From: Haliotis rufescens
Taxonomy: Eukaryota
NCBI RefSeq assembly: GCF_023055435.1
Contig: NW_025964361.1
Location: 54,560,001-54,624,000 of the forward strand
Direction of reading: 5' to 3'
DNA length: 64,000 nt
Notes under the pieces: generated by a model
The model's input: only the letters and a program-made list of their open reading frames with translations
Told to the model about the DNA's origin: nothing
The model's database searches: none
Shown: piece after piece, positions 1-64,000 of the stretch
Layout of the letters: every line of letters begins with the position of its first letter
Position numbering within the stretch: position 1 is the first letter of the stretch
Translations under genes and position numbers: made by a program

Positions 1-73
1 CCTCTACCAATATATTTCTGCCCATCTTTGATCTCTGAAATTTAATAACCAATGTTTCAGGGTTGTGATTCAC
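1..73 (-). other. Candidate exon of the minus-strand gene (runs off the window edge)
   Basis: Minus-strand acceptor TTCTTTGTTTGCAG| at 74, then an open phase-0 frame VNHNPETLVIKFQRSKMGRNILVE with an ATG in good context (AAAGATGG) at 25. An alternative acceptor TTTCAG| lies at 35. No homology recognised. Confidence 0.3.
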
Positions 74-627
74 CTGCAAACAAAGAATATCAACTTGTGA
101 AACAAAAGAACTGTATTTCGGTACGAATCGTATCGCACCCATAGTATCGGGATACGTTTTGTATCACAACAACACTGTATCATCACACCTCTAATTTCAG
201 ACACCTATACTATCAAACAACAGAGAAAAATTCCTTTCAAGCATTTCAGTTATACAAGTCCTGCACCACGACTATGGAATGTATCATTTTTAGGCATTTG
301 TTTTTACAAAAAGCCAAGGCAAGTCTAGATCAAACTAACCAAGTCTAGTTTGCTTTATCAAAACAGCAGAAGAGGAAGGTTGTTTCGAAGAAAAAATTTA
401 AAGACATGTTTTCATTGACTAAGTGTTAGTCTTGCATTTCAGATCACAACCGGCACTCACTCCCCCTCTCAATCAGAGACAGTGAACCGCAGTGGTGTGG
501 CAGTAGCAGTAACATGGCCTTGAATAAGAACTGCTGACCAGAACAGTACGAAGTCCTCATACCAACCTCCAATCAAATAAGACAACCCCTATGAACACAA
601 CACCAACAATTGTGACCCGCCAGGAGA

Positions 628-800
628 GTAAGTGAGTGAGTGAGTACGGTTTTACGCCCCTTTTAGCAATATTCCAGCAATATCACGACGGGGGACACCA
701 GAAATAGGCTTCACACATTGTACCCATGTCGGGGATTGAACCCGGGTCTTCGGCGTGACGAGCGAACGCTTTAACCACTAGGCTACCCGAACGCCCCCCA
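628..800 (-). mobile_element. tRNA-derived SINE, family A, full length
   Basis: A-box (TAGCCTAGTGG) and B-box (GGTTCAATCCC) on the minus strand, (ACTC)n tail, TSD GCCAGGAGA at 619-627 and 801-809; near-identical to 29974-30158. Confidence 0.92.
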
Positions 801-1668
801 GCCAGGAGAACAGGGACCTTATGAATGCTGGGATACAACTGTGCTGTTACGTCATAAAGACGTTTGACATCAACTTTCGCCGTGAAGCTGCAGAATCGCT
901 GATGCAGCGTTAAGCTTACTTCCACAAAAATCGCCATGTAGGCAGACTGTACACAAATATCTTATTTTTCTCATTAGCTCGTAATCTTATAAAACATTAT
1001 TTCAAAACATTTGTCTTCTTACAATTAATCAGTCACCATATCTAAATTATTACAACATACATTCTTTCAAGACTGAAAATAGGATTTTGCAGAAAATTAG
1101 TTCAAATGTTTGATTCCATGTATGTCTGTAATACATATGAATTGTTGCTTGTGATTTATATTTTTGTTTCTAAAATACTGTAGTTTTAAAATATAATAAG
1201 AAGTCAAAATTTGATTTTTCCCCCATGAGGTCCCTTATTTCCTAGTGGGTCACATATACAGGTTTTCAAGACTGCTACAAGGCCAACAAACAGGCAATTT
1301 GTGAAATATCCCACACAAGACATATTCCTAACAACCAGCATACACTAACATTCATTCATGCAACCTCTACTACGGGAACCAACCACAAAGAGTGCACAAG
1401 TACCTGGATTGGTCAGGCCAAAGCCCCCTAAGCGACAAGAGCAGATATGTACTTCCTATCATGTATTGGTGAGAAGATCACACGTTGGATGGTGGAATCA
1501 ATACTTGAGGCTAGCTGACTCCGGTTGGGACTCCCCTCAGCTGGGAGTGCGGGGGAGAGTTGAAGCCATTCAAACAGAGTGTGCCAGGGCTTCCATGATG
1601 GACCGGTCTTGGAAGACATTGACTGCAGTAGAGGGTCATTGACCTTCACAAACACTCACTTCTTTGAC

Positions 1669-1875
1669 AGTGAGTGAGTGAGTGAGTGAGTGAGTGAGTG
1701 AGTTGGGTTTAACAGTTTGTTGAACAGTATTCCAGTTTTATAACTGCCTGTCAGTTTAATGTGGGAGGAATTTGAGCCCAAAGTGATGCAGGTCTCAGAT
1801 GTTGACCATGTTGGTGAAACCCACAAGCACTGGTATGGTGCTGACAAACCCAGAAACATAATCAGGGCGACCTGG
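1669..1875 (-). mobile_element. SINE family D, 3' part; head replaced by a 15-bp array
   Basis: (GAGT)n tail and body match 52378-52540; similarity stops at the B-box position, where the 15-mer array starts. Confidence 0.8.
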
Positions 1876-2039
1876 TATTTGGTTCCTCTCAAATAGGTTC
1901 CTGTCGAATAGGTTCCTGTCAAATAGATTCCAGTGGAATAGGTTCCTGTCAAATAGGTTCCTGTCAAATAGGTTCCTGTCGGATAGGTTCCTGTCAAATA
2001 GGTTCCTGTCAAATAAGTTCCGGTCAAATAAGTTCCTGT
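1876..2039. repeat. 15-bp minisatellite (AAATAGGTTCCTGTC), about 11 copies
   Basis: Direct inspection; explains the TGTYL and DRNLF repeat ORFs. Confidence 0.95.
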
Positions 2040-4364
2040 TGAGCAGTTGATAACATGAGCAACAATCTACGCTGTTAGAATATACCAACATCCAATCAGA
2101 TGGACCACACATGCCTCCCACATCAGCTCTTCTGATACGACATGTACAGGGTGCTGGGGCCCACTCGGATCCCATCCTAATGTTACCTTAGCAGGGAGCT
2201 GACATGCCCTGGACAGCGACCCCTAAGTCCCTTGCTCAGTGGGAAAACCCACAAAGGCCAAAAGCATAAGATTAGTAGTTTCCTTTTCTCACATAATTCA
2301 CATAACATGTATAACTTCAAGAAAATTTACAAATTTTATGATCGTTTTGGTCTTAACCTCTGTATGTTTGAAAACATCAGGATACTTTTTTATTATACAT
2401 GTAACGTGTATTTTGCTATCAGGAATACATGTGAGCCATATTGGTTCATTTGTCCCCTGGTTAATGAAACCTTGGCTGTTTCAAATCACCCACCCAGTTT
2501 ACAGTGCCTTGTGCTGAAATAAATCCAGCAGGCAGGGTTAAGAAGTGTGCTAGAAATTCAACAGGCTAAAGGTCAGAAGAAACAAAATCAACCAATTCAG
2601 AGACGGCCATGAACCATGTCACAAGGCCTATAAACACGTTAAACACCTGTGCACATCTCATTCTTACGACACATAAATGAATCATAACATGGATACCTAC
2701 TAACTCCTAACAACATGTCAGTCACAAACACACATTAAATGAATTAAAAAGTGTCAAAAAAATTCCATAATCATGAGAAATCTCTACTAGAAGCTAAGCC
2801 CACTATACAATTCCGATCATGCCATAAGCATATGTTTACGAACCCCTACCAAATGATAATGACACTAGGTGTTCACAAAAAGTCGAAAACATGCACAAAC
2901 CCAAGTGGAAGTTGGCCCACGGTGATGCAATTCCAAGTACGGCAATGTTTTCCCAGTGAGATAAGATGACTACAACACTGACATCTCTGAGCAGCTGTGT
3001 ATGGAGTTGTGTATCCCTGGACTGGTGACAGTCAACATGTAAATGGGGACACAGAGACTGCCAGTTTCAACATACAAAGCCCAACTACAAACACAAAATG
3101 AAGACAGCTAGCCTTTCCACAGGAAAGAAGTTTTGATGAATGAAAACAAATCAATACTTTCATTTAAGGCTTGTTGTTTTTCAATTTTTGTATTGTTCAA
3201 TAGAATCTGAACTGTATATGCTTTGGAACTCAATTAGCACGTAAATTCTACACAAACATCTACATCAAATATAATTTAAAGATTTATAATACAGTGTGTA
3301 GATTAATTTTCAGAGCAACAAGAATTTCATGCATTTTGATGATTGCTATATATTTGCAACTGATACGATAACCACCACAACCCAGTTTACAAGATACCGC
3401 CATGTCAGAATGATGAGATCTGATTGGTCCACGACTCCACGTAACGTTGATAGAATACTGTGTAACCTGCCTTGGAGGGTAATAAATTTCTCCGCAGCAT
3501 TAAACAACACTCACTCACTCGACTTCTGAGTGAGGTAAAGCTCCCCCTACCAACCCAGCATAAATTTTGCTGAATTAAACATTATAGAACCCTATCCCTT
3601 GGCAGGAAAATTGAGCCATCGATAATCTGATAATATCTTAAATGAACAATTATGTTGAAACAAAGTCTAAATTTACCAAAACAGACTTGTTATTATCGAT
3701 CATGTCAATTGCCAAAGACGGAAAGTAACTGTTTTTGTTATAACTAAAATGTCCACAGAGTAATCCATACAGAAATGTGTTACCACTAACCAGTGGCATG
3801 AAGTGGGTTGATTTCTTATGGAGTTGTTTGCATATTTGCACAGAATTACTTCGCTGATATTTATCGATAATTGACGAATATTTAGTTAACGATTATCAAT
3901 CTCTATGATCTGTATCGTTAGCCAGCCCTAATCAAAATATTTCAAACAATTCCTGTTAATATAAATATACAAAACACACCGAAAACTGTGATCCAAATCT
4001 ATATGATACAACTCATAATGGGGTGTTTTACAACAATCTCAGTCCACTCTACAACCTTTGGAATCTGTTATTGGTGACATCCTGGCGTGATTGAGCATTG
4101 ATGGACAGCTGGCACAGTCAGTGTGCAAAACAAAGTGTGGTTACATCAATCTCTGTTATCATTGGTGCAGCTTTGAAGATGTTGTGGATTCTGCATTAAT
4201 TCGGACATTGCTGTCGGTCCACAGCTGAGACTACTGATTACAACGACTCTTGGCATCTAGGTCATTGCTAAAAAGGGATAGCTCTACAGACTTACCAAAT
4301 ATGGAAGTAGTTCTGAGAGATTCTCTCAACAGATGATGTTTGAGGATGGTTCATGCATTCAATG

Positions 4365-4630
4365 TGGGTTGGTGTGTTGAGGTGAGGTGTGGGTGGGGAT
4401 GAGGTGTGGGAGTGGGTGAGGTGTGGGTGTAGATGAGTTGTGGGTGTGGATGAGGTGTGGGTGTGGGTGTGGGTGTGGGTGAGGGTGAGGTGTAGGCGAG
4501 GGTGAGGTATGGGTGAGTTGAGAAGATGAGGTGTGTTGAGGTAAGGAGTGGATGAGGTGTGGTGTGATAGGGTGAGATGTGGGTGAGGTGTAGATGAAGT
4601 GAGGTTTGGGTGAGTTGAGGTGTGGGTGTG
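4365..4630. repeat. GT-rich low-complexity tract (GAGGTGTGGGT-like)
   Basis: Direct inspection; gives His/Pro/Thr-rich minus-strand ORFs. Confidence 0.85.
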
Positions 4631-5599
4631 GCATGAGGCCGGAGGGTTTGGAGTTTGATGGAGCATCACTCATGCAGTAAGAGCAGCACATTCTCTCAAG
4701 AGATTAATTTACAATCTGTTGCTCTTTCTGCATAACGTTATCAAAACAATTTGAACAAAGAAGTGAGTGAATGCTGTTTTATGCCAAACCCAGCACTATC
4801 CCAGCTCTACTTGTGCAGTCTGTAAATAATCCTGCTTAAGCAAGGCAGACCAATGGATGATTATGCATCACAATGATCCACTCTATTAAGGTAGGATGAT
4901 ACACAACGAGGTCGCACGTCATCACCCCCTGATCTCATTTACCTGGCTATCCATCCAGACAACCATCCAGGGATACTGGGGCCCTTTTCGTTCTGGGATA
5001 CCCTATAGGTGTAAATAGGAACATTTGGTGATTGACAAACAATCAAGTGAATTACTCAGGATTTGTCAGGCATATTATTGCTATCTCACATTCTCAGACA
5101 TTGAAGACAAATTGCTGATGCGGCAGTATTCATTCACTCCTTCGTAATGATTTCTATCTTTATGGCAAGCAAACATTTTTATCAAACTAACCAAACAAAC
5201 GAGAGCCAATGTGAGTCTCTAGCCAACAGAGAGTAACTATTCTGCCAACAAAACTACAGTTCTCAGACATGCCGATTCAAAGCATTTCAAACAATGTAGC
5301 CTTGATGTTAAAACCTTCTGCAGACATTTTAAGCTCAGTCATGAAATACCATCATGACAACTGAACTACAATTTGATGGAGTTCTCATTTCTTATAATTA
5401 ATGTAAAACATGTCTACCATATAAATGGAATTTCTCATTTCAAATAATTAATGACACACGATTCCATGACTTTCTTCAATATCACCATATTTCTGCTGAT
5501 TCATCATTGTTCCAATTTGGGAATTCCCTAAACATCACTGCACGGATTATTGAAGAAGTTTATGCTAATGAAGGATCAATACTTATTTTGGACAGTCGC

Positions 5600-6167
5600 T
5601 TTACATGCTTAACTCTGCTTAACTGTGCTGATGCACAAAGCCTGACTGATACTTTACACTGCTTAACTGTGCTGATGCACAAAGCCTGACTGATACTTTA
5701 CACTGCTTAACTGCCTTTACAAAGCCTGACTGATACTTTACACTGCTAAACTGTGCCGATGCACAAAGCCTGACTGATACTTTACATTGCTTAACTGCCT
5801 TTACAAAGCCTGACTGATACTTTACCATGCTTAACTGCCTTTACAAAGCCTGACTGATACTTTACACTGCTTAACTGCCTTTACAAAGCCTGACTGATAC
5901 TTTACACTGCTTAACTGCCTTTACAAAGCCTGACTGATACTCTACACTGCTTAACTGTGCTGATGCACAAAGCCTGACTGATACTTTACACTGCTTAACT
6001 GCCTTTACAAAGCCTGACTGATACTTTACACTGCTTAACTTCGCTGATGCACAAAGCCTTACTGATACTTTACACTGCTTAACTGTGCTGATGCACAAAG
6101 CCTGACTGATACTTTACACTGCTTAACTCTGCCTTTGCTGAGCTCTGCTTTACAAAGCCTGACTGAT
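5600..6167. repeat. Minisatellite of interleaved 40-bp and 44-bp variants
   Basis: Units CTGCTTAACT[GCCTTT|GTGCTGATGC]ACAAAGCCTGACTGATACTTTACA; 40+44=84 bp gives the 28-aa repeat seen in the ORF track. Confidence 0.93.
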
Positions 6168-6919
6168 GATTCAACTCTGACTATGTGCTATGCATTAACT
6201 TCCCGATACAAGTATCTATCAAAGATGCACACTAGGAGAAAAAACAAACCTTCTTACCTTCAATGTTTCTTTAAGTGTTACATCAAACAAACACAAGAAT
6301 AGAATTAAATATTTTCATCTGATGTGCTATAATCATGATAATTGACACTGGCACAAACTTGAATGCATATCATTATCAAATACATATGTATTATCAACAC
6401 AGTTTGATTGGTGAAGTGGCTAGGCAGTATCCAATCACGATGACACTAGGTAGTTTGACAGCTTGCAGCAATTGGAGGACAACGGCAAGATGGTCCGGCT
6501 TACAAGCCCTGCCAACTGTAAATTTTCAAAAAGATGGAGTGCGTGTGTACCACAGAGTAGCCAAAGATGTATTGGAGGTCATGCCAAGCTGTATCAAGAC
6601 ATATCAGAAACACAACCAACAAGTACATGCAAGTATCGTGATACATATCGGATTGTGAGCAAGGTATAGTGATACATATCAATTGGTACATATCGTCCCA
6701 GCTCTACTAGTAAGGCACACCGTGGTCAACTTGTGATGAAGACAGCTGATGTTACTACAAACATGTATATACAAATGGGGGCTTCATGAGAACGATGTCA
6801 ACACCCTCTTAAAAAAATAATGAACAATATGAAATGATCCTGTAAGACCTCTGACCTAAATTAGGTGAGTGCTGCAATCACATTGGTTCAAAACACAAGG
6901 TAATCTTAATCCCTGGATA

Positions 6920-7177
6920 TAAAACAATGCCTAGCAGAACAAAAAATACAATTTAAACGGTAAATCAACATGTCTAGTGATTTTTTATCTCAAATTTCGA
7001 ATTTGTACAGACCAAGTTTCTCATCACCCATTCGTTTGCCGGACTTCGCTAAAGGGGCACGGTGTAATTTTTTTTCTGCGCTTGGTATTCAAATTTTTTA
7101 TTTTCCAAGATATTGAATCCGCTAGAGGGGGGTGCGCATTATATATGGGTGCGCACTATACTCAAGAAAATACGGTA
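6920..7177. mobile_element. Partial Tc1/pogo-type MITE, right end
   Basis: Ends in AAAATACGG+TA; the internal part resembles 17001-17112. Confidence 0.55.
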
Positions 7178-7552
7178 AACAAGATTTAAATCCTGAAAAC
7201 ATTTTGAAGTTATAAATTAATGTATGTCTGAATTTACAATTCTTAAACATACTGATAAGTATTCATTTTATTTCAATTCAAAATTTTAAAAGAGTGCCAT
7301 TTGGGTCGGAAAAATGGATGCCCAACAAAAAACCAATAAATTTGATCAAATTTATCAGAACACGTTTGATTTAGCTGGGTTATTTCCCACATTCAGCTAA
7401 CCAGGCGAGTTAAGTTATCACGGAAGTATGACATCAACCATTGTATCATGACGTCATAGCATTCCAGGGTGAAGTCATGTATCACTCTATCTGGTCCAAA
7501 CATAATTTCTGGGTATTAAATACCTACAATGCCAATCTGAAAAAAACCCATA

Positions 7553-8863
7553 ATAGGTACAAGTTAATATATCAGACAGGGTACACGTAAATATATCAGA
7601 CCTAGACCTTTGTACAAGTAAATATATCAGACCTGGGTACAAGTAAATATATCAGACCTTGGTACAAGTAAATATATCCAACTTAAGGTGAAGTAAATAT
7701 ATCAGACCTGGGTAGAAGTAAATATATCAGATCTGGGTGGAAGTAAATATATCTGATCTGGGTGGAAGTAAATATATCAGACCTGGGTGGAAGTAAATAT
7801 ATCAGACCTGGGTAGAAGTAAATATATCAGACCTGGGTGGAAGTAAATATATCTGATCTGGGTGGAAGTAAATATATCAGATCTGGGTGGAAGTAAATAT
7901 ATCAGATCTGGGTGGAAGTAAATATATCAGACCTGGGTACAAGTAAATATATCAGATCTGGGTGGAAGTAAATATATCTGATCTGGGTGGAAGTAAATAT
8001 ATCTGATCTGGGTGGAAGTAAATATATCAGACCTGGGTGGAAGTAAATATATCAGACCTGGGTACAAGTAAATATATCTGACCTGGGTACAAGTAAATAT
8101 ATCTGACCTGGGTACAAGTAAATATATCTGACCTGGGTACAAGTAAATATATCTGACCTGGGTGGAAGTAAATATATCAGACCTGGGTGGAAGTAAATAT
8201 ATCTGACCTGGGTACATGTAAATATAATTGACCTGGGTACAAGTAAATATATCTGACCTGGGTGGAAGTAAATATATCAGACCTGGGTGGAAGTAAATAT
8301 ATCAGACCTGGGTACAAGTAAATATATCTGACCTGGGTACAAGTAAATATATCAGACCTGGGTGGAAGTAAATATATCAGACCTTGGTACAAGTAAATAT
8401 ATCAGACCTGGGTACAAGTAAATATATCAGACCTATACCTTGGTGGAAGTAAATATATCAGACCTGGGTGGAAGTAAATATATCAGACCTGGGTACAAGT
8501 AAATATATCTGACCTAGGTACAAGTAAATATATCTGACCTGGGTGGAAGTAAATATATCAGACCTGGGTACAAGTAAATATATCAGACCTGGGTACAAGT
8601 AAATATATCAGACCTTGGTACAAGTAAATATATCAGACCTGGGTGGAAGTAAATATATCAGACCTGGGTGGAAGTAAATATATCAGACCTGGGTACAAGT
8701 AAATATATCAGACCTATACCTGGGTACAAGTAAATATATCAGACCTGGGTGGAAGTAAATATATCAGACCTGGGTGGAAGTAAATATATCAGACCTGGGT
8801 ACAAGTAAATATATCCGACCTATACCTGGGTACAAGTAAATATATCTGACCTGGGTGGAAGTA
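7553..8863. repeat. 25-bp minisatellite (AAGTAAATATATCAGACCTGGGTAC/GG), about 50 copies
   Basis: Direct inspection. Confidence 0.97.
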
Positions 8864-9324
8864 CATACATCCAAGTGTACCCTAGGTATAACACGATGGA
8901 GCCCAGGTGCAGTAGGACACCCCCAGCAGCACTAGCAACCTATTCCCATATCAGAATCCATCTACCTCAAACATGAACGACGAAACATCTTTGTCATAAC
9001 ACTAACACAACACAAAAGAACTGAGGACCTCCTAGATCATGTAGATTCAAATACTAGCAAACATCAAAGACCCACACACACACACTCTACTTTTCCCCTA
9101 GCCCCACCCCCACCTGACAATTCTAACTACTTTTCACCTGCTATTAGCGATCAGACCACAGTAATCACATCAACAGCATCCGCCCAAGGACAAGCTACTT
9201 TGACCATAACCTGATTCATCATCTCCTGATAAGATAGGTCAATGACCTCACAATTTCCCACATGTGACATTAATCTGTCCGTACAAGTCACAATATTGGA
9301 TTTGTCCTATCAAGTTAATCAATT

Positions 9325-10620
9325 GCATTTGTCCATACAGGTAATAAACCCCCATTTATCCATACAGGTACTAAAATAACATTTCTGTTTACAGGTAATA
9401 TACCCCCATTTATCCATACAGGTGCTAAAATAACATTTCTCTCTACAGGTAATATACCCCCATTTATCCATACAGATGCTAAAATAACTTTTCTCTCTAC
9501 AGGTAATATACCCCCATTTGTCTATACAGGTACTAAAATAACATTTCTCTGTACATGTAATATACCCACATTTATCCATACAGGTGCTAAAATAACATTT
9601 TTCTCTACAGGTAATATACCCCCATTTATCCATACAGGTACTTAAATAACATTTCTCTGTACAGGTAATATATCCCAATTTGTCCATACAGGTACTAAAA
9701 TAACATTTCTCTGTACAGGTAATATACCCCCATTTATCCATACAGGTACTAAAATAACATTTCTGTTTACAGGTAATATACCCCCATTTATCCATACAGG
9801 TGCTAAAATAACATTTCTCTCTACAGGTAATATACCCACATTTATCCATACAGGTACTAAAATAACATTTCTCTGTACAGGTAATATACCCCCATTTATC
9901 CATACAGGTACTTAAATAACATTTCTCTGTACAGGTAATATACCCCCATTTATCCATACAGGTGCTAAAATAACTTTTCTCTCTACAGGTAATATACCCC
10001 CATTTATCCATACAGGTGCTAAAATAACATTTCTCTCTACAGGTAATATACCCCCATTTATCCATACAGGTACTAAAATAACATTTCTCTCTACAGGTAA
10101 TATATCCCCATTTGTCCATACAGGTACTAAAATAACATTTCTCTGTACAGGTAATATACGCTCATTTGTCCATACAGGTACTAAAATAACATTTCTCTGT
10201 ACAGGTAATATATCCCCATTTGGCCATACAGGTAATAAACCCCCATTTATCCATACAGGTACTAAAATAACATTTCTCTGTACAGGTAATATACCCCCAT
10301 TTATCCATACAGGTACTAAAATAACATTTCTTTGCACAGGTAATAAACCCCCATTTATCCACACAGGTAAATCAACAGTATTCAATCACACAAGTTATAA
10401 AATAACATCACCCTGTACAGGTAATACCACATTTCGTACAGGTAATAAAATCAATATAATCCTATTTCTCCATACAGGTAAATCAACAGCATTTTGCCAT
10501 ACAGGTAATAAAATATAATTTCTCCATACAGGTTATACAATTGTTTAAGGTTCCTTCGGGTACTAATATTATTGTAACAATATTGCATTGTTCATACAGG
10601 CAATAAAATAACATTTCTTA
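9325..10620. repeat. 54-bp minisatellite, about 19 copies to ~10370 plus a degenerate tail
   Basis: 18-aa periodicity (MDKWGYITCREKCYFSTC); each unit has two TACAGGT sub-repeats. Confidence 0.95.
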
Positions 10621-10934
10621 AAATATGCTCTGAAAATTAAATGCTTTGTCCGTATAGACAAAAAGAACCCATTTGAACATACATTAATAAATAAATTCAA
10701 CTACTTTAGTATTCTTATAACCTTTTCAATTTTCCTTGGTAATATACTACTCAAAAAAAGTCAAAGAACACCTGATTTTTTGTTCTGACTATAGTTAATC
10801 TGTCATGAATATCAAAGTCCTGAGAAACCAAGTCTACACCTGCACATACAGCAATTACAAAGATATGAATCATATAGTTACTTGAACCATGCTTCAGGTA
10901 ACCACAAGTTCCCTACACTGTATTGGGGGGTGGC

Positions 10935-13500
10935 CCAGTAGTCTAAGGCACTGCAATTTGCTGTGCAGTTGCCTACCTTGGATACGGCACGACCAGTAGT
11001 CTAAGGCACTGCAATTTGCTGTGCAGTTGTCTACCTTGGATACAGCACGACCAGTAGTCTAAGGCACCGCAATTTGCTGTGCAGTTGGCCTACCTTGGGT
11101 GCGGCACGACCAGTAGTCTAAGGCACTGCAATTTGCTGTGCAATTGTCTACCTGGGGTACGGCACGACCAGTAGTCTAAGGCACCGCAATTTGCTGTGCA
11201 GTTGCCTACCTTGGGTACGGCACGACCAGTAGTCTAAGGCACTGCAATTTGCTGTGCAGATGGCTACCTTGGATATGGCACGACCAGTAGTCTAAGGCAC
11301 CGCAATTTGCTGTGCAGTTGCCTACCTTGGGTACGGCACGACCAGTAGTCTAAGGCACTGCAATTTGCTGTGCAGATGGCCTACCTTGGATATGGCACGA
11401 CCAGTAGTCTAAGGCACTGCAATTTGCTGTGCAGTTGCCTACCTTGGGTACGGCACGACCAGTAGTCTAAGGCACTGCAATTTGCTGTGCAGATGGCCTA
11501 CCTTGGATATGGCACGACCAGTAGTCTAAGGCACCGCAATTTGCTGTGCAGTTGCCTACCTTGGGTACGGCACGACCAGTAGTCTAAGGCACCGCAATTT
11601 GCTGTGCAGTTGCCTACCTTGGATATGGCACGACCAGTAGTCTAAGGCACCGCAATTTGCTGTGCAGTTGCCTACCTTGGGTACGGCACGACCAGTAGTC
11701 TAAGGCACTGCAATTTGCTGTGCAGTTGCCTACCTTGGATATGGCACGACCAGTAGTCTAAGGCACTGCAATTTGCTGTGCAGTTGCCTACCTTGGATAT
11801 GGCACGACCAGTAGTCTAAGGCACCGCAATTTGCTGTGCAGTTGCCTACCTTGGATATGGCACGACCAGTAGTCTAAGGCACCGCAATTTGCTGTGCAGT
11901 TGTCTACCTTGGATATGGCACGACCAGTAGTCTAAGGCACTGCAATTTGCTGTGCAATTGTCTACCTTGGGTACGGCACGACCAGTAGTCTAAGGCACTG
12001 CAATTTGCTGTGCAGATGGCCTACCTTGGATATGGCACGACCAGTAGTCTAAGGCACCGCAATTTGCTGTGCAGTTGCCTACCTTGGGTACGGCACGACC
12101 AGTAGTCTAAGGCACCGCAATTTGCTGTGCAGTTGCCTACCTTGGATATGGCACGACCAGTAGTCTAAGGCACCGCAATTTGCTGTGCAGTTGCCTACCT
12201 TGGGTACGGCACGACCAGTAGTCTAAGGCACCGCAATTTGCTGTGCAGTTGCCTACCTTGGGTACGGCACGACCAGTAGTCTAAGGCACTGCAATTTGCT
12301 GTGCAGATGGCCTACCTTGGATATGGCACGACCAGTAGTCTAAGGCACCGCAATTTGCTGTGCAGTTGTCTACCTTGGATATGGCACGACCAGTAGTCTA
12401 AGGCACTGCAATTTGCTGTGCAGTTGTCTACCTTGGGTACGGCACGACCAGTAGTCTAAGGCACCGCAATTTGCTGTGCAGATGGCCTACCTTGGATATG
12501 GCACGACCAGTAGTCTAAGGCACTGCAATTTGCTGTGCAGATGGCCTACCTTGGATATGGCACAACCAGTAGTCTAAGGCACCGCAATTTGCTGTGCAGT
12601 TGCCTACCTTGGGTACGGCATGACGAGTAGTCTAAGGCACTGCAATTTGCTGTGCAGTTGCCTACTTTGGATATGGCACGACCAGTAGTCTAAGGCACCG
12701 CAATTTGCTGTGCAGTTGCCTACCTTGGATATGGCACGACCAGTAGTCTAAGGCACCCCATTTTACTGTGCAGTTGCCTACCTTGGATATGGCACGACCA
12801 GTAGTCTAAGGCACCGCAATTTGCTGTGCAGTTGTCTACCTTGGGTACGGCACGACCAGTAGTCTAAGGCACCGCAATTTGCTGTGCAGATGGCCTACCT
12901 TGGGTACGGCACGACCAGTAGTCTAAGGCACCGCAATTTGCTGTGCAGTTGTCTACCTTGGATATGGCACGACCAGTAGTCTAAGGCACTGCAATTTGCT
13001 GTGCAGTTGCCTACCTTGGGTACGGCACGACCAGTAGTCTAAGGCACCGCAATTTGCTGTGCAGATGGCCTACCTTGGATATGGCACGACCAGTAGTCTA
13101 AGGCACTGCAATTTGCTGTGCAGATGGCCTACCTTGGATATGGCACGACCAGTAGTCTAAGGCACCGCAATTTGCTGTGCAGTTGTCTACCTTGGGTGCG
13201 GCACGACCAGTAGTCTAAGGCACCGCAATTTGCTGTGCAGATGGCCTACCTTGGGTACGGCACGATCAGTAGTCTAAGGCACCGCAATTTTCTGTGCAGT
13301 TGTCTACCTTGGATGCGGCACGACCAGTAGTCTAAGGCACCGCAATTTGCTGTGCAGATGGCCTACCTTGGGTACGGCACGACCAGTAGTCTAAGGCACC
13401 GCAATTTGCTGTGCAGTTGTCTACCTTGGATGCGGCACGACCAGTAGTCTAAGGCACCGCAATTTGCTGTGCAGTTGCCTACCTTGGGTACGGCACGACC
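10935..13500 (+). repeat. 58/59-bp satellite, about 44 copies, derived from a SINE family D head
   Basis: Unit CCAGTAGTCTAAGGCACYGCAATTTGCTGTGCAGTTGCCTACCTTGGRTAYGGCACGA; aligns to the reverse complement of 52564-52628. Confidence 0.95.
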
Positions 13501-13654
13501 AATGATGGTGTGGGACAGCACTCCATCTCTGATAATGGAAGACAATCCACAAGCATACACACTCTTCCACAAGGACTGAATTGGGTCTACATGATGTAGC
13601 CAAATGTCCCTGCAGTAATGGTGATTTCTGACTGCTATCACGAGTCATTAGTCA

Positions 13655-13965
13655 GGTATTAGAGTAGGTCTTCAACAACCCATGATTGCCTTAAAAGGCG
13701 ACTTTGCTTGTTGTAAGAGGAGACAAACGGGATCAGGTGGTCAGGCTTGCTGACTTGGTTGATGCATGTTATCGTATCCCAATTGCATAAATAATCAGAT
13801 CTGAACCAGACAATCCAGTGATTGACATCATGAGCATCAATCTTTGCAATTGGGATATAATGACATGCATCAAGTAAGTCAGTGAGCCTGACCAGCCAAT
13901 CCTGTAGTAGCCTCTTACGACAAGCATGGGTTGCTGAAGATCAATTATAACCCAGACTTTGACAG
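13655..13965. mobile_element. Two family C retroposon copies in inverted orientation
   Basis: A plus copy (13655-13787) is directly followed by a minus copy (~13786-13965); both match 35745-36010. Confidence 0.85.
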
Positions 13966-15148
13966 GAGGTTATGGGTTAGAAGAACAGGCTGATGTATGC
14001 AAATCATCCATGACACAGACCTACATGTACAAAGATAAACAAATAGATCAGGTATATCAAATTCATAGAATTACAGTTAACTCCAGAGCTAACAAAATCA
14101 GACCTTGTTTTTGACAGAACAAACTGATTTCGTATATGCATGTAGGATAAGCTATGTACAAACAACCTTCTCTACTCGGTCCACACCAGGAAGCTGCAAC
14201 AGATTGGTGCAGAACTGCCATATGTAGCCTCTCGCTGTGGATAGCACATCTTGGACATTACAAACTGATTTAATTACTGGTTGATTATTTGCTGATGTGA
14301 AACTAGGTAGGATCAGCTACAGCACAAATCATTTCCTTGTTCTACATCAGCTATATTCAACACAGTTGGTCAATATTACCACATCAGCTGGCAATGCACT
14401 TGCTGTCTCATCCCAGATGGAAGCATACCTGTCAATTAACAATGGCCACAGAGACCAATAATCAATACCGCTTGGAATGCAGTGACAATATTGGCGCCGA
14501 AGTGAGATGAATCAAGACCACAGTCTTGTTTAAGGTACATACCAGTCCCCCAAACCTCCATCACAATGGACACAGGATGACATTCACAATATCGAACAAA
14601 TTTACAAGTTGTCATATATACCGTCTCAAAACTGTCAGGAATCAATATCTGCCAGGACAGCACGACACTTGGGACACCAGTACCCAACCACCATAGCTTG
14701 TGTTATTAGCTGAATTCATAAACAACACACTTATGTCAGTAAAACAGATGCTGCACATCACGTCCGAGGTGACATGCAGTGGCAGCAGCTTAAATCTTGG
14801 ACGAGGATGTTGAGAGACGTCGGAAGAAGGATTACTCTTAAGACATATGGCAGGTGAAATGTACCATTGTCAGTAGCACCAATGACCCACAATGAAATAC
14901 CAAGCTTGCGGGTTGTGTTGTTAATCGCATCTATCAGCGAGTGGGGGATGGTGGGTAATTAGTGTACTGCCGTCAAATGTCATTCAGATCTGTGTTGTGA
15001 TGTTGTGCTGAGTGAGGGTTGTTGTGTTGGGTCAAGGTCGCATGTGATGGCAATGCTGTCACACTGAGTGGGTGGTGTGTGTGCTTAATGTACTACCGTC
15101 AACTGTCATGTGATGGCCATGTGACACGGAGCGGGTGGTTGGTGGGCC

Positions 15149-15348
15149 ATCTTCCAGATGCAAGGGAGTTAACCATTGTAAAAGTCCAGTTTCCACCCTT
15201 GCCGAACTAGGATGGAATTTGGGGGATTGATCTAGAGCCATTAGTGTCACATCTTCCCGAGGCAAGAGAGTTAACTGATTGTAAAATTCCAGTTTCCACC
15301 CTTGCCGAACTAGGATGGAATTTTTGGGCTTGATCTAGAACCATTAGT
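15149..15348 (+). mobile_element. Two tandem left-end fragments of the ATCTTCC TIR element
   Basis: Both match 38945-39005 (CCAGTTTCCACCCTTGCCGAAC). Confidence 0.75.
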
Positions 15349-17452
15349 GTCATGGAGATCAAGGTCGAATGTGATGGCCAGGTCACACTGAGTAGTTGGT
15401 TGGTGTGTAGGGTCAAGGTCACACATGATGGCGATGTCACACTGATTGGTGGTGCATGGTGACAGTGCCAAAACAGAGACCATGTACCAAGGGACGGGCC
15501 TGGGGGCTAATTGAAGACTGATCACTCCCGCACAAGACCAAGGGGCACTTTCACGCGAGACTGTGCGAGATTCGATGATTGACATGAAAGATTTTCGTGA
15601 ATTGACTAAATGTCCATCCCTTTACATATTTATTAACGTTGAGTTATGTTAGTTTCTTTTTGTTAAAGGACAACTACAATAAATAAGTAACTTAATGTAT
15701 ACACTGACATTCTTGCAAATTATCAAACGGAAACATTGTACCACATCCCATTGTTCTATTGTACAAAAAAGAAAATGGGTCTTTTGTAATGGGAGTCCAT
15801 CAGAAAGTATCACTAAAATGATTACCTCGTTACTTTTTGTTGAAAACACTTCATTCTGCATGTATCTCGGTTAAACATTGTCATAATTAACTAGCTGTAG
15901 ATTTGACATATGCCCATTATTTTGTGCATGTAGTCATGATAAAAAATAGTTTCAAAGTTTCTTTCTGATTTTTTCTGCATTTTAGAAAAAATTTGAATAT
16001 TTCAAGTGATAATCGTGTTGTTGAGATGGTGTTTTCTTGAATCTTCATTATAAAGATGTAATGTTTGGACTACTTTCTCTGCTAAACGACAGATAAAACT
16101 AATCAAATATTTTACTAATTAACGCAATAATTAACAAATGAATTTTAATCAGAACTAATTAGGATGTCTTCACCATGATATATTTGTTGTAAAATTATTT
16201 TATTCCTTCCCTGTTTCTATTATTTTTTGTTGTCATACATGAGGCCTAATAAATCAATTACCAGATTCTCATCCAACTTTCGAAAAAAAAGGAAGTGGGA
16301 GGCATTTGACAAAGCATGCATGTTAATCCTGTTATTAACCTATCTGGTCATACAGAGTGTTCATTGTATATCTGGACTTATGTTTGTTGTCTCTTTTTAT
16401 TAATTTTATTCAAAACTTCATTCATTACTGTTTACATTAATTTTGGTGAAGTCGTGTGTTAACTGATCAGGTGATCGCTGCAACTCACTGTTATTCACAG
16501 TATGATAATCAGATTACTGCTAATGGCGCTTTGGAACTAACGTTAGTTGACAGAGAATGGCTATGTATATCATAAAAATGCCATATTTTGACTCGTTTAA
16601 TGTTATATTTGTTGTAGTTTGATTATTACATGTCAACATATATTTTTCGTGACCTAATTAGCAAAAATGCGGCAAGGGTCTAATGGTGACCCACCAAGCT
16701 GTCCATACGTAAAACAATTCCAGTTGTATATTAAAGTGCTATGTTAATGGTTATTATTAATAATATATTAATTAATTCATAAAGCTGTAACTACAGTAAC
16801 CCGATATGAATATACCATTGCTGAAAAAACAATAGTTTCAGATACAATTTCTTCCAGTCAATGCACCAAAATACCTTCAAGTTATATACTATTGAGTATT
16901 TTTTGTTAACCAAGTCACCGGCAGATCTGGGAGAAAATGTGTGTACAGCTGATTGCTTTGTACGGCTTCGATTACAAAATAATATCTTCATCTCTGCATA
17001 GAAAACAATGCCTTGGAGAACAGGAAAATTAATTGAAATGGTAAATCATCATGTCTAGTGATGTTTTCTTGCAATTTTCACATTTTCATTGCGCAAGTGA
17101 CGACCAAGTTTGTTACAGATCTTCTGTTTGTTCCCCTGAAGCAACTTGACAGTTTTTGACTGCGCTCAGCCCAATGCTCGAAATATCAGTGAATGTCAGC
17201 ATGTGGGCTTGAGGAGAAGCGAAGGGAATTAACTCTTAGCGTTCAAGCATTGTGTAAGATTGTTTACTAGACTACGGAAGTCCTCAAATAAGAGCATCTG
17301 TGCATGTGTCGTGCGTCTTGATCGCTGACGGGAGAAAAGCAGCAGGGTGTCCCAGTGTATCCGTTACACTCATGGGTGTGGCAGTGATCCTTACTGATAA
17401 TCTCCTGCTGAGGCCTGTCTCTGGGCATATCTTCTTGAGCCAATATCAACTG

Positions 17453-18773
17453 GTGCTCTGGTCAAGGTCACATGTGATGGTGATTTTGGCGCATTGAGTG
17501 AGGTTGGTATGCGATGACAGTAGGAAAGGCAACTGTTGCTAGGGTCAAGGTCACATGTGATGGTGATTTTGGCGCATTGAGTGAGGTTGGTTTGCGATGA
17601 CAGTAGGAAAGGGAACTGTTCCTCTGGTCAAGGTCACATGTGATGGTGATTTTGACACATTGAGTGAGGTTGGTTTGCGATGACAGTAGGAAAGGCAACT
17701 GTTCCTCTGGTCAAGGTCACATGTGATGGTGATTTTGACACATTGAGTGAGGTTGGTTTGCGATGACAGTAGGAAAGGCAACTGTTCCTCTGGTCAAGGT
17801 CACATGTGATGGTGATTTTGACACATTGAGTGAGGTTGGTTTGCGATGACAGTAGGAAAGGCAACTGTTCCTCTGGTCAAGGTCACATGTGATGGTGATT
17901 TTGACGCATTGAGTGTGAGGTTGGTTTGCGATGACAGTAGGAAAGGCAACTGTTGCTAGGGTCAAGGTCACATGTGATGGTGATTTTGACACATTGAGTG
18001 TGAGGTTGGTTTGCGATGACAGTAGGAAAGGCAACTGTTGCTAGGGTCAAGGTCACATGTGATGGTGATTTTGACACATTGAGTGAGGTTGGTTTGCGAT
18101 GACAGTAGGAAAGGCAACTGTTCCTCTGGTCAAGGTCACATGTGATGGTGATTTTGACACATTGAGTGTGAGGTTGGTTTGCGATGACAGTAGGAAAGGC
18201 AACTGTTGCTAGGGTCAAGGTCACATGTGATGGTGATTTTGACACATTGAGTGAGGTTGGTTTGCGATGACAGTAGGAAAGGCAACTGTTGCTAGGGTCA
18301 AGGTCACATGTGATGGTGATTTTGACACATTGAGTGAGGTTGGTTTGCGATGACAGTAGGAAAGGCAACTGTTCCTCTGGTCAAGGTCACATGTGATGGT
18401 GATTTTGACGCATTGAGTGTGAGGTTGGTTTGCGATGACAGTAGGAAAGGCAACTGTTGCTAGGGTCAAGGTCACATGTGATGGTGATTTTGACACATTG
18501 AGTGAGGTTGGTTTGCGATGACAGTAGGAAAGGCAACTGTTCCTCTGGTCAAGGTCACATGTGATGGTGATTTTGACGCATTGAGTGTGAGGTTGGTTTG
18601 CGATGACAGTAGGAAAGGCAACTGTTGCTAGGGTCAAGGTCACATGTGATGGTGATTTTGACGCATTGAGTGTGAGGTTGGTTTGCGATGACAGTAGGAA
18701 AGGCAACTGTTGCTAGGGTCAAGGTCACATGATATAGTGATGTGAACACAATGAGAGAAGGTTGGTGTGTGAT
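17453..18773. repeat. 83/85-bp minisatellite, about 15 units
   Basis: Unit begins GGTCAAGGTCACATGTGATGG; degenerate relatives lie at about 14930-15450. Confidence 0.96.
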
Positions 18774-18984
18774 TAATCACTTCAGTCAGCTGTCATAGAG
18801 GTCAAAGATGCAATTGTGACATTGTCCTGCCTGGAGTGACAAGATCAGACCGATTGATTGATGTCGTTAATTACCAGACACACTCCCCGTGAATGGACTG
18901 TGAACCAGGATCTGCCTTGGACCTGCATCAGGGCAGGTCAGGTCAAATCACACCCTGTGCCTTCATGGAGGCTACACACACCAG

Positions 18985-19580
18985 ATTTACCATACACAGC
19001 ACCCAGTTGACATTGGAAGACACCTACATTTCATACACAGTACCCAGTTGACATAGGAAGACACCTACATTTCATACTCAGTACCCAGTTGACATAGGAA
19101 GACACCTACATTTCATACTCAGTACCCAGTTGACATAAGAAGACACCTACATTTCATACTCAGTACCCAGTTGACATAGGAAGACACCTACATTTCATAC
19201 TCAGTACCCAGTTGACATAGGAAGACACCTACATTTCATACTCAGTACCCAGTTGACATAGGAAGACACCTACATTTCATACTCAGTACCCAGTTGACAT
19301 AGGAAGACACCTACATTTCATACACAGTACCCAGTTGACATAGGAAGACACCTACATTTCATATACAGCACCCAGTTGACATAGGAAGACACCCGCATTT
19401 CATACACAGTACCCAGTTGACATAGGAAGACACCCACATTTCATACACAGTACCCAGTTGACATAGGAAGACACCTACATTTCATACACAGTACCCAGTT
19501 GACATAGGAAGACACCCACATTTCATACACAGTACCCAGTTGACATAGGAAGACACCTACATTTCATACACAGTACCCAG
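18985..19580. repeat. 41-bp minisatellite, about 14 copies
   Basis: Unit ACCCAGTTGACATAGGAAGACACCTACATTTCATACWCAGT; starts at 19001, 19042, 19083 and so on. Confidence 0.96.
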
Positions 19581-20684
19581 ATATGGAGCAACATACACAG
19601 CAAGACTGAAGTCGATGACTTGATGCACATGGTTTTAATCTTGAAACAAATTGTAAAATGAATGGCCACAAGCTGGTTGGCTGCAATAAATTGTTGAACG
19701 GGATTGGATACCACAAACTTTTGCTGTAAGTAACAATCTTTTTCAAGGAGAACACATAACACTTTCATCAATATTCACATTTTTGTAATCAATTCAGTAT
19801 CAGGAGACATAATGTACTGATCCAAGCATATTATCCGAGAATGACAGCACCTTGTGCATTTAAACCATACAGATGACGCAATGCTAATGTTGTTGCAGTT
19901 GATTATGAGCAGGAATTCACAAGCCATTGTGAACATGCACTTTAACAAGTAAAACTGGCGCAGCTATAAGTCATTTTGCCATGTTAAAGGGAAGATATAT
20001 ACAAACAATAAAAGGGTTTAAGTCGGAGAAATCACTCCGGTCAGATGTTTAAGGTGATTCCTCCATTAGAGATATCAGACTGTGAGATACACACGACCTA
20101 CCTCTGCTACCCCTGTTGATCCAGATGGTACTGGTCCATGAACTCATCCATATCAACACCTGTCCTGATGGACAAATCGCTGGATGCAGAAATGATCAAT
20201 CTAGATATTCCACTGACTTGAAAGAAGGGGTTTAAGACAGATCCACTGAGTTCTGACTACAGGAACATTTGTAACAATGTCAAGACTACATTAGACATCA
20301 GTGACTGCGTGTAATTCATCAACATGATGAGACGTGATGAGCTACTTGGCTTCCAAGCTGGCGGAGACACTTCCTGAATCCAATACCCTCTGGACTCATC
20401 ACCCACACCAAGAAGTAGCGTGCTCTTAAAATATAATGATACGAGGGAAACTGTTTCATGTACATCTGGGATGCTTCATGATTTCATAATCGTAAAGTGT
20501 CATACACACCACACATAATTAGTACTTAACATACAAGAGCAATATGAAATACACCACGGACAACCTGTACTTACATATAAAACTAGGACATTCTCTTGTC
20601 CCTTAGACACCTGTGAAGGACAATCGGTACTCCATATACAAGTAGAAGAACAACAAGTAGTTTCAGTACACCACAGATTTTCTC

Positions 20685-21432
20685 TAGTCTCATTTACACC
20701 AAGGCCTGTCTCTGGTCCCATATACACCAAGGCCTGTCTCTGGTCCCATATACACCAAGGCCTGTCTCTGGTCCCATATACACCAAGGCCTGTCTCTGGT
20801 CACATATACACCAAGGCCAAGCGCTAATCTCATATACATCAAGGCCAATCTCTAGTCCCATATACACCAAGGCCTGTCTCTGGTCCCATATACACCAAGG
20901 CCAATCTCTAATCCCATATACATCAAGGCCAATCTCTAATCCCATATACATCAAGGCCAATCTCTAGTCCCATATACATCAAGGCCAATCTCTAGTCTCA
21001 TATACACCAAGGCCAATCTCTAATCCCATATACATCAAGGCCAATCTCTAGTCTCATATACACCAAGGCCAATCTCTAATCCCATATACACCATGGCCTA
21101 TCTATTGTCCCATATACACCAAGGCCAATCTCTAGCCCCATATACACTAATGATAATCTCTAGTCCCATATGCGCCAATGATAATCTCTAATCCCATATA
21201 CACCATGGCCAATCTCTAATCCCATATACATCAAGGCCAATCTCTAATCCCATATACACCAAGGCCAATCTCTAGTCCCAAATACACTAAAGTCAATCTC
21301 TAGTTTCATGTACACCAAGGCCAATCTCTAATCCCATATACACTATGGCCAATCTCTAGTCCCATATACATCAATGATAATCTCTAGTCCCATATGCGCC
21401 AATGATAATCTCTAGTTCCATATACACCAAGG
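20685..21432. repeat. 28-bp minisatellite, about 27 copies, degenerate flanks
   Basis: Unit CCAAGGCCAATCTCTAGTCCCATATACA and variants. Confidence 0.93.
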
Positions 21433-23404
21433 ACAAATGTGATTCATCATAAAACAAGGCTACCCTGTATACACTAAGGATGCTCTGATACAACGGTATA
21501 CACCTATATGCCAAAGACAATAGACACCAAGGGCAATCTCTAGTCCCAGATACCCCAGGACAATCTGCCGATCTGTACTTCATCTTAAAACAAGAATACT
21601 CTCCAGTTCTGTATAAACCAAGTCCACACACCAAGGATGCTCTGATATATACACCTATACACCAAGGACAATCTAAAGTCTCATTTATACGAAGGACACT
21701 GTTATTCCCTGAACACCAAATGATGCTGTGTCCCCCAGAATGACCGTTTCCTACACACACCAAGGCTACTCACATGAAATATTCACCAGAGATGTTCTCC
21801 ACCACACATCCACACCGTAATTCAAAGTAACCGCTGGCCTCACACTCCAGCAAGCAATGGTCACATATATTCCCAAATGAGCCCTCTCTGTACAAATGAC
21901 CCCTGCCGAAATGATGCACAAACTACAGTCACTTACTCACTCCATAGAAACAAATCCTATTACTCTCACTCCCACAGCTCAGTCGTGGCGCACGAAAGAC
22001 AACTCAACTTGATAGAGAATGCACCACATCCAACAAAGGTCAGTATCCATCTGACCAATATGCATTGAGACTGGGAATGTTACTGCCATAAGCCTGTTCA
22101 ATAATGTCCCTTATCCACAGCGATCAACTGCGTCATTTGAAATACAGCAACAGAGGCCTATCATTCAAGGACTGTCTTACCAGCACCACAGTACAAGAGG
22201 GCCCTTGATGATTTCGTCAAGATACAATCTACTTCTGCAACATACTGTCCCAGTCTCTATGTCCATCATTCCGCCTAGACACGTCAATATGACAACAGCA
22301 TGGCCATTTATATTGCTTCTTGATACCTTCGCCAGAAACTGACAATACTCATCACTGAAATCGATACATCTTATCGTCAATTTTGTCTTTGCACCTGGAT
22401 GCTCATCATGATCAAACCTGATTGATCTGTGTCAAATTACAACTGTCTTAGATCAAAATTGTATTCAACCAAAGATCTTACAGGTGAAGAATATGAAATA
22501 TTGAACAATTTTTACTTAATGTATATGAGCACTGGGTTCGTGAACACGTCAATTGCTTAACTAAAATAGACGAGAGTTATTATGAGATGCAGCTCAGTAC
22601 TGATAGGCCATCACAATGATTGATGTTTAATCACACAATGCTGTAACTGACTGATTACGAAGATCTTCAGCGGGTGAGTAACAAGATTGAAATAAGTTGA
22701 AGGAAAATAGTACCTTCTCCAGTCTAACACGCTAGGTACCTTTTTATAATTTGCTTTTTTTCTCATCTTTTCATCTCCTTTCTTGAATAGTTTGTAGTCC
22801 TTGGGCTAGATGAAGTCTCGTCAGTCAGCGGCTACAGATATGGTTGTGAGGTTGTTCCTTGCTGCCTCTCATTTCCCTAAGGATTGTGGGATCTGGTCAA
22901 ATCACTGTATCCACAAGCCATGGTTTACTCAAGAGGGACGGTTTTTGTACTTACAGCTGATAAAAATCAGTGATGGGACTAATGCAGAAAAAAAATATAT
23001 ATCAGATATGTTTTGATATGAAATCTGTTACAATCAATCTCTTTGCTTTTCAAGTTTGATAAAAAATATATTGGAGCAAAACCTGAAATAGAAAGTGATT
23101 TGCTGTGAAAGATTCATGTGCTTAAAACAAGCTTTCACTTTGTGTGCCTGTGTAATCTTCCTGCTGCTCAGTCATCCATGCATGTGATTACTGCAGTGTG
23201 TTCACTTGCACTTTGTCGGCACATATTTGATTTGATAAAAGCCATAATCATCTATAACTCATAATTTGTGATTACAGCAGCCTCTGTTACATTGGGGGGG
23301 GGGGGGGGGGGGGGGGAAGAAGTCTCAAGGGGGTCAATTGCCTGTGCCTTGTGTTAGAGTAATATATTTTATTGCTCACTGTTTTGCATGCATTTGGTAT
23401 CTGT

Positions 23405-23620
23405 GGGTGCTAGCCCACTGAGATACCATGCTGCAGTTTGACATGGATACCCCTCAGACACCCTGTGTTGACCAGTCCTTGTTTTATCCCCCTAATTCTG
23501 AGCACCAGGCAGGGTAACAACAAGAACCATCTTTTAATGTCTTTTGGTATGATGCGACCAGGGGACTCAACCACCGACATTACGCTCTGCGGGCAGACGA
23601 CCCATCTACTAGACCACAGT
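23405..23620 (-). mobile_element. SINE family B fragment
   Basis: Matches the reverse complement of the 29341-29560 region. Confidence 0.75.
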
Positions 23621-25598
23621 GACAGTCAAAACACTTTGAAAAGCTTGGCATGTGCAAAAAGTTGGATTCCTATACTAAAAACAACATTCAAGGAGCAACA
23701 GTTGTTTATTGACAGTATTTAAAACCAAATACTTTTAGAGGCAGAGGCAAATATATGGATTGTTTCATAATCAGAAATGCCTGTGTAATGGAAAAAAAAA
23801 GACATTTTCAAACTGTTGGATGAGAATTCTGTGATCACGTTTTGGAGACAGCAAAGCTGGGATCAGAAAATGTTTCTACAAATACATGTATTACCAGTAG
23901 GAGGGTAGAAAAAAATAAATGAATTTGCCATCTTTAGCACCATTATCTTCTGTAAGCTTTTTATCTTGGAAGACAAAGGGAGTTAATTTCGTCAAAGTCT
24001 GTGTATCAAGGACAAGGGACATAACTCTAGATATAATATGTAAGGAATTTTGGTATGACAAGTCTGGGAAATATAAATTTCAAATTGAGCATACCGGTAA
24101 TCTGTGCTGGAGATGGTTTTTTAATCTCAAAATAATTTTGCATGTATGATGTGTCAGCAAAAGATAGGTGTTAATTTGGCTTATTAATTTTTCCAATTTT
24201 CAAGAAAATTGGGTTGGCAGATCCGTGATCCAACAAATATATAAATGGTGAAGTTTAAACAGGCCCAAATAGATATCCAATAATAATCATTTTAATAGTC
24301 ATCAACGAGACGTGGGGAATAACATACAAGATCCTGATAATACTCTACTGATGCCCCAATCATCATGATAACAGAAGCAACAAACTATGTAGGAGGTTCG
24401 CAATTAATAACAATAGTGTTTACAATCAATAGTCTACGAGAAAGCCCTGGAGCAGACATATGCCGTGCTAATTGATCGGGAATGGGCTTTTGAACGATAC
24501 TCCATTAGGTTTAGCCAGATTATGCTCTCCGTTAACAGACATGAATCTAGAATCTGGGTTAACTACAAACCTGGTAATTATATCTTACAGTAATATGGGT
24601 CACAGTGAATTCGGGAAATGTACATTTGTTTAAATTCTCAAGTAGTTGTCAGTGTTTCAATGTTGCTATAAATTGGGACAGAAAAGAATTGACAGAAAAT
24701 GTAAATATAGTAAACATCTCGTTCAAATAGAATTAGCTACAAACTGTGAGGACTAGTCACATAGGGGTGACACTAGTCCTTTGGACTAGTCTTGATGAAA
24801 CAACAACATGTGTCTGCAGTTGTATCGAACAATTTAATTGCTCCTTAACCACCAACTTACTTGCTCATCAAGTCCATATTTCGTTAACTCACTCTTCCCT
24901 TCACTTCCTACCCTACTGACAAAAACTCAGGAATGTGAGCAGGTTTTCCCCCAAAAAGAGGAAAAGTCTAGGGGGGGTTCTCACTCACCTATTTATTCAC
25001 TTTCCCTCACTCACTCACCTCCCTACTCCCTTTCCCTACCTCCCCTACTCACGCCCTTCCTCTCCCTCACTAACCCACCATCTACTCTGTCAGTCTATTC
25101 ATTCACACCTGCAACAGCTGGGCCCATCAAGCTCATATTATAGTAGGCATATGAGATGCCCTATATTCAATCACAATTCTGCCTCCTGTACCGTGCATAA
25201 CTCATGTTATATACCGCATGCTAATGCATATTGCCACAATATTACAAAGTCATTGAGAAACTTGATACAAATCATTCCTCTGTCTAGATGTGACAATACA
25301 CACATTACATTACACACAGTGGGTTAATATTAATCACTGTATGAATGCATTAGGGTTAATATTAATCACTGAATGAATGCATTGGGGTTAACTAAACCCC
25401 AATATGAATGCATTTGGGTCAAAATTAATGACAACATGAATACATAACATTGTCCACCATTGTCCTTTCGGTATCGATGCAAGACCCACCCACCTCTTCC
25501 TTCTCCTTACTCACACATTCCATAAATCCCCTCCCTTACTCACCATCCCTCACTCATTCACCCACTCCCCTCACTCATTCACCTACTCCTCACTAGGA

Positions 25599-25765
25599 GT
25601 GAGTGAGCAAGCATGGTTTTATGCCTTAACAATATTCCAGCAATATAATGACGGGGGGTACACCAGAAAAGGGCTTCACACATTTTACCCAAGTGGGGAA
25701 TCAAACCTGAGCCTTCAGTGTGATGAGCGACGCTATAACCACTGGGCTACCTCACCACCCCTCCC
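25599..25765 (-). mobile_element. SINE family A, diverged full-length copy
   Basis: Similar to 628-800; TSD CACTAGGA at 25591-25598 and 25766-25773. Confidence 0.85.
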
Positions 25766-26326
25766 CACTAGGATGCATGTGTTACTGACTACAGCATCTA
25801 CATCAACACAATAACATCACTACTCCAGTATTCCACTGCACACCATGACAGATGACTGGAGTTGGTTGTATGCAATGAATGAAGACCTTGAGCTAACTGT
25901 AGGATGAAAACATGATTTGCGTTGACAGGGAGGTTGAAGATAATTTCTTTGATATTCAAATATTTTGCAAAATGTTTCAAATATCTGAATTGAAATAAGA
26001 ATCACATCACTGGGTAATGTGGCATGAAAAAAACAGAGATACTTCTAGTGAATAAACAACATTGTATAAATATTCAAAACACAAATTATACTGCAACTAT
26101 TACATATAAGCCACTGAAATAGCACATCAGCTTCGAAATATCAAACAGAGAATCATTTCACAGCAGTGCTACTTAACCTGGAACATTAAATTGCCGTATT
26201 TCCTGGTAAAGAACTGAAACATTAACTTGCCCTATTTCCCGGTAAAGAACTGAAACATTTACTTGCTTTATTTACTGGTAAAGAACTGAAACATTTGTTT
26301 GCCCAAATAGTGAGATACAAATAATT

Positions 26327-26768
26327 ACTCTTCACGAGGTCAATATGCGAAAACAAGAACACGAGGACCCTAGGACCTGACCTTTGAGGGTGCAGGCTAA
26401 GGTCCGGTCAGACCGCCGAAGTGGTCGGGTGCGAAGGTCCTTGTTTTTGCATATGGACCTTGTCAAGAATAACCATTCGATTTGTTAATACTGAAATTCA
26501 CTCTAAAGTTCATGAAGTTTTCCAACTCTGTTCTCTGTTCCTCAGTTCCACTAAAGTGACCTGGCTGCGAACTGTGAACTGTTACTACCAGATACCATCT
26601 TGTTTAATTGCAGACGAGTCAATATTCATCACGTGACAGGTCAATATTGATCATGTGACGAGTCAATATCTGAGGTCAGTGTCTCACATGATTTGGGAGT
26701 CCACATTGATTTGTTTTGTTTGTCATAGTGGTATGGATTAACCAATGGAATTGCAACATTCTTAAGTA
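26327..26768. mobile_element. Non-autonomous element with a one-sided 34-bp inverted repeat (possibly Crypton-like)
   Basis: Arms 26327-26360 and 26437-26470 are imperfect reverse complements; the element interrupts 36-bp satellite-related sequence. Confidence 0.55.
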
Positions 26769-26889
26769 CACAATAACATATAATAACCTGAAACATTTAC
26801 TTGCCCAAATAGTGATACCATAAAATAACTTTAAAAATTTAGTGACAACATGGAATGAACTGAAACATTTAATTGTCCAAATAGTGATA

Positions 26890-27990
26890 ACAAATAATAA
26901 CCTGAAACATTTACCGGTAATGACCTGAAACATTCACTTGCTGTATTTACAGGTAATGAACTGAAACATTCACTTGCCATAGTTACAGGTAACAAACTGA
27001 AACATTCACTGGCTGTAGTTACAGGTAATGAACTGAAACATTCACTTGCTGTAGTTACAGGTAATGAACTGAAACATTCACTTGCCGTAGTTACAGGTAA
27101 CAAACTGAAACATTCACTTGCCATATTTACAGGTAATGAACAGAAACATTTGCTTGCCATATTTACAGGTAATGAACTGAAACATTCACTTGCTGTAGTT
27201 ACAGGTAATGAACTGAAACATTCACTTGCCATATTTACAGGTAATGAACTGAAACATTCACTTGCCGTAGTTACAGGTAACAAACTGAAACATTCACTTG
27301 CCGTATTTACAGGTAATGAAATGAAACATTCACTTGCCATATTTACAGGTAATGAACTGAAACATTCACTTGCCATATTTACAGGTAATGAACTGAAACA
27401 TTCACTTGCCATATTTACAGGTAATGAACTGAAACATTCACTTGCCATATTTACAGGTAATGAACTGAAACATTCGCTTGCCATATTTACAGGTAATGAA
27501 CTGAAACATTCACTTGCCGTAGTTACAGGTAACAAACTGAAACATTCACTTGCTGTAGTTACAGGTAATGAACTGAAACATTCACTTGCCATATTTACAG
27601 GTAATGAACTGAATCATTCACTTGCAGTAGTTACAGGTAAAAAACTGAAACATTCACTTGCTGTAGTTACAGGTAATGAACTGAATCATTCACTTGCCAT
27701 ATTTACAGGTAATGAACTGAAACATTCACTTGCCATATTTACAGGTAATGAACTGAAACATTCACTTGCTGTAGTTACAGGTAATGAACTGAAACATTCA
27801 CTTGCCATATTTACAGGTAACAAACTGAAACATTCACTTGCCATATTTACAGGTAATGAACTGAAACAATCACTTGCCGTAGTTACAGGTAACAAACTGA
27901 AACATTCACTTGCCATATTTACAGGTAATGAACTGAAACATTCACTTGCCATATTTACAGGTAATGAACTGAAACATTCACTTGCCCAGA
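26890..27990. repeat. 36-bp minisatellite, about 30 copies
   Basis: Unit ACTGAAACATTCACTTGCCATATTTACAGGTAATGA; 12-aa periodic ORFs on both strands; degenerate units at 26175-26325. Confidence 0.96.
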
Positions 27991-29340
27991 TAGTTATAAC
28001 ATATAATAACACCCCCAGAAAGCCTACAACACTAGACTGACTTGACATAGTGGTCCATTACATCCCTGGTTTAATCTCCTTCAGATGACTGACACAACTG
28101 CCATGTATATGACAAATATGTCCTACCAAGACAAATGACATCCATAATACATTATACAACCACACAACACACTGATGCACCAGAAACTCCGTCCCTGGTC
28201 ATGTAACATTACTCACCAAGGACTGTACTGTGTGTTGTTTAACATACAAACACTCAACCAGTATTGTTGACTAAACAATCACCATCCTCGCCACTGCCAA
28301 ACTTGCTGATTGATTTATCTGCTAATTACAAGTCCCTGCTACTGTACAGCCTCACCTGGGCCAGTGACAAGCAACATGGAGTCCTACACTCACTAATGTT
28401 AGGATCAAATTAAACCTGCCCATGTTGCCAGCGAGGTTCACCCATTGTCCTTGTATCAGTGCTTCTCACTGTAAGCATGGTAAGAGAATCTGATTAAATG
28501 GTAACAATGACAACCAATATCCACTGCTGGGGAATTAAATGACATTGGGAAGAACTACTTAGTGGAATAATTATACCTAACTATGTATTACTGTTAACAT
28601 TCGTTGGTTCACACAAATTTCATCAACTTGATAATTATATTTTTATATGGTGCTGGTATAATGCTTATCATCACTATCATATGGCTGTATATATGAAATA
28701 TGGCGCTTCTCTATCTCTGACTGTGATGATAACATGGTTATATGCATCTCAGTGAGTGGTGTGACGTCATAAAAGTCGTGTCACTGGGAATGGTTTAGGA
28801 CTTAACCTTTCAAGGTTTGATTTATTTTCTTCAGAAGTGTTTTTTTATCTCTGAAAATACATAATTTATTGAAACAAGCATTTAAATTGAAAAGGAGCCC
28901 CAGTGAGATGGGAGATTCAGAACCTAAACCTGTGCAAAATCTAGACTTGCTTCATTCAGTGCTATAGCATTACAGAAAGGAAGGGGAAGTAATATTATTC
29001 GGAGACTGAGACGGAGTAGTGTGCCTGCTTAATGTTTTCTTAAAAGTAGCTGTTGTACACACCTTCAATCACTCTCATATATGCAAGACAAGTATATTAA
29101 TTCAAACAAACCAAAAGCAACATACTTGGTTTTAAGGCTTTCTTCTGTGCTTTATTAATTTAAATTTACAAACATCTGGCTTGCCCCTGCAGTGTCCACA
29201 ATAACAGCCAGCCCGCCTGCCTGTGGCTGGTAACTTTTCTGTTGGGTTGCATGAAATTTTACTCCCCTTTCCCGACTGTCTGGCAGATAACTTTAATGAC
29301 TAATGACTACTTAGGTATTCAGTTTTTTATAGATTCTCAA

Positions 29341-29690
29341 GTTATTGGTAGAGCGTCCGCCCGCAGAGCGGAAGGTCCGGGGTTCGATCCCCGGCCGCGT
29401 CATACCAAAAGACGTTAAAAGATGGTACTTGTTGTTACCCTGTCTGGCGCTCTACATTAAGGGGCTAAAACAAGGACTGGTCGGCTCGGAGTCAGTATAC
29501 TGTGTCTGAGTGGGGTATTCATGTTAAACTGCGGCATGGTATCTCAGTGAGCTAGCACTATAAATCGGCATCAGTCCGGACTAGTACAAGCAGCCACAGA
29601 CACACACGTGCATGCACGTCGCTATATAAGTGCAATAATCTTGCAACACGACGTTAAACCCAATTTCACCTCACCTCACCTCACCTCACC
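29341..29690 (+). mobile_element. tRNA-derived SINE family B (Meta-SINE-like)
   Basis: B-box GGTTCGATCCC, then GTCATACCAAAAGAC...GGTACTTGTTG as in the molluscan Meta domain (recalled, not searched); (TCACC)n tail. Confidence 0.85.
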
Positions 29691-29973
29691 TTATTTCTAC
29701 TGAATCAAGACACTTGTCTCTTGTTTTTCACTTTTGTTCTTGTACTGTCGTCAACGATCCATTATTGTTGTTTGAAGAGAAGTAACTCTCACTTTTGTAA
29801 ACTATGCTTTCATTGGTCAAGTAACTTTAAAGAGGGACAGGCAACATTAATGGGTCACCTGAGCCCACATTCAATTTTAAATACAATTTAGTGGTGACAA
29901 ATCAGCAGTAATATATTAAAATATGTCACCAAATATGGCAAAGATCTAATAGTGATTGCTTTCATGAGAAGTA

Positions 29974-30158
29974 GGGCGGTCGGGTAGCCTAGTGGTTAAA
30001 GCGTTCGCTCGTCACGCCAAAGACCTGGGTTCGATTCCCGACATGGGTACAATGTGTGAAGCCCATTTCTGGTGTCCCCCGCCGTGATATTGCTGGAATA
30101 TTGCTAAAAGCGGCGTAACACAATACTCACTCACTCACTCACTCACTCACTCACTCAC
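29974..30158 (+). mobile_element. SINE family A, full length, young
   Basis: A-box TAGCCTAGTGG, B-box GGTTCGATTCC, (ACTC)n tail, TSD TCATGAGAAGTA at 29962-29973 and 30159-30170. Confidence 0.95.
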
Positions 30159-30189
30159 TCATGAGAAGTAACAGTGAGAAGTGAACAGT

Positions 30190-30330
30190 ATTTCCATTAT
30201 GTCGGAGTGTGTCAGCTTGATGTGGGAGGAAAGCGTGAAGTGATGGAGGTCCAAGGCATGTACCACTTTGTGGAGACCCACAAGCATGGAAACCTAGTAA
30301 CAATAATGCTGCACCGGGATTCGAACTAAC
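30190..30330 (-). mobile_element. SINE family D fragment
   Basis: TGTGGGAGGAAAG...CCCACAAGCATGG...GGATTCGAAC matches 52440-52552. Confidence 0.6.
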
Positions 30331-31051
30331 CATCAGAGCTTCTGGCATACTGGCAAGAGATACAACTATTCTCATCAAATTCAGCAGCCTTAGACAACTG
30401 AACCACTTGTGCATCCACAAGACACAGCCTTACAGAAAAGCAGTGTGTGGATGTGACAAGTCTGAGCTGTATTGATTGTATTGGCAAGAACCTGGGTGTA
30501 ATACACAAGTAAATGTCATGTTTGAAACTGACACGAAACTATGTTAGGTCATGCAGCACCGAGACGGAGGTCATCAGACAGGTCTTAAGTTCCGCAACCC
30601 ATGTTCATGTCATCAGCTCCCCCACCTACCTTCATGCTCAGGGGGAGATAACTGCACCTCCACAGTTTCATATACACCAACTTTCTTCCCCAACATCACA
30701 TATAGACCACACAGAATATCAGCTGAGAGTCATTTCTGCACATAGTTCAATGACAATGTTCGGTCTGTCCGTCTGGGATGCTGTGGGTAAACAGTCAGTA
30801 CACCCTGTGAAACAAACTCGTGAAACTCAATCTGGTCGGTTGTCAAAGGTTTCCAAGGGTACATAACAATGAAACAGTCACTTAAAGAAATTCAACAAAA
30901 GCCGTGACACAAGTGAAATAGTTATTGTGCATTGATTAACTGGCCAAAACCTCCACCCTAATTCCCACCTCTGGAACATGAAAACAACTTCAGTAAAACA
31001 TTGGGTATGTGTAGAAAAATGAAACTTGAAATATAGATAAAGTGATGCCTT

Positions 31052-31818
31052 GTGTGAGTGAGTGAAGGAAGGAGTGGGTGAGTGAGGGAGGAGTGAGTGA
31101 GGAAGGACTGGGTGAGGGGAGGAGTGAGTTCGTGGGCTTTGAGCATTGAGTGAGAAAGTGGATGGGTGAGTGAGTGAGTAAGGGAGGGGAGCTGGGAATG
31201 AGTGAGTGAGTGAGGTAGGAAGAGAGTTGGGAGGGAGGAAGAAGGGAGGGGGAATAAGTGGGGCAGGGAGGAAGGGAGGAAGGAATGAGTGAGTGAGGGA
31301 GTGAGGAAGAAGGGAGGGGCAGGGAGGGAACAAGAAAGGGGGGGTAAGGGGGGCAGGGAGGGAAGGGAGGAGGGAATGAGTGAGTGAGTAAGGGAGGCAG
31401 AAAGGGGGTGGGGAGGGAGGGAGGGAGGAAGAAGGGAGGGGGAGGGAAAAAGAAAGGAGGGAGGAATAAGTGGGGCAGGGAGGGAAGAGGGAAGGAATGG
31501 GTGAGTGAGGGAGGAGTGAGTGTGGAAGGAGTGAGTGAGGAAGGACTGGGTGAGGGGAGGAGTGAGTTCATGGGCTTTGAGCATTGAGTGAGAAAGTGGA
31601 TGGGTGAGTGAGTGAGTAAGGGAGGGGAGGAGGAAAGGAGTGAGTGAGTGAGTGAGGGAGGTAGGAAGGGGATGGAAAGGAAAGGAGTGAGTGAGTTTAA
31701 ATTGAGAGAATGAGTGAGTGCGGGAGGGAAGAAGGGAGGGAGTTTGGGAGTAAGGGGGGAGCGAGTGGAGGAGGGTCCTGAAGGAAGGAGGGCGTGGGGG
31801 AGGGAGGGAGGGAGGAGA
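31052..31818. repeat. Purine-rich (GA/GAGT) low-complexity tract with an internal direct duplication
   Basis: 31075-31185 recurs at about 31499-31622. Confidence 0.9.
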
Positions 31819-32894
31819 TATTACATACAGGTTAATGATGTTAGCATCACATTACATACTGCAATGTAAACTTCACTCATTTGCAAAGTGTTTTAACAAA
31901 AATATAATTTGTGCTAAATACACATAACAAATCACAACAACATCTCTATTAAATGTTTTACCCACTCACTAGATCCAACACAGGTAACACAGACAAGAGA
32001 AAAATGTCAAACTTGTGAGTTGTGACCCCGCAGAAATAATAAATAAAACAACATAATTTTGCGTTATAAACACAAGCAACAGTACAACAAAAGACCAATG
32101 ACATCATACATCACGTCCATGGAGATACAGAATGGCCATCGCGGATTCACACGTTCCATAGAATACACGTTTTGAATTTCCCAGTGGTACTCTATCAATG
32201 TTGCAGCAGGTGAAGAGTCAATTGACAACAAGAAAACAGCATTATCACAACCAATCCAAAATAGCATGACAATTTCCGAACTCTGTTAATATTGGTAGAG
32301 AGTTTCATAGAAAATATATAAAAAAGAATATGGATATATATGATCCAGATACTAACGCACCCCACTAGTTACCTGTTTGAAAGCAACCTGTATTTGGGTG
32401 AAGTCCAACCTGTTGCTATAGAAACAGCAAAAGGCACCAGTTCAGCAAATACCAATGCAAAGCTTCATGATAAAATATTAAACGGTTTCAGAGTTATGCC
32501 CGGAAGGACGGATGGACTGCACCCATTCTTACATCCCCTCCAACATCATGGCAGCGGATATTAAAACATGAGAGAACTCCTACCCTACTGCTGATTATGC
32601 CTATTAAATATTAATCTCTATCTTACATAAGCATATTTGTTCAAAACACTGAAAAAATTAAATTCTATTTTCAAACTTAATGCCTTAAATTTGCTTGGTT
32701 AATGTCAAATATGTTTATCACGCAAAAACAAGCACTATTCATGCAAGCAACTGAGCGGCCTGATTCAGCTTTGTTGTATCTGTCTACAACATATGCTGGG
32801 AGGATTGTATTTCTCTCAAATACACACCTCACTTCCATAATGCTTTCCACTTTCACACTCTCCTTTCACTCTGTATGCTAATGTTTAGGGATGT

Positions 32895-32988
32895 CTACCC
32901 ATAAGTCAGTGCTCTACCCATAAGTCATTGCTCTACCCATAAGTCATTGCTCTACCCATAAGTCAGTGCTCTACCCATAAGACATTGC
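32895..32988. repeat. 19-bp tandem repeat, 5 copies
   Basis: CTACCCATAAGTCAKTGCT. Confidence 0.9.
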
Positions 32989-33255
32989 AGGAAGTAAAGG
33001 TAACAAACAGATCACATTCCCAAGGTATTTTCTACATAATTAATGACTGCAGTTTGCACACAAACCATACTGTTCACACAATCAAACATTTCAGCATGGG
33101 GTCTGTCCGTGTAAAATGGAAGAATGCCAACATACAGAATAGTGCAGTGACTGACCCCAGCTAGGATTGTATAGCAAGAATATATGCATGATGCAGTACA
33201 CACTAATTTCAGTATTTACAGTATGTTTTTGCACAAACTATTTTGCCTTGTGTGA

Positions 33256-33573
33256 GGTGAGTTGAAATGGGGTTTAACGCCACGTTCAAGATTATTGTAG
33301 TTATATAGTGACGAGCATGCACATACATGTGTGTGGGTGCTTATACGATTTTATAGTGCTAGCCCACTGAGATACCATGCTGCAGTTTAACATGAATACG
33401 CCACTCAGACACAGTATACTGACTATGAGCCATCTAGTCCTTGTTTTAGCCTCTTAATCAAGTTAATGCCATCGCCAGGCGGGGTAACAACAAGTACCAT
33501 CTTTCGACGCCTTCTGGTATGATGCGGCCAGGCACCTTCACTTCTCCAGGCAGATGATCTACCACTAGGCCAC
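33256..33573 (-). mobile_element. SINE family B
   Basis: Reverse-complement match to 29341-29690 with internal deletions. Confidence 0.85.
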
Positions 33574-34484
33574 TTGTTATTTAAAAACTCCAATTTCAAA
33601 TATATTTCTTTATTTCATCAAAATGTCTTGTAGGTAGTTAAAAATAGAGAAAAAATAGTGGGGGTGGGAAGAAAGGGGAATTGTCATAAATTGTGTCTCT
33701 GAGGCTTCCTAAGACAAATTTGCAACATAGTATTTTAAATAAATGAATTATATTGAGAGCAACAGTAAATAATTGTTTTTTTATATTTTACTTTTTCAGT
33801 TTTGCGGAATAAAGAAAACACTGGGGAGAAGGGGTAGTCACACATGCAGGGCGAGGGGTCATGAGTCTGAAGCCAATTAGCTAGCAGTTATCTCCCTTCA
33901 AGCACCTGCTGCAAACGTGCATGAAACACCTCGCCTCATCCATTTAGCTCAACCAATAACACTAAGCCTGAAGCTGCTGGGGGCTCTCCCACGCCAAGCC
34001 ACCTTAACAATTAACTTCAGATTGGCTCACTCTCACAATGAAACCTCTTTTCCAAGATGAGGCCCTATTTCAACAATTTCTTCCAAAGCAAGTCAGCGCC
34101 AAATTTATTTTGGTCTGTTTCCGCAATTAGGCGAAAACCAAATGACTGACTGGGTTTTTAAATCCAAGTCTGTGTCTGGCATGTCAAAGCAGTCTTTGAG
34201 GTTCTAATACACCAAATCAGATTCAGTTGTTCGGAAAGCCGCTTTCGTAGAGAAGATTGAGTGTGCAGCAAGATCTTTGGCAGCTGTGACTGGATGATAT
34301 TGTGTAAGATCATTCTATTTTTTTCAAATATAAATCCATCCCATAATTCAAACTGGCCATGTTTTTCAATATTTTGTGCTGTCTTTTTTAACATGACTTA
34401 AGCTGAATTATGCCACAGATATTTTCAAGCAGGTGACATTTGCTGTGGAACTGGGGTTGGTGAGTTCAGCTTCCTGTACTTGGA

Positions 34485-34751
34485 TTGGTTGGTTGGTTTG
34501 TTGTTTAACGCCACACTCAGCAATATGTCAGCTATATTGATGATGGTCTGTAAATATCGAGTCTGGACCAGACAATCCAATGATTAAGATCATGAGCATC
34601 GATCCACGCAATTGGGATCGATGACATGCATCAACCAAGTCAGCGAGCCTGACCAACTGATCCTGTTAGTCGCCTCTTACGACAAGCATAGTTGCCTATT
34701 ACAGCAACATGGGTTGCTGAAGGCCTATTCTACTCCGGATCTTCACGGGTC
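34485..34751 (-). mobile_element. Family C retroposon (non-tRNA head), full length
   Basis: 13-bp TSD TCCTGTACTTGGA at 34472-34484 and 34752-34764; 5' end GACCCGTGAAG; (AACC)n tail. Confidence 0.93.
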
Positions 34752-35038
34752 TCCTGTACTTGGAAATGGAGCTGGCTAAGCTTGATAAAATGTGTGTGTT
34801 TATTGCAGCTTAAAGTGCAGACTGTGCTGCTGAATGCTTAGTTATGTAAAAGTTACATAACATTACCATAGAAGTCGATCAGGAAGCATTTGGTTGGGTG
34901 TAACCTTGAGTATACAAGCTAGAGGACATGTTTGAGGATATAATTCTACCATCTGAGTCTGTCCTAGCAGGTCACAAGCAAGAGTTGGTCAACCAAATAT
35001 GCAGTGTCAGTATATTTCCACTTGGTCATTGCTTTCCA

Positions 35039-35083
<45 letters not shown>
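35039..35083. repeat. (CAT)n microsatellite
   Basis: Direct inspection. Confidence 0.95.
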
Positions 35084-35084
<1 letters not shown>

Positions 35085-35744
35085 GGTCTCAATATGATGG
35101 CCCTGTCATTAGGCCTTTAAGAAAGTCATGTTTAAAGGCTTCTCTTTTTTCAAAAAGTAATACAAAGTTTTGCAATAACCCTGCCTGTTAACAACTTGGT
35201 CAAGCGTTACATAACAATGCTAACTGTCCACTGTGAAAATAAATGCAAAACCTGATTGCATGTTCTATAAAAACAAGTCCAAATTAACAAGTTAAAAGTG
35301 GAGAAACTAATGCAAATACAGCACAAATCATGCAAATTAAGGATCGTGATGAATATAATAATGAATGAAGATTCAAGTATCGCAATACATATTGATTCAT
35401 GAGGTAGGCATATCGGAGCCCCTCGACTGTTAACAAGGCCATCATTCATCATTAATACCATCATCAATACTGCCATAACATGTGAGAAATAACACATCAC
35501 CACATGATCAGCCCCATGTGTAACACAATGTTTATTATGACAATGATTTGCTAATATTATGAGCACATAAACTGTGGTTATGGAAAAGCAGACACTACAG
35601 CCGTCAAATAATCCCGGACGGAAGCTTGTCTGACATCATACCGAGCCACCTGCGCTGTTTACCTGGCTTTTGTAATGGTCAGGTACCTCAAACCTAATAT
35701 AGTACCAGTTCAGCATAAATATGACAGTCACCTAGCAAACATTT

Positions 35745-36010
35745 GACCCGTGAAGATCTGGGTTAGAACAGGTCTTCAGCAACCCATGCTTACCGTAGCA
35801 GGTGACTATGCTTGTCGTAAGAGGCGACTAGCGGGATCGGGAGGTCAGGATAGCTGTCTTGGTTGATGCATGTCATCATATCCTAATTGCTAAGATCGAT
35901 GCTCATGATATCAATCACTGGATTGTCTGGTCAAGATCAGATTATTTACAGACCACCGTCATTTAAGCTGAAATATTGCTGAGTGCAGCATTAAACAAAC
36001 AAACAACCAA
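35745..36010 (+). mobile_element. Family C retroposon, full length
   Basis: Starts GACCCGTGAAG; (AAAC)n tail; TSD AGCAAACATT/AGCAATCATT with one mismatch. Confidence 0.9.
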
Positions 36011-36979
36011 AGCAATCATTGAATACACACAGTGTGTACCTGATTCAGAGTGTTTGCATGTATTTCTACAAAGGTTGTCAGCTGGAGTGATCTTTTTTTC
36101 ACCAGCATACATGTGCAAAATCATAAGGTTATTCAGTCATGTTTGACAGAGACGATTCTGCCTGGCCATGTTGATCTTGCCCTGCCGACCGAAGCCTAGC
36201 CTTGCTCCAAGCCTGTACTGTATTATAAGTTCATGGATGTCTAGTAACTCTATCCTTTTAGTTGGCGAGTCTAGGTTAACAGACAGTAAAGATGCAAGTC
36301 TTTTTATTGGGACAACTTGTTCTTATTACTTATACAATCTAGGAATTATAATTTAAACTAATAATCATTTCCTTAGAGACTTGTGCAAGTCTAACTGAAG
36401 CCTTGATCAGTGGGTACATGGCTGACAGGTATAGTCAGCGTAATTGCTGCAAAAACAGCAAAATCTGGATAGATGTTACATCAACATTGTAGTTCCTAGT
36501 CCAGTAGTTTTGAAATGATCAAAGCCACTTTCAGCACAATCCCTATTGATTGTTTCTCTGACATCACCATCAGTCTGGCCAATCACAGGGCTGAAATGGG
36601 TAATCAGCGTGTCTGGGGAATCCCTTACTTATTGCACAATTTCCTGGTGTGAGGACCAATTAGATGATCTTGGCTATAGCTAATACAGGTATCAAGATAT
36701 TAAGACCGACAAGTATGATTCCGAATGATTGACAATACAGACCAATGATGAAACATTACAACTGATGGCTACTTCCGAACAGGCATTTTTCACACAATAC
36801 GATAACAGATATGGACGTTTAGTGTAGATTGATTTGTAAAGTTAACTTACTCTATGCAATCGAAAGATTTTAGCTTTAAATTTTTCCAGACAAGGATAGA
36901 TAAAATTTACAGGCACTAACCAAAAATTATCAGCCAGACACATTCCGGAGTATATAAACACTGACCTGTCCTTAAAAAA

Positions 36980-37310
36980 GGTGGGAGAAATTGGGTTTAA
37001 CGTCGCGTCCAAGATTATTTCACTTATATAGTGACGTGCATGCACGCGTGTGTGTGTGGCTACTTGTACTAGACCGGACTGATGCCGATTTATAGAGCAC
37101 ACTCACTGAGATACCATGCCGCAGTTTAACATGAATACCCCACTCAGACACAGTATACTGACTCCTAGCCGACCAGTCCTTGTTTTAGCCCCTTAATGCC
37201 GAGCAACAAGTACCATCTTTTAGCGTCTTTTGGTATGACGCGTCAGGGGATCGAACCCCGGACCTTCTGCTCTCCGGACGGACACTCTACCACTAAACCA
37301 CGGTGGCGGT
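36980..37310 (-). mobile_element. SINE family B, full length
   Basis: A-box TGGTTTAGTGG, B-box GGTTCGATCCC; TSD CTGTCCTTAAAAAA at 36966-36979 and 37311-37324. Confidence 0.93.
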
Positions 37311-37956
37311 CTGTCCTTAAAAAAAACCTGGCTTATTACATCATTACAGTGAATGAACTCAAACATTTCTGTCACAGACTGTGAGCTGTGACACAAGTGT
37401 TGTAATTATATCACAGCTTGCAGTCAGTACCAAACACTGTTGAGTCTACTAGCCTGGGTGCCGTTGTACAAAACAACCTTAGCTCAAAGACTGTCGCATG
37501 TCTATGTTAAGGTATGGGAGTTACGTTCATCTTAGCGCTAAGATCGCTTTGTCAAATGGCCACCAGATATTAATCTTAGTTTATGGACCAGTACAAGCTT
37601 ATGTTACTGGACCATAAGAAATTTTACTAGACAGGGGCTCAGGACTAGTAGATAAAGTCGCAGACTGAGACGGTCAGATTAATATGGGACATATTGCAGA
37701 CATTTCCTACTTTTGAGTACCACTGATCACAGACATGGCGTGTTCCATGATCAAGGTATGGTGACGATGTTTAGTGCTCCAACTGTTTAGCGCCATCATG
37801 ACCCAGACAAGTGCACATCACGTTGCAGAGAATTGCAAGGTAAAATATCGACACTCGGATACTCAACAAAAATGACATCTGAAACAATGTCAACAAGCAG
37901 CATTGCATTGGGAACAAAAACACCTTAGTTGTCCAATCCAATATCCTAAAGGTCAA

Positions 37957-38145
37957 TTACCTGAAAAGTAGGATGAGAGGTAATGTGACTGTTAGCCATC
38001 TTGCACCTCACAGACAGCTTGGGTTGTACACTCCCCAAGGAGCTGAGAAAGAAAATCGAGTGCACACTGATCCATTCCAATGAACGCGGGGAAAAATGGT
38101 GTTCGTGCTCTCAGCATGCCTCAATGGATGGACTACAGCGCAAAT
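37957..38145 (+). mobile_element. SINE family E fragment
   Basis: ACTCCCCAAGGAGCTGAG core shared with 50530-50720, 57740-58010 (minus) and 60920-61000. Confidence 0.65.
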
Positions 38146-38794
38146 ATCTATTTTTAATATTATTTCTATTATTATTTGTAGTGTGATTATGATTATGATA
38201 ATGATTGATGATGATGATTATTATTAATTATATCATCATAAAGCAACAATTAGTTCAAACATATTTCTTTCCCCATACAAGATGAAAACAAACAGAAGTT
38301 GTGAGTGACGTTCCGAAGTCACAGTTCGTGAAGGAGTATTTGTCCAGTACCTGATACACTACTCCATGACACAGATCACACACGGGATCGCTAACACATA
38401 ATCATTATCACATTAACACAATGCCATGCAATCCTCAAACAAAACTCATTTCCGTATCCTCTTGGCTTAGTCCTGCCTAAGATCAATGTTTCACAAGTTT
38501 GGTTAGAATACACTCCCTTGTCAACAAGAAGGGATGAATATAGATGGGTATTAATCTTGTAAGTTATTCTGAGAACCGATCAACTGAAGTACGCCAAGGT
38601 CTTCCAATGTAATAGATGTAAATGAAAGATGATGCTCGCTGAAAGATGGTCGAGCTGAGCAAATGAAAATAAACATATTACAAATATTGATTATAGAGCT
38701 GGTATTGTAAAATTCAGTCATCAGATCTTTCCGACATGATGATCTATGGCCTGTTATGTGCATCAGTGAACTGGACAGCAATTCATGGATCCAC

Positions 38795-38944
38795 GATTCC
38801 GTGGGGACTCCGGGTTAGAACAAGTCCCCAGCAACTAATGCTGGTTGTAAGAGGCGACATAAACGATTGGGTTGTGAGGCTGACTGACTTGTTTGCTTGC
38901 GGGTCATCATACCAGGACAGTGTGGATCATTGCCCACAATATCC
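38795..38944 (+). mobile_element. Diverged family C copy, 5' half; resumes at about 39467-39520
   Basis: Head motif GGGTTAGAACA...GTAAGAGGCGAC; interrupted by the TIR element. Confidence 0.75.
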
Positions 38945-39461
38945 ATCTTCCTGAGGCAAGGGAGTTAACTGACTATAAAAGTCCAGTTTCCACCCTTGCC
39001 GAACCGGGCTGGTATTATGGAGTTAGATTTTGTCTGGACTAACGAGTCTATGCAAAGTCCAATCAAAATCGCGAACCGAAATCCAGTTTGTACACTGTCA
39101 TGCAGAGTTCAGTATATTGCAGGATTTGCAAAGCATGTGTACCGCCAACTCGATGTCAACAGATATTTTCCAAATCTTTTCATGTTTTTAATCAAGGTGC
39201 TCACATGATTTGATGCACTTTGCGATGTAAGACCCGTTTTATCATAATATAGATCTTGATTGTCAATCAGATCGTCTTGTCTTGGCACCGCCATTTTGTT
39301 TGAAACAAATGCAAGTGAAACAAGAGGTGGAATCTGATTGGTCCATAGGAAAGGCATAGAAGGGACATAACTCTTAACAGCCACTCATGGTGCAACAATC
39401 GAGCCCAGAATTCTAGCCTAGTTCGGCAAGGATGGAAACTGGACTCTTGCCTCAGGAAGAT
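38945..39461. mobile_element. Non-autonomous TIR DNA element (ATCTTCCTGAGGCAAG...CTTGCCTCAGGAAGAT)
   Basis: Bipartite terminal inverted repeats; related copies at 50740-51070 and 15149-15348. Confidence 0.88.
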
Positions 39462-39929
39462 AAAAAATATCGATCACTGGTCTAGACTTGATTATTTACA
39501 AGCCGCAATCACATTATTGAAATAACACAAAAGATCATGGAAATGTGGTAATCCTAGGCTTGGCTTCATTCAACAATTCTGTCAGAACGTAGTGGACATT
39601 GTAGTGTCTGTGAATCCACACGTTAAAAGACATTGGAACATTTTGGTGTTGTATGTAGATCCAATAAATTTGATGAATACTTTGTGATGTATTAAAATTC
39701 GCACCAGGCAAGCCCCCAATTTCAATCGGGTGTGATTGATGCACCCGATTTTTTATGACATCTAATCTGAATTTTATGACATCTTTTATACCTATCCATG
39801 TAAAAAAAAATAGTACTTTAGTTAAGTGTGGAACATATCAAGATATTGCAAAGTGACTAAAGTCTACATCTGAAACCTGCATGGTAAAATGTACTGAAAA
39901 CATCACAAAGACAAATGAGGCCAGTAGAC

Positions 39930-40060
39930 CAGCGGAAGAAACTACCATTTTTAGTCCACTAGTCCTAATAATGATAACACAAAGCAAAACCCTTAAAAGG
40001 GCAAATTTGTACTTGTCCTTATGATACCTTAAAATTATTGGGCAGTTTGGCAAGGACTAG
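39930..40060 (-). repeat. Dispersed repeat (GGACTAGTGGAC family)
   Basis: Reverse-complement match to 55268-55412 and 56058-56200. Confidence 0.7.
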
Positions 40061-40712
40061 AAGATTTATAGGTGCCAATTTTTAAAGCTGTAGACAATGG
40101 TTTTGAGATATTCTGCAAGCCAACAACCTTGCCTGCTTATATCACTAGATGTATGATAAATTATTTCAGCAACAGCTTTCCAACTTCACACATTATGCAA
40201 CAAGGATACAATCAGATGAATATTGTGATAAAATACAAATATCTGCAACAGTTTTGGACATGTGCCAGTTATTAACCTGATCAAAGTTTCAGGACACAAC
40301 CGCCTAATAGCCGCCATTATTCAAGGATATATCAATCAACTTATTTACCATGTTTTATTAACACATACAACATTTAATGTATATTATTATAACATTACTG
40401 ACTTTCTGTTACCATGGTTACACCTAAGGGGTAATATACAAAGTAAACATCGGCTGTTAATTCATTTGACATTTTCTAAAATCTAGATCACTATTATCCA
40501 CAAAAAGCATACACTTCTTAATGGAATTTCAAAGTGTGAGTGAGTGAGTGAGGTTTTACACAGCCGTCAACAACAAGCCTGCAAATGGAATAGTTGGGGC
40601 TTCAGCCCCGTCAGACACGGAATCCATGTGGATTCAAATCCAAATTTATAAAAAGTGGAAGCAATCACTTTAACTAGCATGCCTTTTACCATTGCCACTA
40701 TGCTTCTTCACT

Positions 40713-41175
40713 TGGGGTGTCACGATTCACTAATACACCGGTGCAATCGATAATATTCTGACTATACACTACGTGATACACACTTACCTGTATCAAGTCA
40801 TATTTTAATCCTGTATCGATTCACATTTTAATCCTGTATCATTTCCCATGTGAACCTATTCATACATATTCAATTTATTTAAATTTGGAGGGACATCCAA
40901 GGCATTTGGCAAACACGGAATTTGATATGTCAATTAATAAAAGAAAATACTTGTGTTGACACTCTGGTCTTATCTGAAATAAAGTATTGATTGATTGACA
41001 TATTTTTATCTTCAAATATGAGACCAGATATTCAGGAAGTTTCAAACCTTTTTAATGGTGTTGATGCCCTTTGAAATATAAAAAAAATTACACAAAATTG
41101 CCGATATATATCATATCGTGAACAAAGTATCTTGATGTGTATCAGATCGGGAGATAGTATATCGTGACATCCCTA
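40713..41175. mobile_element. MITE with GGGTGTCACGAT...ATCGTGACATCCC termini
   Basis: Short TIRs and GATAC/GTATC-rich subterminal repeats; related fragments near 120-192, 6632-6705 and 35375-35423. Confidence 0.6.
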
Positions 41176-41662
41176 TTCTTTACCCTTGTCCAATGGCAAA
41201 GATCAAAAGATAAATTTTATGCTTGTAAATTTAATGGGTGTCCAACCAACCAACCAACCAACCACAGGTTATTTAATTAACAACACAAACTCAACAATAC
41301 CAGTTTCCCTGGACTCAGTAAAATCAAACTTCTACACAAAGGTGCCAACATTCTGAAATGCAAAGATCCTGAATTGAATATTCATAAGCCCAATATAAAT
41401 TGTGCCAGACCAAAAAAACACAACCAATTTCAAAACAGCAAAATCACATATTCATCAAACCTTCCAGTGAGTCTGTCTCACAATCTAAGAACCATATTAT
41501 TTCCCTTCCGCCCAGCCCTTACTGTAATGCATAAGCCCTCAATGAATCAAGTCTAGACTTTCCACATGTTTCATCTAACTGGAGCTCCTTTTTCAATTAA
41601 ATGTAGCTGCTTGTTTCTATCAAAACTCAACCTTATACAAAAACCAAGCATCAGTCTACCTT

Positions 41663-41941
41663 TAGTTGGTTGGTTTGGTTGGTTTGTTGTTTAACGCCGC
41701 ACTTAGCAATATTCCAGCTATATGACGGCGGTCTGTAAATAATCGAGTCTGGACCAGACAATCCAGTGATTAATATAATGAGCATCGGTCCACGCAATTG
41801 GGATCGATGACATGCATCAACCAAGTCAGCGAGCCTGACCACTTGATCCCATTAGTTGCCTTTTACAACAAGCATAGTCGCCTTTTACGGCAAGCATGGG
41901 TTGCTGAAGACCTATTCTACCCCTGGAATCTTCACGGGGCT
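41663..41941 (-). mobile_element. Family C retroposon, full length
   Basis: TSD AGTCTACCTT at 41653-41662 and 41942-41951; 5' end GCCCCGTGAAG. Confidence 0.93.
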
Positions 41942-42073
41942 AGTCTACCTTCAACATGTTCAGGTATATATGAGGTTGTTTAACATCCCACTGAAGTCCT
42001 CCATACAAACACAGACAAGACATAATCATGGCTTCAAACATGCAGTTTGTGTAGACCCATTCAACATGATAAG

Positions 42074-42329
42074 TTGTTTTGTTTGTTTGTTTATTGTTTA
42101 ACGCCGCACTCAGCTATATAATATATTCCAGCTCTATGACGGCGGTCTGTAAATAATTGAGTCTGGACCAGACAATCCAGTGATTGACATCATGAGCATC
42201 GATCTACGAAATTGGGATATGATGACATGATCAACAAGTCAGCGAGCCTGACCACCCGATCCTGTTAGTCGCCTTTTACGGCAAGCATGGGTTGCTGAAG
42301 ACCTATTCCACCCTGGATCTCTGCGGGTC
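42074..42329 (-). mobile_element. Family C retroposon, full length, single-hairpin variant
   Basis: 5' end GACCCGCAGAG; (AAAC)n tail; body matches 41663-41941. Confidence 0.9.
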
Positions 42330-42690
42330 TGATGTGCTTAATTGGTGCTTCACGACACAACTGTCTGATCCTATTTTCAGAAACGAGATTCTCACGTAGT
42401 AAACTGACAGTGTTAAGGATCCAATTAACCAGTCGGGAAAACTCATCTAAGCATCACGATCCAATAATTATACAACTGAGGTTACCTAGCAACTACTTGT
42501 AATAAATCTATATCAAGATGTGATGCCAACTTACTCAAAAACATTTGCATAACATTTGACAAAATCTTATTTTAGGAAAACAAATTGCAATGTGCAAGCC
42601 TATTTAGAATACAGAAACACACAAGGACAATGATGTCTTTATCATATGTAATGTTATATGTAAAATAATCAAAGTTTATGACATACATGG

Positions 42691-44290
42691 CAGGGATTGA
42701 CTTCGGCCGCGATTCCGCGATATTCTTGCATAGTTGTCATAGACATTGCATTAACATTAATTCAGCGTGATTGAAAATAGCATCTACCTTTCAATAGTTT
42801 TATCCACATTGACACTCTCATTTTCACCTACAAACATCGAAAAAGTTGTATTGCTTGAATAAAATTATCTACCAGGGATAATTCTAGGCCCTCTTTCAAA
42901 TACAATGAGGCATTTTAACATTGTGCTGTACATGCTGTATGGGCGTACCTCAGGAATATTTGAAATTTTCACATGAAGGGCCCATGTCAGAAAATTCCTT
43001 GAGTGAACCCTGATCTACTGTATCTAAAAATGTCAATAAAAAACTTACTCGATAATTTCTTCAATCGTCAAAAGTTGTCAATCGAATCAGCGATTTGCAT
43101 ACTCACAACACTGCATGCCATCTCTTACAGGTGCATAACTGATTCCTATGGCACTGCGTGGAGCTTTGCACTACATTTTTTTATACTTGATTGTCAAGTC
43201 GTATTTGGTGATCTTCAACATGTCATTAGCCATATTTTTTTGTCACTTAAATCCTAGCAGAAATCAAAGACGTACAAGAATGTGCATCCGTGCAGAAATC
43301 AAGAGAAATAATGCAATCACGGCTAAAGTTTTAAAACACAAGCAAATTTCCATGTTGGAATGACAAAACCAAACCTAAATGAATATACATACAACTCTTT
43401 CTCCATAAAAATATACCAATTTCATATCACAAACAATGAGTGTTTTAGATGAGATTCGCCTAGACTTTAGACAAGACAGCACTGGTTTTCATGAACGTAA
43501 ACCCTCATGAGAATGGCCGACGTGCATGAATTACAAATTTTGAACTATTTCTAGTGGCCAAACAGCAAGTTGGAGATCTTTTAGAATATGCTACGATATG
43601 TTTGCTTCCAGATTTGTCCATATTTATTGAAAACTGACTTACATAATTGTTGCTAATTTAAACAAAAGGGTGATCCTGGAGCAAAAATCAATGTATATTG
43701 AACTGTCATTTCTTATTAATTAAAAAGGCCATATTGATAAGATTTCATTTGATATGGTCAGACAGCCGGTCTTTGATTACAGTACACACTACATACACTT
43801 CAAGACAGTGAAATTGACAAATGCACTGGAATGTAAATTATTTTATTTTTTTGCGCACAAACTGTTACACCATTTACAACTGTCGCTATTTCATGTCATC
43901 GCTTTGAATATATTAAATTACGATCTTAACAGACATTGTCGAAGACCTAGAAATTGTTTGTTCCCCGCATGCGAACGAAATGAACAGCTGATGGTGGTAT
44001 AAACATGCCTTATCTATAATAGTTCTTGCAAATAATTCCTCCTAAAGTCGACAATGAACTGAAATACATAAATATTCATGTATTTTCTCCTAAAGTAGAC
44101 AATGAACAGAAATATAAATATTAATGCATATTTTTGTTGATACTAATGCTTATATTTTTAAATATTCACAGTGGGATAATTAATGTTTGAAAATATCTGA
44201 GGATGTATCTCATCACACACCCAAAAATCTCATTGCTTTCAGACCAGGGGGATTTTCTCTCATTGGTAAAAAATTCAAGGTTAATCCTTG
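42691..44290 (+). mobile_element. Non-autonomous DNA transposon, about 1.6 kb, hAT-like CAGGG terminus
   Basis: Left end CAGGGATTGAC, right end GTTAATCCTTG (imperfect TIR); a second copy starts at 63315. Confidence 0.7.
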
Positions 44291-47200
44291 CCATGGTATT
44301 TTCATTTCTGAAGTAACTTCAGAAATAGGGTAGGAATACAATGCCTGAGTGAACTGCCCCATTTATGATATAGTGCCAAATGACTTGCAGTCATGATGGT
44401 TTACATCAGCACTTATATACATCGGGAAACGTAAATGAACTATTTACGATACGACTCATTTTTTGGGTAATAATCTCCTCACATGCTTCCTCTCAAACCA
44501 GACGGAACTACATCAGAACTACATACAGTTTTTTACAGGAAGGAAATCGCAGGAAGAAAAACACTTTTATCCACTTACCAAATTTAACACACAAAATTCC
44601 AAGGGTTTGAGCTTATCACAAATATAAATCAATTTGTATTGTTGATAATAAATGGAACATGCCAGAAATATTTAAGACAACTGATAATTTTAAACTCCTC
44701 AAATAAGTTTGTAATGACTAATGTTCGAAGCAAATGGTTGCAAAATTATTAATTTGTCCTGAAGTATCACACAGTTGTGGTCTAAATAGCATCTGGTCCA
44801 AACTCGATTATTTACAGGCCGTCGTCATATAGCTGGAATATTGCTGAATGCTGCGTTAAACTAAGATCAAACAAACAAACAATACAATACAATAAAGTCA
44901 CAACCATGATCCAGTCACAAACATTCACAACCAGTGATACTGCCTTCTAATCAGCTTTACTCCCATCACTGAGCAATCAATCCCATCAACATGATCAATA
45001 CTGTTGGTCAGTCTAATTCATCAGCAAAATCTACTGCAACAAGGCAGTTCGCAATAAACAGCTCCAAATATATCCCACAAGACAAGAACCCAGTTCTCTA
45101 ACGCACATCCACAGCGCTGTGAAACCCATCTCAATCATTCTGTGGGAGGATCATGTCAGCCTTGTATTCTATAATCAGACTCAAAATCTATTTCTGATCA
45201 CGAATTCTACACCTAGATATTAATCAAGCTGATGCACAGGGTTGCTGAGATTCAAGATTCAATGGGTGCCGTCTTAATGCAAATGATACATCAAACCCAG
45301 CATCCACATGTCACTATCTAAATTATTCTAGTCAAATAGGGCGAGAGAAGAACATCCACAAATATGATGAAATATTCATGAAAAAAACAATCATGTATAA
45401 AAAGGTATTCAAACCAAACGGTGCAGTGCCAAAGCAAATGATATGCGAAGCTCGTAGAACAAATTTTCTACCTGGCCGCATTAGTTCCATTGGAGAAACA
45501 AATCTCGCCATAGTGACCACGTTGGCTGTCCTTGATGCAGATATATTTGCTACATTTGACACAGACTTACAGACATCCACCAGGCAGTGAATTGTTGCCA
45601 CTGTGCAACATCGGTTCAGTAAAATCCGATTGGAAATTTCCTTGCGAATACTTCATGTTGTCTAACCAATACATCATGAGAAGCATACAGAAACATAACG
45701 ATACATTATCCACTGGCATCAAAATATCAACGTCTGCATGATGGTAACGAAATAGGGAAGTCGAAATATTTACGCAACGCCAAGGTTTAACTGGTATTCA
45801 AGAAACACTCACATTGATCTAAATCAATACATTATTAATTTGTATCGCTCTGCTAGCACACAACAAGCCAAGTAACCCCAAAGGACTACATATGGAACCC
45901 TGCCACAAAGCCAAATATGGTGGGTGGGAAACTAGAAGTGGAGCAGACGTCAACTTCATTGACCTGAAGGAGGATTTGACCTCACTGATCAAGTTCATCA
46001 ACACATAATATAATTTGTTTATGGGGGCATTTTCTATATAAAGGTACTGTGAGCTGGCTAAAGGAGATGGTATGGGCTGACTGCTGGCTTGGTCGACCAG
46101 GCGTGGGGTGACCATGCCACAATCAATATCGGGGCAGGAGCTGGTGTACGTAGTCAACGTCTGCAAGGTGGCGATCAGCCGCGGATGGAAGACAACACTA
46201 GAAATATGGCAGGGCCAGGATCATTAGTTAAAGCACATTCAGGTCCTCAGTGAACACTTAAGTGTGCTGTAACAGTCCAGAACATGGAACATGTTATTGC
46301 AATGTCTCTGATGGTGGGAGAAGTATCACCAGACAGCTTGGCCCCACGGGGACATGTAACATATGGAGAGTTTGTAGAAAGGACATTTTGTCTTCTGCCA
46401 AGGATAAAAGTACACATGACTTTGCATGTAAACAATTATAGATGAGACAGATACACATGACTTTGAATGAGAGAAATCATATGTGGACCAGGTACACATG
46501 AGCTTGCATGTTAACAGTTATATAGGGAACATACAAGTTATGTTAAGAGTGAATTATTATTATTGATTTTGAAAGAAAACAATTCAAGTTTTGAGAAAAC
46601 TCCACATGAAGGCCCAAAACGATGAGGTTGTCAGCTGTAAACAGTCAAAGCCATACGTGGAATATTGAGCACCCTGCTCCCAAAAAGCATCCCTCCCCAC
46701 AACCCATCCTCCAATGTTTCAAAACCAGAATCCAAAGTTTCCTAAAATATCAAGATTATACAGAAATCTAGTCTGGCAGTCTGCGACTTTATCCACTAGT
46801 CCAAAGCCCTAGTCAAGTAAAATTCTGTTCAGTCTGGTAAGCTCAGCCGAAACTGGTCCATACAATAACACAAAAATCTACTCAAAAAGTGTCAAGTTCA
46901 GGCTAGTAGACCCACAAGCTTTTGGAACACACTGGTCTATTAATATTTCTTTCAGGCTATCAGGCTCAGCTTGTGACAGCCCATTGTAAGGCTCACACAT
47001 CGGTAGTAAAGCCCCCATGTTAGGAGTAAAATCTTCAGAAAACGATGTGGAAAGAAAAGGTCAGGGGATTTCATTAAGTCTGCTTGACACAAAGTGGAAT
47101 TGGTAAGTTTTTCTATGCACTCTGTTTTGAAACTCAATAGGCCCGGACCCATCAACACATCCCCAGCATGTTACAGACCAATTGGGCACGCAATACACTG

Positions 47201-48189
47201 AACACTATACTCAGGTCTGCCAATGAAAACTGTCTAAGTCTACAATACACTGGGAAGCAGCAACAGAAAAAGATGAAAATGTAACTACCCGGTAAAAACT
47301 AATAAAAAGAGCATCAGAAATCTGAGAGCCCACTGCCGAAAACATGGAAACAGTAGCACTAAAACAGACAGAATGTAACATTCCAAACAAGACATGCGCA
47401 GAACAAGTGGGAAGTTGATTGCCATGTCACGAGGATCAACAAATAGAGAGCAAATTTACATATTACAGCGCTAATATAGAAGATGCTAGATTTGTATTTT
47501 TATATTAGAGTTGTGAAATGTAAATTTACTCTATGTTTTCGGCAGTGTACTCTTACACTCATGATGATATTTCTTAGTTTTTAGTTACGATCTCATTTCC
47601 TTTTGTGTATTGATATATTTTTTTTTGTTGCAGTCTGTTTCCTTTGGTAGGTCTGACACTTATGTCACAAAAATAGGATAAACCTAAAGATGAATCAAAG
47701 CCCACATGATAGTTGGCTAACACAATCAATCGGGGAGGAACACTGTAGACAGTATTAATGGTATGCATCTATTTGGACTGTGACAGACACTTTTCAGATG
47801 GACGATGAGCACGGCTTTTGGTATGTTATCATACTTATCTCTGCAATATGAAAATGTGTCTACAAGCTTTTTTCCAAGCTCGTAGACACATTTGGAATAC
47901 AGCATACAAACACTACTTACAAATTTAGATTACAAATGGAATACTTCGGGTAAGACACCTTCAGATGAATAATCCATTCTGCATACATGACTGAAGACAC
48001 AATTAGATCAATAATTCATCTGCAATACTTGACATGAGACACCATCAGATTGAAAATTCATCAGGAACATCTGGCTTTCAGACACAACATGGCCGGACTG
48101 CCAGCCAAGCTTATATCTTATCTTGACAATATAAAAACACTTACAAGTTCATCCAAATGCTGATGCGACAATGCAAATGAACATACGTA

Positions 48190-48430
48190 TACCCATAAAG
48201 ATCTGGCTTAGAATAAGTCTCCAGCAACCCATGTTTGTCATAAAAGGCGACTAAAGGGATCGGGTGGTCAGGCTCGCTGACTTGGTTAAAATATGTCATT
48301 GTATCTCAACTGCATAGATTGATGCTAATGTCAATCACTGGATTGTCTGAGCCACAATGAATTATTTGCAGGCCGCAGTCATATAGCTGGAATGTTGCTG
48401 AGTGCGGCGATAAACAACAAACAACAACAA
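48190..48430 (+). mobile_element. Family C retroposon, diverged
   Basis: Head, body and (AAC)n tail match 35745-36010. Confidence 0.85.
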
Positions 48431-50529
48431 TAGGATATATGTACCTTATGACTTGACTACAAGCAGAGCCAGGAAGCACAGGAACACGTCAAACACGTCC
48501 CTCCATGTTAATCTGGAAGATAATTCCTTCTACTCCTGTCTCAGAATGACCAGTAGCCATGATGAGGGCTGTCATATGGTACATAGCTGATGCACGAAAA
48601 TATCTTTAATAGCATTGAACTGTGAAATGATGACGCATTAAGAACACGATGACGACGTGATAATGCTGCGAAGGCTAGTGACCCACCCCGAATCCCCACG
48701 GTTTGACCTGTGTAGTACTAAGCTCTGGCCAACTTTATAATCACTTCCTCATTAACTCGCACTATTTACGAGCAGGAGAAAGAAATCAATATCACAGAAA
48801 TAGGCCTACATTTATAGCTCCGCAATATGTAACATATCATGAATACTTCAAGTGTATTTCTTATGCACAGTCTAAGCAGCTGAATAGTTATTGTACCAGC
48901 CTCAGCTTCAAGAGTAGCAAGTGAAGGAGTGATCGAGTTATGAAATGTCGATCTGGTTGATGAGGATGTGCGTGATCTGGGAGCAACCAAAGTGTCCTGC
49001 TCAGCCTTAGAAATTTGTTTTCTTTTAAGACTAGTCCCGAGGACTAGTGTAAACCTTATTTCCCCAGTCCACAGTGTTTGAAGCTAGTTCTGCTTGAACA
49101 TGACCAATAATGCTTAATATATTTACATTTTCTGTTAGTTTTATCATGTCTAACCGGTTCTGATGTTTAGCAGAAAGAGATGGTTAAGCATCATAGCCCT
49201 CAAATGCTGCTAGTCAGTGAGCACTGGTGAGCCACTGGTGAGGACAACCATCATTTTGACTTGCTCTCAGCACACTTTAGTAGTCTCTGCTAGTTGACTA
49301 GTCTGTCTTACAAACCCTGATACAAATATATATCAAGTACAGCCCATGCAAGTCTATAATGTTTGGCAAGTCTAGATTACTGCAGTATCAAGAGAGTCAC
49401 TGGGCTCCCTTTTATTATATTTTTATTAAGATAACTGAACAACTGTTTTTTCTGTACGATATGTTCATTTCAGAGACTAGATGTTAGTCTACTTGTGGAC
49501 TTGCATGATTCTTTAAGGCTGAGTCTTAGTTCTTAGAAATAAGAGAGATATCAACTAGTGTTAGACACTGAGTTGGGTCAGGGTAGCAACTAAAGTGTCC
49601 TATGCAGACTTTGTTTTCGTCTTATAAACTCTATGCCGCTTGTCCTCAGAGTTGTAGCTAGTCCTGCTTGTACAAGACAACAATGTTTACGGTACTATTT
49701 ACATTTGCTGTCAGTTTTATTCATGCTCAATTCGTAGCAAAATTAAAGCATTTAGAAAGAATTCAGAATTTTAGCCCTCAAATGCTACTAGTGTTTGAGG
49801 ACTTCCATCATTGTTCTCAGCACCAGTGCGTTTTAGTGGGGGGGGGGGGGGTGAAATTGGGGAGGGTGCTGGGGCCTAGAGGTTTTTAACTTTAGTATTT
49901 CAATACAGCAACTTGTGGATGTTCACATATATCTTTAGATTGGATTGTGCTATTGAGTATATGATGGTCAGGGATTTCTGAAAATGCATGAATTAATCAA
50001 CATTGTAAATACAAGTTTGCTAATTAAAAAATTTGCAAGCACTCTCTTTGTATTTGTAGTCAAACAAGCCGTGAGACAGGTTCTTTTGAGTATAGCGACA
50101 TCTCTGTATAATGAATGCTATCATATACTGCCATGACATTCAGAAGAATGAGAAAAGACAGATGGTTTTCTGTCAAATGTATATTAAATTCAATAAATAA
50201 CGAAAATAATATTCATGTTGCCATGCCAACACATTCTGTGCACATATGGTTACTGAGACGAAAAATGCTATCGTGCTGAAGAGTTTATCACAGTGACACT
50301 GAAAAATAACATGTGGTGTCTCCATTAGAGACTGAGATTAAGTCTCAGAAATAAAATTATCTCATAAAAAAATATATATATCAGCAATATAAAAATATCT
50401 AAAATCTAAATGGAGCCCAGAACAATCCTTAATTTCTAATTTCTAGAGCTGTGGCAAGACTTGCGAAATCATTCTAGACTTGAGTTGAACACCTTCTTCA
50501 ATTTATTCTCTAGGGTCTGGGAGACAGAC

Positions 50530-50722
50530 ATGTTTCCTTAGGCAAGTGACTTTGTTCGAAATATGCCTCTGTTCATACAGCAGTGAATGGGTACCTGATA
50601 GGATGACATGGTCATGTGACTGTTAAACGTCTAGCACCTCACAGGCAGCTCAGTTGTATACTCCCCAGGGAGATGACGATAAAAATCGAATGCACCCTGA
50701 TCCACTGATCCCAGTAATAATG
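50530..50722 (+). mobile_element. SINE family E (CORE/Deu-like central domain)
   Basis: CCTTAGGCAAG...GAATGGGTACC...ACTCCCCAGGGAG; the domain assignment is from recall. Confidence 0.6.
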
Positions 50723-50739
50723 GTCTCTGGTACCATTAC

Positions 50740-51070
50740 ATCTTCCTGAGGCAAGAGAGTTAACTGACTATAAAAGTCCGGTTTCCACCCTTGCCGAACT
50801 AGGCTGGTATTATGGAGTTACATTTGTGCTGGTCTAATGAGTTGGGCTTAGTCCAATCAAAATCGTGCAATGAAATCGAAATCCGGTTCGTAAACTGTCA
50901 TGCAGATTTCAGTCGATTGCAGGATTTACAAAGCATGTGCACACACTATAGATCTTGATTATCGACCAGATTGTCGCCATTTTGTTTGAAACAAATGCAA
51001 GTGATACAAGAGTAGGAATCTGATTGGTCCATAGGATAGGCATAGAAGGGACATAACTCGTAATAACCAA
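50740..51070 (+). mobile_element. ATCTTCC TIR element, right end missing
   Basis: Colinear with 38945-39380, with an internal deletion. Confidence 0.85.
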
Positions 51071-52377
51071 TAACTTTTTTGTCAAACCTAGTTTTCAACT
51101 GTATACTTTCTTTTGCCTGCCAGCTTAGCTCAAAATTAACAAAAGAACATGGTGTGAAAATATAACTGATTTCTGACCTGGTCTTTGCTAGCAAATCATG
51201 GCTTGACATAAGGATCTTGGTGCATGTTGACATGAAAAGCTAGTTGCACCAGACAAATCCAGGTTGCACCCTTGTCCAATACATTTATCCAAGTTGAAAA
51301 AAAGATCCTTAAAATAGTTTAAATAAGTACAATCTTAGATCTCTGATGATTGTGTCATGTGTCATGAATTACACAAAACACAGCAATTAGTGATGTAGTA
51401 TGCTAAATAAAGCTTAGAGGTATTGAGTGTGTTCAAAGATTGATGTTTAGTGGGTAAGGGCTAGTCCGACACAAATTTGAATTTTTTTACATGCACTTGG
51501 TGCTTGTAGACATAAATATTAGGATGCACTTTTCAATAGTAGGTTGCTCTGGTACATGTGTTAGATAGCTAAATCGAGCCTTGCAAATATAACTAATGTC
51601 TGTGAACCAAGTAGCCAAGTGGGCCAGATAATAATAATCAAACATATTTTTTAAGGATTCACTTAAAGTATGATAAGTGAGTGCATGGTGTTTAATGCTG
51701 CAATCAGCAAACAGCAATATCAGCTATATCATCCCGGGCGGAACACGATCAAGTCTGACCTTGGGGCATACCAGAGGCAGGAAGGATGGCCAATGATCGT
51801 AATCACCGAGGCATGGTGAAGTCATCCAATGGATCATCCTATTCATTTGAGTTGACACTTACGACAAGAATGAGGTACATGACAAATAATTCCCAAAACC
51901 CAATCAGTGTGCAAATTTGTTGAAATCTCAAAATGCACAATAAACATGACTACTGCCATAACTGTAAGTATCTCTTTCCTCATTAAGAAGGACGTTTATT
52001 TGTTACTATTTACTGCTTATTGTTTACTGCTGGGCTCTGTTTAATACACCAGCCAGTAGTTTATTGGTCATAGCGTACTGCCATGTCAGCTCTGTCTAAT
52101 ACATAAGCCTAGTATGAGAGGCACAACATTTCAGATTGTCTGTCCCTCGCCTATAAAATTATCCCTTGTTCCTCATAGCCTGTTGGTTATTCGCTAAGTA
52201 TTCACAATAAAATAAATAGATAGATAACAGGCCTACCAAAGCAAATCACCAGAGGGTAACAAAACTATGTAATATGTACACACTATAAATAGATATAGCC
52301 ACATAAACTACAAACAAGACACAATCCCCATAAAGTTTGCATTGTAATTTGTAATGATTAAGACTGTCAGATTTTCA

Positions 52378-52640
52378 GTGAGTGAGTTGGGTTTAATGCC
52401 GCTTTTAATATTATTCCAGTTATATCACGGCATGTCAGCTTTTTGTGGGAGGAAAGCCTGCAGTGATGTAGGTCTCAGACGTTTACCACTTCGGTGATGG
52501 GTATGGTGCTGACAAACCCAGAAACATAATCGGGGCGAGCCGGGATTCGAACCCACAATCATAGGTTTCTGGCGTGCCCAAGGGCGCAACTCTGCATAGC
52601 GAATCGCGGTGCCTTAGACGACTGGGCCACCTGTGTCCCC
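52378..52640 (-). mobile_element. tRNA-derived SINE family D, full length
   Basis: Head GGTGGCCCAGTCGTCTAAGGC (tRNA-Leu/Ser-like A-box), B-box GGTTCGAATCCC, TSD TCAGATTTTCA at 52367-52377 and 52641-52651. Confidence 0.92.
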
Positions 52641-52926
52641 TCAGATTTTCAATGGAAGCAAACACAGTAAATCACACAGACTGAAACAGACTGCAACAGA
52701 CCAAGTTTTCAATGACAATGTGGCGGGTTTTGATCATTACAATGTAAACTTTATTGTGTGTACACATTCCTAAGTTTTATTCCTGCTGGTTTTCTTTGCT
52801 AGGGCAGGATTATCAGTGAATCCACAGTTTGCAACAGGCTACCAATGACGTAATCTGCTTGTTCTATATCACTGACAATCACTTCCCTGTAAAACATAGC
52901 TGAACATACTCCTGTATTGCACTGTA

Positions 52927-53018
52927 GAGTGAGTGAGTGAGTGAGTGAGTGAGTGAGTGAGTGAGTGAGTGAGTGAGTGAGTGAGTGAGTGAGTGAGTGA
53001 GTGAGTGAGTGAGTGAGT
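52927..53018. repeat. (GAGT)n microsatellite, tail of a truncated SINE
   Basis: Followed by tail-like TTTAAACAGTATTCCAGCATTATCAC. Confidence 0.9.
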
Positions 53019-53923
53019 TGGATTTATCAGTACTTTAAACAGTATTCCAGCATTATCACAACGTTAATGGTTTCAGGAAAATGATTAACAGGTACAAGAT
53101 TCTTCAAACAGTGACAATCCTAATAAAACTCTACCTCCTGTCAAAACTATATCATCTACACGAGTTTCATTCAAACCCCGAGCAACATCAGAGCAATCTA
53201 CTAGGCCAGATCATATTGCCGCCATTTCAATATCACCAACCCATCGGATAAAACTGATACTGCAACACTGATCATTAGAACATTTGTCATTGTTCCCATG
53301 AAACAGCTGACATTATTCCACTGGGTTATTTCACACCGTGCAGACAACAGTGATATATCTGTAGTCTGTTTACACCGCCGATACTTTTAGAACCGAAATA
53401 ATCCCGAAACACCATCTGTACTCACTTCAAACACTTCCAAGATTAAACTTCATGAACACGGTGAAGCTGCCTTGAAATAATCCGGAAGTTGACACAAAAG
53501 CCAAGCTGATATTTACATTGAGTAGGCTGAAGCCAAGCCAACCTTACACAGGAATTAATTAGCCAATATATCACCCTGATTAGGCTGCAATGTGAAAATG
53601 TCAATTACGCTATGAGCACCTAGTCTGGTGGAATGTCTGTAGAAATAGCATGCGGCATCCACTACTCCACTGAAATAAACAACTGTTGATATATGTTCAG
53701 GTATTATACAGGATTATATTACTATTCATAGCTATTAACCTTTATGATACCAACATATATGTTTCCAATGAATTTATATTACAAACTTGAAAGGATTATG
53801 ATGAATATTTTTGAAAACGATGAAAGGTACAGATGCCGTTTCATATTGATTTTGCTTTGTTATTGTAACAGATCATTCAGCAGATGATGAATTAGGTTTG
53901 TAAACTAATCATCCCTCTTGTAT

Positions 53924-54045
53924 TGAGTATTGTTTTACGCCACTTTTAGCAATATTCCAGCAATATCACGGCGGGGGACACCAGAAATGGGCTTCACACA
54001 TTGTACCCATGTCGGGAATCGAACCCGGGTTTTCCGACCGCCCCA
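53924..54045 (-). mobile_element. SINE family A with an internal head deletion
   Basis: Matches 628-800; flanked by ATCCCTCT direct repeats. Confidence 0.85.
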
Positions 54046-54098
54046 TATCCCTCTAGTAATCATGGTAAATGTCATTTAACATCATACTGAAAATAAAT

Positions 54099-54368
54099 GA
54101 GTGAGTGAGCGAGTGAGTTGGGTTCAACATCACTTTGAACAATATTCCAGTTTTATCATGGCGTGTCAGATTAATGTGGGAGGAAAGCCCAAAATGATGC
54201 AGGTCTTAGATGTTTAACACTTTGATTAAACCCACAAGCATGGGTATGGTGCTGACAAAGCTAAAACAATAACAGGGGTTAACCAGGACTCGAACACAAG
54301 ATCACCGGTTTCTAGCACGTCCAAGGGACGCAACTCTGCACAGTGAATTAGGGTCACGGCCTAAATGA
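54099..54368 (-). mobile_element. SINE family D, diverged
   Basis: Colinear with 52378-52640. Confidence 0.82.
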
Positions 54369-55267
54369 CTTAAATAAATGAAGACTGAAGTGGTCTGATC
54401 ATGTACAAAAAAAACTGGTTGATACGTCTTCAGCACCTACAATAACTTTCTTAACCTGGCCATTGCGAAATTTCTCACAGGCTATTGAAATGTTTGAACA
54501 AAACAACAACATTTTATCTACAGAACACATCAACAAATTTGCACTAAAACTAAAGTATTACATGTATACGATCTTGATATATAAGCGTCAACATCATGTA
54601 TCATGTATATTTTACAGTAAAGTTAACAGATAGCTCAAACATATTGAATTCTGACAGTTCTTTTCGGGGCATTGGACTACAATATTCACTAATGTGTGAG
54701 AACTTAAATTACCACGGCTACATATTCTAATCCAGCCACTCTGCCATAACAACATTGACATCATATTACATAACTCCAATATCCTCATACCATTTCACCT
54801 AAGAGGCTAAGACCTTGCTCCTCAGGCTAAAAAATTAATTTGCACAATGCTCAAAGTCAAAACGAATCATTGATAATCAGATTAGTTTCTTGGACAATCA
54901 GATTAGCCAGCGGCACAGGTACTACTCTGTAAGAATGTCCCATTATAGTATACAGCCAGCACTGTAGTTTTTAACCACTGTGCCCCTGGGAACGCTTTCC
55001 CCTCAAGTAATTGTCAAATACATATCTTTAAATCCTTAAGGCTGTGATAACTAATCACTTATTCCTCTGTCCTCAAAGCACTTTTGGTTGAACAGTAGCA
55101 GTCACATGCCAACACCATCCCTTGTGACAGCAAACAGGACTATTTTAAGAAAATAATTTGTAAACAACATCGACTTCATATTCACAAAATGTTTTAATCT
55201 GACAAAAGGGTTCGCAACATTTTACAAAGCAATTGGATAAATTCGTAAAATATGCAAATGTAACAGG

Positions 55268-56200
55268 CGTTAGAAATTGACACTAGTCCTGTAGTCCTTG
55301 CCAAACTGCCCAAGAGTAAAGGTATCATAAGGACTCGTAGAAATTAGCCCCTTTTAAGGGTTTTGCTATAAATTATCATTATAAGGACTAGTGGACAAAA
55401 ACTGTTAGTTTCTATATCACTGATGTAAACTATTTCCTCTATATGACGCATTTGTCCAATCACAGTTGTTGGGAGTGTTTGTCACACCATACCAGAACAT
55501 ACACAATACTCTAGTGTTGAAAACATTTTTTGAAAAGCAAATGCACCTGAAATCTTTACCAGCCCATGTTAACTAGCCCCTATAACACATAAAGACATAC
55601 GTTAAATATCTGAAGCTCTACCAGCCCTTAGGATACCGCCATTAAAGAAACTGACATGAGTCTGCTTACAACCGTCAGTTTGCATCCCTTATCAGTCAGT
55701 CAGACAGTTTAGCCACCAGTTCAATTCCTGAGTCCTGAATTTCCTATGGTCAAGTGAGGTCTGACAATAATAAACCAAATATTGACACTAACATCTACTG
55801 ATGCCATTGTGTAGACAAAAAAGCAGCCTTTCTCCAAGGCTGTACTGATTGATAAGTCCATGGATGTATAGTAGTTCTATCTTATAGTAAGCAAGTCTAG
55901 ATAAGCAGCTTGGACAAGGACCAGACAGATAAAGCAGTCTGCACATGGCATGTTGATAAAAGTACCACCATGGGTGTCTCAGTGCAGATATAGACTTCAG
56001 AAGTCAGTAAGGACACCAGTCCCTCACAGGATTAACTTGTTCTTATCATCTTTCAGCATTAGAAATTGACACTAGTCCTGAAGTCCTTGCCAAACTGCCT
56101 CATAGTTAAGGTACCATAAGGACAAGCAGACATTTGCTATTTTTTAGGGTTTGTTGCATGTTATCATTATAAGGACTAGTGGACTAAAACAGTTAGTTTC
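55268..56200 (+). repeat. Two copies of a ~145-bp dispersed repeat (55268-55412 and 56058-56200)
   Basis: Both start TTAGAAATTGACACTAGTCCTG. Confidence 0.8.
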
Positions 56201-57739
56201 GATCGCTGTATTTATATAATCTAGGAACCATGATTTAAAAAAATATTCATTTTTTTGCACAAGTCTAACTTAAGACGTTTGGGTAAGGACTGCACTATGA
56301 ACAGAAAATAATCCATAGTCAAATGCTCCTTTTCTCTAAAACAGTTTTTCCCTGTGGTGAGAAACATATTGCGTCAAATCACCTGTGATGTCATAGAACC
56401 AACGAGAGCTCAGTTAGTACGTAACAGTACAGCATCAGCAGATGGCCTCATCACTTCGATTCCAGCCAGTTAACTGTTCACATTAGGACTGAATTCATAT
56501 AATTGTATCTCCACAATGTCTCCCTGCCTGAGGATACAAGATATAATGGCAGGCTTCCCACCTCTTAATCAATACTGCTGACTGTAGCTGAATATTCCTG
56601 CTACAACCTCACAAAGCAATCATGGCACTATTGTTGTAGGTGGTATAGGTAAACACAGACTTGTTGTAGGAGACTGGGTGTACACTGGACAAGGTGCCAG
56701 CTGGGGTACAATGAACGAGATGCTTATAATCTATCAATGGATCAAACTTGAATATTCACAGCAACATTTAAGTTAATTGTCAAGGCTTGTGAATAAAAAA
56801 TCAGCATTATTCTCAATATCCGACTGTCATAGAAATTTGATTCACACGAACCCTAAGCAAGATTCTGGTGAATGACTAACACATCTTGTTACAGCCATAA
56901 AACAGTCATGAAACTCATCAAAACATGTTCATATATAATAGAATTAAAAATAAAGGTTTGGGTCAATATAGACATTTGTGTTGGGTACCAGCAACTATTT
57001 CTGTTGCCAAATGTTGATATTACTTGACTCAGTGCTACCTAGATAGGCAGTCGATCAAGTGTCACGCGACTGACATGATACATGTCATGCTGCCCTGATA
57101 CCCGATGTCATGTAAGAAAACATACTCATTGTTTACTGAACCATAGCCTGGATGCCCCATGAAGAAATGTATCTAGAACTCTAAACTAAGTGCCCTTGGC
57201 CATGTTGGCAGGCAAACTGGGGAAATCAATACTTCGTTTTTATTGTCCTAAATTCAAAGGTATATTGACATTATATTTTTGTGGAACATTGTAAAAATTA
57301 TTAAAGTTTCTTCTATTTTATTGGTCTTGTTACCAGTAAAATGCAAATTCCCTCTTCAAAGCCATAACTTTAGTTATAGACATAATAGTATGAATTGGGA
57401 AATTAATAATTCCAGTCTAGGAATTTTGACTAACATTCGCTGGAGACTTGGGGTCAAATAGCGGCTCTGTGTGAAGGTCTCGATACCTACCTATATAGCC
57501 TCATTTATCCATTCCACATGCACGATTACATCCAACACTAGTTACTATTCACATCAGGCCTACGTGTGCTAATAAAAGATATGATATGACCACAACTCTT
57601 CAAATGTTGATGAATTTATTTCTCCCCAGACAAGAGGGAAGCTATTTCCAGGGCCCACTTGCACAAAGGGACTGTAGTGCTGTGACTGTGACTCCATTCA
57701 TGGCATTAGAAATACTTTGTGCACGTGGACACAGGACCA

Positions 57740-58010
57740 AATAATAATAATAATAATAATAATATGCACATATTTATAGTGCATCAAATCCATTATCTAA
57801 AGCAGGCTCAAAGCGCTACATTATCACCCCAGTCAAAGGATCAGTGTGCACTCAATTTTCAATATCAGCTCCCTGGGGAGTATACAACAAGTTGTCTGTG
57901 AAGCGCTAGTAGGTTAACAGTCACATTACCATCTCATCCTACTAGGTACCCATTCAGTGCTGAGTGGACTGCGGCATATTTAAACAAAGTCACATGCCAA
58001 AGGAGACACC
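57740..58010 (-). mobile_element. SINE family E with (TAT)n tail
   Basis: AGCTCCCTGGGGAGTATACAAC and GGTACCCATTCA are reverse complements of the family E core. Confidence 0.7.
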
Positions 58011-58321
58011 ACGTGCTACATGAGCTTCAGTGAGAAGCCCTACAAACTCAGAAATCAAGCTGCAGAAACATGGTCACCCATCCAACTACCGGTACTCGCC
58101 ACGACCAACGTTGCCTAACTCCAAATTATGAGTCACTTGTACACTGTCATCTGTTGTTACCAAATATTTGATACCCAGAAATATCATTTCAAAGAGAACT
58201 CTCTTTATTGTAAAATTGTATAAAACATGTAAACATTTAAATATACTACACGATATTCATGTTGCCTTACATATGTTGCAAAAGGCTACATTTTTTAGAA
58301 ATTTGGGATAAGAACACTATA

Positions 58322-58656
58322 TACCGTATTTGACGTAATAAATGCCACGCTCTAATAAGCGATACCTGCTATTATATTTGAATAGTGAACAATCCCAATA
58401 AGCACCCCTTCTGATTGATCAATGTACACAATGTATTCGTGTATAATCTGCACTCGTGTGTTATATGCACCCTTAATTATGGGCAATTAAATTCTGGAAA
58501 ATATATCTGTCGTATGTAAACATTTCAGGCTGTCAGTATGAACCACGAAATTTACGATCTTTCAACACCATTTTTTCAACAAAATAATATTCTAATAAGA
58601 GCCCCCTATTTCTAATTTTGAGAGCGCCCTGGGTGCTTATTACGTCGAATATGGTA
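58322..58656. mobile_element. Tc1/mariner-pogo-type MITE
   Basis: TA+CCGTATTTGACGTAATAA ... TTATTACGTCGAATATGG+TA. Confidence 0.88.
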
Positions 58657-59997
58657 TACCGAGTGAAAAGTCCAGATTTCCAGCTTGGAATTCCACCTGG
58701 AAATGTTTTCCTAACAACCTATTTGTGTCATACCTAGTCTGTCTCCCAAACCCTAGAGAATAAATTAAAAAAATGAATCCAACTCAAGTCTAGAATTATT
58801 TAGCAAGTCTAGATTGCCTCAGTTCAATGAAAATTAATTAAGTATTGTTCTGGGCTCCATTTGGATTTGATTTTATATTTTGTAGATGTATGTTTTTGAA
58901 TAAGACAACTTTATTTCTGGGACTTAATGTTAGTCTATTGCATACCCATCTATCTGTTTTACAATGCAAGCTGACCTCTCGGACAGGAAGACTGGTCAGC
59001 ATGTCCAGGTCAGTGGCTTGTTGCTGTAAGTCGGAGCAGCTGATTTCTTCAACTCTGACCTTTGCCCAGACATGGTGTGTCATTACAGTAAAGTGTACCA
59101 TTGATTATGCGAGTTATATGAGAAGGTCTTTGATCAACTAAAATGTGCCACTGTTTATGATTTTTTTTCCCTGTATATCAATAACTTACATGTATGGTCA
59201 CAAAATATTAAGGATGTCATTCTGATGGATGTGGAGCACCTGTACAAGAAATCGGGTCATAAAAAAGAGTCACATAGTTTATTGGGTATGTTGTCAAGTG
59301 AGTAGGTCTAGCATGACCTAAATTTACATAGCTGTATAATCTATCAACAAACACAAAATCTTTAAATGTCACAGGTGTTGATTGAGTAGTATTTCATCTG
59401 TATCCATATTGTTCTTTTGTTGTTTATTTCAAAGTTTCATTTAGCCAGATAGGTTACGATAACCTATGTGTCTACGACCAGTTAAAAAAACCATATTCTT
59501 ACCAAATCCCATACTCATTTATCCCTCTATCCTTTCAGCAACAGTGACAGTGACACATACACACATGACATTTTTACCTTGTTATGCAGTGGTTTTGCTG
59601 GTTAATGTGATCCCTATTATCTACCCTCTATATCCACTGTCCCCTCCCCTTCCTTTAGTCCCTAAACCACCCTCCGCCCTCTCATGTCACGTGTGGTATT
59701 CAGCACTTGTTCCAGCCCTTAAAGTGCACAATTAAAAACAGACCAAATCTACTGTGGACAGTGTAACCATGCCGAGCAGGATAGAAACACTGGAATAAAC
59801 GGGGCCATTCCTTAAAAATAATTTGCAAATAAAATGTAAAATTAAAACCTAAATTAAAGCTTGGAACAAGAACTACAAATGTTCAAATACAATAAGATTT
59901 CAGAAAGTAAAGAAGAAAATAAAATAAAATTTGAAAACTTGATGTTAGATTTAAAACTCTTTCATTTTTATTGCTTTATGAGTAGATATATTTGTGT

Positions 59998-60326
59998 TAC
60001 CGTATTTGATGTAATAAGCGCCCACGGCAATATTTGCTAATATATTGGCTAGTGAACAATCCCAATTAGCACCCCTTCCGATTGATCAATGTACACATGA
60101 CTTATTTATTTGTGTATAATATGTGTGTTATTTGCATCCTTAATTATGGGAAATTAAATTCTGGAAAAATATATCTGTCGTATATAAACATTTCAGGCTG
60201 TCACCATAAACCACAAAATTTATTATCTTTCAACTCTGTTGTTTTTCACCAAAATAATATTCTAATAAAAGCCCCAGATATATAATTTTGCGAGCGCCCT
60301 GGGCGCTTATTATGTCGAATATGGTA
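59998..60326. mobile_element. Second copy of the same MITE
   Basis: TA+CCGTATTTGATGTAATAAGCGCCC ... GGGCGCTTATTATGTCGAATATGG+TA; colinear with 58322-58656. Confidence 0.9.
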
Positions 60327-62268
60327 ATCTATTTATTTCTTATGGAATTAAAAATGCATTGTCTGCAAGAGGTGTCGGCTGGTCAGTCAGTAATCAGCTA
60401 TCACCATGTGGCATGGTCAAGCCTAAGGGCCAACACAGAGGCTGTAAATGGAATGTACTCTGATAACATCAAAACCACAAGCTCTGCTCATGTCAGAGCA
60501 ACCCCCCACCACTTGAGTATATAGTATTTCATGGATACAAAGGTCGCAAAGGAAGAACCACATTTGGTATTGATAATATATTATCTGAGTCATATTTCGC
60601 CCTATATCATTTCTAGTTTTATACGGTACATTTCCATACTGATAATCAAAAATGGATTCATTTCATTTACAGATATAACAACAGTTAAAGGGAGTCTGAG
60701 AAATTGGAATCGCAGCTAGAAGCTCAAACACCAGTTTCTTTGTCAGTAATATTTTATGATGAACATACCCACTGAACAGTCATAAAATTACCCATGTACA
60801 CGATGTCTCAGTTTCACATGAGACACTAATTACAACACCCAGATCTATACTGAATTATAAGTGAATATAGCCATTGTGCAATGGAGCAGAGACCCTCAAA
60901 GGATGCCATCAAGTGCCAAGTATACTCCCCAGGGAGCTGAGAATGAAAATCAAGTGCACACTGAGCCATTGACCGGGGTAATAATAACTAATGCAGCGCC
61001 ATGACTATTCACATAAGTAGAATTGTCCGCATTATTACTGAACAAAATATGATGTTCAGAGGGATCCTTTCTAAGCAAAATGGACCAACTCATTGTACAG
61101 ATCTGTGCCACAAGGGACACTGGCTGACTTCATGAATGGTAGCGAGTGACATTTTTTTATACACTGTTGTCAGTAATATTCCAGCTACATATCATGGTGG
61201 CCTACAACTGATCAAGTCTAGACAAGATAGACAACTGACTCAAAGCAACAAACCATGCCTGTAGGTAAGATGACAATCAGCCAAGTCATAGAGCCTGACT
61301 GACCTCCATTTTAGCCAGCATGGTCAAGAATGAGTTACGGAGATAAGTCGCGCCTAGAATCCCCACAGTGTTGAACGACTGATAGATCCTTGTGAAAAAA
61401 ACATGTTGCAAAACTAACAATCTTTCATGAGTATTTGTTAACTGAAATTTCTCACAGCAGTTATCGAATTTAGGTTTGTCTGCAGAAGGGAATTCCATCA
61501 TGAATCTACAAGATAACAGTCAATGACAACCTGTAATCAAGTGCTCCTAGCTTCAAGGAAACTGGCACGACAATCAACAGACCAGTCAAAATAATACCCA
61601 AAGAGGAGCAGAATTCTGTCATCTGGCAGTCAATCAATTTTGTGGATATGAGTCACCACTGCTTACCTTAAGATTAGTTTTCAGGTATAAAATGGGTGCA
61701 AAAATCAAAATAAATAAATGGGGTTTTGCAGTGTTAGAACTGCCAATTGATGTAGCTATTCCTTGTGTATATGACATTATTTAAAAAATCAAATACACAA
61801 TTTCCACAATACACCACCAGCAGACAGCGGGTATTGATGCAAGTATCATGAGTATGAAATCATTCATTGAATGCTTTTGCATCTTTACTATTATTATTCT
61901 GTAAATTGTTGGTACTATTAAGGTATACATGGTTGTGATAAGTTGGGTAAGTAATATAAATGAATAAACTTATCACAACAATAACAATATTGATTAAAAA
62001 AAATGATCGTTGTTTAATATTTTCAGTTCTAACTGTAATTAGATCTATATGATAATCGAATCTATTCTATTTCTTCTAATACATTTAGGAATATATACAT
62101 ACTCTGACACATCGATCAATTATCCAATTCAATACAAATTATATTTGTATGTTAAACAACATTTTCTCATTTGCAGTTTTGCCAAAGACGTATATACGTC
62201 TTTGGTTTTGCATATAGTTTCCATGCCCCTGAATGATTCGTCTGAGCCATGATAAACAGTCTGCTTAC

Positions 62269-62314
62269 CTCGACTTGCGCGGCCAAAATCGGTCATATCT
62301 TGAGCATCCGCCAT
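62269..62314 (-). CDS. Probable first exon of an unidentified gene (MADAQDMTDFGRASR, phase 1); main CDS or uORF
   Basis: GAAATGGCGG start context, locally CpG-rich, strong donor GAG|GTAAGC, divergent from EXOSC9. Confidence 0.6.
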
Positions 62315-62590
62315 TTCCAAACGGAAAGTAATTCCCCTTGATGTTTTAGTTTAGTTTTGTTTTTGAAATATCAAATCATCTTTTACATAATCACGGTATC
62401 GGCATGAATCACATTTTACAAGATGACAGCAACAGTACATGAGGAAGTAAACAGTTATCTCCCCTAACATCAATAGATGGCGTTGACTTCAGTCAAAACA
62501 GGAAGTTGTCAGAGTGCACATGGCGATTATTGTGATTTTGTCTCCATGCTTTTAAAGTAATCTATTGCATGTTACCAAGAAAGGATTACA
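62315..62590. promoter_or_regulatory. Putative bidirectional promoter
   Basis: 276 bp between divergent ATGs; ETS-type AGGAAGT at 62442 and 62500; YY1-type ATGGCG cores at 62477 and 62520 and, just outside this interval on the minus strand, at 62309-62314. Confidence 0.7.
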
Positions 62591-62656
62591 ATGCGGGAAA
62601 CACCTTTATCCAGCTGCGAAAGAGAATTCATTTTGAAAGCAATCACCGAGCACAAG
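62591..62656 (+). CDS. EXOSC9: Exosome complex component RRP45, first coding exon
   Basis: MRETPLSSCEREFILKAITEHK matches the vertebrate EXOSC9 N-terminus (MKETPLSNCERRFLLRAIEEKK); similarity ends at the AAG|GT donor after codon 22. Confidence 0.93.
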
Positions 62657-63314
62657 GTTCAGTTGACTGTCTCAATTCTCTCATGTGAACAGACTAGATA
62701 CTTACTTCATCTGATCAACGTTAATAAATATTTTACAGCATTGTCACCAAGCTTAGTATGGTCATTCTCCACGGAATATGGGAAATATGTGAATAAATCA
62801 TCTTGCTAAACCTGTCTCTAAGTCAGCCTCACTAAAATAAAAATAAAACATTCTGTTAAAGTCGTATAAAAGTTTCTATTTTTAATATGAAATCATATTC
62901 ATGGCAATAACGGGCTCTAATTCCTGGACAGAATACATGCCCCCGTACCCCATGCAAATGATACTGGGTAGAGGTGGGATGAGGGATCTTGTGTTTCATC
63001 ATACCTCATCAACCTTCAGCTTTCATGATGGATTGTGATTGACAATATCTCAAGAACTGTTTTTAGATATCTTCATAATTCCTTTTTTTTGTATTCCTTG
63101 TTAGTTTAAAGTAAGTAGTTACAATTTTGACTGCTGGTTCCTATATAAAGGTACAGTACATCATGGGTACTGTTTTTTTTAAATCATGCATGAAATAATT
63201 TCTGTGTGTGACTTCACACACCCAAATCAAGTCAGAACTATAGAGATCGAAGCCGACAACACAAATGCTGTGCAGAGTGAACTGGCTTCAGTCATGTTTT
63301 ATTATGAGAAACAC

Positions 63315-63993
63315 AGGGATTGACTTAGGCCGCGATTCCGCAATATTCTCGCATAGTTGTCATAGATATCGCATCAACATTAATTCAGCGCGATTGATAA
63401 TACTGTACATCTTTCAATAGTTTTATCCGCATTGACACTCACATTTTCACCTGCAAACATTGAAAAAGTTGTATTGCTTGAATAAAATTATCTACCAGGG
63501 ATATTTCTAGGCCCACATTTTCAAATACAATGAGGCATTTTAACATTGTGCTGTATGGGCGTACTTCGGGAATATTTGAAATTTTCACATCAAAGGCCCA
63601 TGTCAGAAGATTCACTGAGTGAACCCTGATCTACTGTATCTAAAAATGTCCCCAAAAAAACTTACTCGATAGTTTCTTCAATCATCAAAAGTTGTCAATC
63701 AAATCATTATCGCAACACTGCATGCAATGTCTTACTGTGCATTAATGATTCCTATAGCACTGCATGGAGCTTTGCACTACATTTTTTCATACTTGATTGT
63801 ATTTACTACTGTCGCTATTTCATGTCATTGCTTTGAATATATTAAATTATGATCTTAACAGACATTGTCGAAGACCTAGAAATTGTTTGTTCCCCACATG
63901 CAAACAAAATGAACAGCTGACGGTTGTAAACATGCCTTATCTATAATTATTCTTGCAAATAATTCCTCCTAAAGTCGACAATGAACTGAAATG
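63315..63993 (+). mobile_element. Internally deleted copy of the 42691-44290 DNA transposon, in EXOSC9 intron 1
   Basis: Colinear with 42691-43195 and 43872-44063. Confidence 0.85.
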
Positions 63994-64000
63994 CCTACAT

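What the first reader, a model, noticed from the sequence alone, without database searches (positions are those of the whole stretch)
35745..35845. SINE-like family C begins with a covarying, putatively pseudoknotted RNA head instead of a tRNA head: candidate ribozyme or novel retroposon leader
Seen: at least 8 copies (13655, 13965, 34751, 35745, 38795, 41941, 42329, 48190). Three have 10-13 bp TSDs and microsatellite tails, so they are retroposed, yet there is no B-box (GTTCRA) and no tRNA, 5S or 7SL head that I recognise. Four copies start at the same G of G(A/C)CCCG. The first ~75 nt can fold as a three-way junction: a closing stem CCCGT/ACGGG; hairpin 1 GAAGATC/GGTCTTC, whose loop (T)GGGT(T) can pair with downstream (A)ACCC(A) as a pseudoknot; and hairpin 2 GTCG-TAAGAGG-CGAC followed by TAA. 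Unpaired TAGAA, TAARAGG and CTAA are largely conserved. Established: some non-LTR retroelements carry 5' self-cleaving ribozymes (HDV-like in R2 and RTE, hammerheads in Penelope-like elements). The strand order here does not fit the HDV or hammerhead descriptors. Inference: the head may cut the element out of host read-through transcripts, or be a LINE 5'UTR-derived cis structure.
Basis: partly seen in the sequence, partly recalled or inferred. Interest (0 to 1): 0.8.

Follow-up and report, generated by a model that had tools for sequence, protein, structure and literature searches.

The report
LINE-derived folded head of a SINE
This is one copy of a very abundant short jumping element whose first 70-95 bases are a folded RNA module borrowed from the leader of a LINE, a kind of element already described in molluscs, and nothing shows that it cuts itself.

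Summary
Family C is a real SINE of about 265 bp, with at least 7450 first-look candidates in the genome, a sharp 5' end, target-site duplications (TSDs) and microsatellite tails. Rfam finds no tRNA, 5S, 7SL or ribozyme match on its head.

The head is not a new ribozyme class as far as these tools can tell. It is a roughly 72-nt module (94 nt where a 22-nt unit is duplicated). It is 80% identical (51/64) to positions 58-129 of the 5' UTR of a young, intact LINE with endonuclease, reverse transcriptase and RNase H domains in the same genome. In that LINE the module sits directly behind a 57-nt HDV-like leader, and 48 of 48 LINE copies start at that leader, never at the module. This argues against cleavage at the module's 5' edge.

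The SINE tail carries the same stem-loop type as the LINE 3' end. This fits the "LP-SINEs" of Matetovici et al. 2016, reported in Haliotis among others.

Hairpin 1 is well supported by compensatory changes across four lineages. The pseudoknot has one covarying pair. The closing stem and hairpin 2 have none. What fixes the SINE's 5' end, and what the module does, remain open. Earlier notes of this scan reached the same reading on other windows of this genome.

The parts
35745..36012 (+). Family C SINE copy of the two-unit subfamily: head, body, LINE-type tail and microsatellite
   Evidence: 87-89% identical to 40 other genomic copies
35745..35838 (+). Head module (94 nt here because a 22-nt unit is duplicated), homologous to nt 58-129 of a LINE 5' UTR
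35747..35751 (+). 5' strand of the closing stem (CCCGT); its 3' partner is 35831-35835
   Evidence: no compensatory change at lineage level
35752..35777 (+). Hairpin 1: arms 35752-35758 and 35771-35777, with a conserved 12-nt loop at 35759-35770
   Evidence: Four stem variants that all keep pairing
35781..35785 (+). AACCC, the possible partner of the hairpin-1 loop GGGTT (pseudoknot or loop-loop contact)
   Evidence: One covarying pair: U-A 13, G-C 3, G-U 2, unpaired 6 of 24
35788..35809 (+). First copy of the duplicated 22-nt unit, holding a weaker copy of hairpin 2
   Evidence: 66% of cells paired
35810..35830 (+).
   Evidence: conserved in the LINE, no compensatory change
35831..35835 (+). 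3' strand of the closing stem
35954..35996 (+). 3' tail stem-loop of the same type as the LINE 3' end and the tail of a tRNA-like SINE
35993..36012 (+). Microsatellite tail, (AAAC)n-like
34489..34751 (-). Family C copy with a 13-bp TSD
41674..41941 (-). Family C copy with a 10-bp TSD
42078..42329 (-). Family C copy of the single-unit subfamily
48190..48425 (+). Diverged single-unit copy
38795..38945 (+). 5' part of an old-subfamily copy (hairpin-1 stem GGGGA/TCCCC), followed from about 38943 by another repeat
13659..13968 (.). Two partial copies in inverted orientation: 13659-13786 on + and 13788-13968 on -
44792..44879 (+). 5'-truncated copy, tail only

Best explanation
Family C is an LP-type SINE, that is, a SINE with a LINE-derived head.

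Shown:
- It is a non-autonomous retroposon of about 265 bp.
- Its first roughly 72 nt (94 nt with a duplicated 22-nt unit) are a copy of a discrete module of the 5' UTR of an I-group LINE (APE, RT and RNase H domains) of the same genome.
- Its 3' end carries the same kind of stem-loop as that LINE's 3' end.
- In the LINE the module sits immediately behind a 57-nt HDV-like leader. The SINE lacks that leader and begins at the module's first bases.
- At least hairpin 1 of the module is kept by compensatory changes in the SINE and LINE lineages, while the loops stay constant. So selection acts on a folded strand, not on a plain DNA promoter alone.

Inferred:
- The module is an RNA-level cis element of the LINE leader that the SINE keeps so that its RNA is handled like LINE RNA. 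This could be recognition by the LINE proteins or the ribosome, or protection of the 5' end.
- The tail recruits the reverse transcriptase.
- The module is not itself a self-cleaving ribozyme.
- What sets the SINE's first base is not settled. Candidates are initiation in master copies, or trimming up to the closing stem.
For: Retroposon:
- 7450 first-look candidates.
- 35 of 38 full copies start at the same base within one mismatch, with unconserved flanks.
- 17 of 38 have exact TSDs of 7-13 bp.
- Tails are microsatellites.

No cellular RNA head: Rfam at E<=10 finds nothing relevant on 2 window copies, 1 near-consensus copy and 17 further loci, and ARAGORN finds 0. Alignment to this genome's 5S gives z = -0.3.

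LINE origin of the head:
- 11 of 11 LINE copies chosen by their endonuclease domain share the 57-nt leader followed by the module.
- Young SINE head against LINE module: 51/64 identical, z = 23.9. Old SINE head: 41/50, z = 18.8.
- Homology ends at the closing stem.

LINE identity:
- Open reading frames of 1228-1238 aa.
- Exo_endo_phos 1.9e-08 and RNase_H 1.3e-10.
- A 9-bp TSD around one full copy of about 6.2 kb.

Tail: the LINE 3' end, the family C tail and the tail of a tRNA-like SINE share one stem-loop with a changed but still paired stem.

Structure:
- Hairpin-1 stems are GAAGAT/GTCTTC (young SINE), GGGGA/TCCCC (old SINE), TGGAA/TTCCA (LINE) and TGGAC/GTCCA (LINE variant).
- On alignment A3 of 24 sequences, pair 9-33 is AU 8, GC 7, UA 5. 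Pair 10-32 is GC 13, AU 10. Pair 14-29 is UG 19, AU 4, CG 1.
- The covariation score is 0.234, against 0.132 +/- 0.013 for shuffles (0 of 500 reach it) and at most 0.137 for slid partners.

Not a cutter at its own 5' edge: 48 of 48 LINE copies (11, 37) keep the leader. The 37 were picked with a query that began at the module, so leaderless copies would have scored equally.

Literature: LP-SINEs with a head of about 70 bp shared with LINE 5' UTRs, present in Haliotis (PMC4758252, sections 9 and 10 read).
Against: - I could not compare the head with the published LP-SINE, Nimb-17_LMi, I-3_DR or RTE-9_CPB sequences. They are only in figures, Repbase and supplements that I could not see. Identity with the published head is therefore inferred from its length, position and host group.
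- The tail hexamers the paper quotes for Haliotis LP-SINEs (AATATA, ACTAAA) are not what I see before the repeats here, so this may be a different family.
- Folding energies of near-consensus heads are not better than shuffles (z -0.29 to -1.31; LINE modules -0.48 to -2.19).
- RNAalifold gives another, weak fold (-5.17 kcal/mol).
- The closing stem and hairpin 2 show no compensatory change between lineages, and the closing stem needs a different register in each lineage.
- The major young subfamily has a G-A mismatch at the one covarying pseudoknot pair.
- There is no RNA evidence. Three small-RNA runs of a related species gave only 5, 44 and 3 reads on a near-consensus copy, and none piled at the 5' end.
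- The RNA-level function is inference only. It does not by itself explain why the SINE starts exactly at the module.
Confidence: 0.78

Rival explanations
1. The module is mainly an internal promoter at the DNA level (the 'LINE promoter' idea of Matetovici et al.). It starts transcription by Pol II or Pol III at its own first base, which fixes the SINE's 5' end.
For: The paper proposes this from the module's position at the 5' end of SINEs and of three LINE families. 35 of 38 SINE copies start at one base, a purine in the young subfamily. The hairpin-1 loop holds GGTTAGAA in part of the copies, one base off a B box.
Against: Compensatory changes in hairpin 1 with constant loops point to selection on a folded strand. 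In the LINE the same module lies at +58, and 0 of 48 copies start at it. No A box is seen, and the tRNA covariance model finds nothing at E<=10. Old-subfamily copies with readable TSDs start with C (read by eye). The authors themselves say that no experiment exists.
Confidence: 0.2
2. The head is a new self-cleaving ribozyme that cuts at its own 5' edge and frees the SINE from host read-through transcripts.
For: The 5' end is fixed at the base of a closing stem, and the fold is conserved and pseudoknot-capable. There are precedents for 5' ribozymes in LINEs and their non-autonomous partners: L1Tc/NARTc Pr77, named and listed.
Against: No ribozyme family of Rfam matches the head. 48 of 48 LINE copies keep 57 nt upstream of the module. 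A 22-nt duplication inside the junction is carried by the most abundant subfamily. The strand order does not fit HDV-like or hammerhead folds. The LINE already has a separate HDV-like leader.
Confidence: 0.04
3. The head is a badly degraded tRNA (or the 3' half of the tRNA-like SINE of this genome) and still works as a Pol III promoter.
For: The 72-nt single-unit head folds as a cloverleaf-like four-way junction (L069). There is a 15/17 match between one young copy and the variable-region/T-arm part of the genome's tRNA-like SINE: score 24 against a shuffle maximum of 23 in 1000.
Against: The old SINE head shows no such similarity (z = -0.9), and the LINE version differs in the same stem, so the resemblance is late and local. 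The tRNA covariance model and ARAGORN find nothing. The full-length match is to the LINE UTR (z = 23.9).
Confidence: 0.04
4. The module is a barrier to 5'-to-3' exonucleases that also defines the 5' end, working like viral xrRNAs. RNAs that begin anywhere upstream are trimmed back to the closing stem.
For: It would explain together the selected fold, the SINE's exact start two bases before the closing stem, and the retention of the leader in the LINE. Established knowledge: HDV-type cleavage leaves a 5'-OH end, which Xrn1 does not attack. The architecture is a junction plus a loop-to-downstream pairing.
Against: No Rfam xrRNA family matches. There is no RNA data. Only one pseudoknot pair covaries. 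This is pure inference.
Confidence: 0.12

Closest known systems
LP-SINEs of gastropods and bivalves (Matetovici et al. 2016, Genome Biol Evol, PMC4758252)
   Same: Both are short retroposons with variable TSDs and 3' tandem repeats. The head of about 70 bp is not from a small cellular RNA but is shared with the 5' end of LINE 5' UTRs. The tail is shared with tRNA-derived SINEs of the same genome. LP-SINEs are reported in Haliotis.
   Different: I could not see the published sequences, so sameness of the head is inferred. The paper (sections 9, 10 and methods read) treats the head as a possible promoter and does not describe its fold. Here the donor LINE carries the module behind an HDV-like leader, not at its very end. 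The quoted tail hexamers do not match.
L1Tc / NARTc Pr77 of trypanosomatids
   Same: A LINE and its non-autonomous partner share a short 5' module of about 77 nt that defines the 5' end (named; abstracts listed).
   Different: There the shared module is itself the HDV-like ribozyme and promoter. Here the SINE took the module behind the ribozyme and left the ribozyme out.
HDV-like ribozymes at LINE 5' ends (R2, RTE and others)
   Same: The donor LINE's first 57 nt match HDV-type models from its first base.
   Different: This concerns the LINE leader, not the finding. The SINE head has another strand order and no Rfam match.
tRNA-derived SINEs (SINE2), including the tRNA-like SINE of this genome
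   Same: The tail type is the same, so presumably the LINE partner group is too. The outline is cloverleaf-like.
   Different: There are no A and B boxes and no tRNA model match. The head is homologous to a LINE UTR.

Membership tests
LP-SINE (SINE with LINE-derived head) | Short non-autonomous retroposon with variable-length TSDs and a 3' tandem-repeat tail | tested here: met
   17 of 38 copies have exact TSDs of 7-13 bp, and the tails are (AAAC)n or (AACC)n
LP-SINE (SINE with LINE-derived head) | First ~70 bp homologous to the 5' part of a LINE 5' UTR, with homology limited to that stretch | tested here: met
   51/64 identical to L088:582-653, z = 23.9; homology stops at the closing stem
LP-SINE (SINE with LINE-derived head) | Head homologous to the published heads (Lsa_2, Hdi/Hmi_LP) and to Nimb-17_LMi, I-3_DR and RTE-9_CPB | not testable with these tools
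   The sequences are only in figures, Repbase and closed supplements
LP-SINE (SINE with LINE-derived head) | Head not derived from tRNA, 5S or 7SL | tested here: met
   Rfam at E<=10 finds none; ARAGORN finds none; 5S alignment z = -0.3
tRNA-derived SINE | Head matches a tRNA model, with A and B boxes at tRNA spacing | tested here: not met
   No RF00005 hit on any head. Only a one-off B-box-like GGTTAGAA in the hairpin-1 loop, at +16 to +25
5S rRNA-derived SINE | Head similar to 5S rRNA, including the internal control region | tested here: not met
   No RF00001 hit. Local alignment to this genome's 5S scores 13, against 13.7 +/- 2.2 for shuffles
HDV-like ribozyme | Nested double pseudoknot in the order P1-P2-P3-P1'-P1.1-P4-P2', starting at +1 with a G.U pair | tested here: not met
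   For the SINE head there is no HDV-family hit, none on the module within the LINE, and hairpin 1 is local. The LINE leader, by contrast, scores 27.5 bits on RF02682 (E = 0.0016, below the gathering score of 44)
Other small self-cleaving ribozymes in Rfam (hammerhead, twister, hatchet, pistol and others) | Match to the family model | tested here: not met
   None at E<=10
Exonuclease-resistant RNA (xrRNA) | Stalls Xrn1 at a ring-like pseudoknotted junction | not testable with these tools
   No Rfam match; the function needs an enzyme assay

The most novel reading that the evidence does not exclude
The ~72-nt module is a portable device that defines and guards the 5' end of uncapped retrotransposon RNAs. 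It would be a pseudoknotted junction that stops 5'-to-3' exonucleases, as viral xrRNAs do. Read-through transcripts of SINE copies would then be trimmed exactly to the element's first base, while LINE RNAs that carry a 5'-OH from an upstream HDV-like cut keep their leader. It would be shared by LINEs of several clades and by SINEs.
Probability: 0.12. Interest if true: 0.8.

Novelty: new member of a known kind. Interest (0 to 1): 0.42.

Why it matters
SINE heads are textbook derivatives of Pol III RNAs. The LINE-derived heads reported in 2016 remain unexplained, and that paper states that no experiment exists.

This locus adds three things:
- It names a donor LINE in the same genome.
- It shows that the head is a bounded module kept as a fold: hairpin 1 covaries in four lineages.
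- It shows that in the LINE the module sits behind a separate HDV-like leader and is never the 5' end (0 of 48 copies).

Together these narrow the options. Self-cleavage becomes unlikely and a promoter-only role less likely. The question of how a SINE without a Pol III head gets a fixed 5' end becomes directly testable with a few RNA-end and Xrn1 assays.

As an annotation the element is ordinary: an abundant repeat of a known kind.

Tried and rejected
1. 5S origin. From memory I thought the stretch after hairpin 2 looked like the 5S internal control region. Tested against this genome's own 5S gene, it scores 13 against 13.7 +/- 2.2 for shuffles, and Rfam shows nothing. Rejected.

2. tRNA or T-arm origin. 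One young copy gives a 15/17 local match to the tRNA-like SINE of this genome. The old subfamily does not (z = -0.9), and the whole head matches the LINE UTR. Rejected as the origin.

3. Rfam. Five searches gave nothing on the heads.

4. RNAalifold on 60 heads gave a different, weak fold. This does not help the proposed structure.

5. Folding energies against shuffles are mostly not significant.

6. Metagenome scans for the module with two degenerate patterns. The first found 0. The second found 17 stretches, none of which shows the flanking CCCGTG or the hairpin, so I read them as chance. I therefore have no cross-species copies.

7. Small-RNA reads of a related species on a near-consensus copy (L017:1401-1900) gave 5, 44 and 3 reads out of about 57 million records. 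None piled at the 5' end. The only pile was antisense, at 1674-1706. This is uninformative about the SINE RNA's 5' end.

8. Literature. 'LP-SINE' terms occur in 1 paper of the library. A sequence-motif search found 1 unrelated paper. A search for HDV-like, SINE, pseudoknot and Nimb listed 8 papers, none of which by title or abstract start describes this module (listing only). The search for the Repbase names was flooded by an author-name term. PMC11481361: passages only. PMC11121367: passages only.

9. Column-wise counting of the closing stem across lineages failed, because each lineage needs its own register. I describe it by eye only.
Full report
THE OBSERVATION

The stretch 35745-35845 is the start of a repeat of about 268 bp that ends in an (AAAC)n-like tail at 36012.

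The 17-nt 'hairpin 2' motif occurs 9 times in the window at up to 3 mismatches, against 0.06 expected. The 31-nt start of the head matches only itself at up to 3 mismatches, so the copies are diverged. A tail-only fragment at 44792-44879 is added.

The copy at 34751(-) has a 13-bp TSD and the one at 41938(-) a 10-bp TSD. At 35745 I read a 9-of-10 duplication by eye. Four window copies start at G(A/C)CCCG.

GENOME-WIDE

The window's own genome (1.33 Gb) gives 7450 first-look candidates for the copy. The 40 candidates scored are 87-89% identical to it over its full length. Of 38 full-length copies in the window and the fetched loci:
- 26 start exactly with GACCCG, and 35 are within one mismatch at the same base;
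- the ten positions upstream show no preferred base (at most 18 of 38);
- 17 have an exact TSD of 7-13 bp within my search frame.

SUBFAMILIES

The commonest form carries a 22-nt unit, the one that holds 'hairpin 2', twice. Other copies carry it once: 42329-, 48190+, 13968- and ten fetched loci. The single-unit form has 1421 first-look candidates.

An older subfamily has 885 first-look candidates and 74-80% identity among copies. It includes the window copy at 38795 and has the same layout but another hairpin-1 stem. In four old copies whose TSDs I could read by eye (L078, L081, L085, L087) the element begins at the run of C before GTG.

NOT A KNOWN CELLULAR RNA OR RIBOZYME

- Rfam at gathering scores finds only two weak tRNA hits elsewhere in the window.
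- At E<=10, with the lax filters used for short inputs, nothing relevant falls on the heads of two window copies, a near-consensus copy or 17 further loci of the single-unit and old subfamilies.
- ARAGORN finds no tRNA.
- I had recalled a resemblance to the 5S internal control region. Against this genome's own 5S gene the head scores no better than shuffles.
- A local 15/17 match of one young copy to the T-arm region of this genome's tRNA-like SINE is just above the shuffle maximum. It is absent from the old subfamily, so I do not take it as the origin.

WHAT THE HEAD IS

The literature search led to Matetovici et al. 2016 (PMC4758252; abstract, methods and sections 9 and 10 read). They describe 'LP-SINEs' in Littorina, Haliotis, Ostrea and Saccostrea and in pectinid MESC SINEs. 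These are TSD-flanked short retroposons whose first ~70 bp are shared with the 5' ends of the LINEs Nimb-17_LMi, I-3_DR and RTE-9_CPB. They share bodies or tails with tRNA-derived SINEs. The authors suggest a promoter role and state that experiments are lacking. The sequences are only in figures and supplements, which I could not see.

Earlier notes of this scan on other windows of the same genome say that the same head occurs in a LINE 5' UTR behind a small HDV-like ribozyme. I treated that as a lead and tested it.

THE DONOR LINE

A search of the genome with the LINE endonuclease family PF14529 lists 150 matches of 3937 candidates, many in open frames of 1228-1238 aa. The region upstream of one such copy holds the module. 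Ten further copies chosen from the same list align with it.

All 11 copies begin at the same GGCACTCG, with unrelated DNA before it. All run through a 57-nt leader and then the module (CCCCCGTG ... GTGGG, 72 nt, L088:582-653). After the module the LINE and the SINE are unrelated.

- Young SINE head against LINE module: 51/64 identical, score 61 against 12.7 +/- 2.0 (maximum 23) in 1000 shuffles.
- Old SINE head: 41/50, z = 18.8.

The LINE copy on contig C290 is about 6.2 kb long and is flanked by a 9-bp TSD. It encodes an Exo_endo_phos domain (1.9e-08) and an RNase H (1.3e-10), with a weak RVT_1 stretch before it. That makes it an I-group-type LINE. I did not place its clade by phylogeny.

Its 3' end is a stem-loop followed by GTAAAAC and (ACTC)n. 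The tails of family C and of a tRNA-like SINE of this genome have the same loop motif and a stem whose letters differ but still pair. Family C ends in (AAAC)n or (AACC)n rather than (ACTC)n, so its actual partner may be a sister LINE.

THE LEADER

Rfam places HDV-type models exactly on the LINE's first 57 nt:
- RF02682: 27.5 bits, E = 0.0016, full model with P4 nearly absent, below the gathering score of 44.
- RF00094: 21 bits.
- Nothing falls on the module.

So the candidate self-cutter of this system is the leader, and the SINE does not have it.

AN ARGUMENT AGAINST CUTTING AT THE MODULE

I searched the genome with a query that starts at the module (L088:582-800). That gave 2203 first-look candidates, and the 40 scored are 98-100% identical. 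I fetched the 75 bases upstream of the 37 copies not yet seen.

All 37 have the leader: 36 with at most 4 mismatches without gaps, and one with a 1-base indel. All have unrelated DNA before it. With the first 11, 48 of 48 LINE insertions derive from RNAs that still had 57 nt upstream of the module.

If the module cut itself, or were cut, efficiently at its 5' edge, or if it made transcription start there, leaderless LINE copies would be expected. None was seen. These are independent insertions, but of one very young family.

THE FOLD

Minimum-free-energy folds of near-consensus SINE heads show four helices:
- the closing stem (CCCG/CGGG);
- hairpin 1 (7 bp with a 12-nt loop);
- a small hairpin AGCA/UGCU whose loop holds the CCC;
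- hairpin 2.

In the single-unit form this is a 72-nt cloverleaf-like junction. The energies are not better than dinucleotide shuffles (z -0.29 to -1.31), except for the window copy itself (-2.96). LINE modules partly fold otherwise. RNAalifold on 60 heads gives a different, weak structure.

Copies of a SINE decay neutrally, so only differences between master lineages count. At that level hairpin 1 has four stem versions that all pair:
- young SINE: GAAGAT/GTCTTC;
- old SINE: GGGGA/TCCCC;
- LINE: TGGAA/TTCCA;
- LINE variant: TGGAC/GTCCA.

On a 24-row alignment of young, old and LINE versions (A3):
- pair 9-33 is AU 8, GC 7, UA 5, GU 2, unpaired 2;
- pair 10-32 is GC 13, AU 10;
- pair 14-29 is UG 19, AU 4, CG 1;
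- hairpin 1 is paired in 90.5% of cells;
- the whole-structure covariation score is 0.234, against 0.132 +/- 0.013 for shuffles (0 of 500) and at most 0.137 when partners are slid.

The loop-to-downstream pairing (GGG(G/U)U with (A/C)CCC) has one pair with changes on both sides: UA 13, GC 3, GU 2, unpaired 6. The unpaired cases are the major young form. On the 60 SINE heads alone it shows no covariation.

Hairpin 2 and the small hairpin are conserved but do not covary. The closing stem is Watson-Crick in the young SINE, partly wobble in the LINE, and 3-4 of 5 in the old SINE, each in its own register (by eye).

So 'covarying' is right for hairpin 1, weakly supported for the pseudoknot, and unsupported though not contradicted for the rest. 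The most successful subfamily carries a second copy of hairpin 2 inside the junction. This shows that the junction geometry is not tightly constrained.

HOW IT MOST LIKELY WORKS

Shown: the SINE has taken from the LINE group both a bounded 5' leader module and the 3' stem-loop.

Inferred from established knowledge of stringent LINE-SINE pairs: the 3' stem-loop recruits the reverse transcriptase.

For the head, constant loops with covarying stems in both SINE and LINE point to an RNA-level role common to both. Its internal position in the LINE, with 0 of 48 LINE copies starting there, argues against self-cleavage and against a promoter that starts at its own edge.

My best reading is a cis element of the LINE leader that helps the RNA to be kept or used by the LINE machinery, through protein or ribosome recognition or 5'-end protection. 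I give roughly 0.6 to an RNA-level role of some kind, 0.2 to a promoter-only role and 0.04 to a ribozyme.

What fixes the SINE's first base is open. It could be initiation in a few master copies. It could also be trimming of longer transcripts up to the closing stem. The trimming variant would also explain why a leader that ends in a 5'-OH stays in the LINE. I list it as the novel case at 0.12.

RNA DATA

The one run search found no run on record as RNA that holds the stretch. Three raw small-RNA runs of a related species label were available. Laid on a near-consensus copy they gave 5, 44 and 3 reads, with no pile at the SINE's first base. This neither supports nor refutes any reading.

COMPARISON AND NOVELTY

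By the features I could test, the element is an LP-SINE: a retroposon with TSDs and a repeat tail, a head of about 70 nt shared with a LINE 5' UTR only over that stretch, no small-RNA head, and a tail shared with a tRNA-like SINE. Direct homology to the published heads could not be tested.

The kind is known, and was reported from Haliotis. Earlier notes call this genome abalone, which I did not verify.

Three things are not in the sections I read:
- the fold with its covariation;
- the donor LINE in the same genome;
- the placement behind an HDV-like leader.

Several earlier notes of this scan had already reached these points on other windows. I file the finding as a new member of a known kind, with moderate interest.

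Noticed in passing
L088:525-581 (G000:C290, about 4675524-4675580), plus 47 other copies in L089-L098 and L118-L154: An abundant, very young I-group-type LINE starts in 48 of 48 copies at the same G with a 57-nt leader. HDV-type Rfam models cover the leader end to end with almost no P4 (RF02682 27.5 bits, E = 0.0016, below gathering). By eye, P1 is GGCACTC/GAGTGCT with a G.U pair at +1, and P2 is AAGAGC/GCTCTT.
   Followed up: partly
L039-L047 (for example L045:1501-1572, minus strand): A SINE of about 160 bp with a tRNA-like head (anticodon-loop GTC, 40-51 bits on RF00005). Its tail has the same stem-loop as the LINE 3' end and ends in (ACTC)n like the LINE. The tRNA model had 329534 first-look candidates in this genome.
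   Followed up: partly
L010:223-863, also L013:2480-2707: The first ~146 bp of family C occur as head-to-tail arrays with a period of about 149 bp (four or more units in L010): a satellite-like tandem derived from the SINE's 5' half.
   Followed up: no
window 13659-13968: Two partial family C copies lie in opposite orientation and meet at 13786/13788, forming a long inverted repeat.
   Followed up: no
L017:1674-1706: In one small-RNA run of a related species, 22 reads lie antisense on the SINE body, 16 of them beginning at 1704. All show A>C at 1683. This may be a small silencing RNA against the family.
   Followed up: no
window 721-792 (-) and 29978-30049 (+): Two weak tRNA-model hits (31.9 and 30.7 bits, gathering score 29), probably heads of tRNA-derived SINEs rather than tRNA genes. 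ARAGORN calls neither.
   Followed up: no
G000:C445:49379450-49729511: 5S rRNA genes in a long tandem array, mostly about 3.0 kb apart, all on one strand (47 hits listed).
   Followed up: no
window 38943-39110: Another abundant repeat (3079 first-look candidates, 89-92% identity among the hits) follows the truncated old family C copy.
   Followed up: no
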